Assembly (NCBI GenBank): GCA_040220235.1
Contig: JAVJTO010000051.1
Length of the DNA stretch: 64,000 nt
From: Coleofasciculus sp. B1-GNL1-01
GTDB lineage: Bacteria > Cyanobacteriota > Cyanobacteriia > Cyanobacteriales > Coleofasciculaceae
Reading direction: 5' to 3' (one strand)
Made by a program: the position numbers and the translations under genes. This document shows positions 1 to 64,000 of this stretch, piece after piece. The notes beneath the pieces were generated by a model. The model was not told the origin of the DNA, did not search any database, and worked only from the letters and a program-made list of their open reading frames with translations. How positions within the stretch are numbered: position 1 is the stretch's first letter; the number at the start of each line of letters is the position of its first letter.

Positions 1-725
1 ATACGTCAAGTTAATCGTTTAGAATTAGTTGGCGAAACCCTAAGAGCCACACTGAATCAAATAGCTAAACTTGCACCGGAATGGCTACAAGAAATTATAT
101 CAGAAGACGGGTTTGACCGATACAGTGAGCGATTTGAGAATTATCGGTTACCCAAAGAGAAAACCAAACGGGAAGAAATAGCATTGTTAATTGGCAGGGA
201 TGGACACCATCTCATGGAAAAGTTATGGAGTGAAGATGACCCACAAGCCGAAAAGTTGCGTCAAATTGAGAGCGTAGCCACCTTAAGACTGGTGTGGATT
301 CAACAGTATGTATTTATAGAGGGAAGATTGTTATGGAGGAAAAAAGAAAAAACGGGATTACCTCCCAACTCAATCTCGATTGAATCGCCCTATGACACGG
401 AGGCAAGAAAGGGAAAAAAAAGAGAGAAAACTTGGACAGGATATAAAGTTCACTTGACGGAAACTTGTGACCCGGACACGCCAAATATAATTACCAATGT
501 AGAGACAACGGTAGCGACAACTCCCGATGGTGTCTTGACATCATTAATTCATCATAAATTAGCCGAAAAAGACTGGCTACCGAGGGAACACTATGTGGAT
601 GCTGCTTACGTTGATTCCTATCAATTAGTGGAAAGTCATCAAGCTCATCAAGTTGAGCTTATGGAGTGTTAAAAGCTCAAACTCGGATAAGTTCATTTGC
701 CCGCCTACGCAGGCAGTACGCTTAA
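1..725 (+). pseudogene. IS1182-family transposase, cut by the window edge and internally deleted
   Basis: Frame open from base 1 (IRQVNRLELVGETLRATLN) with SPYDTEAR and WTGYKVHLTETCD motifs. It stops at 672. Another frame at about 663-725 reads GVLKAQTRISSFARLRRQYA*, resembling this family's C-terminus, which implies an internal deletion. Confidence 0.75.
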
Positions 726-1078
726 TCAATCTTAGCTATTTTGAAGAAATATATTATATCTATATATTTATCAATGCCGAGAGAGGAACGCAATTTATAC
801 GCCTCAATTTGAGGGTTGTTTAGATGCGCCCTAAACTGAAGTATTTTCGGACAAATATACTAAATCCAGCATTAAGCTTTATGCCGTAATAGTTTTAGCG
901 TTCATCCCCAAACATACATAAGTAACCCGCAGCTTGGTATTCGCGATCGCGCTATTATTGGTAACCGACATTCTTAGGGAGTTGAATTAACACTATATCA
1001 AGGTTTCTACGGCAAAATACTTGTAAGGCTCCCCATATTGTTCCCTACCCAAATCCGAATGGATTTAAATTTGAGACG

Positions 1079-2126
1079 GTGCAGCCCGGAGCGATTATTA
1101 ATGCGGGTGATTTAGAGGTATCAGAAGGACAGAATCTTGCGCTGATTGGTGGCGGGGTGCTGAGTACGGGGAGTTTGACAGCACCAGACGGTAATATTTC
1201 AGTGATGACAGTACCGGGAACGAGTCGGGTACGGTTGACTCAAGAGGGACAGCTTCTGAGTTTGGAGGTTGAATTACCGACAGATAATCAGGGGAATTTG
1301 TTGGCGATTGAACCGTTAATGTTACCGGAATTGTTGACGAATGGGGGTGTGGTTGAAGCGACGAGAATCACGGCGGCGGATGTGGAAGCAGAAGCTGGAG
1401 ATATTGTTGTTAATCAGGTAACAGGATACACAGCAACGTTATCGGCTGAAGGGGATATAACCTTAGTTCCGGTTGGGGAAGGCGTTGCACCTTCTTTGGT
1501 AACAACGGGGGATTTAAATCTATTGGCGAAGGATACAGTATTGGTAAGGGATAACCACACCAGTCCTTTTTTAGCCCAAGCCGGGGGGAATCTTTATATT
1601 CAGGGGAATAATGGAATTGATATTCTGGCGCTGAATCATCCAGACACCCCGTTTGTGAGTGGGGGAAATCTGAGTTTAGTCAGTGATGGCAAGATTTCCA
1701 GAGATGCTCATTTTACCAGTGGTGGTAATATTTCGATTCTCAACTTATCTGGAGAACCAATGGGCGAGGAGAGAATCAGAAGATGCTGGTAGTGCTGGCA
1801 ACATTACTATTACCAGTCAAGCAGGTTCAATAGATATAAGTGGTGGAAAAATAGATACTGATGCTGGTACTGGTTCTCCCAACGCCAATGGTGGTGATGT
1901 CACAATCACTGCATTTGGTGACATCATTACAGGTGACATTGAAGCAAGAGGTGAATTAAGCGGTGGAGAGATTAACCTCACTAGCACCGGAGGCGGTATC
2001 GATACCAGCGTTGGCACTTTATTTACATCCTCAGATAATGGTGACGGCGGTTTAATCACCCTTGAGGCTGAAAACGATATCATAACCGCCACGATAGAAT
2101 CCTCTGTCGGTCAAACGCCGGAGTGA
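1079..2126 (+). pseudogene. Frameshifted 5' fragments of a filamentous-haemagglutinin-repeat/CHAT protein gene
   Basis: ORFs 1079-1792 and 1683-2126 carry GGxIxLxA beta-helix repeats (QPGAIINAGDL, GNITITSQAGSI). Frame breaks near 1760 and 2123. No signal peptide or complete N-terminal domain. Confidence 0.7.
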
Positions 2127-5017
2127 TAAACACTAGCGCTGGTACTCTATCAACAGTCTCTGGTAGCCAAAGTGGTGCAGTCAGTCTGGAAGCGAGTGAC
2201 GATATTATCACAGGTAATATCAACTCATTTGGCGAATTAGGTAGTGGAGATATTGATCTGATCAGCAATAGGGGTAGTATTAATGCTACTGGAGGTTTTC
2301 TAGATACATCTTCTGTGGATGGTCAAAGCGGTAATATTACTCTTGAGGCTTCAGCAGGTAGCATTACCATAAATACCGTCAAAGCAGGTTTAAGCGCCAC
2401 CGATACAGGTACAGGGAGTGGCGGAAATATTACCTTTAAAGCAGGTGGAGATATTATCGCCGAAGCAGACATCTTTGCAGGTGTACGCTTTGGCGAAGGC
2501 TTTGGGGGGAATATTACAATTACCAGCAGTAATGGCAGTATTAATACTAGCGCTGGAACCCTTAACTCATCCTCAGAAAATGGCGCGAGTGGCGCGATAG
2601 TTATTGACGCGGCTGACGAGATTAACGCCAGTGAAATTGATGCGAGTTCTACCAATGGGAGTGGCGGTAAAATTGACCTCTCGGCTGGAAATCAGATCAC
2701 AATTAGCGACGCGATACGATTCGGTTCAACTGACAAAGGTGGCGATAGTCTAACCCTGAATACTCCGGGAGACATTACCCTCCCCGAAACCCTTTCTATC
2801 GGTGGTGCGGATATTATCGCGGGAAATACTAATCCCCTGAGTAATCTTGTTTTCTCTTCAGATGAGAGTCTCAACACCGAGGGAGGAAGTCTTTCTCTTA
2901 CCTTCGCAGAGGGTTTCAGCTTAAATAACGCTATCTCCACTAGAGGCGGTGATTTGAGCGTGATCGGCGCTAAAGCGCAACTACGAGCGGGCGCGATCGC
3001 ACTCCAATCTCCTATCGATACGGATGGCGGTACGATTACGATAACCGGAAATACCATCGACGCGATCGCAGCCACTCTGGATTCCTCTTCTACCACTGGC
3101 GCAGGCGGTAATATTTCCCTGATAGCGGAGAATAACCTATTGGCGGGAACCCTCGACACTTCAAGTACCACGAGTGTTGGCGGTGATATTAGCCTGGAAA
3201 GTCAAACAGGTGCAGTCGAAAGCGGTGACTTAATCGCAACGGGAGAAACAGGGGGGGGAAATGTTACCGTTACAGCACGCGATCGCATTATTACCCAAGA
3301 AATCAATACCAGTTCATTATCAGGAAATGGCGGAACTGTCAAGTTAGACCCCGAAAATGGGATTCAAGTTACCCTAATTGACGCCCAAGGGGGTACAGAA
3401 GGAACAGGCGGAACCGTTGATATTACCACCGAACAATTCTTCCAGGCGACTGGCACATTTAGCGACCAAAATAACATCATTGCCAGCATTTCTACGGCGG
3501 GGGGTGTTGGTGAAGGGACAATTATTATTCGCCATGATGGTGGAGCCAGAGGAATATCCTTTGATGTTGGTGATGCTACGATAAACGGTACGGCTGGAGC
3601 CTTAACAACCAGCGCCAATAACTCAATCTTACCCTTCCAATCCTTTCCGGGTCCCTACAGCAAAGGTGCGATTCAAATTATTACCACTCTCGACTTTCTA
3701 CAACAATTCCAAGACTTATTACCCCAAGCTGAACCGCCGCAATCTCTCACCGTTACACTGAACCGTCGCGGTTTCCCCTTAGAAGAATTATTTACCCGCG
3801 AATTTGAACAATATCTAGGAATCTTCAATCCTTCCGTTAGCAGTTTAAGGCAAATTCGGATAACCTTGAGCAAGATTGAATCCGCCACAGGTCAAAAACC
3901 CGCTCTAATTTATACCGTCTTTTACCCCACCCGAATTACACCAAACTCCGGTTCTTTAACTAATCCCGTTCCCCAAGATAATGACCAACTGCAACTGGTT
4001 GTCGTTACACCAACTGGGGAACCCATCTTTATGCCCATTCCCGGTGCAACTCGCGCTACTGTTCTAGCGGAAGCTCAAAAATTACGCCGTGCGATTACTA
4101 ATCCAATTACACGCAGTACCAACCGTTATTTAGCCCCAGCCCAACAACTGTATCAATGGATAATTGCCCCAATTGAAGACCAATTACAAACCCAAGGGAT
4201 TCAAAATCTCAGCTTTATCATGGATGGGGGATTGCGTTCCATTCCCTTACTGGCTCTCCACGATGGGGAACAATTCCTGATTGAAAAATATAGTGCGGGT
4301 TTAATGCCTAGTATCAGCTTAACCGATACCCGCTATCGCGATATTAATGACTTCCAAGTTTTGGCAATGGGAGCCTCTGAATTTACCGACGCCAACCCCT
4401 TAAAAGCTGTCCCGGTAGAATTAGCCGCGATTACCCAAGAACTATGGCAAGGAGAATCCTTCCTCAACCAAGAGTTTACCCTGGAAAACCTAAAACAAGA
4501 GCGTCAACTACAACCCTTTGGGATTGTCCACTTAGCCACTCATGGTGAATTTAAATCGGGACGCCCGGAAAACTCTTATATTCAGTTATGGGATACCAAA
4601 CTACGCCTTGATCAACTGCGTGAGTTAAAGTTGTATGAACCCACAGTAGAATTATTAGTTCTAAGTGCTTGTCGCACCGCCGTGGGGGATGAAGAAGCGG
4701 AATTAGGCTTTGCGGGATTAGCGGTACAAGCGGGGGTAAAATCGGCACTGGGGAGTCTCTGGTATGTCAGCGATGAAGCGACATTGGGATTAATGACCGA
4801 ATTTTATCGTCAGTTAGAGACAGCACCGATTAAATCCGAAGCGCTGCGACAGGCGCAACTAGGAATGATTCGGGGAGAAGTGCGGTTAGAAGAGGGGAAA
4901 TTATTGGGGAGTGGGGAGAGTATTACGCTACCGCCAGAATTAGCAGAGATTGGGGATAAAGACTTATCTCATCCCTATTTTTGGTCAGCGTTTACGATGA
5001 TAGGTAGTCCATGGTAA
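2123..5017 (+). CDS. CHAT-domain (caspase-like peptidase) protein with haemagglutinin-like repeats; 3' part of the broken gene
   Basis: GGNIxLxA repeats followed by CHAT motifs VHLATHG, LVLSACRTA, GSLWYVSD, HPYFWSAF. Confidence 0.85.
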   Translation: MINTSAGTLSTVSGSQSGAVSLEASDDIITGNINSFGELGSGDIDLISNRGSINATGGFLDTSSVDGQSGNITLEASAGSITINTVKAGLSATDTGTGSGGNITFKAGGDIIAEADIFAGVRFGEGFGGNITITSSNGSINTSAGTLNSSSENGASGAIVIDAADEINASEIDASSTNGSGGKIDLSAGNQITISDAIRFGSTDKGGDSLTLNTPGDITLPETLSIGGADIIAGNTNPLSNLVFSSDESLNTEGGSLSLTFAEGFSLNNAISTRGGDLSVIGAKAQLRAGAIALQSPIDTDGGTITITGNTIDAIAATLDSSSTTGAGGNISLIAENNLLAGTLDTSSTTSVGGDISLESQTGAVESGDLIATGETGGGNVTVTARDRIITQEINTSSLSGNGGTVKLDPENGIQVTLIDAQGGTEGTGGTVDITTEQFFQATGTFSDQNNIIASISTAGGVGEGTIIIRHDGGARGISFDVGDATINGTAGALTTSANNSILPFQSFPGPYSKGAIQIITTLDFLQQFQDLLPQAEPPQSLTVTLNRRGFPLEELFTREFEQYLGIFNPSVSSLRQIRITLSKIESATGQKPALIYTVFYPTRITPNSGSLTNPVPQDNDQLQLVVVTPTGEPIFMPIPGATRATVLAEAQKLRRAITNPITRSTNRYLAPAQQLYQWIIAPIEDQLQTQGIQNLSFIMDGGLRSIPLLALHDGEQFLIEKYSAGLMPSISLTDTRYRDINDFQVLAMGASEFTDANPLKAVPVELAAITQELWQGESFLNQEFTLENLKQERQLQPFGIVHLATHGEFKSGRPENSYIQLWDTKLRLDQLRELKLYEPTVELLVLSACRTAVGDEEAELGFAGLAVQAGVKSALGSLWYVSDEATLGLMTEFYRQLETAPIKSEALRQAQLGMIRGEVRLEEGKLLGSGESITLPPELAEIGDKDLSHPYFWSAFTMIGSPW

Positions 5018-5036
5018 ATAAGTAGGGTCTGCTGAA

Positions 5037-5232
5037 TACAGCAGTTTGCTCTGCTATGCGGTACATTGTCGATCCCCCTAAATCCCCGTGCCAAAAAAGC
5101 GAAGCATCCTCTGGTTTCCCCGTGCCAAAAAAGCGAAGCATCCTTTTGCTTCCCCCTTAAAAAGGGGGACGGGAGGGGGATCTGAAGGGGGACTTTGATC
5201 TACTGTATTTTATTACAGCGCAAAGAGCTGTA
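5037..5232. mobile_element. MITE-like element with imperfect 29-bp terminal inverted repeats and TA ends
   Basis: TACAGCAGTTTGCTCTGCTATGCGGTACA (5037-5065) versus the reverse complement of 5204-5232 (20/29 match). Internal 27-bp direct repeat at 5084-5110 and 5118-5144, and a CCCCCTTAAAAAGGGGG palindrome. Confidence 0.55.
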
Positions 5233-5332
5233 AGTCTTGTGGGAGGATAGGGAGCAGGGGAAGCAGGGGAAGCAGGGGAAGCAATGTAGAGACGTGCCAT
5301 GGCACGTCTGGGAACAGGGAACAGTTTTAGGG

Positions 5333-5854
5333 TTAAATTCCCCACCATAAGAGTCCACCCACTAATGCAGCAATAACAACCAGAGCCACCCAGATAAACT
5401 GATTATCTTTGGTATTAACCGTACTCAGATCGATCGCCTCCGGTTCAACTGACTTTTTCAAACTGGGATTGCTTCTAGTCACCCCACTACCTCGGCGATC
5501 TCTAGGATCACTTTCAGAAATAGCACCTAAATCAGGAATCTTGGTCATCCATTCTTCGGGTCGCTTGAGTTGGGGGGCTTGGAGGATGTAGAGTAAGCCT
5601 GTGGACTGTTTGCGAATCTCCAGGTCAGGATGCTTGGTTAATTGCTGACCGAGGGCGATCGCTTCAGTTTGCTGTCCGGCGGCTTCATAAGCTGTAACTA
5701 GCCACATTTGCGCCTCTCCGCCGACGCGAGAATTGCGGTTGATCAAGGTGCAGGCTTTTTCGAGATGCTTCACCGCCGTGCGATAGTCCCCTCGCTCAAA
5801 GGTAGCTTGTCCGGTTTGGTATTCGATGCGGAATTGTTCTTTGTCATTGGTCAT
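5333..5854 (-). CDS. TPR-repeat protein with C-terminal membrane anchor
   Basis: YQTGQATFERGDYRTAVKHLEKA TPR-like helices and a hydrophobic C-terminus. The exact start is uncertain because it lies in GTCATTG repeats. Confidence 0.75.
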   Translation of the reverse strand: MTNDKEQFRIEYQTGQATFERGDYRTAVKHLEKACTLINRNSRVGGEAQMWLVTAYEAAGQQTEAIALGQQLTKHPDLEIRKQSTGLLYILQAPQLKRPEEWMTKIPDLGAISESDPRDRRGSGVTRSNPSLKKSVEPEAIDLSTVNTKDNQFIWVALVVIAALVGGLLWWGI

Positions 5855-5866
5855 TGGTCATTGGTC
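5843..5866. repeat. 7-bp short tandem repeat (GTCATTG, STRR-type)
   Basis: Three and a bit copies. Related arrays occur near 22377-22401, 43663-43715 and 47041-47092. Confidence 0.8.
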
Positions 5867-6141
5867 AAAAACTTGACATCATTATTTAGACACTAAGTTA
5901 GTGCCATTGGATGAAGTTGTATCTGGCTGTTGGGTTGTATATTGAAATTACACGAAAACCTGCCGGAATTAAAGCGCTAAGGAACTAATGGGTCAACCTG
6001 ATATTCGCGTAAGGTTGGACTGACATCCGTATTCAGCTTGGATAGGTACACTGATAAGGGAATAGGATTGCCGGATACAGGATAAATTTTGCGCTTCACT
6101 AAATCGCTGACTCGCTATATAACCTATTTTGAGGTGAAATA

Positions 6142-6606
6142 ATGCTGAAATTTTCTCTCCTGCAACACCGTTGGCTGAACATTATGCTCACGCCTTTAAC
6201 CGTGGGAGTCGCTTGGATGATAGTGGGGGATAGCGCTGTAGAGGCTAGACCCATTCAGTCATCACGCTGTTCTTCAGTGATTTACGGTAGCCCAATTCCA
6301 GCGCCAGTGCCAGTTAATCCAGTCACCGGACGACCTTGTACTTTTTCCTCTGGAGGTTCATCCTATCGCAATTATCGCGATCGCGACTATCGTCGATATA
6401 AAAAACCGATTCGGGGAACCATTCGTGATTCTACGCTAATTAACCCCACGATTATCGATTCCACGATTTCCGATTCTGTCCTGGTTGACCCTGTGATTAT
6501 TGATACACCCCGGTCTACCAGACGCCGATCGCGATCCGGTAGAGTCCGCATCCAACGCTCAGAGGTGATTGATCGCTCTTCGGGAATCCGGATTCGGATT
6601 CGGTAA
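6142..6606 (+). CDS. Hypothetical secreted protein
   Basis: GAGG RBS, signal-peptide-like N-terminus (AVEA), IxDSxLxNPxII repeats, Arg-rich tail. Confidence 0.65.
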   Translation: MLKFSLLQHRWLNIMLTPLTVGVAWMIVGDSAVEARPIQSSRCSSVIYGSPIPAPVPVNPVTGRPCTFSSGGSSYRNYRDRDYRRYKKPIRGTIRDSTLINPTIIDSTISDSVLVDPVIIDTPRSTRRRSRSGRVRIQRSEVIDRSSGIRIRIR

Positions 6607-6847
6607 TCATTCCTAACGATAGAATTGTACTAAGTAGTCGGACTTTCATTAAAGTTTACGGTTAAGATTAGGGAACTCACGGGCAGGGAACAGGAACAAG
6701 GACTTGAGGTTTTTTACAATTCTTAACTCAGCCCAACGAACTTTATATCCAGGTACTTACGCTAGTTTCTCCGATTAAACAGAAGCAGCAATAGACTGAG
6801 ACGACGTGTTTCAGTTCTCTAGACGATTTGAATTGAACTTCAAGCCA

Positions 6848-7867
6848 ATGCCAGTTACTACCAAAACTCAGCGAACTAGTCGTTTTATCGATCCCTGGTC
6901 TTATATTGCTCTGGGAGCAGCAGGATTAGTGCTACTGGCATTGATGGGGTCTCAGTTTTTCTATAAAAAGCTGGTATCGGAGAGGGTATCTGTTGAGCCA
7001 GAGGCATCGGTTGAACTCGAGTCGATACAACTCGAACCTCGGCTGGTTGGTGCGTTGCGGATTGATGTGAGAGCATTGCTGCCAAGCAATACCTGGGTGA
7101 TCTACGAAATTCAAATTCTTGACCAAAATGGAGACGTGATCGCCTCAGCAAGGAAGGAAGCCTGGAGTGAGTCGGGGACGTGGTACGAGGATGGAGAGTC
7201 AGGGAGTTGGTCGGAATCGGATTTGCAGGGAGGACTCGACGTTCAGGCAAAGAAAAATGAGCAAATAACCGTGGCAATTGCCGTGTTGGGGTATGGTAAC
7301 ACCTCTGGACAAGAACTCGAACAACCTGTGGGATTTAAGGTGACAGTGGAAAATGGGGTGGTTGATACCCGCTATTTGTGGTCAGGTTTAATCGGTTCGA
7401 CAATTCTGGGAATTATCGCGATCATTGCCACACCCGTGTCAGGGAAAACCGCGATCGCGAAAACAATTCAGGATAGCGATCCCAGTGGACGCGCTACGGT
7501 GGGAGGGGCTGATCAACTCGTGCGGGTCAAGATCAATGTTAAAGCTGACGAAACCTCACCCCGACAACTCACCGCCCGTCTGGTGATTAATGATGCTTAT
7601 GGGGAACAAGTCTATGCCCGTGCTATGCCTATGCATTTCATCTTGGGAACAGAAGATACCAGGAGGCATCAACTCCAATGTTTTTTCACCTTAGACCCTC
7701 GCAGTTCTTATGGGTTTCATGTCGAGGTGACGCCAGATGCACCCGTGGATCAGACCAAGCTGACGGTGCGCGATCGCAACCACACTCTTGTTCCCGTTGA
7801 GGTTGTTCATATTCGCCCATCTCCTTTATCGGATTTATCGGATCATCCCCAAGATAAACATGCCTGA
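6848..7867 (+). CDS. Membrane protein resembling the C-terminal part of long DUF4178 proteins
   Basis: Two hydrophobic segments, a WYEDGESGSWSES motif, first gene of the speE-like cluster. ATG 6848 is preferred over GTG 6806. Confidence 0.6.
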   Translation: MPVTTKTQRTSRFIDPWSYIALGAAGLVLLALMGSQFFYKKLVSERVSVEPEASVELESIQLEPRLVGALRIDVRALLPSNTWVIYEIQILDQNGDVIASARKEAWSESGTWYEDGESGSWSESDLQGGLDVQAKKNEQITVAIAVLGYGNTSGQELEQPVGFKVTVENGVVDTRYLWSGLIGSTILGIIAIIATPVSGKTAIAKTIQDSDPSGRATVGGADQLVRVKINVKADETSPRQLTARLVINDAYGEQVYARAMPMHFILGTEDTRRHQLQCFFTLDPRSSYGFHVEVTPDAPVDQTKLTVRDRNHTLVPVEVVHIRPSPLSDLSDHPQDKHA

Positions 7868-7930
7868 TCCAGCACTCGTTCACTGTCTGAGTGAGAACTC
7901 AAAACTCTGTTTATTCTAGGAGTTTAACTA

Positions 7931-8161
7931 ATGTTAACTAAGATTTTTGCTGGGGCTGCGATCGCGATCGCCCTCTTGACAATTACAGCCGGATATACTC
8001 AGCGTTCTGCCCTCGTCCTACGATCCGAGAAACAGGATAACTATTGGCCCCGACATGGAACAGGATTATCGGGCGATTATCGTGGCGGAACCTGGATTAT
8101 TCTACCCAATCGGTCATCTTATAGGGGGTTTCGTGGCGGCGGTCCAAGTGCAGGAAAATAG
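7931..8161 (+). CDS. Small membrane-anchored or secreted protein with Gly-rich C-terminus
   Basis: AGGAG RBS, N-terminal hydrophobic helix, ends FRGGGPSAGK. Confidence 0.7.
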   Translation: MLTKIFAGAAIAIALLTITAGYTQRSALVLRSEKQDNYWPRHGTGLSGDYRGGTWIILPNRSSYRGFRGGGPSAGK

Positions 8162-8380
8162 GGATTCGTCATTTGTCATTTGTCAAAACACTGATTTCAC
8201 GGATTTATTGGAGAGATAGGGGTAGGGAGGTGAGAGCTTATTGACACTGATTACACAGACAAGGAAAGTTCTCTCATTTTCCCCATCTCCCTCATCTCCC
8301 TCATCTCCCCCAGCTCCCCCATCTCCCCCTGTTCCCAAGTCCTTGACACACATTGATAACTGATGACTGACTAAAAATTC

Positions 8381-9973
8381 ATGGCAGATCAAGGAGTCTC
8401 AACAGACAACTCCAATGTTGAACCCGTCACTCAACCCCCGGTTTCATCATTAAATCGGCTGCAACGTCGGCTACTTTTGGCGGCGGCGGCGGTTTCCTCT
8501 AGCTGTGGATTAGCGGTTGAACTTTTACTGGGAACCCTGGCTAGCTATTTAGTAGGGAATCAAGCGCTGTCTTTTGGAGTAGCCGTGGGTGGCTTTTTAG
8601 CCGCCATGGGGATTGGCTCTTACTTAAGTCAGTTTATCGCCTCCAAGTCCCCTCCTTGGCTCCAACAACGCCAACTCCTGGTGGCATTTGTTCAGGTTGA
8701 ACTGCTAATGGCTCCCCTGACAGCATTATTACCCTTAGGACTATTTGCCCTATTTGTGGTAAACGGTTTCCTCTGGTTGGGATTATTCCTGGTCACTATA
8801 TTACTGGGCATTTTAGCGGGTTTAGAAGTTCCCCTACTGACGCGAGTGCTGGAATTAGAGGAGGGAGTGCGGGAGGCGCTGGCTGGGGTTTTGGCGCTGG
8901 ATTATGTCGGCGCGTTGTTGGGTTCGCTGCTGTTTCCCGTCTTGCTATTACCGCTAATTGGCTTATTTCCCGCCGCTTTTGTGCTGGGCGCATTACCCGC
9001 CTTTATGGTGTTTGCTATTGGACAGCAGTTTCCTCGGCTGCGCCGTTGGGGATATCTAGGCTTAGGTTTAGGCGTTATTCTGACATTATCCGCACCCGCC
9101 GCGATTCCCATCAGTAATCGGCTGGAAAATACGTTGTATCAAGCCCCGGTGATTACCCGGATTCAATCTCCCTATCAACGGATTGTCTTGACGCGCCGAG
9201 GACAAGATTTGCGATTGTTCTTGGATGGGGATTTACAACTGTCCACCTTGGATGAGTACCGCTACCATGAAGCCTTAGTACATCCGGCGATGAGTGCGAG
9301 TCAGAATAGGCGTCGTGTGCTAGTCATGGGTGCAGGGGATGGGATGGCGCTGCGGGAAGTGCTGAAGTGGGAAGAGGTGGAACAGGTGGTGCTGATTGAG
9401 TTAGATGCTGAAGTGGTCAAGTTAGCCGAGTCTCATCCCCAGTTGGTGCGGTTAAATGGGGGGGCGTTAACTGATCCGCGTGTTCAGGTGATTAACGGCG
9501 ATGCTTTTGTTACAGCACCTACTTTAAATGAAACCTTTGATGTCATTATCGCCGATTTTCCTGACCCTGACCGAGAAGTGCTTGCCAAGTTGTATTCTGA
9601 AGGGTTTTACCAGCGTTTGTTACCGCGACTGGCAGAGAATGGCGTTTTTGTCACCCAAGCATCGAGTCCTTTTTTTGCCCCAGATGTTCTAAGCTGTATT
9701 GTAGCAACGCTATCGGATGTGGGATTATCAACTCATCCTTATGTGGTGGGTGTTCCCAGTTTTGGACCCTGGGGTTTTGTTTTGGCGTCGCGGCACTCGA
9801 TTCAAGCGGATAGGTTGACATTATCGGTGTCAACGCGCTATCTGACTGAGCCGATTTTGCAGCATTTATTTGAGTTGCCTGGGGATGTCCAAATAGGAAA
9901 TGTGCAGGTAAATCGCCTCTCTCATCCCGTGATTGTGCGGTATCAATCTGACCCTCGTTGGGCAGCCTATTAA
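8381..9973 (+). CDS. speE: Polyamine aminopropyltransferase (spermidine synthase) with N-terminal multi-TM domain
   Basis: About seven hydrophobic helices, then SPYQRI, LFLDGDLQ, DEYRYHEALVHP, GAGDG, DFPDP, VPSFGPWGF. Confidence 0.9.
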   Translation: MADQGVSTDNSNVEPVTQPPVSSLNRLQRRLLLAAAAVSSSCGLAVELLLGTLASYLVGNQALSFGVAVGGFLAAMGIGSYLSQFIASKSPPWLQQRQLLVAFVQVELLMAPLTALLPLGLFALFVVNGFLWLGLFLVTILLGILAGLEVPLLTRVLELEEGVREALAGVLALDYVGALLGSLLFPVLLLPLIGLFPAAFVLGALPAFMVFAIGQQFPRLRRWGYLGLGLGVILTLSAPAAIPISNRLENTLYQAPVITRIQSPYQRIVLTRRGQDLRLFLDGDLQLSTLDEYRYHEALVHPAMSASQNRRRVLVMGAGDGMALREVLKWEEVEQVVLIELDAEVVKLAESHPQLVRLNGGALTDPRVQVINGDAFVTAPTLNETFDVIIADFPDPDREVLAKLYSEGFYQRLLPRLAENGVFVTQASSPFFAPDVLSCIVATLSDVGLSTHPYVVGVPSFGPWGFVLASRHSIQADRLTLSVSTRYLTEPILQHLFELPGDVQIGNVQVNRLSHPVIVRYQSDPRWAAY

Positions 9974-9985
9974 TCATTAGTCAAT

Positions 9986-10253
9986 TGTAGGGGCGGGTTT
10001 AGGAACTACACTCAGCTATTGGTGAAATAACTGAACAATGAAACCCGCCCTAGCTAACTATTGCCCATTGCCTATTGCCTAGCGCGTAGCGCTATAACTG
10101 AACAACTTGCACCCGCCCTAACTAACCGATAACTGTTCAACAAAACCTGCCCTTCGTCGTGTAGGGGCGGGTTTAGGAACTACAGTCAGCTATTGGTAAA
10201 ATAACTGAACAACGAAACCCGCCTTAGCTAACTGTTAAACAAAACCTGCCCTT
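9986..10253. repeat. Cluster of GTAG-REP-like inverted repeats (REPIN-like)
   Basis: Two near-identical units GTAGGGGCGGGTTTAGGAACTAC...AAACCCGCC (about 9987 and 10161) plus a partial third. Confidence 0.75.
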
Positions 10254-10280
10254 CTCCATAAGTAGTCAGTCATAAGTCAG

Positions 10281-10874
10281 ATGATGGTATTTGTTTGGAT
10301 TGGAATTATTATAATTATTGCTACGGCTGTGGTTTTGCTAGTCCTTCAGCAACGGGGACAGTTATCAGGGTTCGGTGAACGTGGGCGTTTACCCTTGGAA
10401 GAACGTACCGTTTTTACCCTGGAAGTTGGTGATATTGTCCAGTACATGGGGACAGATTGGGTAGTGGAGGGAAAACTGACTTACAATGTTGGCGACTATG
10501 CTTGGTACGAGTATTTACTGCAAGATGGAGAGCGTATTTGTTGGCTTTCTGTAGATGAAGATGACCGAGTAGAAGTGGCATTGTTAGAGCCAACGCAGCA
10601 GTTAGAAGTGAGTGGAGAACCTCCCAAGCAGTTAACCTTTGACGGTGACATCTATCGCTGTGTAGAATCGGGTGTGGCAGAAATGACACGTACAGGTACA
10701 ACATTGCACCGCACAGCAGAACGTTGTCGATATTTTGATTATGAAGGTTCTGAGAATAAGGTTCTCTCGATTGAAGAGTGGGATGGTGATATTGAAGTCA
10801 CTGTGGGAGAGCGTATTAATCCGAGAATGCTGACACTTCTACCGGGAACAGGTGAACGTTTGTATGGAAGTTAA
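10281..10874 (+). CDS. DUF4178 domain protein with N-terminal TM helix
   Basis: LEVGDIVQY, WYEYLL, WLSVDEDD, LSIEEWDG; next to speE. Confidence 0.8.
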   Translation: MMVFVWIGIIIIIATAVVLLVLQQRGQLSGFGERGRLPLEERTVFTLEVGDIVQYMGTDWVVEGKLTYNVGDYAWYEYLLQDGERICWLSVDEDDRVEVALLEPTQQLEVSGEPPKQLTFDGDIYRCVESGVAEMTRTGTTLHRTAERCRYFDYEGSENKVLSIEEWDGDIEVTVGERINPRMLTLLPGTGERLYGS

Positions 10875-11023
10875 GGCAATGGTACTGACTGGTATGCTGG
10901 TGGGCAATGCCCACCCTACGGTACTATCATGCAGCACTAGAATAACTCTAATGGGTGAGGTTTTTTGATCCCCGTTAGATGTACCTTACTACTAACAAGA
11001 GCCAGTATCCCACACCCAAAACC

Positions 11024-11227
11024 ATGAAATCCCCAGCACTTGACAAGTTTATTCACTTTTTACGAGAAGAGTTGGCGATCCCATCGTCAGCAATTTCCTT
11101 AGCCTTACGCCATCAGGAAGAGAGTCCTAATCTATTACCGATGACGTTGTGGCAATACGGACTCATTTCATTAGAGCAATTAGACCGAATTTTTGATTGG
11201 TTGGAAACGGCACAGGTTACACTGTAA
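11024..11227 (+). CDS. DUF2949 family protein
   Basis: FLREELAIP...LPMTLWQYGLISLEQLDRIFDWLE. Confidence 0.85.
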   Translation: MKSPALDKFIHFLREELAIPSSAISLALRHQEESPNLLPMTLWQYGLISLEQLDRIFDWLETAQVTL

Positions 11228-11322
11228 GTCCTCTTTCTCTAACCTGCTATGGTACGGCTATGTTAAGGATTTATTGGTGCGTTACGCTCCGCTAACGCAC
11301 CCTAAAATTTGGCTGTAAATAC

Positions 11323-11526
11323 TTATAACTGGGGATTGGGTTTTTTTAACGGCTTTGGCAATGGCACGTCTGGAGAATGCTGCGCTTGATCAAGCTTATA
11401 GCCTTCAACTTGAAGTTGTTGCACGAATTGGGTTGACTCAAAATGGTTCGGTTGTGTTGACGTTGGCGACTGTTCTTGTCCTTGACTTTGGCGTCGAAGT
11501 TGTTTGAGTTTCGCTTTTCGTCCCAT
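11323..11526 (-). CDS. Small hypothetical protein
   Basis: 67-aa ORF directly downstream of the Uma2 gene, with a GGGAG RBS-like sequence before the ATG. Confidence 0.6.
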   Translation of the reverse strand: MGRKAKLKQLRRQSQGQEQSPTSTQPNHFESTQFVQQLQVEGYKLDQAQHSPDVPLPKPLKKPNPQL

Positions 11527-11528
11527 GA

Positions 11529-12215
11529 TTACTCCCTCGATAAGGACTTAATAAACATCTGATGTTCTGCTGTGGTTATCCCCTGTTGGACGATCTCCAA
11601 TACCTTGGCTAAATTTCCAGCAAGTAAGGCGGATTGTTTTAACCACAAGCCAGGAAAGGTTTCACTACAAATAATACCATTTTCATTGGGTTCTAGCTTG
11701 ATATATGTACCCTCTTGTAACTTAAACCAATCGAATTGCTGATCGTACACCCGCCACACTAAATACTCTTGTACCTGATTGCGGCGATAAACGTTAAGTT
11801 TGTCATGTAAATCGATGGAAGCGGTACTGGCGGCAATTTCTACAATCAATTCTGGCGCACCTTCGACATAATCGTCATCGCTGATGCAGGATTGTCCTCC
11901 TACCTCAATCCTCAATAACGCATCGGGTTGCGGTTCGTTATCAGTATCCAGACGTACCGTTGTATTGTCTGCTAATCCGACTCCGGGAGTTGTTGCCCAG
12001 TAGTTACCCAACCATGTCATGATTCGAGCATGAGGTTCTCCATGTTTTCTCAGGCGTAACGGTGATGCCATATAAACGATTCCTTCGATTAATTCCGCTT
12101 TTTTCACCTGGGGCATAGCATGGTAGCGGCGCTCAAATTCGATGCGGGTGAGTTTATCGCCGTTTTCCAGGGGAGGAATAGGTAAGGTTGACGCGATCGC
12201 ACGTTGATCTATCAT
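11529..12215 (-). CDS. Uma2 family (DUF820) endonuclease
   Basis: KAELIEGIVYM, EPQPDALL, APELIVEIA, DKLNVYRRNQVQEY. Confidence 0.9.
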   Translation of the reverse strand: MIDQRAIASTLPIPPLENGDKLTRIEFERRYHAMPQVKKAELIEGIVYMASPLRLRKHGEPHARIMTWLGNYWATTPGVGLADNTTVRLDTDNEPQPDALLRIEVGGQSCISDDDYVEGAPELIVEIAASTASIDLHDKLNVYRRNQVQEYLVWRVYDQQFDWFKLQEGTYIKLEPNENGIICSETFPGLWLKQSALLAGNLAKVLEIVQQGITTAEHQMFIKSLSRE

Positions 12216-12251
12216 GATTTTGTTCTCCTTGAGTTAAGCCAGATTCAGCCG

Positions 12252-12722
12252 TCAAAAGTGACGCCACCAATATTGTTCTAACTGATACCGTTGGCGCAGG
12301 TGTTGCAAGGCGGCTGTTGATAGCAATCCTTTGACAGTAGCCACGAATTGCCCCCACGCTAGCAACTGCGATTCACTCGTTGCTCGGTTGAATTGGAATC
12401 CATAGAATGTTGTCCAAAATTCAGGGGCAATTGGAGATTTCCAGCGCTTACGCCAACGCACCATATCTTGAGGGGTGGGGGGTTCGGCTTCCAGGATTGG
12501 TGGAAAGTCGGCGTAGCTAACAAATCGACTCAACCCTTTACCGTGAACATAAACGATATGCTGCCAGCATTCGATGCGATAAACCTCGTCAGGAGACAGG
12601 TTAAACAGTAAGGCGACTGTCTCTACAGTGACGAATCGTGCCAAGGGGTGACGGGTGGAGGATTTATAGTTTAGTTTTGACGCTCCAAAGATGGGCGTTT
12701 TTGTGGTATGTGTTGATAACAT
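12252..12722 (-). CDS. Hypothetical protein divergent from an XRE regulator
   Basis: ORF containing RIECWQHIVYVHGKGLSRFVSY. ATG at 12722 is preferred because the longer start lies inside a hairpin. Confidence 0.65.
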   Translation of the reverse strand: MLSTHTTKTPIFGASKLNYKSSTRHPLARFVTVETVALLFNLSPDEVYRIECWQHIVYVHGKGLSRFVSYADFPPILEAEPPTPQDMVRWRKRWKSPIAPEFWTTFYGFQFNRATSESQLLAWGQFVATVKGLLSTAALQHLRQRYQLEQYWWRHF

Positions 12723-12841
12723 AGAAATTACATCCCATTTAATGGGACATTGGCGCGATCGCTCCACAGTTTTCCAGGCTAGAGGGCGATCGCTTTTTCA
12801 GATTCTCTCATTAAACGATGCAACTGCATCATTTGTCAAGG

Positions 12842-13054
12842 ATGGGGTTAGTTAGGCTAAAGATTCGAGAACTCGCACAAGAGAAGGGATGGACGTTGAA
12901 GGAAGTGTCCGACCGTTCCGGTGTAATTTACAGTACGGTGAGAAGTTATGCCCGTCGTCCTGGAATGTCAATGGTCGATTATACTGCCCTCTATAAGTTG
13001 GCTCGCACGTTTGATGTGATGGTTGAGGATTTGGTTGAGATTTTAGAGGAGTAG
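12842..13054 (+). CDS. XRE/Cro-like helix-turn-helix regulator
   Basis: LKIRELAQEKGWTLKEVSDRSGV...LYKLARTFDVMVEDLVE. Confidence 0.85.
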   Translation: MGLVRLKIRELAQEKGWTLKEVSDRSGVIYSTVRSYARRPGMSMVDYTALYKLARTFDVMVEDLVEILEE

Positions 13055-13264
13055 AATTAAGCAAAGCGTAATTATTTCTGATATCACTGAATAGCTAACT
13101 GGAATCTTGCACTGAACCTTTAATCATTCTCTACACCTGTATGTTTTCGGGTTTCAGTGGTGTTTTAGGTAGTGAGCAAGATGCTCACACTACAAAAAAT
13201 TGGCACTTCTTGATATTAAGATTTAAATGCTGAATAGCTTCCCTGGCTAAGGGCGCACGTCGGT

Positions 13265-13518
13265 CATTGGTGTCAACTTAAGCTCAACCCCTCTCCCCCA
13301 GCCCCTCTCCCACGCCGGGGAGAGGGGAGTAAGAGCATCCGATCCCCCTTCTCCCGTGCAACAAAAGCGAAGCATCATCTGTCCTCCCCCCTCTTGTAGG
13401 GGGGAACGAGGGGGGTCGGGAGAAGGGGTTAGGGGATGAGGGGGAAAATGTCAAGGAGTAGATAGCCACAGTTTAAAACCTTGCCAGCATTGACTTTCAC
13501 CTTAAGTTGACACGGATG
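13265..13518. mobile_element. MITE with 18-bp terminal inverted repeats and 9-bp target-site duplication
   Basis: CATTGGTGTCAACTTAAG ... CTTAAGTTGACACGGATG, flanked by CACGTCGGT at 13256-13264 and 13519-13527. Confidence 0.9.
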
Positions 13519-13589
13519 CACGTCGGTGCGCCCCTACAGTCTCTGACATACTGTGTCAAAATTAACCTAAGTTTTGAGAATGGCAAACC

Positions 13590-14615
13590 ATGGTTTGGGC
13601 GACAGGGGATGCGCTTTATAACGGTAAGTACATCTTAGAGAGACAACTGGGACAAGGGCGTTTGGGGATTACCTATCTGGTGCGGGATAGAGATGATTGT
13701 CGCTGGGTGATCAAAACCTTGAATGATGCACTCCTCAATTCCCTCACCCCACAAGAACAAAACCGATTGGAAACTAAGTTTTGCCAGGAAGCCGTCAAAC
13801 TCAGAGGGTGTAATCATCCTCATATTGTCAAAGTCCGAGATCTTTTTAAAGAGGGGAAACGGTGGTGCATCGTCATGGATTATGTGGATGGGATGAGTTT
13901 AGCCTACCGCGCCCCGAAAATGCTCCCCGAAGCCGAAGCCCTCAATTATATTCAGCAAATTGGTGAGGCGCTGATTGAGGTGCATGGGAATGGTTTGATT
14001 CATCGGGATGTGAAACCGGGTAATATTATTCTCCATGTTCGTGACGGAAAAGCGGAAGCCGTTTTAATTGATTTCGATTTAGCGCTGGAGTTTGACTGTG
14101 AGGTGACTTCAGTGCGGACAAAAGAAGCCTCAGACGGGTTTGCGCCAATGGAACTCTATTCCCGACTGGCTGAGAAACCGGGAGAATATACGGATGTTTA
14201 TTCGTTGGCGGCGACGTTGTATGAACTGTTAACCGGACAAAAACCTGTGAGTGCGATTAAGCGGAAGCTAGATCGAGAGCGATTAGTCCCACCAAAAGAG
14301 TATAACGATCAGATTCGCGATCGCACAAATCGGCTGATTCTCCAGGGTATGGGATTAGAACCCAAGCAGCGCCCCCAGTCGATGCGAGAATGGTTAGATT
14401 CGCTGGGGTTGAGCAGTGAAGATTCTCCTCCAGCACCCACGCCACCGCCTGCTAAGAGAGGATTAACCTTAGAGCAAAAACTTGCGATCGCGGGGTTGAT
14501 TGTAGCGGTGCTAAGTTTAATTGTGGCATTCTTTGGACCCTTGTCAGACTGGATGGATCGGTTAAAGCCTCAGTCACCCCCGTCTCCTACTCCATCATCG
14601 ACGATTTCGCCATAG
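13590..14615 (+). CDS. Hanks-type Ser/Thr protein kinase with C-terminal TM helix
   Basis: LGQGRLG, VIKTL, HRDVKPGN, DFDLA, DVYSLAATLY, RP. Confidence 0.9.
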   Translation: MVWATGDALYNGKYILERQLGQGRLGITYLVRDRDDCRWVIKTLNDALLNSLTPQEQNRLETKFCQEAVKLRGCNHPHIVKVRDLFKEGKRWCIVMDYVDGMSLAYRAPKMLPEAEALNYIQQIGEALIEVHGNGLIHRDVKPGNIILHVRDGKAEAVLIDFDLALEFDCEVTSVRTKEASDGFAPMELYSRLAEKPGEYTDVYSLAATLYELLTGQKPVSAIKRKLDRERLVPPKEYNDQIRDRTNRLILQGMGLEPKQRPQSMREWLDSLGLSSEDSPPAPTPPPAKRGLTLEQKLAIAGLIVAVLSLIVAFFGPLSDWMDRLKPQSPPSPTPSSTISP

Positions 14616-14643
14616 ACAATTCTAGAATTATTTCAAAATAGCT

Positions 14644-15963
14644 ATGGTTTGGGCAACAGGGCAAAAATTACAAGGCGGTAAATATGTAATTCAAGGAGTT
14701 CTGGGACAAGGTGGTTTCGGAATCACTTATAAGGCGCGGCACGTATCTCTGAATCATGATGTTGTGATTAAAACGCCTAACGAATATCTGCAATACGAGC
14801 CAGATTATCACAAGTATGTGGCTCGATTTATTGAAGAAGCACAGATATTAGCCCGACTATCCAGAGATCCGCATCCCTCTATTGTCGGAGTGCATGACTT
14901 GTTCCAAGAAAAAGCAATTTACTGCTTAGTGATGAATTTTGTGGAGGGGAAAAATTTGTTTGAGTTAGTTAGGCGCAGGGGAGCGATACCTGAAGCGGAA
15001 GCGGTGAGGTATATTTGCCAAATTGGGGAAGCGTTGGCTGTAGTGCATCAGGTAGGGTTGACTCATCGAGATGCTCATCCAGGAAATATTCTATTGCGGC
15101 AAAATGGCAAAGCGGTTTTAATTGATTTTGGTATTGCTAAAGAACTGGTTCCCTCGACATACACGTCAACAGGAGCAGTTGGTAATGAGGGATTTGCGCC
15201 TTATGAGCAGGTACACCGGGGAAGTCGGGAGCCAAATGTCGATGTTCATTGTTTAGCGGCAACGCTGTATTATACACTGACAGGTCAATGTCCTACTAAG
15301 GGTTTGGATCGCAAGCTTTATCAGCAACCTTTGATTGAACCTCGGCAAATTGTTCCAGGGATTAGTAAGCAGGTGAATCGGGCAATTCTCAAAGGAATGG
15401 CGTTGGAGCCAAAAAAGCGTCCCCAGTCGATGCAGGCTTGGTTGAAGTTGCTGGAAATTCCAACAGTTTTAACTCCGCCTCCAGTTCACGAGCAAGAGTT
15501 TTTTCGTCCTTCAGCTAATCAGACTTCTAGGCAACCTTTTAGAACAGCAAGTACTCGAAAAGCAAGAACTATTCCGTGGGTTAGGCTTACGGTAATAGCA
15601 GGATGCTACCTAGGGATAGGCTTTTTCTTGGTTGAGGTTGGGGCTGTGGCGGTGGCTGTGCTTGGGGCTGTAGCTGCGGCTGCGGCTTGGGCTGTGCCTG
15701 TGGCTGCGGCTGTGGCGGTGGCTGTGCTTGGGGCTGTAGCTGCGGCTATGGCTGGGGCTGGAGCTACAGCTGCGGTTTTGCTTGGGGCTGTGGCGGTGGC
15801 TGCGGCTGCGGCTGTGCCTGTAGCTGCGGCTGGCGCTGGGGCTGGGGCTGGGGCTAAGGAGAAGTTACAAGAATCCTTCAGCAAGTTTCACACCTTTCTA
15901 ATTTTACTGGGAACCTCTTGGTTAGGACTTGGATTAGGATGGCTTTTGGGTTCAATATTCTAG
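14644..15963 (+). CDS. Hanks-type Ser/Thr protein kinase with Ala/Val-rich membrane tail
   Basis: LGQGGFG, HRDAHPGN, DFGIA, FAPYEQ; low-complexity hydrophobic C-terminus. Confidence 0.9.
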   Translation: MVWATGQKLQGGKYVIQGVLGQGGFGITYKARHVSLNHDVVIKTPNEYLQYEPDYHKYVARFIEEAQILARLSRDPHPSIVGVHDLFQEKAIYCLVMNFVEGKNLFELVRRRGAIPEAEAVRYICQIGEALAVVHQVGLTHRDAHPGNILLRQNGKAVLIDFGIAKELVPSTYTSTGAVGNEGFAPYEQVHRGSREPNVDVHCLAATLYYTLTGQCPTKGLDRKLYQQPLIEPRQIVPGISKQVNRAILKGMALEPKKRPQSMQAWLKLLEIPTVLTPPPVHEQEFFRPSANQTSRQPFRTASTRKARTIPWVRLTVIAGCYLGIGFFLVEVGAVAVAVLGAVAAAAAWAVPVAAAVAVAVLGAVAAAMAGAGATAAVLLGAVAVAAAAAVPVAAAGAGAGAGAKEKLQESFSKFHTFLILLGTSWLGLGLGWLLGSIF

Positions 15964-16020
15964 TGAGAAACTCAGCCGTTAAGACTAAGATACAGTTAGA
16001 GCTGTTATCCCCAGGTTCCG

Positions 16021-16794
16021 ATGACTTCTACAGCTAACCCACCAACCTTTCCAAAAACCCTACCTGACCATACTCAATTACCAGAATCTGATGGTACATT
16101 TGGGAACAACTTTCAGGAGCATCCCCAAAGCATTCTTTTAACTGATTCCATCACATCTGTACTGCAACAATATCATCCAGATGGGCAATATTGTATTGGT
16201 CAAGATTGCGGGATTTACTGGCGTTTGACTGACCCACCCGAAACAGGAGCCGAAGCACCGGACTGGTTTTATGTTCCGAATGTACCGCCTACGTTAAATG
16301 GTCAAGTACGGCGGTCTTATGTATTGTGGCAAGAATTAATTCCACCCCTGATTGTTTTAGAATTTGTCTCAGGAGATGGCTCACAGGAACGAGATAATAC
16401 TCCTTTATCCCGAACTCAAGAACCGGGAGCAGAAAAACCGGGAAAATTCTGGATATATGAACAGATAATTCGTCCAGCGTATTACGGCATTTATGAAGTG
16501 AACCGCGCCAGTGTTGAGGTTTATTGTTTAGTTGCAGGTCAGTATCAATTAGTAACGGCAAATGAACGGGGTCATTATCCGATTTCACTGTTAGGTGTTG
16601 AATTAGGAATTTGGCAAGGTCGATATCAAAATACAGAATTGCCGTGGTTACGTTGGTGGGATTCTGAAGGTAATTTATTGTTAACGGGTCATGAACAAGC
16701 CCAACAGGTTCAATCTCAATTAGACCAAGAACGTCAAAGAGCCGAGCGATTAGCCGAACAATTGCGAGCCGCAGGAATTGAACCAGATTTGTGA
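16021..16794 (+). CDS. Uma2 family endonuclease
   Basis: LPDHTQLPESDG, EAPDWFYVP, LEFVSG, WLRWWD, coiled-coil tail. Confidence 0.9.
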   Translation: MTSTANPPTFPKTLPDHTQLPESDGTFGNNFQEHPQSILLTDSITSVLQQYHPDGQYCIGQDCGIYWRLTDPPETGAEAPDWFYVPNVPPTLNGQVRRSYVLWQELIPPLIVLEFVSGDGSQERDNTPLSRTQEPGAEKPGKFWIYEQIIRPAYYGIYEVNRASVEVYCLVAGQYQLVTANERGHYPISLLGVELGIWQGRYQNTELPWLRWWDSEGNLLLTGHEQAQQVQSQLDQERQRAERLAEQLRAAGIEPDL

Positions 16795-17066
16795 GTTGAT
16801 GTTTCGTAGCATTTCACCCTCATCCCCTAACCCCTTCTCCCATCGAGGGAGAAGGGTAACCGGAGTAATTAAGGATAAAAAATGTAGTCAGATACACTTA
16901 GGATATAATCTATGTGTAGTGGCGTGGCACACCTTAATTGGTGGATTAGAATTGTAGGGACGCACAGACGTGCGCCCAATTTAACCATCAATCTATTGCA
17001 TGATTATAGTCGGACAATACGTGGATTAAACTAGACCTATCGTTGAAATTCCAAGACAAGAACAAA

Positions 17067-17537
17067 ATGTATTGTATTAGACCGTGGTTGTACGTTGGCA
17101 ACTATAGAGAAAGTCTAAATTATGACTTGCTCCAGCATAACCAAATTGGTGCAATGTTACACCTAGCTGAGGATGTACAACAGCCTAATATTGTCTCCCG
17201 TTATATTCCCGTTGAAGATGGTCAACCGCTGCCGTTTGAACAGCTTAAATCAGGTGTTGAGTTTGTTCGCCAGGAAAAAGCCAAGAGTCAAACTGTGCTA
17301 ATTGTTTGTGGTTCTGGAATCAGTCGTTCCAGTTTATTTGCTGTAGCCACTTTAAAAGAAGAAGAAAATCTGAGTTTGCTGGATGCATTTCGGCACGTTC
17401 AGATTAAACACCCACAGGCAAATCCACATCCAAACCTGTGGAACTCCTTATGTGAGTATTACAATGAAACTATTTCGTACAAAACCATTTTGAAACTGAT
17501 CCTGCAAGCCAAATTTGGTAAGCTATCACACATTTAA
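17067..17537 (+). CDS. Dual-specificity protein phosphatase
   Basis: LYVGN, IPVED, CX5R loop CGSGISRS, ANPH. Confidence 0.85.
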   Translation: MYCIRPWLYVGNYRESLNYDLLQHNQIGAMLHLAEDVQQPNIVSRYIPVEDGQPLPFEQLKSGVEFVRQEKAKSQTVLIVCGSGISRSSLFAVATLKEEENLSLLDAFRHVQIKHPQANPHPNLWNSLCEYYNETISYKTILKLILQAKFGKLSHI

Positions 17538-17560
17538 ATTGGGTATAGGATCGCACCAAT

Positions 17561-17804
17561 CGCCTTGGGTTAAAACCCAAGACTAAAAGCGAAAGTCGTC
17601 TAAAGACGACTGTAGAATATCGTGTCCGGTTGAATAGTTACATTATGGTGAAGGCAAAGCATAGGGTCAAAATTCGATGAAATAAGTAAAGTATAAAAAT
17701 GGCAAAATATACGATAATAATAATGGTTTATATAGACCTGATACACGAGTTTTAGTCCACTTTAGTGGACTTGAGCTTTTAGCCAAGAACTTGAGTTCTT
17801 GGCG
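17561..17804. repeat. Inverted pair of 51-nt double-hairpin repeats
   Basis: 17561-17611 and 17754-17804 are inverted homologues, each made of two stem-loops. Confidence 0.7.
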
Positions 17805-17899
17805 AATGGGCGGACTGATTTAAAATGGTACAAGATATCAACAGGTTTTAGCACTGAGCCAATTTAATTCAGAACTGTTGTTTTTGAACTCAAGCCACC

Positions 17900-18991
17900 A
17901 TGCAACCCAATCACTCCACTCGCAAATACAAACGACGCCGTGTTCTACGTTTAGCCGCACTCGCTGCGGGAACCTCAATTCTGCCTGCGGCTTGCAGAAC
18001 CGGGAATTCCACCTCGCCAACACCTGATACAGCCGTTGATGCAACCGTTCCCACCACCACACCCACCCCCATCGCCCAGTCTCCATCCGGTAATGTGAGT
18101 AAAGTGGTTCTGGTGCGTACTGATGACCGAGTAGCAGGAACTCAAAAAGCACTGGATTTGCTACAACCCGAAGGACTTTCCGATCGCACTGTCTTCCTTA
18201 AGCCTAACTATAACACCGGAGATCCCGCCCCAGCCGCCACGGATACTCAACTCCTAGAGGCGCTAGTGCAAGAGTTACAGACGGCTGGAAACCAAGGAAT
18301 TACCATAGGCGATCGCTCTGGGATGGCAAATACTCGTCAAGCCATGGAACAAAAACAGGTGTTTCAATTAGCAGATCGCTATGGCTTAGAAACGATTGTT
18401 TTTGACGAGATGGATGCGGATCAATGGCAGTACATTTCCGCCGAGGGAACCCATTGGCAAAAAGGGTTTGCCTTTGCTCGTCCAATTTTAGATGCAGGCG
18501 CAATTGTGAATACCTGTTGCTTGAAAACTCATCGTTTTGGCGGTCATTTTACCCTGTCGCTGAAAAATTCCGTGGGGATGGTTGCCAAATATGTACCTGG
18601 GGATTCGTTTAATTATATGCAGGATTTACATTCCTCCCCTCACCAACGAATAATGATTGCTGAAATTAACCAAGCCTACAAACCTGCACTGATTCTATTA
18701 GATGGGGTAGACGCTTTTGTCAATGGTGGACCCGCCTCTGGGAAGAAAGTAAAAGCCGAGGTAATGCTAGCGGGAACCGATCGCGTGGCGGTTGATGCTG
18801 TCGCCATTGCCATCTTGCGATCGCTTGGCACCACTGACGCGGTTTCTAGTGGTTCAATTTGGCAGTTAGAGCAAATTCAACGAGCCGTAGAATTAGGATT
18901 AGGTGCTAGCAGCGCCGAACAAATCGAACTGGTAACGGCGGATAGCGCGAGCCAAACCATGGCAGATCAAATTCGTCAACTCTTAACATAA
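17900..18991 (+). CDS. DUF362 domain protein with Tat/lipoprotein-like signal
   Basis: KRRRVL...AAC N-terminus, VFLKPN, LKTH, SLKNSVG, DRVAVD. Confidence 0.85.
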   Translation: MQPNHSTRKYKRRRVLRLAALAAGTSILPAACRTGNSTSPTPDTAVDATVPTTTPTPIAQSPSGNVSKVVLVRTDDRVAGTQKALDLLQPEGLSDRTVFLKPNYNTGDPAPAATDTQLLEALVQELQTAGNQGITIGDRSGMANTRQAMEQKQVFQLADRYGLETIVFDEMDADQWQYISAEGTHWQKGFAFARPILDAGAIVNTCCLKTHRFGGHFTLSLKNSVGMVAKYVPGDSFNYMQDLHSSPHQRIMIAEINQAYKPALILLDGVDAFVNGGPASGKKVKAEVMLAGTDRVAVDAVAIAILRSLGTTDAVSSGSIWQLEQIQRAVELGLGASSAEQIELVTADSASQTMADQIRQLLT

Positions 18992-19026
18992 CTGAAGAAC
19001 AGAAAGTCATAGCAAAGGGATGGGTA

Positions 19027-19440
19027 ATGGCAAAAGATCTATTTCACGATGTTGTCAAAGAGGCTCTCCTTGCAGAAGGATGGCAGATCACCCACGATCC
19101 TTTTCCCATAGACTACGGTGATGTGCAAATGCAGATTGATTTGGGTGCTGAGCGCTTACTCGCTGCCGAACGAGATGCCGAAAAAATTGCCGTAGAAGTA
19201 AAAAGTTTTATCAATCCCTCAGCAATTTCTGAATTTCACACTGCTGTTGGACAATACCTCAACTACCGTCGGGCACTGCGAGTACAAGAGCCAACCCGAA
19301 CACTTTATCTGGCAGTACCCAGCCAAACCTATGAAGAATTCTTTCGCCTCAGATTTATTCAAGAAGGGGTAATAGAGTATCAACTTTATTTGGTTATTTA
19401 TGATCTAGAAGATAGGAGGATTGTGCAATGGATAAAGTGA
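19027..19440 (+). CDS. xisH: XisH family protein
   Basis: MAKDLFHDVVKEAL..GWQITHDP, IDLGAE, AVEVKSF, GQYLNYR. Confidence 0.9.
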   Translation: MAKDLFHDVVKEALLAEGWQITHDPFPIDYGDVQMQIDLGAERLLAAERDAEKIAVEVKSFINPSAISEFHTAVGQYLNYRRALRVQEPTRTLYLAVPSQTYEEFFRLRFIQEGVIEYQLYLVIYDLEDRRIVQWIK

Positions 19441-19763
19441 GCCAATATCGACAGATTGTTCAAGACATACTAATGGCACATAGCCAAATCAAACCTGTCT
19501 ATGGCGAAATCGAGATGGATGTTTTGTTCGATCAAGATCGAGATCATTATCAAGTTTTACGCACTGGATGGCTTCAAAAAAAACGTGTATACGGCGCCCT
19601 GATTCATATTGATATTAAAGGAGAGAAACTTTGGATTCAGTATGATGGTACAGAAGTCGGCGTAGCTAATGAACTTATTGAATCCGGTATTCCTAAAACA
19701 GATATTGTCCTAGCCTACCATTCACCTTTCGTTCGCCAGTACGACGGTTTCGCGGTTAGTTAA
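19428..19763 (+). CDS. xisI: XisI family protein
   Basis: DHYQ, IHIDI..KLWIQYDGTEVGVANEL..GIPKTDIVL; overlaps xisH. Confidence 0.9.
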   Translation: MDKVSQYRQIVQDILMAHSQIKPVYGEIEMDVLFDQDRDHYQVLRTGWLQKKRVYGALIHIDIKGEKLWIQYDGTEVGVANELIESGIPKTDIVLAYHSPFVRQYDGFAVS

Positions 19764-19832
19764 ACTGAAGTTCCCCCCAGAACAAAATAACGGAAACATT
19801 GACTGGTCAAGGTTTCAGCGCCTTCCTTTGTC

Positions 19833-20888
19833 CTAATCGCCTGTTGACTGTTGGTACAATTCCATAACCTTGGTAATCGGTAACCGTGACTGCACACCAA
19901 TCGTTAGGGGAGAGGTATGTCCCCGATTCAGATGATCCGCCGCCGCACAACCAATCATGGCAGCATTATCGGTACAATATTTAATCGGTGGAAAAAGAAC
20001 GCGCAAATTGTGAGCTGACGCCGCCGCTTGTAGGTGCTGTCTCAAGCCACTATTTGCCGCAACGCCACCCCCCACAGCAATTGTAGTTAACCCATAATCG
20101 ATCGCACAATTCACCGCCCGTTTGGTGAGCGATCGCGCGACGGTTTCCTGGAATGAAGCCGCAATATCCGGAACGGGTAATTCATCCCCTTCTTGCTCCA
20201 ATTTTTGCACTAACCGTAAGACAGCCGTCTTCAATCCACTAAAACTGGAATCATAAGGATGATATCCGCCACTGGGACGCGATACCCTTCCTTCTGGTAA
20301 CTTAAAGGCGTGAGGATTTCCTTCCTTGGCTAACCGATCAATCGCCGGACCTCCAGGATAACCCAGGTGTAACAATCGCGCTACTTTATCAAAAGCCTCA
20401 CCCGCCGCATCATCACGAGTAGACCCCAGCATTTCATAGACGCCACAATCCTTAACATAAATTAAACTCGTATGACCCCCAGACACCAACAAACACAAAA
20501 ACGGGGGATCGAGTTCGGGTTCAATCAGATAGGTGGCATAAATATGCCCTTCTAAGTGATGCACTCCCAGAAACGGCTTATTATGAACCATAGCCAGCGT
20601 TTTCGCCGCCGTTAACCCCATCAACAGCGAACCCACCAAACCGGGCGCACAAGTCGCCGCGATGCCATCAATCGCCTCCCAACCCAGATTCGCTTCGGTT
20701 AAAGCTTGAGCGATCGCGGTATTGATCATCTCCAGATGCGATCGCGACGCCACTTCCGGCACAATCCCGCCATAAGGCTGATGCACCGGAATCTGAGATG
20801 CCACAACATTACTGCAACAAGTGCGATTCTGCACCACCGCCACGGCGGTTTCGTCACAACTGGTTTCTATGGCTAAAACACAAGCCAT
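19833..20888 (-). CDS. tsaD: tRNA N6-adenosine threonylcarbamoyltransferase
   Basis: [42 protein letters not shown]. Start placed at MACVL rather than the longer ORF-track start. Confidence 0.95.
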
Positions 20889-21319
20889 CCGCCCATCACC
20901 TGAAATACTCAAGTTACATCTTAACTTGTTCAGTAAGATGGTAAAATCCTTTGAAAGGATTCCCGTATAGAAAATAACAGCGAAAACCAAGCTGGCTAGG
21001 GTCGGGAATCTGAACACTTTTGTGTAAACAAAAAGTTTTTCTGCCTTGGAAATCAGGGCAACTGCGCGGGTTCTCCCACTTGTCGGAGATAAAGGTTGGA
21101 TTTCAACCAGAGACGCTGAGTAAGACCAATACATCTTGAGGGTGTGGCGGCATCGGCGAATGAGACGCGAAGCCAACATCATAATCTTTGATTTGATGTT
21201 GGTAGTTCACATAAACTTTACTCGGTTCAACCTCTCAGAGTAATATGGCTGGAGTGTACAAACCGTTTCTGTGTTTCGTACATAAAACTTTTGATTTCGT
21301 AACAAAAGGAAACAATTCT

Positions 21320-21814
21320 ATGCGACGATTGTTGGCTCTACTTTTCGCCGTTACCCTCTGGTTTAGCTTTGTCACCCCAGCCTTGGCTGATTTTGACCAT
21401 CTCACCCCCTGTAGTGAGTCCCCCGCATTTCAGCAACGAGCGCAGAACGCCCGTCCAACCACCGACGACCCCGATTCCGGCAAAAAACGCTTTGAGCGTT
21501 ATTCCGAAGCCCTCTGTGGTGATGACGGACTGCCCCACTTGATTGCGGATGGTCGCTGGAGTCGAGCGGGTGACTTTCTCATTCCTAGCATTCTCTGGCT
21601 GTATATGGCTGGCTGGATTGGCTGGGTTGGTCGCGCCTATTTACAAGCGATTCAAAGCGAAAAGAATCCCGAAGAAAAAGAAATTATCATCGACGTGCCT
21701 TTGGCAATTAATAAAATGCTCTTTGGTTTTATTTGGCCCCTAGCTGCCGTGCAAGAAGCCCTCTCTGGCAAATTATATGCCAAGGCGGATGAGGTTCCCG
21801 TATCCCCTCGCTAA
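21320..21814 (+). CDS. psaF: Photosystem I subunit III
   Basis: [36 protein letters not shown]. Confidence 0.97.
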
Positions 21815-21871
21815 TCTAGAGATTGGCAAATTAATTGACTTACCTTACCTATTACGTTCAGGAGAAGTGTG

Positions 21872-22000
21872 ATGCAGTATTTTCTCAAGTATCTGTCCTT
21901 AGCCCCGGTGTTAATTGCGGTTTGGCTAACCATTACCGCCGGAATTTTGATTGAGTTTAACCGCTTTTTCCCGGATCTTCTTTTCCATCCGATGCCTTAA
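21872..22000 (+). CDS. psaJ: Photosystem I subunit IX
   Basis: Manually translated: [50 protein letters not shown]; follows psaF. Confidence 0.95.
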
Positions 22001-22167
22001 GCTGAATGGTGGGTAGAGATTGAGGAGAGAATTTGTTGGTATTGTTATTTGGTGACATCCTCCCAACAGAATTGCCACCACAAGCTATCCAAAAATCCGA
22101 CTTATAAGGATTAGTTGTAGCCGGAAAACTCGCTATTGCTTCATCGTAATTTTGAGTTTCCAAAAAA

Positions 22168-22204
22168 TAATCCCGTCCCCCTAATTGGCGAGGACGGGGT
22201 TTTT
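22168..22204. terminator. Putative intrinsic terminator hairpin
   Basis: CCCGTCC...GGACGGG stem with an A-run before and a T-run after, downstream of psaFJ. Confidence 0.45.
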
Positions 22205-22237
22205 GATGAAGGAGTTATCAGTTATCAGTTATCAGGA

Positions 22238-22300
22238 GATGAGGAAGATGAGGAAGATGAGGAAGATGAGGAAGATGAGGAAGATGAGGAAGATGAGGGA
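22238..22300. repeat. 9-bp tandem repeat (GATGAGGAA)x6 plus one imperfect copy
   Basis: Counted directly. Related purine/pyrimidine 9-mers occur near 5252-5283, 8280-8330 and 30694-30742. Confidence 0.9.
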
Positions 22301-22454
22301 AATTGTGTAGGGGCGGGTTTCACAACTATCTTTGCGGTTACACCCAGATGTAACTAAACCCGCCCCGACTTAACGCATGACCAATGACCAATGACCAATG
22401 ACGAAACATCCCAAATCCCAGATATCCTAAAGAAGATTGTAATCGAGAAGAGTT

Positions 22455-24017
22455 ATGGCACGTTTAGCCCTGCTGAGTGTATCGGATAAAACTGGACTGG
22501 TTGAGTTTGCCCGTCAGTTAGTTACAGAATTTGACTTTGCCTTAATGAGTAGTGGAGGAACCGCCAAAGCCCTGCAAGCGGCGGACTTACCCGTAACTAA
22601 AGTATCTGATTATACAGAATTTCCAGAAATTTTAGGGGGTAGAGTGAAAACTCTGCATCCCCGGATTCATGGTGGTATTCTGGGACGGCGTGATGTGGCT
22701 GAAGACTTGGAACAAATGGCAGCCCATCAGATTCTACCCATTGACTTGGTGGTGGTGAATTTATATCCCTTTGAGGAAACGATCGCCAAACCCGATGTAA
22801 CATTAGCCGAGGCGATCGAGAATATTGATATTGGTGGACCTGCCATGTTACGGGCGTCAGCTAAAAACTTTGCCCATCTCACAGTTTTGTGTAAGCCCAG
22901 CCAATATGACACCTATCTCGAACAATTACGCCAGCATGACCATCAACCGTCTCTAGAATTCCGTCAAGCCTGTGCGATAGAAGCATTTTCTCATACGGGT
23001 GATTACGATCGCGCGATCGCCTCCTACCTAGGCAAAACCCAGGAACCCCTCGACGCAGCCCAGGAAGCACCATCCCTTCCCCAGGATTTTGTCCTCTCTG
23101 GAAAGCAACTACAATCCCTACGTTATGGGGAAAATCCTCATCAATCAGCAACTTGGTATCAAACCGGAACCACTCCCACAGGCTGGACAGCTGCAACTAA
23201 AGTACAAGGAAAAGAACTCAGTTACAATAACCTAGTGGATTTAGAAGCCGCACGGCGGATTATTACTGAATTTACTGATTTACCTGCGGCGGCTGTTCTG
23301 AAACATACCAATCCCTGTGGTGTGGCGTTAGGAGGTACGCTATTTGAGGCTTACGAAAAAGCCTTACACGCTGATCCCGTTTCTGCCTTTGGCGGTATTG
23401 TCGCCTTGAATCATCCAATTGACCTATCGACAGCCGGGGCGTTAACCCAAACCTTCTTAGAATGTGTCGTCGCACCAGAATGTGAACCCGACGCCAAAGA
23501 GATTCTGGCGAAAAAATCCAAGTTAAGAGTTTTACTGCTACCTGAGTTGCAAAAAGGTCCCAAGCAAACTGTAAAGGTTATTGCTGGCGGGTTACTGGTG
23601 CAAGCCTCAGATGATGCGGTAGATAGCCCCGACAACTGGCAAGTTGTGACTGAAAAGCAACCGACACCTGATCAATTAGAGGAATTATTATTTGCCTGGA
23701 AGGTGTGTAAACATGTTAAATCTAATGCCATTGTCGTCACAGGCGATCGCGCCACGTTGGGCATTGGTGCGGGTCAAATGAATCGCATTGGTGCGGTGAA
23801 AATTGCCTTGGAACAAGCTGGGGAAAAAGCGAAAGGGAGTATTCTCGCCAGTGATGGATTCTTCCCCTTTGATGACTCAGTACGCACAGCGGCTGATGCT
23901 GGAATAAACGCGATCGTACAACCTGGGGGAAGTTTACGGGATAAGGATTCGATTCAGGCGGCGAATGAATTGGGTTTAGTGATGGTGCTGACAGGTATGC
24001 GTCACTTCTTGCATTAA
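22455..24017 (+). CDS. purH: Bifunctional AICAR transformylase/IMP cyclohydrolase
   Basis: ALLSVSDK, GRVKTLHP, IDIGGP, LRYGENPHQ, ASDGFFPF, MRHFLH. Confidence 0.97.
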   Translation: MARLALLSVSDKTGLVEFARQLVTEFDFALMSSGGTAKALQAADLPVTKVSDYTEFPEILGGRVKTLHPRIHGGILGRRDVAEDLEQMAAHQILPIDLVVVNLYPFEETIAKPDVTLAEAIENIDIGGPAMLRASAKNFAHLTVLCKPSQYDTYLEQLRQHDHQPSLEFRQACAIEAFSHTGDYDRAIASYLGKTQEPLDAAQEAPSLPQDFVLSGKQLQSLRYGENPHQSATWYQTGTTPTGWTAATKVQGKELSYNNLVDLEAARRIITEFTDLPAAAVLKHTNPCGVALGGTLFEAYEKALHADPVSAFGGIVALNHPIDLSTAGALTQTFLECVVAPECEPDAKEILAKKSKLRVLLLPELQKGPKQTVKVIAGGLLVQASDDAVDSPDNWQVVTEKQPTPDQLEELLFAWKVCKHVKSNAIVVTGDRATLGIGAGQMNRIGAVKIALEQAGEKAKGSILASDGFFPFDDSVRTAADAGINAIVQPGGSLRDKDSIQAANELGLVMVLTGMRHFLH

Positions 24018-24118
24018 TGTGCAAGCAGGGGGTCAGGTATTTGTAGGGGCAGGTTTTACAGCAAACGGATATCACCAGCTATTTACGTGTTTAAACCCGC
24101 CCCTTCTAGAGAAGTCGT

Positions 24119-24742
24119 TCAACGAAGTAAATCAGCATCCCCAGGTTGAGGTAATCGGGGCTTAGAAGGGCGAGTTGGAGTAGAAGGCGGCGACGGCTGC
24201 TGGCTGGGTGCTGAAATTTGGGTATCGGGGCGATTGGGATTATAAATGCTAACCAAAACCTCAATCAAATCCTCTCGCTGCTGGCGCGTCAGCTTTTCTA
24301 TCGCCGCGCGATCGCCTGCCATCGGATTTTCCGTTAACGTGTTACTACCAGGATACTCAGATTCATTGATATACTCATTCGCCCCCAGATAATCCGCCAG
24401 TGTCAGCTTCCAATCAAACCGATAATTAGGAAGACGTCTTTTCTCATACAGGTGATAACGAATCAGGCGACTTGCCAATGTACTCTCTAAATTGACTTCG
24501 CCTGTTTCATTGGTGACATACTGGTTTTCTTTGGGAAAATCGGGCAACTGTTCATAAACTTGACGCCAAGTATCCTGCGATCGTATTAATTGGGCGCTAG
24601 CGGGTTGGGAACCCATAATTGACAAAACGGGGATAGTCCTAACCCCCGCTTTGCCCCAGCACAAGCCGATACTCGTCAGAATGGCAAGGGTGAACAGCAC
24701 AACTAAGCGCGTCGCCTTACCCTTCCGTTTCAGTTGGATCAT
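24119..24742 (-). CDS. Hypothetical exported protein
   Basis: Hydrophobic N-terminus, RFDWKLTLADYLG, ends PQPGDADLL. Confidence 0.7.
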   Translation of the reverse strand: MIQLKRKGKATRLVVLFTLAILTSIGLCWGKAGVRTIPVLSIMGSQPASAQLIRSQDTWRQVYEQLPDFPKENQYVTNETGEVNLESTLASRLIRYHLYEKRRLPNYRFDWKLTLADYLGANEYINESEYPGSNTLTENPMAGDRAAIEKLTRQQREDLIEVLVSIYNPNRPDTQISAPSQQPSPPSTPTRPSKPRLPQPGDADLLR

Positions 24743-24922
24743 AGTGAATAGGATGATATAGCTGTCGCCATAAAGATTACCCCCTCTCTGGTAGAAGATT
24801 ACCTATTTTCCTCTTCCCCATCTTCCAGACGTAGCATGCTACGTCTCTACATGCTCCAAGAGCTTAATCGTATCTACGAAGCTGCTCAAGTATTTCCAAG
24901 GGCGCTGCACTAGCGCCCACCT

Positions 24923-25153
24923 TTAGTCCCCAATAATTTCCGGTTGTGTCAATTCATCAGACATCTCAATGATTGCCCGCAGTACTGGCTTCATCATTGG
25001 ATCATCCAGATTTTCAAAATCTTCGTAGCGACGGCGCTTTGCCCGATTTGCCACTTGCACCGTAATCCGATAGCGGTTAGAAGCAGCGGTGACTAGCTCC
25101 TCAGCCCGGTGCATAATTTGACTCGAATCAAACTGGTAACGCCGATGCAGCAT
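24923..25153 (-). CDS. rpoZ: RNA polymerase omega subunit (cyanobacterial type)
   Basis: [31 protein letters not shown]. Confidence 0.9.
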
Positions 25154-25295
25154 AGATTTTTAGTTCCTACAGTAGCAAGTTATCAGTCTAGCATTTTTGA
25201 CCAATGACTCCCTGTGTTAGCGCCGTGGAGCGAAGCTCTGAAATAAAGCGAAGCTCTGAAATAACTCCCCTCTCTTCAGACCGGAAAGTCAGAGC

Positions 25296-25427
25296 TTAGT
25301 CCTCATGGTCTTCAAATGGATCACTCAATTCAGCCGAAGGCGGACCAAACGCTGTGTAGATGGAAAAGCCAGTGACGGCGATTAGAATCACAGCGACTGA
25401 AATGCTAAGAACTATTGCAGGTTCCAT
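25296..25427 (-). CDS. psbN: PSII assembly factor PsbN
   Basis: Manually translated: MEPAIVLSISVAVILIAVTGFSIYTAFGPPSAELSDPFEDHED. Divergent from psbH. Confidence 0.95.
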   Translation of the reverse strand: MEPAIVLSISVAVILIAVTGFSIYTAFGPPSAELSDPFEDHED

Positions 25428-25512
25428 TGTGGATATCATATAAATGAGTCTTCTTCCTCTATAATATTACAGAACATTACAAAACGTGATCGAAATTAAT
25501 CATAGGTGACCC

Positions 25513-25716
25513 ATGGCACAACAGACGCGGTTAGGAGATATTCTCAAACCCCTGAACTCTGAATATGGTAAAGTAGCTCCCGGTTGGGGAACAACGCCTT
25601 TAATGGCAGTGTTCATGCTCTTATTCTTCGTTTTCTTGCTAATTATCTTGCAGCTATACAACTCCTCGCTGTTGCTGGAGAACATCAATGTGGATTGGAG
25701 AAGCCTAGGTCAATAG
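25513..25716 (+). CDS. psbH: Photosystem II PsbH
   Basis: [19 protein letters not shown]. Confidence 0.97.
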
Positions 25717-25907
25717 GTCTCTAGGTTTTGAGCGTTCATGGTTCATCGTTCATGGTTCATAGCCATAAACTTTTCTCTAATCAGGCATGAACCATGAATA
25801 CCCTCTCCCTGTCTGCTTGTCAGTGGGGAGACAATTATCAATGAAAATTAAACTTTAGCATTTGATATACAATAGAAACCGCTATTGGTATATCAGGAGG
25901 TTATGAA

Positions 25908-26195
25908 ATGAACGTTTTTGGTATTGGTTTACCGGAAATGGCGCTGATTTTAATCGTGGCGCTATTAGTATTTGGACCGAAAAAGTTACCAGAGATTGGT
26001 CAGAGTCTAGGGAAAGCCATTCGCGGTTTTCAAGATGCCTCGAGAGAATTTGAAACGGAATTTAAGCGTGAGGCTCAACAGTTAGAACAAGCGGCGAAAA
26101 CACCTGCACTGTCTGAAACTCAGCAGCCAGCTACTTCTGAAGGTGATTCAACAGATAGCAATAATCATGCCGCTACTCCGTCTCAAGCTAGCTAA
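25908..26195 (+). CDS. tatA: Twin-arginine translocase TatA/E subunit
   Basis: GIGLPE..LLVFGPKKLPEIG.SLGKAIRGF. Confidence 0.9.
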   Translation: MNVFGIGLPEMALILIVALLVFGPKKLPEIGQSLGKAIRGFQDASREFETEFKREAQQLEQAAKTPALSETQQPATSEGDSTDSNNHAATPSQAS

Positions 26196-26509
26196 AAACA
26201 TAGTTTTTAGCGAACGTGAAGACAAAGAATTGGTAGATACTAACTGATTTTTCCCTAGCTGTTCTCATTTCTCAGTGCTTAAAATTCCACAAAACGCCAG
26301 GATATTGATGTCCTGACGGTGGCACTCACTATAAATGAAAAAGTAACCAACATCAGATTGGTAAGGGAGGACTCAAAATTCTATCGGTCTGGGAATCCGG
26401 GCGGCTGCTGATAGACAAGATGTATGACTTAATCGTAGGCAGTCTATAATTAAGTAATTCGTGATGAACTAAAAAGCTGACACCATGACATAAGCTTGGT
26501 GTCAGTTGT

Positions 26510-27238
26510 TCATAAAGACCGTTGCCCATTATGTTGCTCAGTGTTGGGTGCTTCAAACTTGTAGCCAACCCCCCGAATCGTTTGGATTAATTTCGGGTCA
26601 CTTGCATCGATTTCGATCTTTTTGCGAATTTGCCCAATATGAACGTCAACAACTCGTTGGTCTCCAACATAGTCGTATTCCCAAACTTCCTGAATCAATT
26701 CAGAACGGCGCAGGACTTGACCTGGGTGAGATGCTAAGAAATGTAACAAATCGAACTCTAGAGCGGTCAAAGGGACAAGTTGGTCGTGAAGGGTCACCTC
26801 CCGACGGGTGGGATCAATCGTCAAGTGATTGTAAACGAGACGTTGCTGGTCAGTCGGCGTAATTTCCCGCTTACGTCTCAAAATCGCCCCAACTCGGTTT
26901 TCGAGTTCCATTAAATCGAAGGGCTTGGTGAGATAATCATCACCACCCTGTTTGAACCCTTGATTTTTGTCATCGGGTTGATCGCGAGACGTGAGGAAGA
27001 GGACAAAAACATCATTCATGCTTTGCATTTCCCGGCAAAGGTTGTAGCCAAGGGCATCTGGCAAATTCACATCCAGAATTACTAAGTCTGGGTTGAATTG
27101 CTTAAATGTGGCTAGAGCCGTCTTACCATCCTGCGCCGACTCCATTTGATAGTTCTTTGTGCTCAAAAAGCGAATTATTAAATTGCGGATTGCCGGATCG
27201 TCGTCCACGACAAGAATTTTGGCGGAGACCATGGTCAT
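26510..27238 (-). CDS. OmpR-family response regulator
   Basis: ILVVDDD, LVILDVNLP, DDYLTKPF, LTALEFDLL, VDVHIGQIRKK, IQTIRGVGY. Start at 27238 or 27232. Confidence 0.92.
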   Translation of the reverse strand: MTMVSAKILVVDDDPAIRNLIIRFLSTKNYQMESAQDGKTALATFKQFNPDLVILDVNLPDALGYNLCREMQSMNDVFVLFLTSRDQPDDKNQGFKQGGDDYLTKPFDLMELENRVGAILRRKREITPTDQQRLVYNHLTIDPTRREVTLHDQLVPLTALEFDLLHFLASHPGQVLRRSELIQEVWEYDYVGDQRVVDVHIGQIRKKIEIDASDPKLIQTIRGVGYKFEAPNTEQHNGQRSL

Positions 27239-27722
27239 AAATTTCCACGGAGAACTAATTTCAGGGATTGATACAAGATGCACACCTATTCACCACTAGG
27301 ATGTATTGAGCATTTTAGTCAATACTCTTATAGCGTAGCTGGATCAGGAATCAGGGTATAGATTTTTGTGACATCAATGGCGTAATCAGCATTTAAATCA
27401 ATTATCGCCAGAGAACTCAGGGATGCCAATAGCGTCTGGCATCATTACCCAAGTGGGAAAATAGGGCAGCCGCCCAATAGCATAACCGCTTTTGGCAGAT
27501 CTGGCATCACTTGGGCTTGCCTCAACGAATTTTTCTGCCAAGAGGACTTGTTTGCAAAGAACAGGCTACACTAGCTTGCAAGGGAGTTAACATGGCACTC
27601 GGTACGTAACTAGGCTGTTACCTGTTGGGTACAGCAGGGTTTAGAAGATCGATGTCTATCATAATAACCAGTGTAGAGTCTTACATATACCAGTGAAAAA
27701 AGGGATGTCTAGGAGGTTTTGA

Positions 27723-28349
27723 ATGAGCGATCAAAATCCCTACAAAAAACTTGGGGTTACAGAAGACGCTTCCTTCGATGAAATTCAGGATGCTAAAGGA
27801 CGCTTGATGCAGCAGCATCGCGGCGAACCTAAGCTTGTCGAGTCAGTAGAGGCGGCTTATGATGCGATTATTATGGATCGTCTCAGAATGCGCCAAGAAG
27901 GAAAAATCAAGGTTCCAGAACGCATTCGTTTTCCAGAACGGGAAAAAGTGCCACAAACCCCGTTGGGTTTTAGCTCCCCCTCAGCCAATTCCTCTCCGGC
28001 TTGGTTGCAAGGACTGTTGGATACCCCGACGAGAAGTGATCTAGTTGCACCCACGGTGGTGTTCTTGGTCTTGATTGGTCTGACTCTGTTTTATCCAGAA
28101 GCGTCAATTCTTACCTTTACTGTCGCCTTGGGGTTTGGCGGTACGATTTATTTCCTCAATCGCAAAGAACAACAATTTGGTCGGGCTGTATTGCTGACCC
28201 TCGTTGGTTTGCTGCTAGGTGTAGCGTTGGGAACCGTTCTGGGAGGAGCATTAGAGTCACTGCTTATCGACATGGGTTTGACCGTTGAGAAATTTGCCTC
28301 ATTGGTCACCTTTGTCCTGTTCTGGCTGATTAGCAGCTTCCTGCGATGA
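27723..28349 (+). CDS. CPP1-like (DUF3353) J-like membrane protein
   Basis: NPYKKLGV.EDASFDEIQ, EAAYDAIIMDRL, C-terminal TM helices. Confidence 0.85.
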   Translation: MSDQNPYKKLGVTEDASFDEIQDAKGRLMQQHRGEPKLVESVEAAYDAIIMDRLRMRQEGKIKVPERIRFPEREKVPQTPLGFSSPSANSSPAWLQGLLDTPTRSDLVAPTVVFLVLIGLTLFYPEASILTFTVALGFGGTIYFLNRKEQQFGRAVLLTLVGLLLGVALGTVLGGALESLLIDMGLTVEKFASLVTFVLFWLISSFLR

Positions 28350-28570
28350 AAGGGGGGAAGAGGAGAAGACAAGAGGGTAAATTCCATCGGGATAAATCTC
28401 TGCCCATCCTTCACTTCTCCTTCACTTCTCCTTTACTTCTTCACTTCGGAAAGAGGACATGGTTCGAGGACATAATTTTGGGTAACAATGGGTAGAGATG
28501 TTCAGCTTTGTTTCCTGTAGCTACCTACCCTCTCTGTTCCCTGTTCCCTCTTTTCCCTAAAAAATACGGA

Positions 28571-29749
28571 TCAACTCTTTTCCATCGGCAAACAACCGCG
28601 TTTCATCTGCTCCCGCTCGATCGCCTCAAACAAAGCCTGGAAATTCCCCTCACCAAAGCCTTTGGCTCCCCATCGCCGTTCGATGAACTCAAAAAAGAAG
28701 GTGGGTTCGGCGAAAATGGGTTGGGTAAAGGTTTGTAGCAGCAACGCTTGCGGGTATTGAGCTTGCCAATCCACCAAAATTTGCTGCTGCGCGATCGCAT
28801 CCCACGCCGCCGTCGAGAAATTATAACCCGGATAGCGATCACGCAGTTGACTGTAATAACTAGGGGGAACGTTGATGAAGGACATACCCTGACGACGCAG
28901 CTGCGCGATCGCACCCACAATATTTCTCGTGGCTAAAGCAATATGCTGGATTCCGGCTCCTCCATTCACATCCAGAAATTCCTGAATTTGAGAATTCGCC
29001 GATGTCGGTTCATTAATGGGCAATTGTGTCCCGGTTACCGGATGCACCATCACCTGAGAGCATAAGCCAGATTTCTCAGTCTGGATGGTAAACACCTGCT
29101 GCGGTTGGAAGTCCAACACCTGCTGATACCACTGAACCGCTTTCGCTAAATCCCCAGCCGCCACATTTAGGACAATGTGATCGATATGGGTAAACGCTTC
29201 AGTTTCAGTTGGGGATTGGGGAAGTGTTGAATGTAGAGACGCGCCATGGCGCGTCTGAGGGTTGAATGTTGACTTGTCCTTTTGACTTACTCCGTTTGAC
29301 CCCACCTTCGTCTCACTCAGCCAGTCTACCTGTACCGGAAAGCAGAGGATGGGATGAAAGCTATGGCGTTCGACCAAAGTATGAGTCATATCGCCCCATG
29401 CAGCGACTTTAGCCCACTTTATGTATCCAGACTCATCAACTTGGGTTTGAAGCGGTTGTAAGACCTTCGCGCCGCGTTGGAGAAGTTTTTCCAGGCTCCA
29501 TTCCAGATCGGCAACCTTGAATGCAATATCAGCAACACCTGGAGGATGCTGGCGCAGAAACTGGGCAACGGGACTATTAGGCGCGATCGCAGACGACAGG
29601 ACAAAATAAATAGCACCACTCTTGACCACCGTAGTGTGTGTGTGACAACTTGCCCCCGATGCCACAGATTGAAAGCCCATTTTCTCAACAAACCAATCGT
29701 GGGAGGCTAGCGCATCTTTAACGTAAAAGTGAATGTGATCGATTCTCAT
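28571..29749 (-). CDS. hppD: 4-hydroxyphenylpyruvate dioxygenase
   Basis: IDHIVLNV, PINEP, SQIQEFL, GIQHIAL, FFFEFIERR, GFGEGNF. Confidence 0.95.
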   Translation of the reverse strand: MRIDHIHFYVKDALASHDWFVEKMGFQSVASGASCHTHTTVVKSGAIYFVLSSAIAPNSPVAQFLRQHPPGVADIAFKVADLEWSLEKLLQRGAKVLQPLQTQVDESGYIKWAKVAAWGDMTHTLVERHSFHPILCFPVQVDWLSETKVGSNGVSQKDKSTFNPQTRHGASLHSTLPQSPTETEAFTHIDHIVLNVAAGDLAKAVQWYQQVLDFQPQQVFTIQTEKSGLCSQVMVHPVTGTQLPINEPTSANSQIQEFLDVNGGAGIQHIALATRNIVGAIAQLRRQGMSFINVPPSYYSQLRDRYPGYNFSTAAWDAIAQQQILVDWQAQYPQALLLQTFTQPIFAEPTFFFEFIERRWGAKGFGEGNFQALFEAIEREQMKRGCLPMEKS

Positions 29750-29893
29750 GGCTTATCCCATCCGGCAGCTTACTTGGTTGTCAATTTTGCCGTCTTTTGC
29801 GGAATTTCAGCTCATTCTTAAGGGAGAGTCATTTGTCATACTCGCTATCGCGAGAAGCAAGCTACGTCATTTGTCATTCGTCATAATTGGTGA

Positions 29894-30610
29894 TTAGAAA
29901 AAGAGATGGCTTTCCGGCTGGATGTTAATTTCCATCGGTACGGCTTGGGGATCAGTTCTCAGGGCAAACAGAATGGCATTCGCTGCTGTTTGCGGAGTCA
30001 GCATCTTTTTGCGATCCACTTTTAAGCTGACATTATCCCAGAAGGGTGAATCTACACCGCCAAAGTAAAAGAGTGTAAACTTAATCCCAAAGCGCTTTAA
30101 TTCATCTGCCATACATTTGCTAAATCCGACAACGCCGAACTTCGAGGCGCAGTAAGCTGACGCCATCGCCATGGAATGTTTGCCTAAAATGCCGATGATG
30201 TTACAAATGTGACCGGATTTTTGAGCCTTCATCACTTCAGCGGCGGCTTGACAGGTATAGAAGCTACCTTTGAGATTTAAGTCCAGCATCGCGTCTAAGT
30301 CAGCCGATGTAATTTTGTTGTACTGTTTAAGAACTCCTGCTCCGGCTACATTGATGAGTACGTCAATTTGACCAAACTTGTCAACCGCCTTCTGCATCAG
30401 CGTTTCCACTTGGGCTGGATCGGTGATATCCGTGGGTACATTTAAGACTTGCTCTAGGTTAGCCATGGGGAGTTGGGACGTCAAAGTGGCTAGGCGATCG
30501 CTCTGTCTGGCGGCGAGGACTAAATTGGCTCCCTCTTGGGCTAATTGGTGGGTGACGGCTGATCCAATACCTCCGGTGGCACCGACGACCACAATCACTC
30601 TATCTGGCAT
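29894..30610 (-). CDS. Short-chain dehydrogenase/reductase
   Basis: GATGGIG, NVAGAG, YCASK. Confidence 0.9.
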   Translation of the reverse strand: MPDRVIVVVGATGGIGSAVTHQLAQEGANLVLAARQSDRLATLTSQLPMANLEQVLNVPTDITDPAQVETLMQKAVDKFGQIDVLINVAGAGVLKQYNKITSADLDAMLDLNLKGSFYTCQAAAEVMKAQKSGHICNIIGILGKHSMAMASAYCASKFGVVGFSKCMADELKRFGIKFTLFYFGGVDSPFWDNVSLKVDRKKMLTPQTAANAILFALRTDPQAVPMEINIQPESHLFF

Positions 30611-30615
30611 ATAAT

Positions 30616-30633
30616 TTTACATTTCTTTACATC
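30616..30633 (+). promoter_or_regulatory. HLR1-like (RpaB-binding) direct repeat
   Basis: TTTACATT-TC-TTTACATC fits (G/T)TTACA(T/A)(T/A)-N2 repeated, with one mismatch; lies between the SDR gene and crtI. Confidence 0.45.
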
Positions 30634-30765
30634 TTTACCTATGATAGAGCGATTTATCCGTTGTCATTGGTCATTTGTTGTATGTACTCATCTCCCCCTG
30701 CTTTCCCTGCTTCCCCTGCTTCCCCTGCTTCCCCTGCTTCCCGAACACTGATAAGGAGCTAACTT

Positions 30766-32250
30766 ATGGATATTGTGGTCATTGGTAGCGGATTTGGTGG
30801 ACTCTCAGCGGCGATTCGGTTACAGGCTGGGGGTCATCGGGTGACGATTGTGGAAAAGCGCGATCGCGCCGGGGGGCGTGCGTATGTCTATCAACAGCAG
30901 GGGTTTACCTTTGATGGGGGTCCCACGATTATCACGGTGCCACATTTAATCGATGAGTTATTTGCCTTAGCGGGGAAAAAGACTGCCGATTATGTCAAAC
31001 TTGTCTCCCTTGAACCCTTTTATAATGTTCGCTTTCCCGATGGGTCAGTCTTTCACTACAATAATTCTACCGACTATTTAATTGAACAAATTCGGGCGTT
31101 TAATCCGGCTGATGTTGCTGGATATCAACGCTTTGCTAAAGCTGCAAACGCTATTTTTGAGAAAGGATTGCCATTGATGGAGCAGTCGTTTAGCCGCTTC
31201 AAGGATATGCTAAACGTGGCTCCAGATTTGATTCGCTTACAGACTTATAAATCCGTCGCTGGGTTAGTGAATCAGTACATTCAAGATGAACGATTGCAGC
31301 AAGTTTTTAGTTTTCATCCTTTATTAATTGGCGGAAATCCATTTCAGAGTACGGCTATCTACGCCATGATTCATAAGTTAGAACAGGCGTTTGGGATTTG
31401 GTTTCCGATGGGAGGAACGGGCGCATTAGTTCAGGCGTTGGTGCAATTGTTTCAGGAACTTGGGGGACAACTATTACTGAATCAATCGGTAACGGAAATT
31501 GTCATAGATGAACGGACGAAACAAGCCACAGGCGTGAGGGTAGAGGGTGGAGAAGTCCTGAAAGCGGATGGGGTGGTGAGTAATGCGGATGTGGCGTTTA
31601 CGTACTTGAATTTAGTTTCCCAGAAATTTCGCCGCAAATATAATGACCGTCGCGTTAAAAAAATGCGCTATTCTATGTCCTTATTTGTGCTGTATTTTGG
31701 TACAAATCGTCAGTATCCAGAGATGGCACATCATGAAATATTGATGGGGACTCGGTATCGGGAATTAATGCGGGATATTTTTGTGCGCCAGCAGCTTGCA
31801 GAGGATTTTGCCTTGTACTTACATCATCCGACGGCGACTGATTCATCATTAGCCCCACCTGGTTGTGATAGTTGGTACGTGTTATCTCCAGTTCCTAATT
31901 TGGGGAGTCAAACCGATTGGCGGGTGATGGCGAAACCGTATCGGGATCGGATTATTGAGTATTTGGAACAGCATTATTTACCGGATTTGTCTAAGCATAT
32001 AGTCACCGAACATTATATTGATCCGTTGCATTTTCGCGATACACTAAATAGTTATTTAGGCAGTGCGTTTTCCGTGGAACCGATTCTCACGCAGTCGGCT
32101 TGGTTTCGTCCTCATAATCGGAGTGAGGATATTCCGAATCTCTATTTTGTGGGGGCGGGAACGCATCCGGGGGCGGGATTACCGGGGGTGATGAGTTCGG
32201 GAAAAATTGCGGCGCGGTTGATTGAAGAAACTTATACGGTGCGGGTTTAA
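30766..32250 (+). CDS. crtI: CrtI-type phytoene desaturase family protein
   Basis: GSGFGG, FTFDGGPTIIT, FSFHPLLIGGNPF, QSAWFRPHNRSEDIPNLYFVGAGTHPGAG. Confidence 0.85.
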   Translation: MDIVVIGSGFGGLSAAIRLQAGGHRVTIVEKRDRAGGRAYVYQQQGFTFDGGPTIITVPHLIDELFALAGKKTADYVKLVSLEPFYNVRFPDGSVFHYNNSTDYLIEQIRAFNPADVAGYQRFAKAANAIFEKGLPLMEQSFSRFKDMLNVAPDLIRLQTYKSVAGLVNQYIQDERLQQVFSFHPLLIGGNPFQSTAIYAMIHKLEQAFGIWFPMGGTGALVQALVQLFQELGGQLLLNQSVTEIVIDERTKQATGVRVEGGEVLKADGVVSNADVAFTYLNLVSQKFRRKYNDRRVKKMRYSMSLFVLYFGTNRQYPEMAHHEILMGTRYRELMRDIFVRQQLAEDFALYLHHPTATDSSLAPPGCDSWYVLSPVPNLGSQTDWRVMAKPYRDRIIEYLEQHYLPDLSKHIVTEHYIDPLHFRDTLNSYLGSAFSVEPILTQSAWFRPHNRSEDIPNLYFVGAGTHPGAGLPGVMSSGKIAARLIEETYTVRV

Positions 32251-32379
32251 TCGAGTTTACGATTGGGTTGGGCGCACGTCGGTGGGCGCACGTCGGTGCG
32301 CCCCTACAGCTTCTGGATATAAGCGTCATCCATTAAATCAGGTGTGTCGTAGGGTGCGTTAGCGAAGCGTAACGCACCA

Positions 32380-32772
32380 TTGATAATGCTGATGCAAGAT
32401 ATCTTTTTGACAAAGATGATGGCTGTGCGCTCTCTACTAAATTTTAGGCAATCGGTAATTGTTATAATTAGAACTCAAGAAATATTTTTCCCGCCCAATA
32501 AGCTTTACATCACGATAAAGCTATCGCCAGAGGTGGCTATTTTGCACGTCTACTCAAATGGGGCGGATGAATATGCGTTATGGGGAGGTAACGCGGTGGC
32601 TATGTTGTCACAAACCGAGCCAAAAAAGGCAGAATGTCGGGTGAGCAAGCATGATAAACCTGGAAACGCTTCTATTCTCGTTGGTGGCTCTAGACTCCCC
32701 TACGGTAATACCATGGAGGTTTATGTTCAACTCATCAGTCGTGAAGATTTGGGCAATAACCCAATACACTAG
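32380..32772 (+). CDS. Hypothetical protein (start uncertain)
   Basis: 130-aa ORF only; no recognised motif. Confidence 0.35.
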   Translation: MIMLMQDIFLTKMMAVRSLLNFRQSVIVIIRTQEIFFPPNKLYITIKLSPEVAILHVYSNGADEYALWGGNAVAMLSQTEPKKAECRVSKHDKPGNASILVGGSRLPYGNTMEVYVQLISREDLGNNPIH

Positions 32773-32991
32773 AACTATCCCCCAAGCCCCAAAACTGCCA
32801 TGTCCAAGTTAGCCTGCTATCGTTGGGTTTCGTTCCTCAACCCAACCTACAAAGGTGACATGCTCCCAAAGTCACCCGCCTCACCTTGGTCGAAGGTTGG
32901 TATGATTCAACAGAATATAAAGAGAGCGATCGCGTTCACTGTGATCTGTTCCCCAACCTTGTGCTAACGGCTCAACAGGTGCTAAACGGCA

Positions 32992-33198
32992 ATGTCATCT
33001 AACAACTTAGACCACTACTATAGAATACTGGGACTCGAACCCGGCGCTTCCCTCGAAGACGTGAACCAAGCCTACAAAGACTTGGCATTTATTTGACACC
33101 CCGATCGCGTCCCCGAGGACAATCAGCGCTTACGCCAGAAAGCCGAAGCCAAACTCAAGGAAATTAACCAAGCGCGAGATGAACTGCGATCGCGCTAA
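32992..33198 (+). pseudogene. DnaJ J-domain pseudogene
   Basis: MSSNNLDHYYRILGLEPGASLEDVNQAYKDLAFI*HPDR...KLKEINQARDELRSR*; TGA at 33094-33096 sits where W of WHPD is expected. Confidence 0.85.
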
Positions 33199-33410
33199 CC
33201 ACGAATGGCGGTATTATTAGCATCACCAGTGAGGATGCGATCAGGTTTTCCGGTTCGGGTTTAATGCAAACCCATGGCAGAAACATTATTCTCAGAGGAA
33301 GGAAGATTAAGGGGGGTGGGGTTACCCTGAATAGTGGTAACCCCATGGGTGAGGGGGGAGGTATTCATACTAACGCGAATTCGGGTGACTTGGCAATGGT
33401 AATCTGAATA

Positions 33411-33444
33411 TTGACATAATCACCGCCCTATAAGTGCAGTGATT
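33411..33444 (+). mobile_element. Possible IS200/IS605-type end remnant
   Basis: TTGAC followed by the imperfect hairpin AATCACCGC-N9-GCAGTGATT; no tnpA or tnpB nearby. Confidence 0.35.
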
Positions 33445-33580
33445 CCTCACCACGCCACCTTTTTAAGGGTGATCGCTGAATAGGGGTCAAACGGGCAGGC
33501 GCGAGTCATATCAGGGCGGACAAGAGAGGATGATAATAAAACAAATGCTAAAGCACTGACTACAAACAACAATTAACCAA

Positions 33581-34051
33581 ATGCACCATCACCCAACCCC
33601 CTGGTTCCGTCGTCGAGATATTGTCATCGCCTATACATTGCTGCGAATCGTTTTAGGCATAAACTTTTTTAACCACGGCTTTACACGCCTCGGTAATATT
33701 CCCGGCTTTGCCCAGTCGATGGTTGATTTATTTCAAGATACCTTTATTCCCGAACCTTTAGTCAGGGCACCCGCTTTACTGGTGCCAATTGTGGAATTTA
33801 TTGTCGGATTTCTGGTGACACTGGGATTAGCGACTCAAGCGGCGTTAGTCACCGGATTTGGCTTAATGATCGTGCTGATGTATGGGGTGACATTACTGCA
33901 AAACTGGGATACGGCAACAAGTCAATTGATTTATTGTCTGGTGTTTTTTATCTTAATTGCTGGCAATAGTTTTAATGACGTCTCCATTGATGCATGGTGG
34001 CAACGTCGGAAAACGCGATCGCAGCGTCTTGATCCCTCGGAAACGAATTAA
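33581..34051 (+). CDS. DoxX family membrane protein
   Basis: LLRIVLG..FFNHG, VEFIVGFLVTLGL, four TM segments, SID motif. Confidence 0.85.
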   Translation: MHHHPTPWFRRRDIVIAYTLLRIVLGINFFNHGFTRLGNIPGFAQSMVDLFQDTFIPEPLVRAPALLVPIVEFIVGFLVTLGLATQAALVTGFGLMIVLMYGVTLLQNWDTATSQLIYCLVFFILIAGNSFNDVSIDAWWQRRKTRSQRLDPSETN

Positions 34052-34195
34052 GTAGGTGGACACAATTATAGTTAACGGTGGGGAGCGTTCTTTTTCTTAC
34101 TCGCTCCTGAAAGGAAACAAGCTAAGTTCTTCGTTTATGTAAGGGTTCGATGCTTATTTAAACAACTTAACACAGTACCGTTTTCTTTTGTCCAA

Positions 34196-36559
34196 CTACT
34201 TATTCCCTGTTCCCTGAAAAAAAGGATTAGTCGGCGAACCCACCCTAAATAGCAGAGTAAAAATATCATCATTTACCACCAAATTATTGCCAAAAGCGTC
34301 GCTGCCATAATCATAATCCTGATTTTGCCAATTCAGCGAAAGGGTTGGACTATTATAGCTTTCCCCCAATTTCCACAACAGACTTGCACCATAGCGCGAA
34401 CGACTAGAATTTTCATCAATGGGCGCAAAATAAGCAGACAAGCGCAGATTATCTAGGGGACGAATTGTGACATCAGCCAGGAGTTGATCGGCGTAGGAAT
34501 TGGGGAAAACATCGCCAAAGTATTTAGTTAACCCCAAAGACATGATTCCCCAGTTTAAACGACCGCTAGCGGTTAAGCTACTGGCGGGGGAAATACTCAC
34601 CACATCGCCAATCTGGGTTTCCCGATCTAGGGCATAATTAAAGCCCGTCGCTAAAATTAAATTCGCCTGTTCACCCAGGGAAATCCGTTTAGAAACACTG
34701 CCCCATAATTGACTATAATAGTCGCGATCGGGGTTAAAATAACCAACACCGCCAGCCCTAAACTTCCAACCGTTATTCGTGTTGCGGGTATAATCAGCGC
34801 CGAGATACCCCTTCACTTCTTCGGCGGCAATAATCCCGGCATAATAGCGAATTACATCCTGAGTTCCGCTAAAGTTTCCGGTGAAGCTAAAGTGAGGATA
34901 ATACTGGGTTTCTTCCTGATAAATACTCTCACTAATGTAGTTAACATCGGTGTTGAAAAAGTCTAAATAAATTTGGGTATAAAAATCTTGTAAATTAGCC
35001 GTGGAGAAGATATCATGGTTAACGGCAGAAACCAGTTCAATATCAGTATCAGCCCCCCCCTCTGCACCAGCACGGGCGATTGAGCGCGGCGCACTGGTGG
35101 CTTGATAAAAGAGTTCACCTGTGGAAAACGTGCGATCAATAACTGGAGAAAGACCGAGCCAAATACTATTATAATTAGCCGTAGGAATTTGACTCAGCTC
35201 AGTGATGTCAGGGGTTAAGCTTTCAGCGCGTCCAATTCCGGCGGAATAGATAGTAAAACTACTGGCTGGTAAGCGAGTATTATTGGCGGCGAGGAATAAG
35301 TTACGATTAATATTTCTATTCGCGGGATTGGTACTACCGTCTAAATCGGGAATGACATCGGGTAAAACCTGAGCGCCGAGTTGCAGTGTGGTATTTACTA
35401 GGCGGTTATCGTCGAAGGAAAACATCGTAATGCCGCGAATTGTCCGCCCTAAAACGGCTTCGGTGTCATTGGCTTTAACAATTTGTCGGACTTGGGAAAA
35501 GGTTCCGGTTATCGTGTAATCAATGTCTTCTTCTCTGTCTATTTCTGTTGCGTCACCGTTGTTATTGCGGGGAAATGTCCCTAAATTGGGGAAATAAAGG
35601 TCTAAGCCAATGTCTTGACCATTCGCACCCCGTTGAAAGCCGGGTAATTGCATCACCGCCAAAGATTCTGGCGTGACAACCTCGCCAACTTGAGAGGTTT
35701 GAAAGACGCGAGTGGGAACAAAAAATTGGGGATCAATACTATCACGATCAATGACTAAACCGGGAGTATAGGTACATTGTTCACCACCGGGAGAATTGGG
35801 TAGAATACAAGCCCCGGTTAAACTCATTTGTAATTCTAACCCGGTCATGGTTTGGGGTTCGGTGGTTGTAGTGGTAACGGTGCGTTGGCGGGGAACAGTA
35901 CGCAGTTGGAAATACCTACCTTTTTGGTCTACGGTATAAATATTGGTTCGACTTAAGCTTTCGACAACTTGACTGTCAAGTTTGATTGTGGTATTAAATG
36001 TAAAGTCGCTTTCTTGGGTGTCAGCAAAGGTTTTTCCAGCACTAAATTCCCAGTCAGTGAGGTGAGTAATTGGCGTGTCATTTAGGGGGATAGTGGTGGT
36101 TGAAGGATTGATTTGTTCCTGGGGAGCAATTCGCGGTGGACTAATATAATCGGGGTCAGAGGTGGGAGTGGGTTCTGTTTCTTGAGGGTTAGAAGAAGGG
36201 AGGGGGGAAGTATTAGGTTCTCTTTCTAAAGGTAGATGGGTGGGCGTCGGTTCAGGGGTTAAATTAGGTGAAGTGATTTTGAGATCGGCAGCATTAGTAG
36301 ACCAGTCGAGTCTTTCAGGTAAGCTGGGTTCTTCGGGCGTGACAGAAATAGTCGGAGTTGGCGAAGTTGGCGTATTAGGCTCAGAATGATTGGCAAGATG
36401 ATCTGAGTGGGGATGGGAAAGAGTCGGTGTTAGTGCTGAGGTTGAGTAAGGCAGACTAACGACCGATAAACTAACGATAAGAGTGCTATTGAGTGCGGTT
36501 TTCAGGTTTTGAGAAGGGAAGGTGTTTGGGGAGGGAAAGACAATCATGACAAGGAGCAA
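34196..36559 (-). CDS. Large exported protein; C-terminal half resembles an outer-membrane beta-barrel
   Basis: Hydrophobic leader, Pro/Thr-rich linker, alternating aromatic/Gly strands in the C-terminal roughly 250 aa. Confidence 0.6.
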   Translation of the reverse strand: MLLVMIVFPSPNTFPSQNLKTALNSTLIVSLSVVSLPYSTSALTPTLSHPHSDHLANHSEPNTPTSPTPTISVTPEEPSLPERLDWSTNAADLKITSPNLTPEPTPTHLPLEREPNTSPLPSSNPQETEPTPTSDPDYISPPRIAPQEQINPSTTTIPLNDTPITHLTDWEFSAGKTFADTQESDFTFNTTIKLDSQVVESLSRTNIYTVDQKGRYFQLRTVPRQRTVTTTTTEPQTMTGLELQMSLTGACILPNSPGGEQCTYTPGLVIDRDSIDPQFFVPTRVFQTSQVGEVVTPESLAVMQLPGFQRGANGQDIGLDLYFPNLGTFPRNNNGDATEIDREEDIDYTITGTFSQVRQIVKANDTEAVLGRTIRGITMFSFDDNRLVNTTLQLGAQVLPDVIPDLDGSTNPANRNINRNLFLAANNTRLPASSFTIYSAGIGRAESLTPDITELSQIPTANYNSIWLGLSPVIDRTFSTGELFYQATSAPRSIARAGAEGGADTDIELVSAVNHDIFSTANLQDFYTQIYLDFFNTDVNYISESIYQEETQYYPHFSFTGNFSGTQDVIRYYAGIIAAEEVKGYLGADYTRNTNNGWKFRAGGVGYFNPDRDYYSQLWGSVSKRISLGEQANLILATGFNYALDRETQIGDVVSISPASSLTASGRLNWGIMSLGLTKYFGDVFPNSYADQLLADVTIRPLDNLRLSAYFAPIDENSSRSRYGASLLWKLGESYNSPTLSLNWQNQDYDYGSDAFGNNLVVNDDIFTLLFRVGSPTNPFFQGTGNK

Positions 36560-36766
36560 AATCAGGGTGGAAGCAATGAGGTGTTGGAGATGAAAATCCC
36601 TGGTTTTCTGCGTTGAGTTGGGGTAGGAATTGGGGGTAGATGGTTTAATCGAGAGGCGGATTGAGTTGTGGGGGTGAAGACAGCGATAAAGGAAAGGAAA
36701 TTGGTGCGTTAATGGGGGTTAACGCACCTGGGAAGTTGAGAGTTGGTTAAAGGAGAAGCTAGACTG

Positions 36767-39214
36767 TTAAGCGATAGTGAAATCAGCTTCGGTAATCAGT
36801 GTCGCATCAGTTCTAAACAACGTGACTAAGGTTTCTCCCGTGTCAGCGAAGTTAATCTGAGTCCGACTGCCACGTTCGACAATATCTAGCTGTCCGAAAC
36901 TGAGACCACCGTCTAATTGAAGCAAGTCTACGCCATCTTCAAAGTCGTAGATGGTATCTGTACCCATTCCTGATGCTAGGACAAAGGTATCGCGTCCAGC
37001 ACCACCATAGAGGCGATCGCGACCTGCACCACCATTGAGGAGGTCGTCGCCTGCACCACCTTTGATGAGGTCGTTACCCATATCGCCAAGAAGGATATCG
37101 TTACCATTATCACCGTAGAGGCGATCGCGACCTGCACCACCATTGATGAGGTCATCGCCTGCACCACCATAAAGGATGTCGTTACCAGCATCACCGTTGA
37201 TGGTATCGTTTCCGGCATTACCGTAGAGGCGATCATTCCCAGCTAAACCGTTGATTTGATCTACACTGGCAGTACCCCGCAGCAAATCTCGGTTGGGTGT
37301 ACCGTACATTGTCTCGTCGATGTCATTAACATTGATAGTTAACGTCTCTTCGTAACTCTCTCCACCTTGGTCGGTAGTGCGAACACGGACGCTGTAGCTA
37401 CCTTTGGTTTCAAAGTCGGGGGAAGCATTGATTTGCAGTTGATCGCCGTCAAGGGTGAAGGCAGCGTTATCTGTATCACCTTCTCCTTCTACCAAGGTAT
37501 AAGTAAAGGTATCGCCTGTATCGGGGTCAGTGCTGCTGAAAGTGCCAACGACGGTGTTAGCGGCAACATTTTCATCAATGCTGTTGTTGCTCAGACCCAG
37601 AGCAGTGGGGGCTTCGTTGACATCATTGATCCTAATGGTCAAGTCTTTCTCAAAAGTACCACCTTTACCATCATCAGTTTGGACGCGGATGCTGTAGCTA
37701 TCTTTGGTTTCAAAGTCGGGGGAAGCTTTGATTTGCAGTTGATCGCCGTCAATAGTGAAGGCGTCGTTATCCCCGTAGCCTTCTATCAAAGTGTAAGTAA
37801 AAGTATCGTCTGTATCGGGGTCAATGGTGCTGAAAGTACCAACTGTGGTGTTAGAGGCAACGTTTTCATCAATGGTGTTATCACTGAGGCTGAGATCAGT
37901 GGGAGCGCTATTGGTGGGAGCGGCACTAATTTTGATCGCTTTACTATTTCCTAAGAGGGGATTACTACTATCGTTGTATGATACTAACAATGGATCGGGA
38001 TTATCATCGGCGTTTTTAATGCCGACTGTCGCACTAGCCCCACTGTTTTGATAATTATCACTATCCAAATTGATGTAGTTGAAAGTAATATTCCCTGCAT
38101 TTGTACCTGTATTTAACTGTAGAATGCTCTGGAAGTTTATGCTGCTGGGACTTGGTATCTCTTCATAGTAGAAGTCCAACTTAGGATAAGCATTGTAGTA
38201 GTCTTGCTCATTGTAGTAGTACGTTTCATTGTAGTAGTACGGTTCATTGTAGTAGTATGGTTCATTGTGGTACAGAAAGCTAAAGTGATGTTCATCTAGT
38301 CCGTAGACTTGATTCCACTCAATTACCAGTTGGTCGTTAGTGCCGTCGTTGTTGAGATCTTGGAATTGATAGAGAACTTGGTCATTTGTATTTACATAAG
38401 TTATCCAGTTATCCCACAAGGGGGCGATCGCTGCTTGACTGGGAGTAGAAGTGAACTCTGTGTTCCCAGAGTTGGAGTTACCACTACCAAAAGTAATCAG
38501 ACCATTATCACTGATATACAACGAAGAGTAGTTGGTGCCATAAAAGTTGAAAGTGTTGCTCCCTAAGCTGATTTCAGTAAAACTATTATCAGCGTTAGTC
38601 AGAATGGAGGTAACTCCAGTAGTATCGGGAATAAGATCGATTGCTTGGTATGTTATGTCTGTAGCCTTGTAGCCAAAGGCGTTGGCTAATACATAGTAAT
38701 AGTTCACCATTACCTTGGGTTGCAGCGCTAACTCTGGCTGCGTTTGGGCTGTCGTTACTTCTAACTCCCAGTTTCCACCTTTAGCAGCACTACCCGTCAG
38801 CGTCTTAGACGCCGCAATTTGTGCCCCAGTCAGAGTCTGCAACTTAGTAATAAATTCGGCACCCGCATCGCCAGCCGCAACGTTACAACCATAGAGAAGA
38901 AGATTATCAACATCCCACTGTTGCAGTTGCGTCGCATAACGGTTGAAAGTATCTAAACTCAGTTGGCTATCCCCCAAATACAAACAACCAGGCGCACCGT
39001 GGGAAACAATATGTACTTCGTCAACATCCTGACGCTGTTGTAAAACCTGGCTAATTTGCACAATGCCATCAGCCGCTCTATCTAAGACAAATACTTCAGC
39101 GCTGGGAATAACCCCATCAACTAATTGCTGGTAATTATCAACACCAGCATCAATAAAAACAAGCGTAGCGACTTGATTGGAAGGCGTTAGGGTGGAATGT
39201 ACGGTTGATTTCAT
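36767..39214 (-). CDS. DUF4347 + cadherin x2 + RTX Ca-binding surface protein
   Basis: VFIDAGV, HIVSHG.PG, LLLYGCNVA, GNWELE; two cadherin repeats (PDFETK..YS.RV); many GGAGxDxL nonapeptides. Confidence 0.9.
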   Translation of the reverse strand: MKSTVHSTLTPSNQVATLVFIDAGVDNYQQLVDGVIPSAEVFVLDRAADGIVQISQVLQQRQDVDEVHIVSHGAPGCLYLGDSQLSLDTFNRYATQLQQWDVDNLLLYGCNVAAGDAGAEFITKLQTLTGAQIAASKTLTGSAAKGGNWELEVTTAQTQPELALQPKVMVNYYYVLANAFGYKATDITYQAIDLIPDTTGVTSILTNADNSFTEISLGSNTFNFYGTNYSSLYISDNGLITFGSGNSNSGNTEFTSTPSQAAIAPLWDNWITYVNTNDQVLYQFQDLNNDGTNDQLVIEWNQVYGLDEHHFSFLYHNEPYYYNEPYYYNETYYYNEQDYYNAYPKLDFYYEEIPSPSSINFQSILQLNTGTNAGNITFNYINLDSDNYQNSGASATVGIKNADDNPDPLLVSYNDSSNPLLGNSKAIKISAAPTNSAPTDLSLSDNTIDENVASNTTVGTFSTIDPDTDDTFTYTLIEGYGDNDAFTIDGDQLQIKASPDFETKDSYSIRVQTDDGKGGTFEKDLTIRINDVNEAPTALGLSNNSIDENVAANTVVGTFSSTDPDTGDTFTYTLVEGEGDTDNAAFTLDGDQLQINASPDFETKGSYSVRVRTTDQGGESYEETLTINVNDIDETMYGTPNRDLLRGTASVDQINGLAGNDRLYGNAGNDTINGDAGNDILYGGAGDDLINGGAGRDRLYGDNGNDILLGDMGNDLIKGGAGDDLLNGGAGRDRLYGGAGRDTFVLASGMGTDTIYDFEDGVDLLQLDGGLSFGQLDIVERGSRTQINFADTGETLVTLFRTDATLITEADFTIA
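38191..38270 (-). repeat. 18-bp coding tandem repeat (NE-P/T/Q-YYY type)
   Basis: Four copies of CATTGTAGTAGT-N6 plus a partial fifth. Confidence 0.9.
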
Positions 39215-39387
39215 CTTCAGGGTTTCCGTTTGATACTTGAATTGTGGACAAAAAATTCCCCCTTCCTGAGGATCTCGCCTTAACTCTGTAGGAAGAAAGT
39301 CGGTGAGATCCTCAAGTAATGTCTGAGAGGGAATAAAATTAATTAACTGGCTTGGGTTGACTGATTAGTTAACAACTTGCAGCAGTT

Positions 39388-39828
39388 CTACAGATCGGTA
39401 TTAGTATTAGTCTCAACAGGAGCTGTAACTACCGATTCACCACTTGCAGTGCCAATTTCGATGCTGAACCCTTCAGTGAAGCTATTTCTTTGCAGCTCTC
39501 CAAGTGCAGGATCTTCACCTCCTGTGAGGGAAGCCATAGACGGATCACCAATTGCGTCAGCAGAAATTACGCCAGCACTACCTAAAGAGAATGCTGAGTT
39601 TTGTACGTCTGGTGTTCCCCCCCCGGCGTAGTTAAACGCAGCTGCAGCAGCATCTTGTTTACCAACAGCAGCGGAGACAGCCACGCCAGTCACATTACCT
39701 CCATCCACAGTGAAAGCCGCAGCACCCGCGACACCCCCTTCACCCGCACGAGCGATAGAGGTGAAACCAACAAGACTAACAGCAGTAGCAGCAAGAGCAA
39801 CGGAAGCTTTAACAGTTTGGAATTTCAT
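39388..39828 (-). CDS. Small secreted Ala/Gly/Ser-rich protein
   Basis: Start MKFQTVK, Sec signal ending ARA, mature region GEGGVAGAAAF... Confidence 0.75.
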   Translation of the reverse strand: MKFQTVKASVALAATAVSLVGFTSIARAGEGGVAGAAAFTVDGGNVTGVAVSAAVGKQDAAAAAFNYAGGGTPDVQNSAFSLGSAGVISADAIGDPSMASLTGGEDPALGELQRNSFTEGFSIEIGTASGESVVTAPVETNTNTDL

Positions 39829-40235
39829 GGGATATTTTCTCTCAAAAAACAAGGACAACAGTTGATGAAATACAGAACTCATAGTTTGCCAACGCCTTAT
39901 TAATGGAGTGAGAAACTCATGGCGTTCTGTATGTGATAGATCCCCCGGTGACCAAGCTAGAAAACAGGAACAGCATTCAGGAGTAAGCAAACCTCTAGTT
40001 TTCAAACCACCCGAAACAATAGCTAATCGTTTTAGGGAGGTTATCACTCCTGAGCGTCAATCTAACTCTTGATTGATTCAGAAGTTGGCTTCACCGTCTG
40101 GCTTTCTGCCTTCTTGTCTCTATCATTACCTGTCTTTTTGTAAATGTCAGTCGGAAAAGTCCGGATTTTAAGTCAGAAAAGTCGAATGATAGATTAAAGC
40201 AATATTGTTGAATCGATACCAGTTGTGCAAAACGA

Positions 40236-41396
40236 ATGAATTGTGAAGACGCGATAAAATTTGTAGTCGCAATAGTTAAATCCAAAACAGGTAAAACCCT
40301 GACACCGCTACAACAAGATATCCTCAAAGCATCTTGGCTTAACCAGAAGTACAGCGCAATTGCTGAAAGATTCTACTTAAGTGAAGGTGCTGTCAAGGAT
40401 GCAGCATATCGTTTATGGAAACTTCTATCAGAACTTTTCGGCGATAAAATTACGAAAACCAATTTTAAGAAAATTATTGAGACCCAAGGTTTATCCTCTG
40501 CGAATATTCTTCAAGAAAACAGTGCTAATGTCAAAGAACAGCCCACGCAAGCCACTATATTAATCGTTGATGATTTTATCGATAACCTCAACGTTTTATC
40601 GGTTTTATTAAAGAAAAAATGCTATGGGGTTCACACAGTTACCAACGGCAGAACGGCATTGAACCTAGCCCGCACGAATCCCCCCGATCTAATTTTGTTG
40701 GATATCAAGATGCCGGAAATGAATGGGTATGAAGTGTGTGAGACTCTCAAACTTGATGAAGCCACCTGCGACATTCCCGTGATTTTCTTAAGTGCGTCCG
40801 ATGAGCTCTTTGATAAAGCTAAAGCCTTCAAAGTTGGCGGAGTTGACTATCTAACTAAACCTTTTGATGTCTCAGAAGTAATTATCCGCCTCGAAAATCA
40901 ACTATCAATTAAACGAGAAAAAGCTTTCTTGCAAGAGAAAATTAAACAAGGTCAACAAGCCGAGGAAGTTCTCCACCAATCCCGCGCATTGCTTACCAGT
41001 GTATTGAATTCTTGTCAAGAAGGTATTGCGGCAATGCAAGCAGTTCGGGAATCGACAACCGGAGAAATTGTAGATTTTCAATGTGTGGTTGTCAATAGGG
41101 TGATGGCTCAATTCCTCGGTGGCAAAAAAGAATATCGGACAAGCAAATTTAGCTTCAAAAAATTCCTTGACCAATATGACCCGTCTCTGTTTGATGACTT
41201 TGTGCGGGTGGTGGAAACCGGAGAGCCAATGGACTGCGATTTTTGTTATGAGCCAGACAATACTCAAACTTGGCATCGCGTTAGCGCCCTAAGATTAGGG
41301 GATGGTTTTTCAATGACACTCTATGATATTACTCAAATAACTGGGCGTTTGACAAGCCGTAAAGGGATAGATTATTTCGTTGAAATCCTGGATTAA
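40236..41396 (+). CDS. Response regulator: N-terminal HTH + REC + PAS-like domain
   Basis: KYSAIAERFYLSEGAVKDAAYRLW HTH; ILIVDD, LLDIKMP, DYLTKPF; PAS-like C-terminus. Confidence 0.85.
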   Translation: MNCEDAIKFVVAIVKSKTGKTLTPLQQDILKASWLNQKYSAIAERFYLSEGAVKDAAYRLWKLLSELFGDKITKTNFKKIIETQGLSSANILQENSANVKEQPTQATILIVDDFIDNLNVLSVLLKKKCYGVHTVTNGRTALNLARTNPPDLILLDIKMPEMNGYEVCETLKLDEATCDIPVIFLSASDELFDKAKAFKVGGVDYLTKPFDVSEVIIRLENQLSIKREKAFLQEKIKQGQQAEEVLHQSRALLTSVLNSCQEGIAAMQAVRESTTGEIVDFQCVVVNRVMAQFLGGKKEYRTSKFSFKKFLDQYDPSLFDDFVRVVETGEPMDCDFCYEPDNTQTWHRVSALRLGDGFSMTLYDITQITGRLTSRKGIDYFVEILD

Positions 41397-41665
41397 AGAA
41401 CAAAATAATTTGATTTTTGATAAGAAAAAAAGGGGCGGGTTTAGTTAAGTTATCAGTTTGTGCCACAACATTCTTAGTAAAACCCGCCCCTACACCTCGG
41501 CTTTCCACCAATGCAAGCCTTGCACGCCTACAGACGCCCGCATCTGTGTTTCTTCTCGATTAAGCAGAACAGGTATCGCATGTTTGGCAAATGACCAAGG
41601 ACTAATAACAAAGGACAAATCTGCTGTAGACTATCTCTAGCCCAAATGTAATTGCCCAAGTTAGC

Positions 41666-43663
41666 GTGTTCAGCCAATCCAGTTCTGACCCTTCCCCAAA
41701 GAGTTTGCCCAATCAACGGTGGCAAATAGCCTCCGCTAACCCAGAAAAAGCCAACCAACTCGCCCAAGGGACAGGATTGTCACCCCTGCTGGGTCAAGTG
41801 TTACTTAACCGAGGATTCGACACCGTAGACCAAGCTATGGTCTATTTGTATCCAGAATCCCAGGCGATGCCCACCCCTATGGATGAATTTCCTGACTTGG
41901 CGATTAGTGTGGATATGCTCAAAGAAGCGATCGCAGAAAATGAGAAAATAGCGATCTGTGGGGACTATGATGCTGATGGCATGACCAGTACCGCCTTGTT
42001 ACTGCGGGCATTACGGTGGTTGGGGGCGGATGTGGACTATGCGATTCCTAGCCGGATGAAAGAGGGGTATGGGATTAATACTCGGATTGTGGAAGAATTC
42101 GCCAATGAAGGCGTGGGGCTAATTCTTACCGTAGATAATGGGATTGCAGCACACGACGCGATCGCCCGGGCTGTAGAATTGGGTGTAACGGTTATTATTA
42201 CCGATCATCACGACCTTCCCCCTGAACTGCCCAACGCCGATGCGATTCTTAACCCCAAACAGTTACCTGAATCTTCCCCCTATCGCAGTTTAGCTGGTGT
42301 CGGTGTCGCCTATATATTAGCCGTTACCCTCGCCCAAGACTTAGGTCAACTCCAGGGACTCACTAGCCAACTCCTAGAACTCTTCACCCTGGGTACGATT
42401 GCGGATCTCGCCCCCTTAACGGATATTAACCGCCGTTGGTTAAAACGAGGCTTGCAACGCCTACCTAAATCTCAACTGGCGGGAATTCAGGCTTTAATTC
42501 AAATGTCAGGCGTCAGTGAAGACCAAATCGCCCTGAAACCGGAAGATATCGGCTTTAAACTTGGACCGAGAATTAACGCCGTGGGGCGGTTAGCTGATCC
42601 GCAAATCGTGATTGAACTCCTCACCACCAGTGATTCTGGAATCGCCTTGGAACGGGCGATGCAATGCGAACAAATTAACCAGAAACGTCAACAGCTTTGT
42701 GCAGAAATTGAGGAAGAGGCGATCGCACTAATTGAAACAGAGGCGTTAAACTGGCAACAGCAGCGCGTTCTTGTCTTAGTGCAACCGGATTGGCATCATG
42801 GGGTGATTGGGATTGTGGCGTCGCGCCTGGTGGAACGGTATGGTGTCCCGGTATTTATTGGTACTTATGAAGACGAAAATCAGGAACATATTCGCGGTTC
42901 TGCACGAGGAATTCCCGAATTCCATGTCTTTGAAGCCCTACAATCGTGCCATGATTTATTAGGTAAATTTGGCGGACACCAAGCCGCCGGAGGCTTTACA
43001 TTACCCAGTGAAAATTTAACCGCGTTTCAAACTCAGCTGAGTCACTTTGCCCATCAATGTTTAGAACCGGAACATCTGAAGCCTTTAGTCGCTATTGACG
43101 CCGAGGCGAATTTTAATCAAATTAGCTATAATCTCTACCAACAAATTGACCGACTGCATCCTTGCGGAATTGGCAATCCCGACCCAATATTCTGGACGCC
43201 CAATGTGCGTGTGGTGGAACAAAGACTCGTGGGCAAAGGACATCTAAAGCTTACCCTGTCTGGATTTGATGGAACCAAGCAACTGAATGCGATCGCGTGG
43301 CGTTGGGGTGAATATTTCCCTCTACCCTCGAATATAGATATTGCCTATAAACTCAAAGATAATGCCTGGAATGGAAATGTGACAATTGAATTAGAATTAG
43401 TCGGCATTCGGGTGAGTAAATCCGCCCCATCATCGATTAAAAAAGCTGAATTTTACCACAACGAACGCCGCTATACCTGTAGCTTATGGGAATCGTTAAA
43501 CGAGTTGCGAATTAGGAATGCTGAAGGCAAAGTTCTGGTGGTTCAAAAAGGACAACGTACAGGGCTTTTAGGATTTAAGCGGGATGATGCGAAACAGGTA
43601 GATGTTACCCAACCTCATTACTATCATTTAATTAAAGCCGCAACTCGTGCTTTAAAGTTGTGA
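41666..43663 (+). CDS. recJ: Single-stranded-DNA exonuclease RecJ
   Basis: GDYDADG, TVDNG, TDHH, GTIAD, PRINAVGR, GSARG, GGHQAAGG. Confidence 0.95.
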   Translation: MFSQSSSDPSPKSLPNQRWQIASANPEKANQLAQGTGLSPLLGQVLLNRGFDTVDQAMVYLYPESQAMPTPMDEFPDLAISVDMLKEAIAENEKIAICGDYDADGMTSTALLLRALRWLGADVDYAIPSRMKEGYGINTRIVEEFANEGVGLILTVDNGIAAHDAIARAVELGVTVIITDHHDLPPELPNADAILNPKQLPESSPYRSLAGVGVAYILAVTLAQDLGQLQGLTSQLLELFTLGTIADLAPLTDINRRWLKRGLQRLPKSQLAGIQALIQMSGVSEDQIALKPEDIGFKLGPRINAVGRLADPQIVIELLTTSDSGIALERAMQCEQINQKRQQLCAEIEEEAIALIETEALNWQQQRVLVLVQPDWHHGVIGIVASRLVERYGVPVFIGTYEDENQEHIRGSARGIPEFHVFEALQSCHDLLGKFGGHQAAGGFTLPSENLTAFQTQLSHFAHQCLEPEHLKPLVAIDAEANFNQISYNLYQQIDRLHPCGIGNPDPIFWTPNVRVVEQRLVGKGHLKLTLSGFDGTKQLNAIAWRWGEYFPLPSNIDIAYKLKDNAWNGNVTIELELVGIRVSKSAPSSIKKAEFYHNERRYTCSLWESLNELRIRNAEGKVLVVQKGQRTGLLGFKRDDAKQVDVTQPHYYHLIKAATRALKL

Positions 43664-43969
43664 TTGGTCATTGGTCATTGGTCTTATGTCCTTTGTCATT
43701 CGTCCTTTGTCATTTAGTCGGGGCGGGTTTAGTTAGATTTGGGTGCAACAGAAACGATAGTTGTCAAACCCGTCCCTACAACTGTCATCAGATGGCTTCC
43801 CTATCTCCCGGATCTCCCCCAGCTTCCAGACGTAGCATGCTACGTCTCTACATTGCTTCCCCGGCTCCCCCGGCTCCTGATAACTGATAACTGTTCACTG
43901 ATAACTGATAAATCCCCCAGCTTCAATGCATCAGGGAGCAAGATGCTCCCACTACAAGCAAACAGACGG

Positions 43970-44095
43970 CTACAGGTCTCCCCTAAAAGCAGCCAGCAGA
44001 AAAATAACCACAGGACCAGCAATCACAATCGCCGCCAGCACGGTAAGCTGGGCAATCAGTTCCCAGTTAATATTCCCGATAAAACTTAAATCCAT
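43970..44095 (-). CDS. psb30: Photosystem II Psb30 (Ycf12)
   Basis: Manually translated: MDLSFIGNINWELIAQLTVLAAIVIAGPVVIFLLAAFRGDL. GGGAGG RBS. Confidence 0.93.
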   Translation of the reverse strand: MDLSFIGNINWELIAQLTVLAAIVIAGPVVIFLLAAFRGDL

Positions 44096-44311
44096 CTATC
44101 CTCCCGATTAACCTAATTTAGATGATGTCGTTAAAAATTGCCGATTAGATTTTACTGGGAAATGGGTCAGTTTTTTTAATCAAATTAACAAAACTATACA
44201 AAAAGTAACAAAAATGTCATTTGTCCTGGGTCATCTGTCCTTGTCTATCCGACAGACGAAAACCCGTTATCCTAGAGAAGCTTGGAATCAATCGCTCGAT
44301 GGTGAAATGCA

Positions 44312-44662
44312 ATGGCAACTTGGCGTTGTGTAAAGCAATGTGGTGCGTGCTGTCATCTAGACCCAACCGAACGCCCTGGATTAGAAACCTATCTAACACC
44401 AGAGGAGTTAGACCAGTATTTGAGTATGGTGGGGGAAGACGGCTGGTGTGTCAATTTTGATCATGCGACTCGTGAATGTCGCATTTATGCCCATCGCCCT
44501 CGCTTCTGTCGGGTGGAGGCGGATATCTTTCACCAGATGTATGGGATTGAACCGGAGGAGTTAAACGATTTTGCGATCGACTGTTGTCGGGATCATATCG
44601 CGGATCTCTACGGCGATCGCAGTTTGGAGATACTACGCTTTGACCGGGAAGTGGGGATATAA
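44312..44662 (+). CDS. YkgJ family cysteine-cluster protein
   Basis: CVKQCGACC, WCVNFD...CRIY..RP.FCR. Confidence 0.9.
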   Translation: MATWRCVKQCGACCHLDPTERPGLETYLTPEELDQYLSMVGEDGWCVNFDHATRECRIYAHRPRFCRVEADIFHQMYGIEPEELNDFAIDCCRDHIADLYGDRSLEILRFDREVGI

Positions 44663-44780
44663 AAGAGTATCCTTGTACCGCCTGACACTCTTTAAAGATT
44701 TTGTAAAGTCATTATCAATTTGTTTACATTGATGAAAACAGTCGTTTAAAATTAACCCAACTCTGTTTTATCGTCAAAAA

Positions 44781-45887
44781 ATGAAAAAAATTAGTTCGCT
44801 GTTATCGACAGTTGTGATGACAGCATTCGTGGCTTGGTTTTCTGATAGTTTACCTGCCCATGCCACACTCATTATTGGCAACACTGAAGGGAATAATGTT
44901 ATTTTATTTGATCAAAGCAATGGTCAATTTTTAGGTGAATTAATTCCATCGGGGACGGGAGGCTTACTCTCTCCCGATGATTTAAATTTTGGTCCTGACG
45001 GGAATCTATACATCACCAGTGGTACGACTCCAGAAACATCGGCTGTTCTCCGTTACGATGGCAAAACCGGAGAGTTCCTGGATCGTTTCGCGTCAGGACA
45101 TGGGTTATTTCGTCCCTATGGCGCAGCGTTTGGACCCGATGGTTATCTTTATGTCAGTAGTTTTTTGTCTGACCAAATTTTACGTTTTGATGCTATCACT
45201 GGAGCGTTTGTTGATGTTTTTGCCTCGGGTAATGGTCAACCAGGTGGCTTAAACGGACCGAATGATTTATTATTTGGACCCGATGGTTCCCTCTACGTAA
45301 CCACTCAAGGTAGTGTCGCGACAAATGGAGAACCTGATTTTAGTGCGGGGCTTCCTAGCCAAGTGCTGCGTTTCGACTTGGAAACCCAACAGTCTACAGT
45401 TTTCGTTGAACAGCCAACTCCATCACCTGATAGTTTTGGGTTTGTCAGTTTCCTTGGCTTAACCACCGGACCCAATAATGATTTATTTGTTAGTGACTTT
45501 GCTAATGATATCAGGCGTTATGACTTCGATACGGGAGAATTGGTGGCTACTTTATCCACAAATTACACCGGAACGATTCCGGCTAACAATTTCATCGGCA
45601 ACTTAGTGATCAGCCCGGATAATACTCTCTATACAGTCGGCTTTGATTTTACTAACAATAATTTTGGTGCTATTTTACGTTACAACAGTGTCACGGGAGA
45701 CCCCTTGCCGACACCAGGAAATGAAGGAGCGATTTTTGTAGATACAACTAGCCAAATGCAACGTCCCATTGGGGTTCTATTCACGTCGCAGCAATTTCCA
45801 GTTAGCGTACCGGAACCGACAGCCGGAGTGGGTTTAGTCGCACTTGGCATTAGCGGGATAATTTCATCAAGACAGCGTCAACATTAA
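44781..45887 (+). CDS. PEP-CTERM protein with NHL/beta-propeller repeats
   Basis: Signal peptide, repeated FGPDGxLYV, C-terminal VPEP + TM + RQRQ. Confidence 0.9.
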   Translation: MKKISSLLSTVVMTAFVAWFSDSLPAHATLIIGNTEGNNVILFDQSNGQFLGELIPSGTGGLLSPDDLNFGPDGNLYITSGTTPETSAVLRYDGKTGEFLDRFASGHGLFRPYGAAFGPDGYLYVSSFLSDQILRFDAITGAFVDVFASGNGQPGGLNGPNDLLFGPDGSLYVTTQGSVATNGEPDFSAGLPSQVLRFDLETQQSTVFVEQPTPSPDSFGFVSFLGLTTGPNNDLFVSDFANDIRRYDFDTGELVATLSTNYTGTIPANNFIGNLVISPDNTLYTVGFDFTNNNFGAILRYNSVTGDPLPTPGNEGAIFVDTTSQMQRPIGVLFTSQQFPVSVPEPTAGVGLVALGISGIISSRQRQH

Positions 45888-46237
45888 CAGCAAAGCTAGA
45901 ACACCAATCCAGTTAAATGGGGCGCAAGACTTGCACTCTTCAAGTTTATAGGCGTCATTCCAATCCATCAAATTAGAGACGTCACGCCCCTATAATTCCT
46001 TGGATACAAGGATAAGATTCCCAGTTAAGCTATTTGCCTTTATTTCTGCTGATGTTCACGGTCAAATAGTCAACGTTTTCTATCATCTAAAAACAGGAGA
46101 AACCCCAATAGAGGTTATTCGAGATACATACTGACCGACTCTCATATTGACTTCAGCGCAGATCGTAGTCAAATTTGTAAAGTTCTGCAAAGATGAATAG
46201 AATATGAAAAAAGATTGACGTAAACTGAGCAATCCCT

Positions 46238-46669
46238 GTGAAACTATCTTCCTTGCCCATCGTCGGTTTTGTCCTGACAGCACCCTTTTCCTCGATGAAT
46301 CCAGCCCCCAAAGATGTCTCTGATCCCTCTGAGTTACCAATTTCTCCCACTCCCACCAGTTTGCGTCCCCTCGTCAAGCGCCAACGGGGAATATGGGGTA
46401 TCTTTAGTTCCACCTTCCTAACCATTTTTCTGGCTGAGATTGGCGATAAAACCCAACTAGCTACACTGCTGATCAGTGCAGAATCTCAATCGCCGTGGAT
46501 TGTGTTTACAGGAGCCGCGATCGCACTCATTGCCACCAGCTTAATCGGTGTCTTGCTGGGAACCTGGTTAGCCAAGCGTTTACCGCCCAAAACCCTGGAA
46601 ACCGCCGCCGGGACATTATTACTCTTCATCTCTGTTATGCTGCTGTGGGATGTGGTGCAACTCGGATGA
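46238..46669 (+). CDS. TMEM165/GDT1 (UPF0016) half-transporter
   Basis: FLAEIGDKTQLA motif; start may lie further downstream. Confidence 0.9.
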   Translation: MKLSSLPIVGFVLTAPFSSMNPAPKDVSDPSELPISPTPTSLRPLVKRQRGIWGIFSSTFLTIFLAEIGDKTQLATLLISAESQSPWIVFTGAAIALIATSLIGVLLGTWLAKRLPPKTLETAAGTLLLFISVMLLWDVVQLG

Positions 46670-46770
46670 AACAATTTGGAGTGTGTAGGGGCAGATTTGA
46701 CTCCGATCATTTTGTCTTCACCCAAATGTGAACAAACCCGCCCCGACTGAATCACAGAGATTTGAAGATT

Positions 46771-47052
46771 ATGGATTGGCAATTACTAGGATTAAGTTTC
46801 ATTACCGTATTTCTAGCCGAAATTGGAGACAAAAGCCAACTGGCTGCGATCGCGCTTGGCGGTAGCCTCAAGTCGCCCCGTGCTGTATTCTTGGGGACGG
46901 TAGCCGCATTGCTGTTGGCAACGTTGATTGGCGTATTAGCTGGGGGAGGCGTAGCGCAACTATTACCCGTGCGAATGCTTAAAGCGATCGCGGCGGTGGG
47001 TTTTGCACTAATGGCTGTTCGCTTGCTGTGGCCCCATGAGAATGACGAATGA
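46771..47052 (+). CDS. TMEM165/GDT1 (UPF0016) half-transporter
   Basis: FLAEIGDKSQLA motif. Confidence 0.9.
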   Translation: MDWQLLGLSFITVFLAEIGDKSQLAAIALGGSLKSPRAVFLGTVAALLLATLIGVLAGGGVAQLLPVRMLKAIAAVGFALMAVRLLWPHENDE

Positions 47053-47097
47053 CAAAATGACAAATGACAAATGACGAATGACGAATGACAAATCTCT

Positions 47098-48354
47098 ATG
47101 GTTTCTCTCGCCCGGAAGAACTTACTTGAAGACATTCCCCGCTTTTTAGTCGCCCAAGCTGGGATTATGTTTGCGGTGAGTTTAGTTACCTTGCAAACGG
47201 GTATTTTTAATGGATTTACCCAATCCACGGCTCAGTTAATTTACAATTCTAGTGCGGATATTTGGGTAGCATCGGATAAATTGGTGCAACTTGAACTAAC
47301 ACTACCCATTCCCTTATCCCATGTTATTTCTGCCCGTAATGTGGAAGGCGTTGCCAAAGCTGAAGCCCTGATTTTTAGTGGCGCGTTGTGGAATCCACCC
47401 CAAGGAGAAATTACCCGCGTCAGAGTCGTCGGATTTGACCCCAATGGGCAACTCTTTCAACCCATCAATCTCGTTCAAGGCGATGTGAAGGACTTATCTG
47501 AACCCTATAACATTATCGTCGATGCAACCAACCAAGGTTCTCTAAATATTCAACAGATTGGGGATATTGCCCAAGTGAATTCCTTACCTGCAAAAGTCAT
47601 GGGTTTCACCCAAGGGAATGCATCGATTGTGTCCAATTCCTTCATGTTTACCTCCCTAACCAGTGCGAATGCGTTCTTAAAATCGGGTCAAAAGTCGGAA
47701 CTCTCTTGTAAATTGCCGTCAGGTTCAGAGGATTTAATTTGTACAAATACATATTCGAGAACCTCGGAAGCAGAACTTGAAAATCAACCGCCACCGCCAC
47801 CGAATCCATTAGTTGCCTCGGATCTGATTCAATATGTTTTAATTGCGGCGGAACCCGATCAGGATTTGTCACAACTGAAAGCACGATTAGAGAAAGCATT
47901 ACCCAATGTCAGCACCTATACGCGCCAGGAATTTATTAAAAGAAATCAAGACTTTTGGCAACAACGAACGGGTATTGGCTTTATCCTCGGAATGGGGGCG
48001 GTGGTTGGTGTTGTCGTGGGTGTGATTATTGTTGGTCAAATTCTTTATTCATCAGTTTCTGACCATATTACCGAGTTTGGCACGCTTAAAGCCATTGGCG
48101 CGTCAGATTGGCGCATTTACGGGGTAATTATTGAACAGGCGCTGTGGATGTCGATTCTCGGTTATCTCCCCGCCATGATTCTCTGTTACAGCGTAGCTTT
48201 GTGGACATCAGCAACTCAGGGAATTTTGATTCTGATCACCCCCGTATCCGCGATCGCGGTTTTGGCGATAACCGTGGGAATGTGCGTCGGTTCGGCTATT
48301 TTCGCGATTCAGAAAGTGACGCGCCTTGATCCAGCGATGGTATTTAATCAGTAG
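47098..48354 (+). CDS. ABC exporter permease (FtsX/DevC-like)
   Basis: SLARKNL, periplasmic loop, EFGTLKAIGA, ends LDPAMVF. Confidence 0.88.
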   Translation: MVSLARKNLLEDIPRFLVAQAGIMFAVSLVTLQTGIFNGFTQSTAQLIYNSSADIWVASDKLVQLELTLPIPLSHVISARNVEGVAKAEALIFSGALWNPPQGEITRVRVVGFDPNGQLFQPINLVQGDVKDLSEPYNIIVDATNQGSLNIQQIGDIAQVNSLPAKVMGFTQGNASIVSNSFMFTSLTSANAFLKSGQKSELSCKLPSGSEDLICTNTYSRTSEAELENQPPPPPNPLVASDLIQYVLIAAEPDQDLSQLKARLEKALPNVSTYTRQEFIKRNQDFWQQRTGIGFILGMGAVVGVVVGVIIVGQILYSSVSDHITEFGTLKAIGASDWRIYGVIIEQALWMSILGYLPAMILCYSVALWTSATQGILILITPVSAIAVLAITVGMCVGSAIFAIQKVTRLDPAMVFNQ

Positions 48355-48565
48355 ATCATTATTCTTGACTTAACCTTGTTTTTGGTTGTAGGGGCGAGTC
48401 GCTGCATCAATAGATGGTGTGAGAATTAACCTGTCTCGACTCGCCCTTTTCTCAAAGTACGTGACGTCAGATAATTGCCGAAACCCCGTGGAGGGCGACC
48501 CAAACAAATTAATGGTTCGGTGGTGTAAATTGTGTGCGGCGGGTCGCCCCTACCATGTTTATACA

Positions 48566-51373
48566 TCATTCCTGCTGATTTTGATTCACCAATAACGCCA
48601 CCGGAAAATCACTGAGAACATCTCGAATCCACAGCGTATCGTCGCCCTCAATTTCTCGTCCCGTCATCATATCCTGCCACATAGAGGACGAACTAGATGG
48701 TAAAGAAATCCGGGTTTCTTGCCAAACTTGTTCACCCATGGGATATTCGTCTGGCTTCACTAAACCCGTTAACAGCCGAGGTACAATAACAATCACGGTT
48801 GTATGATCCCAGGTTCGGGCAAAGGTGACTACATGATCCTTCAAACTACCAATAACAGTCAGTTTGTGGTAATCCCCTCGCTGGAATAACTCTAAATACT
48901 CGCGTCGGGTTTTTAGGGCTTGATAGATGACGAATAACTTAATTCGACCGTCTTCTGGACTCTGACAAAGTTCCTGAACTAAACCCAGCTTATCCGTTTC
49001 GCAGCGCTGCTTCAATTCTTGAACTAAAGCCAGCCGCTGTTCAAAATCCACCGGACGGCGATTATCGGGATCGACTAAACTTAGATCCCACAGTTCTGTT
49101 CCCTGGTAAAAATCCGGAACACCGGGAGATGTCAGTTTCAACAAAGCTTGGGAGAGACTATTAAAAATGCCGTAATGTTGAATTTTGCGTTGAAAGGGTA
49201 GAAACGCTTCTAAAAATGGATTGTCATGGATATCTTTGAGTAAGCGTTCCGCAAACCGAATAAACCCTTCTTCATAGTTGGTGTCGGGTCTCAACCAAGC
49301 GGTATGGACTTTTGCCTCTCGGATTGCCTTAATAATATAGTCTTTGATCCGCTGCACATAGCTAGGGAACTCCGTTTCATCAAAGGGAAAGGTTCCCAGT
49401 AAGGTTTGGTAAAGAAAATATTCGTCATTGGGATCAGGAATATCTAACCCATCAATACAATCCTTATGCACCGCATTGATTTCCTGCCATTTCCTCAACA
49501 TACTATCCCACTCGCCGGGGATTTCTGAGATAACATTAATTCTTGCTCTCACATCTTCACCCCGCTTGGTATCATGGGTGGCTGTTGTATTTAGTGTATG
49601 GGGCCAATAAGCGATGCGGTGTTGGTTAAACTCATGAAAGTCATCTAAGGAAACACCAAACTCACCCGGATTGCCACCCACTTCATTAAGAGAGATGAGA
49701 CGGTTGTAAATATAGAACGCCGTATCTTCTACTCCCTTTGCTGTCAGCGGTCCGGTAAACTGTTGTAGCCGCATAACAAAATAACGCCATTGTTCGGCTT
49801 CTTCGGGATTGAGTGACTCATCAACCTCCAGTAATAAAAACTTCTCAATAAACGTCAGTTCGTTAAAGAAAATTGGCGTATTTTCTTTGGCTTGGCTAAT
49901 GACAGACTCAATATAGTCCCGATCCGCTTGGCTCAAGCCTTCTGGACTAATGTAGGTTCGGTATACCGGAAACAGTGCCATGATTTCGACCAAAGCGGCT
50001 TTCAGCGCATAGATCGTAAAGTCACTAGCGTATCTGTACCGACCAGAAATTCGTTTGAGTAAATTGGCTAAATTATCGATATCTCCAGTCAAATGCTTGG
50101 CGATAATCAATCGCTTTTTCTCTTCTATGATGACTTGATAGGATATGGAATTTCCAATAAAGCGATAGTAAACGCTGTCAAACTTAGGCTGAGTCTGCTG
50201 ATGACAGAAAATGCCATTAACTTTGTTTAAGAAATCATACCCACTCGTCCCTTGTACGGGCCACGTTAGCGGCAAATCTTCATCCTCTTCCAAGATTTTC
50301 TCAACCACGATATACGCATCAGAGGCATGGTCTCGCAAGCGATTTAAATATTGAGCCGGATCGTACAGTCCATCGATATGATCGATTCTGACGCCGCTAA
50401 ATTTCTGTTCTTCAATCAGCTTGAAGATCAAAGCATGATTATGATTAAACACCCGTTCATCCTCGATGCGAACGGAAATCAGGTCATTAACCGTAAAAAA
50501 TCGCCGATAATTCAGTTCTTCATTACCTACCTTCCAGTAAGCGAGGCGGAAAAACTGCTCGGCTAATAATTGCTCTAATAAATCAAAACTTTCGGGTTTC
50601 CCGGGTTCTCCATTAAAGATTTGAATATTTTCGTCGATGAACTCCTTGATCTCTACGCTATCATTCCAGAGTTCCCACAACATGCTCTTGATAAAGCCAA
50701 TCTGATCATAGCGTTCCGTTCCTTCTTCGCCAGAGGGAATGTATTTTAGCGCATAGAGAGCGCCCAGGAACTTGACAAAATCGGGATGATTCCTGCCTAA
50801 TTTCCGGCGAATACGTGCCAAATCATAGGTTAAGACATTGGAGTAGGATTCGATGCGAATGGGAAACTGCAGGTCATAGTAATTAATCGTAAAACCGTCT
50901 TGGTTATACTGGAGTTTGAGTTCACCACTTTCTAAGCAATCGCCGCAGAATTTTCCTAAAAATGGCGCTAAAACTCGCTCTCGAATGCCCTCATAATGAT
51001 GTTCCCAATTAATATCAAAATAATCTTTATATTGAGAATTAGGACCATTCTCCAAGACTTCAACCAGCATGGGGTTTTGACTATCAAACGCCATGTGATT
51101 CGGCACAATATCCTGAAGCCATCCTAATCCGTGCTTTTGCACTTCCTCCATTAGAGAGTCAAAGTTCTCCAATCCGCCGAGTTCTGGGTTTATTTGATTG
51201 GGATCAACGACATCGTAGCCATGAGTGCTACCGGATCGGGCTTTAAATATGGGGGATGCATACAAGTCAGAAATTCCTAATTCAGCCAAGTAGGAAATAA
51301 TGGCTTTTGCTGACTCAAAGGTAAACTCAGGATTAAATTGAATTCTATAGGTGGCGAAGGGAATCCGCATCAT
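48566..51373 (-). CDS. treY: Malto-oligosyltrehalose synthase
   Basis: ATYRIQF, STHGYDVVD, DIVPNHM, NYRRFF, RIDHIDGL, THDTKRGED, SLVDPDNRRPVDF. Confidence 0.95.
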   Translation of the reverse strand: MMRIPFATYRIQFNPEFTFESAKAIISYLAELGISDLYASPIFKARSGSTHGYDVVDPNQINPELGGLENFDSLMEEVQKHGLGWLQDIVPNHMAFDSQNPMLVEVLENGPNSQYKDYFDINWEHHYEGIRERVLAPFLGKFCGDCLESGELKLQYNQDGFTINYYDLQFPIRIESYSNVLTYDLARIRRKLGRNHPDFVKFLGALYALKYIPSGEEGTERYDQIGFIKSMLWELWNDSVEIKEFIDENIQIFNGEPGKPESFDLLEQLLAEQFFRLAYWKVGNEELNYRRFFTVNDLISVRIEDERVFNHNHALIFKLIEEQKFSGVRIDHIDGLYDPAQYLNRLRDHASDAYIVVEKILEEDEDLPLTWPVQGTSGYDFLNKVNGIFCHQQTQPKFDSVYYRFIGNSISYQVIIEEKKRLIIAKHLTGDIDNLANLLKRISGRYRYASDFTIYALKAALVEIMALFPVYRTYISPEGLSQADRDYIESVISQAKENTPIFFNELTFIEKFLLLEVDESLNPEEAEQWRYFVMRLQQFTGPLTAKGVEDTAFYIYNRLISLNEVGGNPGEFGVSLDDFHEFNQHRIAYWPHTLNTTATHDTKRGEDVRARINVISEIPGEWDSMLRKWQEINAVHKDCIDGLDIPDPNDEYFLYQTLLGTFPFDETEFPSYVQRIKDYIIKAIREAKVHTAWLRPDTNYEEGFIRFAERLLKDIHDNPFLEAFLPFQRKIQHYGIFNSLSQALLKLTSPGVPDFYQGTELWDLSLVDPDNRRPVDFEQRLALVQELKQRCETDKLGLVQELCQSPEDGRIKLFVIYQALKTRREYLELFQRGDYHKLTVIGSLKDHVVTFARTWDHTTVIVIVPRLLTGLVKPDEYPMGEQVWQETRISLPSSSSSMWQDMMTGREIEGDDTLWIRDVLSDFPVALLVNQNQQE

Positions 51374-51789
51374 AAGCTTTTCAAGGGGTTAAAGAACTGA
51401 CAGAACGTTGGCTCTGGGACTAGATTTAAAAATTGCTTGTTAACAAAGATGTCAAACCGTAGGGTAGTGGCGTTGAACGTAATGCTTAAATCATAGCTTA
51501 ACATTAGTTAATTATACAGGGATTAGCTCTGAGCAATACCAAAAGTACCGGACAAGAAAGCTCCAAGGCAGATGGTTTCCAGGAAAACGAACCTCAAGGG
51601 ATAAAGGGGGTGACAAAAGCGAATTTGATATCAGCCACCAAGATTGACAAATAAACCAATACATGCATTATCTCTAGGTAACACCTTATTTGTTGATAAT
51701 GGTATGATTTTGACTGGGCTTACATCCCCTTTTGGGCGGATTGCGCCTCTTTCTGACGACTGAACCGAGGCTAGTGTCACTGAGTTAAC

Positions 51790-52072
51790 GGGGTGACAAA
51801 CTAGCTGAAGTGTTGAGCCATCCTGCTTTTATCCCTTTTCTTCTTGTCACAGATAAGGTCAAAGATAGCAGTTTTTTCTGGGGGACTAGCCCCCCAGACC
51901 CCCCAATGGGGGACGAGCGCCTCCCCCATACCCCCTGCGCAACGCTTCGCTTGAATATATCTGCTCAGGTGGTCTTCATCTGTCAATAAGGGTGTCAATA
52001 AGGCTTCATCTTTGGAGATACTAATGTCACTTAAAACCTGATTTTAAAAGGTTTTGGACGGCTTGTCACCCC
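51790..52072. mobile_element. MITE-like element with GGGGTGACAA/TTGTCACCCC termini
   Basis: Perfect 10-bp terminal inverted repeats and GC-rich internal hairpins; no clear target-site duplication. Confidence 0.55.
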
Positions 52073-52078
52073 TTCAGG

Positions 52079-53908
52079 TCACTGAGCATATAAGGAAAAA
52101 CTCAGAGGAGCAAGGGTTAAGGATTGTCCAGCTTGTAGCTGTTGGGGAAGTTGAGATCCCTCACCCATCCATTCCTTATCCGCCGAGTCAATCACTTTGG
52201 AGAAGTTCCCTGGGGGAATCTGAGGCGAAACGGTTACCGCATTTTTGCCAAAGTGCATCAAAGCGAAGATTTGGTTCTCTCCAGTCTGGCGATGGGTCAC
52301 GATAACTTTTTCTGGGGACAAGCTAGAAACGTTGAGAGCTTGGCGATCTAGATTAGCTAAAGCTGGGGTTTCTTTCCGTAGCTGAATTAACTGTTTGTAC
52401 CAGCGCCGCAATACGGCATAGTTGTCTTGGTCTATCTTCTCCCACTGTAGTTTTGACTGCTCAAAGACTTTTGTCCCTTGGGGATCAGGGGCGTTGTCCC
52501 AACCAAACGCTTTAAACTCTTCCGCTCTCCCGGTACGCACCCCTTCAATTAAATCGGGATCACTGTGACTAACAAAATACTGAAACGGTGCCTCTTCACC
52601 ATATTCTTCACCCATAAATAACATGGGAACATAGGGAGAAAGCAATACCGCCGCTGCCGCTAACTTCAACCCCTGAAAGTCTACCAAAGTGGATAAGCGA
52701 TCGCCAATTAGCCGATTACCAATTTGATCGTGGTTCTGGATACAGACGACAAACTGTTCTGCTGGGCGATCCGCTGCTGAATTGCCATGGTTGCGTTTGC
52801 GGAAGCTGGAATATTGTCCACTATAGATATAGCCTTCGCGCAGAGCGACTGCCAACTGCTCAATTTTGCCAAAATCTTCGTAATATCCCGATAGTTCGCC
52901 CGTTAACAGACTGTGCAAGATGTGGTGAAAGTCATCGCACCATTGAGCATCATGACCAAATCCCCCGTCTTCCCTGGGTTTAATCACGCGCACGTCATTG
53001 AGATCACTTTCGGCGATGACGTATCGTTGCACTGGCGTGGTGCGATTGAAATTAGCCACCGCATCTCCTAACTCTTGTAGAAAGGGTTGAGCGCTCATAT
53101 CGTAAATCGCGTGAACTGCATCAACTCGCAGGGCGTCAATGTGGTACTTGTCTAACCAGTACAGGGCATTCTGGATAAAGAAATTCCGCACATCATTACT
53201 ATAAGCACCATCAAAATTAACTGCATTGCCCCAAGGGGTACGGTATTGATCCGTAAAGTAGGGACCATACGCCCATAGATAGTTGCCTTCGGGTCCTAAA
53301 TGGTTATACACCACATCTAAAATGACCGCGATCCCCGCCTGGTGGCAAGCATCCACGAGCTTTTTCAACCCCGCAGGTCCCCCATAGGACTCTTGCACAC
53401 CATAGACATAAACCCCGTCATACCCCCAGTTGCGGCTTCCGGGAAACTGGGCAACGGGCATAATTTCAATCGCGGTTATGCCTAAATCCTGAAGGTAACT
53501 CAAGCGAGGAATAATCGATTCAAAGGTTCCCTCTGGGGTAAAAGTACCGACGTGGAGTTCGTAAATAATTAGGTCTTTGAGGGGAATTCCTTGCCAGGAA
53601 TTATCCGTCCAGTCAAATTGGTGATCCACCACCTGAGAGTAACCATGGACTCCCTCTGGTTGGTAATGGGAGGCGGGATCAGGTCGTTCCAGTGACCCAT
53701 CGAGTTGGTAAACGTAGAGGGTTCCGGGGTCAGCGTTTACCGTTTCCTGCCAATATCCCCATTCATCCTGTTGCAGAGGAATCACTTGATCGTGGGGAGA
53801 GACGATGTGAACGGCGACGCTGTCCCGGAACGGCGCCCAAACTCGGAATTCACATTGACCCTTACCCAGGTAGTTGCTGCCAATTTTCATATCACCCATA
53901 AAAATCAT
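52079..53908 (-). CDS. treZ: Malto-oligosyltrehalose trehalohydrolase
   Basis: FRVWAP, YELHVGTF, WGYDGV, DVVYNH, RVDAVH, QNHDQIGNR. Start may be MKIG a few codons in. Confidence 0.95.
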   Translation of the reverse strand: MIFMGDMKIGSNYLGKGQCEFRVWAPFRDSVAVHIVSPHDQVIPLQQDEWGYWQETVNADPGTLYVYQLDGSLERPDPASHYQPEGVHGYSQVVDHQFDWTDNSWQGIPLKDLIIYELHVGTFTPEGTFESIIPRLSYLQDLGITAIEIMPVAQFPGSRNWGYDGVYVYGVQESYGGPAGLKKLVDACHQAGIAVILDVVYNHLGPEGNYLWAYGPYFTDQYRTPWGNAVNFDGAYSNDVRNFFIQNALYWLDKYHIDALRVDAVHAIYDMSAQPFLQELGDAVANFNRTTPVQRYVIAESDLNDVRVIKPREDGGFGHDAQWCDDFHHILHSLLTGELSGYYEDFGKIEQLAVALREGYIYSGQYSSFRKRNHGNSAADRPAEQFVVCIQNHDQIGNRLIGDRLSTLVDFQGLKLAAAAVLLSPYVPMLFMGEEYGEEAPFQYFVSHSDPDLIEGVRTGRAEEFKAFGWDNAPDPQGTKVFEQSKLQWEKIDQDNYAVLRRWYKQLIQLRKETPALANLDRQALNVSSLSPEKVIVTHRQTGENQIFALMHFGKNAVTVSPQIPPGNFSKVIDSADKEWMGEGSQLPQQLQAGQSLTLAPLSFSLYAQ

Positions 53909-54100
53909 AGTTTCAGGGACTTGTCAAGGTTTTCGCCGTGCGATCGCCTGACTCGGAATCAGCCAATAGGCGGGGTATCCGCACACGATCCGATAACCCC
54001 ACAGGTTATAACGTTTAAATCTAACATCTGGTCTGACCTCTCTGGAATAGCCGACTCAAGTCGCCTATGCCTACCTTCTTAATTCGACCAGCCAGATTGT

Positions 54101-54116
54101 TGTAACAACTATTACA
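54101..54116. promoter_or_regulatory. NtcA-type binding site TGTA-N8-TACA
   Basis: TGTAACAACTATTACA in the divergent treZ/psbQ intergenic region. Confidence 0.5.
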
Positions 54117-54400
54117 CGCTTTTGTAACAATGAGATCCCTCTTAAGAAAGAGGCGTCAAGGAGGGAGAAGGCAAATATGGGAAAAGCGCCTGGGAGTCTT
54201 GCCGTGTTTCGACCCCAAGCGCCTTTTCCTTTTCCTCACACACACAACCTAAGTATACTCAATTTGTGGGAATTGTCCAGTCCCAAATCGGAAAAAGCTT
54301 GTCACCCCTTCAGATTGGCAACACCCCCTATAATACCTCTAGTTAGGTTTGGGTTGAGCTATAACCCAATGTATTCGTTTGTCTATATCAAGATCAAGGA

Positions 54401-54892
54401 TTGTATACGAGGAAACTCATGCTGATCAGAAGTTATCGCTCCATTCTGGCGTTGATGCTGGCGCTGGTGACCACCTGTCTGGTAAGCTGCGGGAGTCCTG
54501 CGGCAACTGCACCGCCCCCAGCTTATACATCTCAGCAGGTTGAGCAGATTCAGCGCACGGTGTCTAACCTCTCGGAACTGCGGGGAAAAATGCCCGTTCT
54601 GAAAACGAAAATTGATAACCGTGACTGGGTTGATGTTAGCACTTATATTCATGGTCCATTGGGCAGTCTGCGGCGAACCATGAGTTATCTGACACGCCAA
54701 TTGGTTTCCCAAGACCAAAAGGCAGCCAGTGAAGCGGCAGACGACTTGTTTGAACATTTGCAGCAAATCAACACTGCTGCTGAAAACCGCAACTATCAAC
54801 TTGCTATCAACAATTATCAAGAGGCGTTAATCGACTTTGATCGGTTCTTAAAGCTGATTCCGGATGCCAGTAATGTAGCTGGAGTTGCCTGA
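54401..54892 (+). CDS. psbQ: Photosystem II extrinsic lipoprotein PsbQ (CyanoQ)
   Basis: Lipobox LVSC, YIHGPLG.LR. The real start is probably near 54419. Confidence 0.9.
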   Translation: MYTRKLMLIRSYRSILALMLALVTTCLVSCGSPAATAPPPAYTSQQVEQIQRTVSNLSELRGKMPVLKTKIDNRDWVDVSTYIHGPLGSLRRTMSYLTRQLVSQDQKAASEAADDLFEHLQQINTAAENRNYQLAINNYQEALIDFDRFLKLIPDASNVAGVA

Positions 54893-56011
54893 ATGACTCA
54901 TGTTGCCATCATTGGGTGTGGGATTGTTGGTGCCGCGATCGCTTATGAACTAAGTGGCGTTCCGGGGCTACAGGTGACTGTGTTAGATCGCCAACCACCC
55001 GCCCAAGGGTCAACTGGGGCAGCATTGGGTGTCTTGATGGGTGTAATTAGTCAAAAGGTTAAGGGAAGAACATGGCAGTTGCGCCAAGGCAGTATGCAGC
55101 GCTATGAAACCCTGATTCCGGAATTGGAAACGTTGACTGGGCATCACATTCCCTTTAACCGTCAAGGCATTCTAATGCTGGCGTTTGAGAACGATGATTT
55201 AGCCCGTTGGCAGAATTTAGTCAAAATTCGCCAATCTCAAGGATGGCAACTGGAAATTTGGAACCCCTCTCAGGTTCAATCCCACTGTCCTCAGCTTAAT
55301 CTGGAGAATAGTATCGGTGCGATTTATTCTCCCAATGATCGACAAGTTGAACCCACCGCCCTCACTCACGCCCTAGTCTCTGCCGCCGAAAAAAGGGGGG
55401 TAACGTTTAAGTTTGGTGTTGATGTTGAAGGGGTGGAATCCATACCTGCCAATGGTTCCAATCGGCGAATTTGTCAACAAATTCACACAAACAGGGAAAC
55501 TTTGGCAGTGAATTGGCTGGTAATTGCGGCTGGATTAGGTTCGGCGCAATTGGTCAATTTTCTGCTACCCCCACTTGATCACTCGTCTTCGATTAAGCTG
55601 AAACCCGTTCTCGGTCAAGCGTTACAATTACGCTTAGAAAATACAATCGGAAATCCCGATTTCCAGCCTGTGATTACCGGAGATGATGTGCATATTGTGC
55701 CAATCGGTGGCAGTGATTATTGGGTGGGGGCAACGGTTGAGTTCCCTGATGGCGCTGAAGTGGTAGCAGAACCTGCGTTACTTGAACAGGTTAAGGAAGA
55801 TGCGATCGCCTTTTGTCCCGCTTTAGCCCAAGCCACAGTGGTTCGCACTTGGTTAGGAAAACGTCCTCGTCCAGAAGGACAGCCTGCTCCGGTTATTGGT
55901 AAACTATCAGGTTATGATAATGTCTTGCTGGCAACGGGTCACTATCGCAACGGTGTTCTCCTCGCCCCAGCTACCGCCCAAGAGATTCAAGCAATAATCT
56001 GTGGCGTCTAG
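54893..56011 (+). CDS. FAD-dependent oxidoreductase (glycine/D-amino-acid oxidase family)
   Basis: IIGCGIVG, GQAL, GKRPRP, TGHYRNGVLLAPATA. Confidence 0.9.
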   Translation: MTHVAIIGCGIVGAAIAYELSGVPGLQVTVLDRQPPAQGSTGAALGVLMGVISQKVKGRTWQLRQGSMQRYETLIPELETLTGHHIPFNRQGILMLAFENDDLARWQNLVKIRQSQGWQLEIWNPSQVQSHCPQLNLENSIGAIYSPNDRQVEPTALTHALVSAAEKRGVTFKFGVDVEGVESIPANGSNRRICQQIHTNRETLAVNWLVIAAGLGSAQLVNFLLPPLDHSSSIKLKPVLGQALQLRLENTIGNPDFQPVITGDDVHIVPIGGSDYWVGATVEFPDGAEVVAEPALLEQVKEDAIAFCPALAQATVVRTWLGKRPRPEGQPAPVIGKLSGYDNVLLATGHYRNGVLLAPATAQEIQAIICGV

Positions 56012-56057
56012 AATCTAGTGCAGGGCTTGGTTTATTTAAGATGACGGTGAAGACGAC

Positions 56058-56954
56058 GTGTACCAACAAGAGCAAATTCAAGAGTTATTTGGAAAGCAAT
56101 TTCTCGATTATCTAAAAAACAAAAATAAAGGGGGAATAGTCAACGAAAAAAGTAATACTTATGAGAATTTTTTTGTCGTATATAAAATATCGGTTTTGTC
56201 CAAAGATGTCTTAGAAAATGATAAAGAAATATTCTTTGCTAGTCAAATCATGGCATTTGTTGATGACTTAATTATTAACGACATCCAGGAGAATATTTAT
56301 CAGCACTACCAGTTGAAAAATACTGCAAGTTTAAGATGGGGAAGTGGATTACGCTCAATTGCTGACGATTTTGTTAAACAATACAACTTAAATCAAACTA
56401 TATCAAAGCAATCAGAAATGACATTAGTTGTTTCTAACTTCCAACTCAGAGACAGGTTGGCAAATCAAATACCTCAGCAAATTGCCGAGTTTAGTAAAGT
56501 TGATTACTTTTACTTTGCCCCTAGTTTACCAAAAGTTCTTCAAGAAGAACAGGAGTTTAGCCAAGCGGTGGCATATCTTTGCGCTTTTGACAATCCTGAA
56601 CCCGATAAAATTGAATGTGTAGCTAGTGTGATTCTAGGCGCGTGGCTTTCCAGCGATAAATCTAATGTCTCTCTTAGGGAAATTTTGGAAAAATCTCGAC
56701 AATCGCAACCTTCTTATATTCGTTACTTTGGTAGCCAAGATGTGCAAATCGATCCAGAGGTTAAAAAAATTCTTGCTAAAATACAAGGGTTTACATACAG
56801 CATATCTAAAGGTTTTTTGCAATGGCAATTTGCGAATGGACTGGAAGAAGGAACTTTGCCATACAGTATAGAGACTGAAAACTTTAGACGCTTTCAAGAA
56901 CGAGTTAAGCAAAATAAACCAATGACATTTGATGAACTTGAAATTTACTTTTAA
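56058..56954 (+). CDS. Putative PD-(D/E)XK nuclease (Cap4/DUF4297-like N-terminus)
   Basis: GGIVNEKSNTYE ... FVDDLII ... HYQLKN motif order; AT-rich gene. Confidence 0.6.
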   Translation: MYQQEQIQELFGKQFLDYLKNKNKGGIVNEKSNTYENFFVVYKISVLSKDVLENDKEIFFASQIMAFVDDLIINDIQENIYQHYQLKNTASLRWGSGLRSIADDFVKQYNLNQTISKQSEMTLVVSNFQLRDRLANQIPQQIAEFSKVDYFYFAPSLPKVLQEEQEFSQAVAYLCAFDNPEPDKIECVASVILGAWLSSDKSNVSLREILEKSRQSQPSYIRYFGSQDVQIDPEVKKILAKIQGFTYSISKGFLQWQFANGLEEGTLPYSIETENFRRFQERVKQNKPMTFDELEIYF

Positions 56955-57037
56955 AGAAATTAAATTTTTAGAGTAAATATTTATGAACTTGCATAAAAAT
57001 TATACAATTATTTATTTTTAGTTATACAAAATAGGAG

Positions 57038-57769
57038 ATGATTGGTATGCAATTTACAACTAAAATAAACTCAAGATACTATACAGAATTAGCCGATACG
57101 GAAACAAAAAAATTTCTCGATAAGTTAGCAGATAAAAGCACATCTCCTGAAGCCTATCGCTCAGTTATGTTTAATCTAGGAGTAAAACTTGGCAATTCAA
57201 TTTTAAGGTCTATTAATAGTCAAAGCAATGTATATGTAGCTTGTACCGTTGAAGATGCGGATTTTTTAGCCAAAGGAATTCTTACGACTTTAGAACCTAA
57301 AGTTTCAAAACTTGCCTTCGCTTGTTTTTGGAATCAACGATTTTCCCCCTTTGAGATAAACGAGTTAAAAGTTGCTCCGATACTCAAAAAATATCAAGAG
57401 CCTGTTAATAATGATATTGTTCAGTATTTAATCGTGATTAAGTCCATTATCTCTGGTGCTTGTGTTGTGAGGACAAATCTAACTAATCTAATTCAAAAAA
57501 TTGAACCCGAAAAAATAATTATTGCTGCACCAGTCATTTATAAAACAGCAGAAGAAAAGTTAAGTAGTGAATTCAACAAGGATATTTACAGTAAATTTGA
57601 GTTTTTCTACTTTGCTAAAGATTCCACACGAGATGATAAAGGTATAGTTCTACCTGGTATTGGTGGTAGTGTGTATGAGCGGCTAGGTTTTGAAGGTCAA
57701 GATGAAAAGAATAGATATATTCCTGAAATCGTTAAATCTCGACGTCACAAGCTTATTCAAAAAATTTAG
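57038..57769 (+). CDS. Uracil-phosphoribosyltransferase-like (type I PRTase fold) protein, degenerate PRPP loop
   Basis: TSPEAYR..M..LG and GIVLPGIGGSVYERLG resemble UPRTase termini. LIVIKSIISG occupies the position of the usual VxDPMxATG loop. Confidence 0.6.
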   Translation: MIGMQFTTKINSRYYTELADTETKKFLDKLADKSTSPEAYRSVMFNLGVKLGNSILRSINSQSNVYVACTVEDADFLAKGILTTLEPKVSKLAFACFWNQRFSPFEINELKVAPILKKYQEPVNNDIVQYLIVIKSIISGACVVRTNLTNLIQKIEPEKIIIAAPVIYKTAEEKLSSEFNKDIYSKFEFFYFAKDSTRDDKGIVLPGIGGSVYERLGFEGQDEKNRYIPEIVKSRRHKLIQKI

Positions 57770-57778
57770 AATAGTGGT

Positions 57779-59989
57779 TTAAGTCTGGTTAGGTTTAAGA
57801 TTTAGGGGAATCTCTACAATAAATGAGGTTCCTTGTCCTGGATGAGAAACGCAACGAAGTTGACCGCCGTGTTTTTCCACCACAATCTTATAACTAATGG
57901 ACAGTCCTAATCCCGTTCCCTTTCCCACGGGCTTGGTGGTAAAAAATGGGTCAAATATATGCTCAAGGACATTTTGACTCATGCCATAACCATTGTCCCC
58001 AATCTGAATCACTGCCCAATCAGTCGCTTTTTCCGTTGAACTCCAGGACTGAACCCGATGAGTTTGGGTGCGAATCACAATTTGTGGCTCTCTGAGAGGA
58101 GCATCCGTTTGCGTCGCAGCCTCTGATAAGGCTTCAATCGCATTAGCCAGCAAATTCATAAACACTTGATTTAAAAGGCTAGAATAACATACCACCAACG
58201 GCAGTTGACCATACTCTTTAACGACCTTAATTTCAGGACGATTCTTCTGCGCTTGGAGTCGATGCTGCAAAATGAGTAGAGTATTATCAATTCCCTGATG
58301 AATATCGGCGGGTTTTAGTTCATCATCATGGCGTCTAGAGAAGCTGCGTAGCGATAAAACGATCTGCTGGAGACGTTCAGCGCCAACCTGCATCGATTGC
58401 ATCAATTTTTGCCAATCCTCTACTAGAAAATCTAACTCAATCTCCGACGAAATCTGGCGAATTTCTGATGTGGGATTGGGATAGCTCTGCCGATATGCTT
58501 TAATGAGGCGTGTCAAGTCTTCAAAGTATTGCTTGGTATAGTCAAGATTACCTGCAATAAAGTTAACGGGATTGTTCAATTCATGGGCGAGTCCGGCTAC
58601 CATTTCTCCGAGAGCCGACATTTTAGCCGCTTGGACGAGTTGGGCTTGAGTGTCTTGCAATTCCGAGAGAGTCGTTGTTAGCTGTTGCGCCTTTTGACGC
58701 TCTCGGACTTCCGATTGGCGTAGCGATTCTTGCGCCTGTTGGTGCTGGTTGGCTTCTAAGACTAAGGACACTAAATCGCCACTGGAACGAGCGAAATTCT
58801 GTTCTTCTGACGTCCAATGGCGCTCTTGACCCACCTGTTCATGGCATACAACACCCACGGTTTGACCCCCGATTCGGATGGGAGCATCCATCATCGAAGC
58901 AATTCCCAAGGGTGTTAAGTAAACAGACGAAAATTCGCCAGTTCTCGGGTCAGTGTGGGCATTGTCTGCTGCAATGAGTTGGTCAGCCATTAACGCTTGA
59001 AAATAGTTGGGATAATCAACGGCTGTCAGTTCGGTTCCTTCATTATGTTGGCGGCTACTGAGTTCAAACAGGTCAAAGCATTGAATCTGAGTTCGGTTCG
59101 AGTCAAACAGCCAGATACTTACCCGTTCAATGTTAAGGGTTTGAGCAGTTGCTTCTGTGATGGCTTGGAACGCTTCCTGCAAGTTTCCCTGATGCAGTGC
59201 TTTGTTTTTAGCCAGTTCCATTAACACCCGGTTTTGATGGTGCAATTTGTTGACACGTTGTTGTAGTTCTTGATGGGACTCAGCTAAGTTGGCTTGGGTC
59301 GATGACCGTTGGGTGTACTGATTGGGTAGAAGGAGATAGGCTTGTCTGGCAGCCAACCACACAACCCCATAGAGTAAGGTAAAAATGGAAACGGCAGCTA
59401 TTACAATTGTCCTCTGGGTGTGTTCAATGCGCTCTACTAAGGGAGTCTCATCCGTATAAAGTTCAAAAATACCTATAATTGGCTCACTGGCATTCTCAAG
59501 CTGGATGGGAATGTAGCTGGAAAAAAGCTGGCGGTCTGTAATTTTTCCGTTAATTCCCTGGAACTCTTGGTGCTGATTGTGTAATGTTAAGGTTTGACCG
59601 TTACGGGCAATGAGAAAGTCTTGGCTATTGGTTATTTTGCCAATCTCAGAGGGTTCCGTGGAAAAAATGGTGCGCCCTTGGTGGTTAGACAGTTTGACTT
59701 TAACCACGGATAGACCTTTGATCTCATTGATAACGGTGCGATGAAGTCTAGCGATTTCCTCCGATGATAGCAATTGCTCATCACTCAGTTTTTCGGCTGA
59801 TTGCAACAAGGGAGCTAAATCTGAACCCCAGGCATTGGCAAACGCTTGGGTTAATGCCACATTGTTACTTTCTCCCATCGCGACCAAATCGCCATGAACT
59901 TTCTGATGGTAAATGAAGCTGATAAAGACTGTGGCTAAACCAAAAGCGATTAAACTGATAATTGAAAAAGAACGGAGACGGTTTAACAT
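57779..59989 (-). CDS. Membrane sensor histidine kinase with GAF domain
   Basis: Two TM helices, GAF (ERVSIW, RHWTSEE), AHELNNP, NQVFMNLLANA, DNGYG, FFTTKPVGKGTGLGL. Confidence 0.93.
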   Translation of the reverse strand: MLNRLRSFSIISLIAFGLATVFISFIYHQKVHGDLVAMGESNNVALTQAFANAWGSDLAPLLQSAEKLSDEQLLSSEEIARLHRTVINEIKGLSVVKVKLSNHQGRTIFSTEPSEIGKITNSQDFLIARNGQTLTLHNQHQEFQGINGKITDRQLFSSYIPIQLENASEPIIGIFELYTDETPLVERIEHTQRTIVIAAVSIFTLLYGVVWLAARQAYLLLPNQYTQRSSTQANLAESHQELQQRVNKLHHQNRVLMELAKNKALHQGNLQEAFQAITEATAQTLNIERVSIWLFDSNRTQIQCFDLFELSSRQHNEGTELTAVDYPNYFQALMADQLIAADNAHTDPRTGEFSSVYLTPLGIASMMDAPIRIGGQTVGVVCHEQVGQERHWTSEEQNFARSSGDLVSLVLEANQHQQAQESLRQSEVRERQKAQQLTTTLSELQDTQAQLVQAAKMSALGEMVAGLAHELNNPVNFIAGNLDYTKQYFEDLTRLIKAYRQSYPNPTSEIRQISSEIELDFLVEDWQKLMQSMQVGAERLQQIVLSLRSFSRRHDDELKPADIHQGIDNTLLILQHRLQAQKNRPEIKVVKEYGQLPLVVCYSSLLNQVFMNLLANAIEALSEAATQTDAPLREPQIVIRTQTHRVQSWSSTEKATDWAVIQIGDNGYGMSQNVLEHIFDPFFTTKPVGKGTGLGLSISYKIVVEKHGGQLRCVSHPGQGTSFIVEIPLNLKPNQT

Positions 59990-60830
59990 TTAATAAAATA
60001 GGAAATACTTTGCAGAAATAATTTTAGACATTATAGCATAAATGCAAATAATCTAGCACATTGTTTGGTTTTGGAATCGCCAAAATTAAATACAAATACT
60101 ATTGGCAGCAAATAATTTAGCAATTTATTATTCACTTGATCACAAATAAGCACAATTAACTTATTTTTTGATTTATTTTTCAAAAAAGTCTTTTATTGTT
60201 ACCCAGCAAAGCAAGGCAAATGACAGCTATTTAAATAACTTGATTATCAGAATAAACTATTCCTTAAGCAAAAAAAAATGATGCCTGGTAATATTTGGAT
60301 AAATCTGGCGTTGTCTAGGTTTTGATCATCCTGCACCAGGAAGTACCAACGCCTATACAACGGCTGTACCCAGCAAGCCGCCGATCATTAAATCAGTTGG
60401 GTTAGCCATGACAGGTAAGGAGAGGATTAGATTGGGCGCGATCGCAACATTGGTTCTGACGGTAACCTCTCTTCTCCTATCCCTGACAGGAACAGGGTTT
60501 GCCACTATCTCGTGGCTTGTAACCATGGCGTACTCTTATCGGAGCTTGTTACCTTGGAGAGTAGCAGGGTGATTAGCACTACCTTATGATACGCTCATCA
60601 GCAGTAACAGGCTATCCCCTAATCCTACCAATGTAATCGGGTGAGCCTGAGAATTAGTGTAAATTGGCAGGACGTGTCTTCCCAATGACGAATAATAATC
60701 TTTTGCTTGATTCTATACTACCAAACGTGACGCGATCGCGACCCATGAACCTACTCAAGTTTTCTAGGCAAAGGCAAGTCTTCATTCAACAACTATTCAA
60801 CCTAATCAATCTAGAGATTGGAGTAGATTT

Positions 60831-61721
60831 GTGGCAATTGTAATTTCATTTATTAACTTTAAGGGAGGTGTGGGTAAAACAACAACCACCGTCGCCGTTG
60901 CTGAGATGCTGGCTGGGGTATTCCATCGCAAAGTTTTGGTTATTGACCTTGATCCGCAAACCAATGCCACATTAATGCTGATTGGCGAAGAACGATGGGA
61001 AGAACTTAATGAAAATCGTCACACCTTAGCCCAACTGTTTCTGGATGCGATCGCGCCAGAACATCCTAAGTTTCATCTGCAGAAAACCTTGCAAAAGCAA
61101 GTCTCTAATGTTAAAGATTTAACCAGTTTAGATTTGCTGCCGTCGAGTTTAGATCTAATCAATGTGCAAGATCGGCTAGCGACTATTCCCGCCGGACGGT
61201 TTTATGCCGCCAGTCCGATTAACATCTTGCGGCGAGGAATTCGCTCCTTAATTGACTCTTATGATTATATTCTCATCGACTGCCCACCTAATTTGGGTAT
61301 TGTGACACTCAATGGATTACGAATTTCTCAAGGTTATATCATTCCCACCATTCCGGATATTCTCTCAACCTATGGAATTCCCCAAATTACCAAAACTATT
61401 CATGAGTTTTCTGAAACGATTGCTGAACCGATTGTTCCCTTAGGCATTGTTATCTGTAAATATAATGCTGGCATGACACTTCACGATCGCGTGATTAAGG
61501 ATTTACGGCGATATAGTAAAGATGCCCGTGTCTTTGAAACCCAAATTCCGCACAAACAACAAATTGCTGAAACCGTTGAATTCAATCAAGCCGATAAGTT
61601 TTCAACCTTGCGACAAAAATGGGGATATGCGGGTCAGTTTGAACAATATCTAAATTTGGCAAAAGAAATCCGACTCGCGGCGAGTCAAATTATCAAAGAT
61701 AAGCCATCTTACTTCAGTTGA
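60831..61721 (+). CDS. ParA/Soj family ATPase
   Basis: Deviant Walker A KGGVGKTT, IDLDPQ.NAT, IDCPP. Confidence 0.9.
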   Translation: MAIVISFINFKGGVGKTTTTVAVAEMLAGVFHRKVLVIDLDPQTNATLMLIGEERWEELNENRHTLAQLFLDAIAPEHPKFHLQKTLQKQVSNVKDLTSLDLLPSSLDLINVQDRLATIPAGRFYAASPINILRRGIRSLIDSYDYILIDCPPNLGIVTLNGLRISQGYIIPTIPDILSTYGIPQITKTIHEFSETIAEPIVPLGIVICKYNAGMTLHDRVIKDLRRYSKDARVFETQIPHKQQIAETVEFNQADKFSTLRQKWGYAGQFEQYLNLAKEIRLAASQIIKDKPSYFS

Positions 61722-61736
61722 ACGTGGAGACATTGC

Positions 61737-62138
61737 ATGAGCCTTGACAAACTTATGGCATTGATCAAACTCCTAGACGAAGTTCGTCCTGATCCCCAGG
61801 CGACTCTGACTAAATACCAACATGATCCCGACTTTGCCCAAGAGATTGATTCCTTATTTCAAATCTTATCGACAAAAAGCAAATCTCGGTCGAAAAAACG
61901 CCGCACTCGCCGACGTACCAGTGTTTTCGATCCGGTTGAACTCTATCACCAGAAAGGAGAGAAACATTTACGCGAACAGTTGCAGCAACTTGAGGTTGAA
62001 CAACTTAAAGATATGATTGCCGAACATGGGATGGATTCCAGTCGGCGGGCAATGCGCTGGAAAAAACGCGATCGCCTGATTGAGTTGATTGTCAAAACCG
62101 CTAGCTGTCGCGCCCGTAAAGGCGATGCCTTTCGCTGA
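61737..62138 (+). CDS. Small basic hypothetical protein downstream of ParA
   Basis: GGAG RBS, 15 bp after the parA stop, KSKSRSKKRRTRRR patch, helical C-terminus. Confidence 0.75.
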   Translation: MSLDKLMALIKLLDEVRPDPQATLTKYQHDPDFAQEIDSLFQILSTKSKSRSKKRRTRRRTSVFDPVELYHQKGEKHLREQLQQLEVEQLKDMIAEHGMDSSRRAMRWKKRDRLIELIVKTASCRARKGDAFR

Positions 62139-62234
62139 GAGAGAGCGATTTTTATTTCTATCGTCAGGGTACGGCTCGTTCTACAATAGTTTTCTGGTCT
62201 AAAAATTTTAAGTTAATCCGTCTTTTCAAATCTT

Positions 62235-63224
62235 ATGCCTATGTTTCCCATTCATCGTCCTCGCCGTCTCCGCCAAACCACCCAGTTGCGTCGCATGGTG
62301 CGTGAAAATGTGGTCACAACCAGCGATCTGATCTACCCCTTGTTTGCTGTACCCGGTGAGGGAATCGCCCAAGAGGTCAAATCTATGCCAGGAGTCTACC
62401 AACTATCAGTAGACAAAATCGTGGCAGAGGCGAAGGAAGTTTACGATCTGGGGATTCCCTCGATTATTCTATTTGGTATCCCGGATAATAAAGATGTCGA
62501 AGCCACGGGCGCATGGCATGATTGTGGCATTGTCCAGAAAGCCGCCACAGCCGTTAAAGAAGCCGTACCCGAATTGGTGATTATTGCCGATACCTGTTTG
62601 TGTGAATACACCAGTCATGGACATTGTGGGTATCTGGAAGTGGGTGATTTAAGCGGACGAGTTCTCAATGATCCTACCTTAGAACTGCTGAAGAAAACCG
62701 CCGTCTCTCAAGCCAAAGCTGGGGCAGATATTATTGCGCCATCGGGGATGATGGATGGTTTTGTCCAGGCAATTCGCACAGGATTGGATGAAGCTGGATT
62801 CCAGGATACGCCGATTTTGTCGTATGCGGCGAAGTATGCCTCTGCCTATTATGGACCCTTTCGGGATGCTGCTGAGTCAGCGCCACAGTTTGGCGATCGC
62901 CGCACCTATCAAATGGACCCCGCCAATAGTCAGGAAGCCCTCAAGGAAATAGAACTGGATATTGCTGAAGGGGCAGATATGCTAATGATTAAGCCCGCAT
63001 TAGCGTATATGGATATTATCTGGCGGGTGAAGGAGGCTACGAATTTACCCGTTGCCGCGTACAATGTATCGGGTGAATATTCCATGGTGAAAGCGGCTGC
63101 CCTGAATGGCTGGATTGACGAACAGAAGGTGGTGATGGAAACATTAACCGGATTCAAGCGATCGGGTGCTGACTTGATTCTGACGTACCATGCCAAAGAC
63201 GCCGCCCGTTGGCTACAGGATTGA
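62235..63224 (+). CDS. hemB: Porphobilinogen synthase
   Basis: [44 protein letters not shown]. Confidence 0.97.
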
Positions 63225-63271
63225 TTGATCAAGTAAGTAGGGGCACGAGATGTCGTGTCCCTACCGTGGAA

Positions 63272-63598
63272 TTATTGCAGAATTCGTTCGACATCACTTT
63301 TGAGTTTGGGTAGCTCATGTTCTACAATTGACCAAACAATATCAGTATCGACTCGAAAATATTCATGAACTAAAATATTCCTAAAATCGGCAATATCTTG
63401 CCAAGGAACTTCGGGATACTGGGTAATAAAGGATTCTGAAATAGACGCAGATGCTTCTCCAATAATTTGCAAGTGATGGATTATCCAAATCTGGATGAGT
63501 TCATCATTTTCAAAGACTTGCTTTCCGCGCACGGCATATTTTTCAATCTTGGCGATCCCGTCTTGAATATCTCGCAGTCGTTCGCGATCATCCCTCAT
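63272..63598 (-). CDS. HepT-like (DUF86) HEPN ribonuclease toxin
   Basis: LQIIGEA, VPW..IADFRNILVHEY (RX4HXY). Start MRDDRE overlaps the MNT stop. Confidence 0.9.
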   Translation of the reverse strand: MRDDRERLRDIQDGIAKIEKYAVRGKQVFENDELIQIWIIHHLQIIGEASASISESFITQYPEVPWQDIADFRNILVHEYFRVDTDIVWSIVEHELPKLKSDVERILQ

Positions 63599-63888
63599 AG
63601 CGGTATTGCCTCTTTTAGCACCCGTTCGCGGATGCGTTCTTTCAAGCCTTTTTCTGTGACGACATCGACGTTGCGACCTAGCAATTTTTCTAAGTCTCGA
63701 ATGAATCGCACCGGAAACCAAGGGCTAAGGTTTTCTCCTAAATCAATCAGAAAATCAATGTCGCTGTCTTGGTCGGCTTCTCCCCGTGCTACCGACCCAA
63801 AAATCCGGATATTACAAGCACCGTGTTGGGTAGCAAGGTTTAATATTTCTTCTCGCTTTTGTGTGATTAATTCTTCCAGTTCCATCAT
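63595..63888 (-). CDS. MntA-like minimal nucleotidyltransferase antitoxin
   Basis: IFGSVARGEADQDSDIDFL (GSX10DXD), LGRNVDVV. Confidence 0.92.
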   Translation of the reverse strand: MMELEELITQKREEILNLATQHGACNIRIFGSVARGEADQDSDIDFLIDLGENLSPWFPVRFIRDLEKLLGRNVDVVTEKGLKERIRERVLKEAIPL

Positions 63889-63937
63889 TTTCTAAGGAAT
63901 CGGACAAAATAAAGTTTTACCTGTGAGCAGTATACCT

Positions 63938-64000
63938 TCATGAAGCAGCAGCAAGGCGTTCTCGAATACTGGGTGAACGAAAGCCCAGAACAATATCTTG
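63938..64000 (-). CDS. C-terminal end of a probable XisI-family protein (cut by the window edge)
   Basis: Manually translated: QDIVLGFRSPSIRERLAAAS*, similar to TDIVLAYHSPFVR in the XisI at 19428. Confidence 0.6.
   Translation of the reverse strand, partial: QDIVLGFRSPSIRERLAAAS

What the first reader, a model, noticed from the sequence alone, without database searches (positions are those of the whole stretch)
56058..57769. Candidate anti-phage module: PD-(D/E)XK nuclease plus degenerate UPRTase-fold partner
Seen: two co-oriented, visibly AT-rich genes, with no HIP1 site that I could find, between a conserved oxidoreductase and a histidine kinase. Gene 1 has GG..N.K...YE / DDL / QLK in the order of Cap4/DUF4297-type restriction-like nucleases. 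Gene 2 has UPRTase-like N- and C-terminal signatures, but its PRPP loop reads IKSIISG and lacks the acidic residue. Known: PD-(D/E)XK effectors paired with nucleotide-binding sensors are common in defence systems, and PRTase folds can act as ligand sensors (PyrR). Inference: gene 2 senses nucleotide-pool or PRPP changes, or a phage product, and controls the nuclease as an abortive-infection or toxin-antitoxin-like system. I cannot match the pair to a named system.
Basis: partly seen in the sequence, partly recalled or inferred. Interest (0 to 1): 0.82.

Follow-up and report, generated by a model that had tools for sequence, protein, structure and literature searches.

The report
Cap4-like nuclease with repurposed UPRTase partner
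A mobile, uncatalogued two-gene cassette found in several bacterial phyla pairs a predicted DNA-cutting immune enzyme with a rewired copy of a uracil-salvage enzyme that likely keeps it switched off until infection, which would be a new way of controlling bacterial antiviral self-destruction.

Summary
Gene 1 (298 aa) models as a Cap4-type PD-(D/E)XK nuclease (best folds Cap4, HamA, Avs3, LmuA) with a near-invariant D70-Q85-K87 triad and no recognisable sensor domain. Gene 2 models as a UPRTase (Z 20), but three catalytic or PRPP-binding residues are replaced by new near-invariant ones (Arg>Asp, Asp>Lys, Asp>Gly); the genome has two ordinary upp genes. The pair is a translationally coupled cassette in Cyanobacteria, Pseudomonadota, Bacteroidota and Myxococcota, on small plasmids, in viral contigs and beside defence genes. 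It is patchy: 25 of 401 genomes of the order carry it intact. Decay is one-sided: all 25 intact nucleases have an intact partner, 9 intact partners lack an intact nuclease, and the 4 broken partners have no nuclease. This fits a nuclease that is toxic unless gene 2 restrains it. No Pfam, NCBIfam or PADLOC (2023) family passed threshold, and 10 literature searches found no such pair. Anti-phage activity, binding and ligand are untested. This window's nuclease allele carries a private substitution at an otherwise invariant glycine.

The parts
56058..56954 (+). Gene 1: 298-aa Cap4-like PD-(D/E)XK nuclease. Residues ~24-223 match the Cap4/HamA/Avs3/LmuA nuclease module; residues ~228-298 form an acidic alpha/beta domain with no fold match found
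   Evidence: AF2 pLDDT 92.8; VIA-align Cap4 6vm6 Z 11.4, rmsd 3.9, 170 aligned; Foldseek E 5e-5 to 7e-4; last 75 residues have median net charge -5 across 52 homologues
56262..56318 (+). Predicted catalytic motif D69-D70 ... Q85-x-K87 (codons at 56262, 56265, 56310, 56316)
   Evidence: Among 144 representatives of 50%-identity clusters: D70 in 139 of 140 with a residue, Q85 141 of 141, K87 136 K and 5 R of 141. Same D/Q/K pattern as AbpA D45/Q58/K60
56151..56153 (+). Codon 32, Ser in this allele at a position that is Gly in essentially all homologues; possibly a weakened allele or an assembly error
   Evidence: Gly in 137 of 137 representatives with a residue and 74 of 75 rows of A1; the near-identical copy L001 has Gly
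56955..57037 (.). 83-bp, 16% GC spacer with the RBS of gene 2. Lineage-specific: most homologues overlap by 4 bp instead
   Evidence: 42 of 52 intact pairs overlap by 4 bp; one weak sigma70-like match at 56938-56966, within chance
57038..57769 (+). Gene 2: UPRTase-fold protein (likely start 57047, 240 aa) with a rewired active site: TVEDAD in place of (I/L)xRAG, KSIISG in place of DPMxATG, PGIGG in place of PGLGD; UPRTase beta-arm deleted
   Evidence: AF2 pLDDT 85.3; 1vst Z 20.0, rmsd 2.7, 190 aligned; hhalign to the genome's own UPRTases, P 83%, E 8.6e-6; conservation in 235 homologues
56039..57779 (.). Variable slot between the thiO-like gene and the kinase, filled by the cassette
   Evidence: In same-genus genome G537, synteny breaks at 56038 and resumes at 57780; the slot holds a GNAT gene and a RibD_C gene instead

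Best explanation
The two genes form a mobile, translationally coupled cassette that likely acts as an abortive-infection or toxin-antitoxin-type defence system: gene 1 is a predicted Cap4-type DNase that is likely toxic on its own, and gene 2 is a UPRTase-derived protein that likely holds it inactive and would release it when its rewired pocket is engaged or the protein is lost during infection. Shown here: the folds, the intact nuclease triad, the replaced UPRTase residues, conserved pairing, mobility and the one-sided decay. Inferred: DNase activity, toxicity, restraint by gene 2 (probably by direct binding), activation by nuclease oligomerisation after release as in Lamassu LmuA, and phage protection. 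The ligand is a guess: a phosphorylated pyrimidine nucleotide or similar product of phage-driven DNA breakdown, rather than PRPP.
For: Fold: top hits for gene 1 are all defence nucleases, Cap4 Z 11.4, HamA 10.9, Avs3 10.6, LmuA 9.8, next other row 7.0; the best 150 of 680 family clusters are all 344 aa or shorter, leaving no room for a fused SAVED or STAND sensor. Gene 2 is not the housekeeping enzyme: the genome has two canonical upp genes. The MtUPRT residues Arg77 (PRPP) and Asp198 (catalysis) (passages, PMC3570474) correspond to Asp73 and Gly210, and the PRPP-loop Asp to Lys135. These replacements are near-invariant: D73 233, K135 229, G210 230 of 235. Gene 2 is more conserved than the nuclease (55% vs 44% mean identity, 52 pairs); dN/dS to relatives is 0.15-0.47, with one near-identical pair uninformative. 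Pairing: 52 of 71 scorable gene-2 loci have intact gene 1 directly upstream; 37 of 39 scorable intact gene-1 metagenome loci have intact gene 2. Polarity in an unbiased sample of 401 genomes: 25 of 25 intact nucleases have an intact partner, 9 intact partners lack one (sign test p 0.004; 0.006 after target-size correction), and broken partners occur in 0 of 25 vs 4 of 13 (Fisher p 0.01). Of 8 genomes of this genus, 3 carry both ORFs, 4 have different lesions that all hit gene 1, and 1 has other genes in the slot. Context: both genes together on 2 plasmids and a 9.2-kb circular contig; pair in 3 of 10 viral-collection loci; defence neighbours at 11 of 21 further loci; PADLOC hits in 8 of 11 case vs 3 of 11 control regions. 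Precedent: LmuA is sequestered, then released and tetramerises (passages, PMC12663957).
Against: No experiment. Two metagenome loci depart from the rule: L155 has intact gene 1 with gene 2 cut at about residue 182, and L125 has gene 1 lacking only its last ~28 residues with no gene 2. Cap4-type domains are often inactive alone and need a partner to be switched on (HerA-DUF4297, passages). In G166 gene 1 is intact while gene 2's PRPP loop is altered and fused to an IrrE/M78 peptidase, so the pocket is not always kept. The case-control on defence neighbours is not significant by region (p 0.086), several cases share one DISARM-like locus, and kin are not independent. The window's own neighbourhood is not a defence island. 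The window's allele has the G32S change. Orphan gene-2 copies still show dN/dS below 1 (0.21, 0.36), which recent loss or an independent function would both explain.
Confidence: 0.55

Rival explanations
1. Same defence cassette, opposite polarity: gene 1 is inert alone and gene 2 is an activator, a ligand-driven oligomeric scaffold that clusters nuclease domains, as SAVED does in Cap4 and HerA does for DUF4297.
For: DUF4297 is robustly active only with HerA, and oligomerisation is required for Cap4 (passages). T. gondii UPRT is stabilised as a tetramer by GTP (passages). L155 and L125 keep a nuclease domain without a full partner.
Against: An activator model predicts that losing either gene relieves the cost equally, yet decay is 9 to 0 and 19 of 71 vs 2 of 39 in the two pattern-based samples (p 0.005, different collections). 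The beta-arm that I recall as part of the UPRTase dimer interface is deleted.
Confidence: 0.17
2. Gene 2 is not a passive binder but an enzyme with new chemistry: the invariant acidic E72-D73-x-D75 cluster binds metal and makes or destroys a nucleotide that keeps the nuclease off (a guard-type signal), or it modifies the nuclease.
For: E72, D73, D75, N99, K135, S136 and D195 are near-invariant in 235 sequences, more like a catalytic site than a decayed one. Enzymatic control would give the same one-sided decay. ShosA neutralises ShosT without direct binding (abstract and section title, PMC12961424).
Against: Gene 1 has no recognised ligand-binding domain. Tight translational coupling and co-inheritance (Mantel rho 0.93, kin not corrected) suit a 1:1 complex. 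The catalytic Asp of UPRTase is gone.
Confidence: 0.14
3. A selfish addiction (post-segregational killing) module that stabilises plasmids and islands, with no real anti-phage role.
For: It is among the few genes of 9-10-kb plasmids, sits next to integrases or recombinases in viral-collection loci and shows toxin-first decay.
Against: Most copies are chromosomal and many sit within or beside RM, DISARM-like, Dsr2, BREX, Gabija or CRISPR loci. All close structural relatives of gene 1 are anti-phage effectors. A conserved ligand-type pocket is not needed for addiction.
Confidence: 0.1
4. Gene 2 is an ordinary or divergent salvage UPRTase that happens to lie beside an unrelated nuclease.
For: UPRTase fold, Z 20; some sources auto-name homologues UPRTase; gene 2 persists without gene 1 in some genomes.
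Against: Catalytic Asp and both PRPP-binding positions are replaced family-wide; no Pfam UPRTase hit; two canonical upp genes exist; pairing holds across four phyla.
Confidence: 0.03

Closest known systems
CBASS Cap4 (PF14130; AbCap4 6vm6, EcCap4 7yib)
   Same: Nuclease module fold over ~170 residues (Z 11.4 and 9.2); D...(E/Q)xK triad; 3 of 25 homologues touch PF14130 weakly (best E 0.004)
   Different: No SAVED domain (family ~300 aa) and no CD-NTase conserved beside it; partner is a UPRTase-fold protein
Lamassu LmuA-Cap4, Hachiman/AbpAB, Avs3, HerA-DUF4297
   Same: Cap4-type effector controlled by a separate partner (Z 8.0-10.9 for LmuA, HamA, Avs3; HerA-DUF only 4.5-5.7); AbpA uses the same D/Q/K triad; LmuA sequestration-and-release is the model for my mechanism
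   Different: Their partners are ATP-driven SMC, helicase, STAND or HerA proteins that read DNA or phage proteins; here the only partner is a 230-240-aa PRTase-fold protein with no P-loop NTPase
Defence PRTases: ShosT (ShosTA), PsyrT, retron type III-A effector (Retron-Eco11), Ophion OpnC, DS-32A
   Same: Type I PRTase fold used in anti-phage systems (passages; abstract)
   Different: ShosT, PsyrT and the retron III PRTases are described as the toxin or effector, and ShosT needs PRPP binding; OpnC is essential in a system that does not trigger abortive infection. Here the PRTase is UPRTase-like, has lost PRPP motifs, persists alone and appears to be the restraining side. Only a sub-threshold PADLOC hit (PRTase_III-A, E 0.02)
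Uracil phosphoribosyltransferase (PF14681; 1vst, 1i5e, 1bd3) and PyrR
   Same: Whole-chain fold, Z 17-20 to UPRTases vs 9.3 to PyrR; N-terminal helices and the C-terminal PG(L/I)G loop kept
   Different: Arg>Asp, Asp>Lys and Asp>Gly at the PPi, PRPP and catalytic positions; beta-arm deleted; extra basic C-terminal helix

Membership tests
Cap4-like / PD-(D/E)XK nuclease (gene 1) | Restriction-endonuclease-like core plus the helical extension of the Cap4 nuclease domain | tested here: met
   Z 11.4, rmsd 3.9, 170 aligned, model range 26-223; Foldseek prob 1.00, E 4e-4
Cap4-like / PD-(D/E)XK nuclease (gene 1) | D...(E/Q)xK catalytic triad | tested here: met
   D70/Q85/K87 near-invariant; equivalence to Cap4 D50/E67/K69 and AbpA D45/Q58/K60 is by motif order, not by superposed coordinates
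Cap4-like / PD-(D/E)XK nuclease (gene 1) | Passes the Pfam PF14130 cut-off | tested here: not met
   0 hits for the window protein; 3 of 25 homologues at E >= 0.004
Cap4-like / PD-(D/E)XK nuclease (gene 1) | Metal-dependent dsDNA cleavage | not testable with these tools
   needs biochemistry
CBASS | CD-NTase gene and a nucleotide-sensing SAVED/CARF domain on the effector | tested here: not met
   No SAVED by Pfam or length; no CD-NTase hit among 111 and 80 scanned neighbours
Lamassu / Hachiman / AbpAB / Avs / HerA-DUF4297 | Conserved NTPase partner (SMC, SF2 helicase, STAND, HerA) | tested here: not met
   The only conserved partner is gene 2; no PADLOC model of these systems hits either gene
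UPRTase (gene 2) | UPRTase fold | tested here: met
   Z 20.0, rmsd 2.7, 190 aligned; next non-UPRTase row 11.6; Foldseek E 1e-11
UPRTase (gene 2) | PRPP-binding Arg (MtUPRT R77), PRPP-loop acidic residue and catalytic Asp (MtUPRT D198) | tested here: not met
   Aligned positions are D73, K135 and G210, fixed in 229-233 of 235 homologues
UPRTase (gene 2) | Flexible-loop Arg (MtUPRT R102) | tested here: inconclusive
   R101 (205 of 235) sits at the end of the matching strand, but the alignments do not place it there
UPRTase (gene 2) | UMP synthesis from uracil and PRPP | not testable with these tools
   needs assay or delta-upp complementation
ShosTA / PsyrTA / retron III-A / Ophion / DS-32 | Named partner (DprA, RT plus ncRNA, rSAM plus PHP, NADAR) and a family HMM match | tested here: not met
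   Partner is a Cap4-like nuclease; best PADLOC hit E 0.02. Ophion and DS-32 postdate the 2023 library and were compared by partner only
Type II toxin-antitoxin / abortive infection system | Two-gene operon on mobile DNA, toxin not found without antitoxin | tested here: met
   25 of 25 and 37 of 39, with the two exceptions described
Type II toxin-antitoxin / abortive infection system | Toxicity, rescue, direct binding and phage protection | not testable with these tools

The most novel reading that the evidence does not exclude
An undescribed, cross-phylum anti-phage system in which the housekeeping salvage enzyme UPRTase was turned into a nucleotide-sensing antitoxin. Its charge-swapped pocket reads a nucleotide signature of infection (for example pyrimidine deoxynucleotides from host-DNA breakdown, or modified phage nucleotides) and releases a Cap4-type DNase. 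This would be a sensor class for Cap4 effectors needing neither second messenger nor NTPase, and a defence PRTase acting as brake rather than toxin.
Probability: 0.33. Interest if true: 0.88.

Novelty: new variant of a known kind. Interest (0 to 1): 0.72.

Why it matters
Cap4-type nucleases are among the most reused immune effectors, and in the systems I checked they are controlled by a cyclic-nucleotide sensor or an ATP-driven partner. The defence PRTases I found described are mostly toxins or effectors. This cassette appears to break both patterns with just two small genes. The nuclease family is sizeable (292 clusters at 50% identity with E<=1e-30) and is unannotated in Pfam, NCBIfam and PADLOC. 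It is a cheap, direct test of whether bacteria sense infection through a repurposed metabolic enzyme pocket. It also explains a recurrent hypothetical gene pair in cyanobacteria, and warns that some automatic 'uracil phosphoribosyltransferase' labels are likely wrong.

Tried and rejected
HIP1 absence as evidence of foreign origin: P(0)=0.25, rejected. Family scans gave nothing above cut-off for either gene (Pfam, PADLOC, NCBIfam). Sequence search of PDB: nothing for gene 1; for gene 2 only UPRTases, best E 6e-4 and 3e-3. No match in 50,697 GenBank phage records for either gene. Viral fold library: only generic PRTases, best E 2e-5, TM 0.35-0.44 for the top three. Protein atlas: nearest clusters have no common Pfam family; later rows point to Cap4_nuclease (27% of members) and UPRTase; leads only. 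No fold was found for gene 1 residues ~228-298, which were not folded alone. Promoter scan: 11 sites vs 6.0 +/- 2.3 in shuffles, none convincing. A third gene: no neighbour is conserved across loci. Earlier scan findings: four look-ups empty; the fifth gave only other gene pairs. Five control regions fetched (L259-L263) were not scanned; 25 of 136 listed neighbour ORFs of loci L058-L080 were not scanned. In one search I discounted hits that look like housekeeping genes (Rep/UvrD-type helicases, an ABC-F protein, a RecG-like helicase, a sigma-54 activator).
Full report
OBSERVATION. GC is 0.328 against 0.455 for the genome, lower than all but 0.09% of 9,872 windows. HIP1 is absent but only 1.39 sites were expected (P=0.25). 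Gene 2 probably starts at 57047. The closest titled loci are Coleofasciculus at 93-100% identity. Each gene is single-copy in the genome.

GENE 1. No Pfam, NCBIfam or PADLOC family hits it. The AlphaFold model (75 sequences, pLDDT 92.8) matches, among 48,161 representative chains, AbCap4 (Z 11.4, rmsd 3.9, 170 aligned), HamA 10.9, Avs3 10.6, LmuA 9.8, EcCap4 9.2 and a second LmuA 8.0, above the next row at 7.0; Foldseek agrees. D70, Q85 and K87 are near-invariant in 144 representatives of 50%-identity clusters. Cap4 needs D50/E67/K69, and AbpA has D45/Q58/K60 with Q58A and K60A abolishing defence (passages of PMC10732053), so the Gln form is compatible with activity. The family has 680 clusters at E<=1e-3 and 292 at E<=1e-30; the best 150 are 344 aa or shorter, so there is no fused sensor. 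The last ~70 residues have no fold match and are acidic. The window's allele has Ser at position 32, where 137 of 137 representatives and the near-identical L001 copy have Gly; it may be weakened or misassembled, and the reads did not settle this.

GENE 2. The model (pLDDT 85.3) matches UPRTases at Z 17-20, well above other PRTases (11.6 or less). Profile alignment to the genome's own two canonical UPRTases and to 1vst puts TVEDAD on SIMRAG, KSIISG on DPMVATG and PGIGG on PGLGD, and shows the beta-arm missing. In MtUPRT, Arg77 is proposed to bind PRPP and Asp198 to be catalytic (passages of PMC3570474). These are fixed replacements, not decay: E72 234, D73 233, D75 234, K135 229, G210 230 of 235 sequences, and gene 2 is more conserved than the nuclease (55% vs 44% over 52 pairs). 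A new function under selection follows; whether it is binding or catalysis is inference.

PAIRING AND RANGE. A scan of GTDB genomes with gene-2 patterns confirmed 109 loci and kept 80. Nine are cut by contig ends; of 71 scorable, 52 have intact gene 1 directly upstream (42 with a 4-bp overlap), 8 a broken one and 11 none by HMM, 2 of these with short remnants. Intact pairs occur in Cyanobacteria, Gamma-, Beta- and Alphaproteobacteria, Bacteroidota and Myxococcota by record title. The reciprocal scan of metagenomes with gene 1 gave 64 loci: 19 with gene 1 broken or cut, 6 ending too soon, 37 with intact gene 2 and 2 without. The distribution is patchy: gene 1 in 9 and gene 2 in 11 of 401 phylum genomes, and 33 and 38 of 401 order genomes (the samples overlap). 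Both genes lie together on 2 of 72,556 plasmid records, on a 9.2-kb circular contig with a DUF3854 protein and an integrase and in 3 of 10 viral-collection loci; 2 more are cut at the contig start and 5 have gene 2 only. No GenBank phage record matched. In same-genus G537 the slot holds unrelated genes.

ONE-SIDED DECAY. In the order sample, searched the same way for both genes, 25 genomes have intact gene 1 (24 plain, plus G645 across a circular junction) and all 25 have full-length gene 2 beside it. Nine have intact gene 2 with gene 1 truncated, deleted, multiply stopped or absent. Four have broken gene 2, none with gene 1. Two have only gene-1 fragments. Sign test 9 vs 0: p 0.004, or 0.006 allowing for gene length; broken gene 2 in 0 of 25 vs 4 of 13: p 0.01. 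Kin are not independent, but within this genus four different lesions all hit gene 1. Against: L155 (gene 1 intact, gene 2 cut near residue 182 at an abrupt sequence switch), L125 (gene 1 minus its last ~28 residues, no gene 2), and G166, where gene 2's PRPP loop is altered and fused to an IrrE/M78 peptidase.

NEIGHBOURHOOD. Of 21 loci from L058-L080 (111 of 136 listed ORFs scanned), 11 have a defence neighbour: type I, IIG or III RM, Dsr2, CRISPR-Cas, BREX with Gabija, PifA, PDC-S69; three of the 11 lack gene 1; there was no control for this set. In a paired cyanobacterial test, 8 of 11 13-kb regions around the cassette (2 of them without intact gene 1) vs 3 of 11 regions about 100 kb away had PADLOC hits at E<=1e-40 (17 of 80 vs 3 of 94 proteins; p 0.086 by region, 2e-4 by protein). 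Several cases are one DISARM/Druantia-like methylase-helicase locus with the pair inserted in it, so the support is moderate. The window's own surroundings are not an island.

MECHANISM. Most likely (0.55) gene 1 is a DNase that is toxic when free, and gene 2 restrains it and acts as the trigger. The model is Lamassu, where LmuA is held monomeric and tetramerises on release (passages of PMC12663957). The kept phosphate-binding loop, the new Lys and the acidic cluster suggest a phosphorylated ligand other than PRPP; this step is a guess. Rivals: gene 2 as activating scaffold (0.17; HerA-DUF4297 precedent, passages of 10.1101/2024.10.24.620088), gene 2 as an enzyme making or removing a repressing nucleotide (0.14), pure addiction module (0.10), ordinary UPRTase (0.03). 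The first three all make it a regulated defence-type nuclease cassette.

WHAT IS KNOWN. Ten full-text searches found no paper describing a Cap4-like nuclease with a UPRTase-like partner. I read passages of 10.1101/2025.09.30.679545 (Ophion; lists ShosTA, PsyrTA and retron III PRTases as toxin or effector), both DefensePredictor versions (DS-32 is NADAR plus PRTase; 14 PD-(D/E)XK proteins not itemised in the passages seen), 10.1101/2024.02.09.579579, PMC5512222, PMC12191111, PMC13408691, and the abstract and outline of PMC12961424; PMC10542128 had no matching passage. Limits: the PADLOC copy is from 2023, DefenseFinder was not available, subscription papers are missing, and I opened no supplements. 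Large prediction tables could list this pair as a candidate.

VERDICT. A real, conserved, mobile and apparently uncatalogued two-gene system: a new variant of the nuclease-plus-regulator kind, with a regulator type I could not find described. Interest 0.72.

Noticed in passing
L101:496-2190 (-) (G166:C11): Gene 2 is fused to a C-terminal IrrE/ImmA (Peptidase_M78, E 1e-8) domain in a 564-aa protein, with its PRPP loop further altered while gene 1 stays intact; possibly a swap to protease-based sensing.
   Followed up: partly
L035:5998-11760 (+): Gene 2 is fused in frame to a DEAD/DEAH helicase with an MZB domain (1,920 aa), downstream of intact gene 1; could be a lost stop codon or a real fusion.
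   Followed up: partly
L239, L240, L244, L247, L238, L035, L038: A recurrent cyanobacterial DISARM/Druantia-like locus (SNF2 helicase, large methylase, DruE-like helicase) carries the cassette as cargo between methylase and helicase; it looks like a defence hotspot.
   Followed up: partly
L108, L109, L111, L112 vs L110: Closely related viral-collection contigs carry the same gene 2 next to a tail-like gene; only L110 has gene 1.
   Followed up: partly
L116:4234-5001 and L073:5001-5957: Gene 2 homologues preceded by unrelated ORFs with no Pfam hit (255 aa, hydrophobic; 318 aa, after Gabija); possible partner swaps or chance neighbours.
   Followed up: no
window 60831-62138: ParA-like ATPase (296 aa) followed by a 133-aa ORF with no confident family, conserved in order in same-genus genomes beside the variable slot.
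   Followed up: no
G000:C81:48940-49551 and G000:C135:34680-35303: The genome has two canonical UPRTase genes, 40% identical to each other.
   Followed up: partly
window 63272-63888: Small gene pair on the minus strand after hemB that looks like a nucleotidyltransferase plus DUF86/HEPN toxin-antitoxin pair (recalled from sequence appearance, not scanned).
   Followed up: no
window 54897-54898: A related strain's contig has a 1,528-letter insertion at the very start of the thiO-like gene.
   Followed up: no
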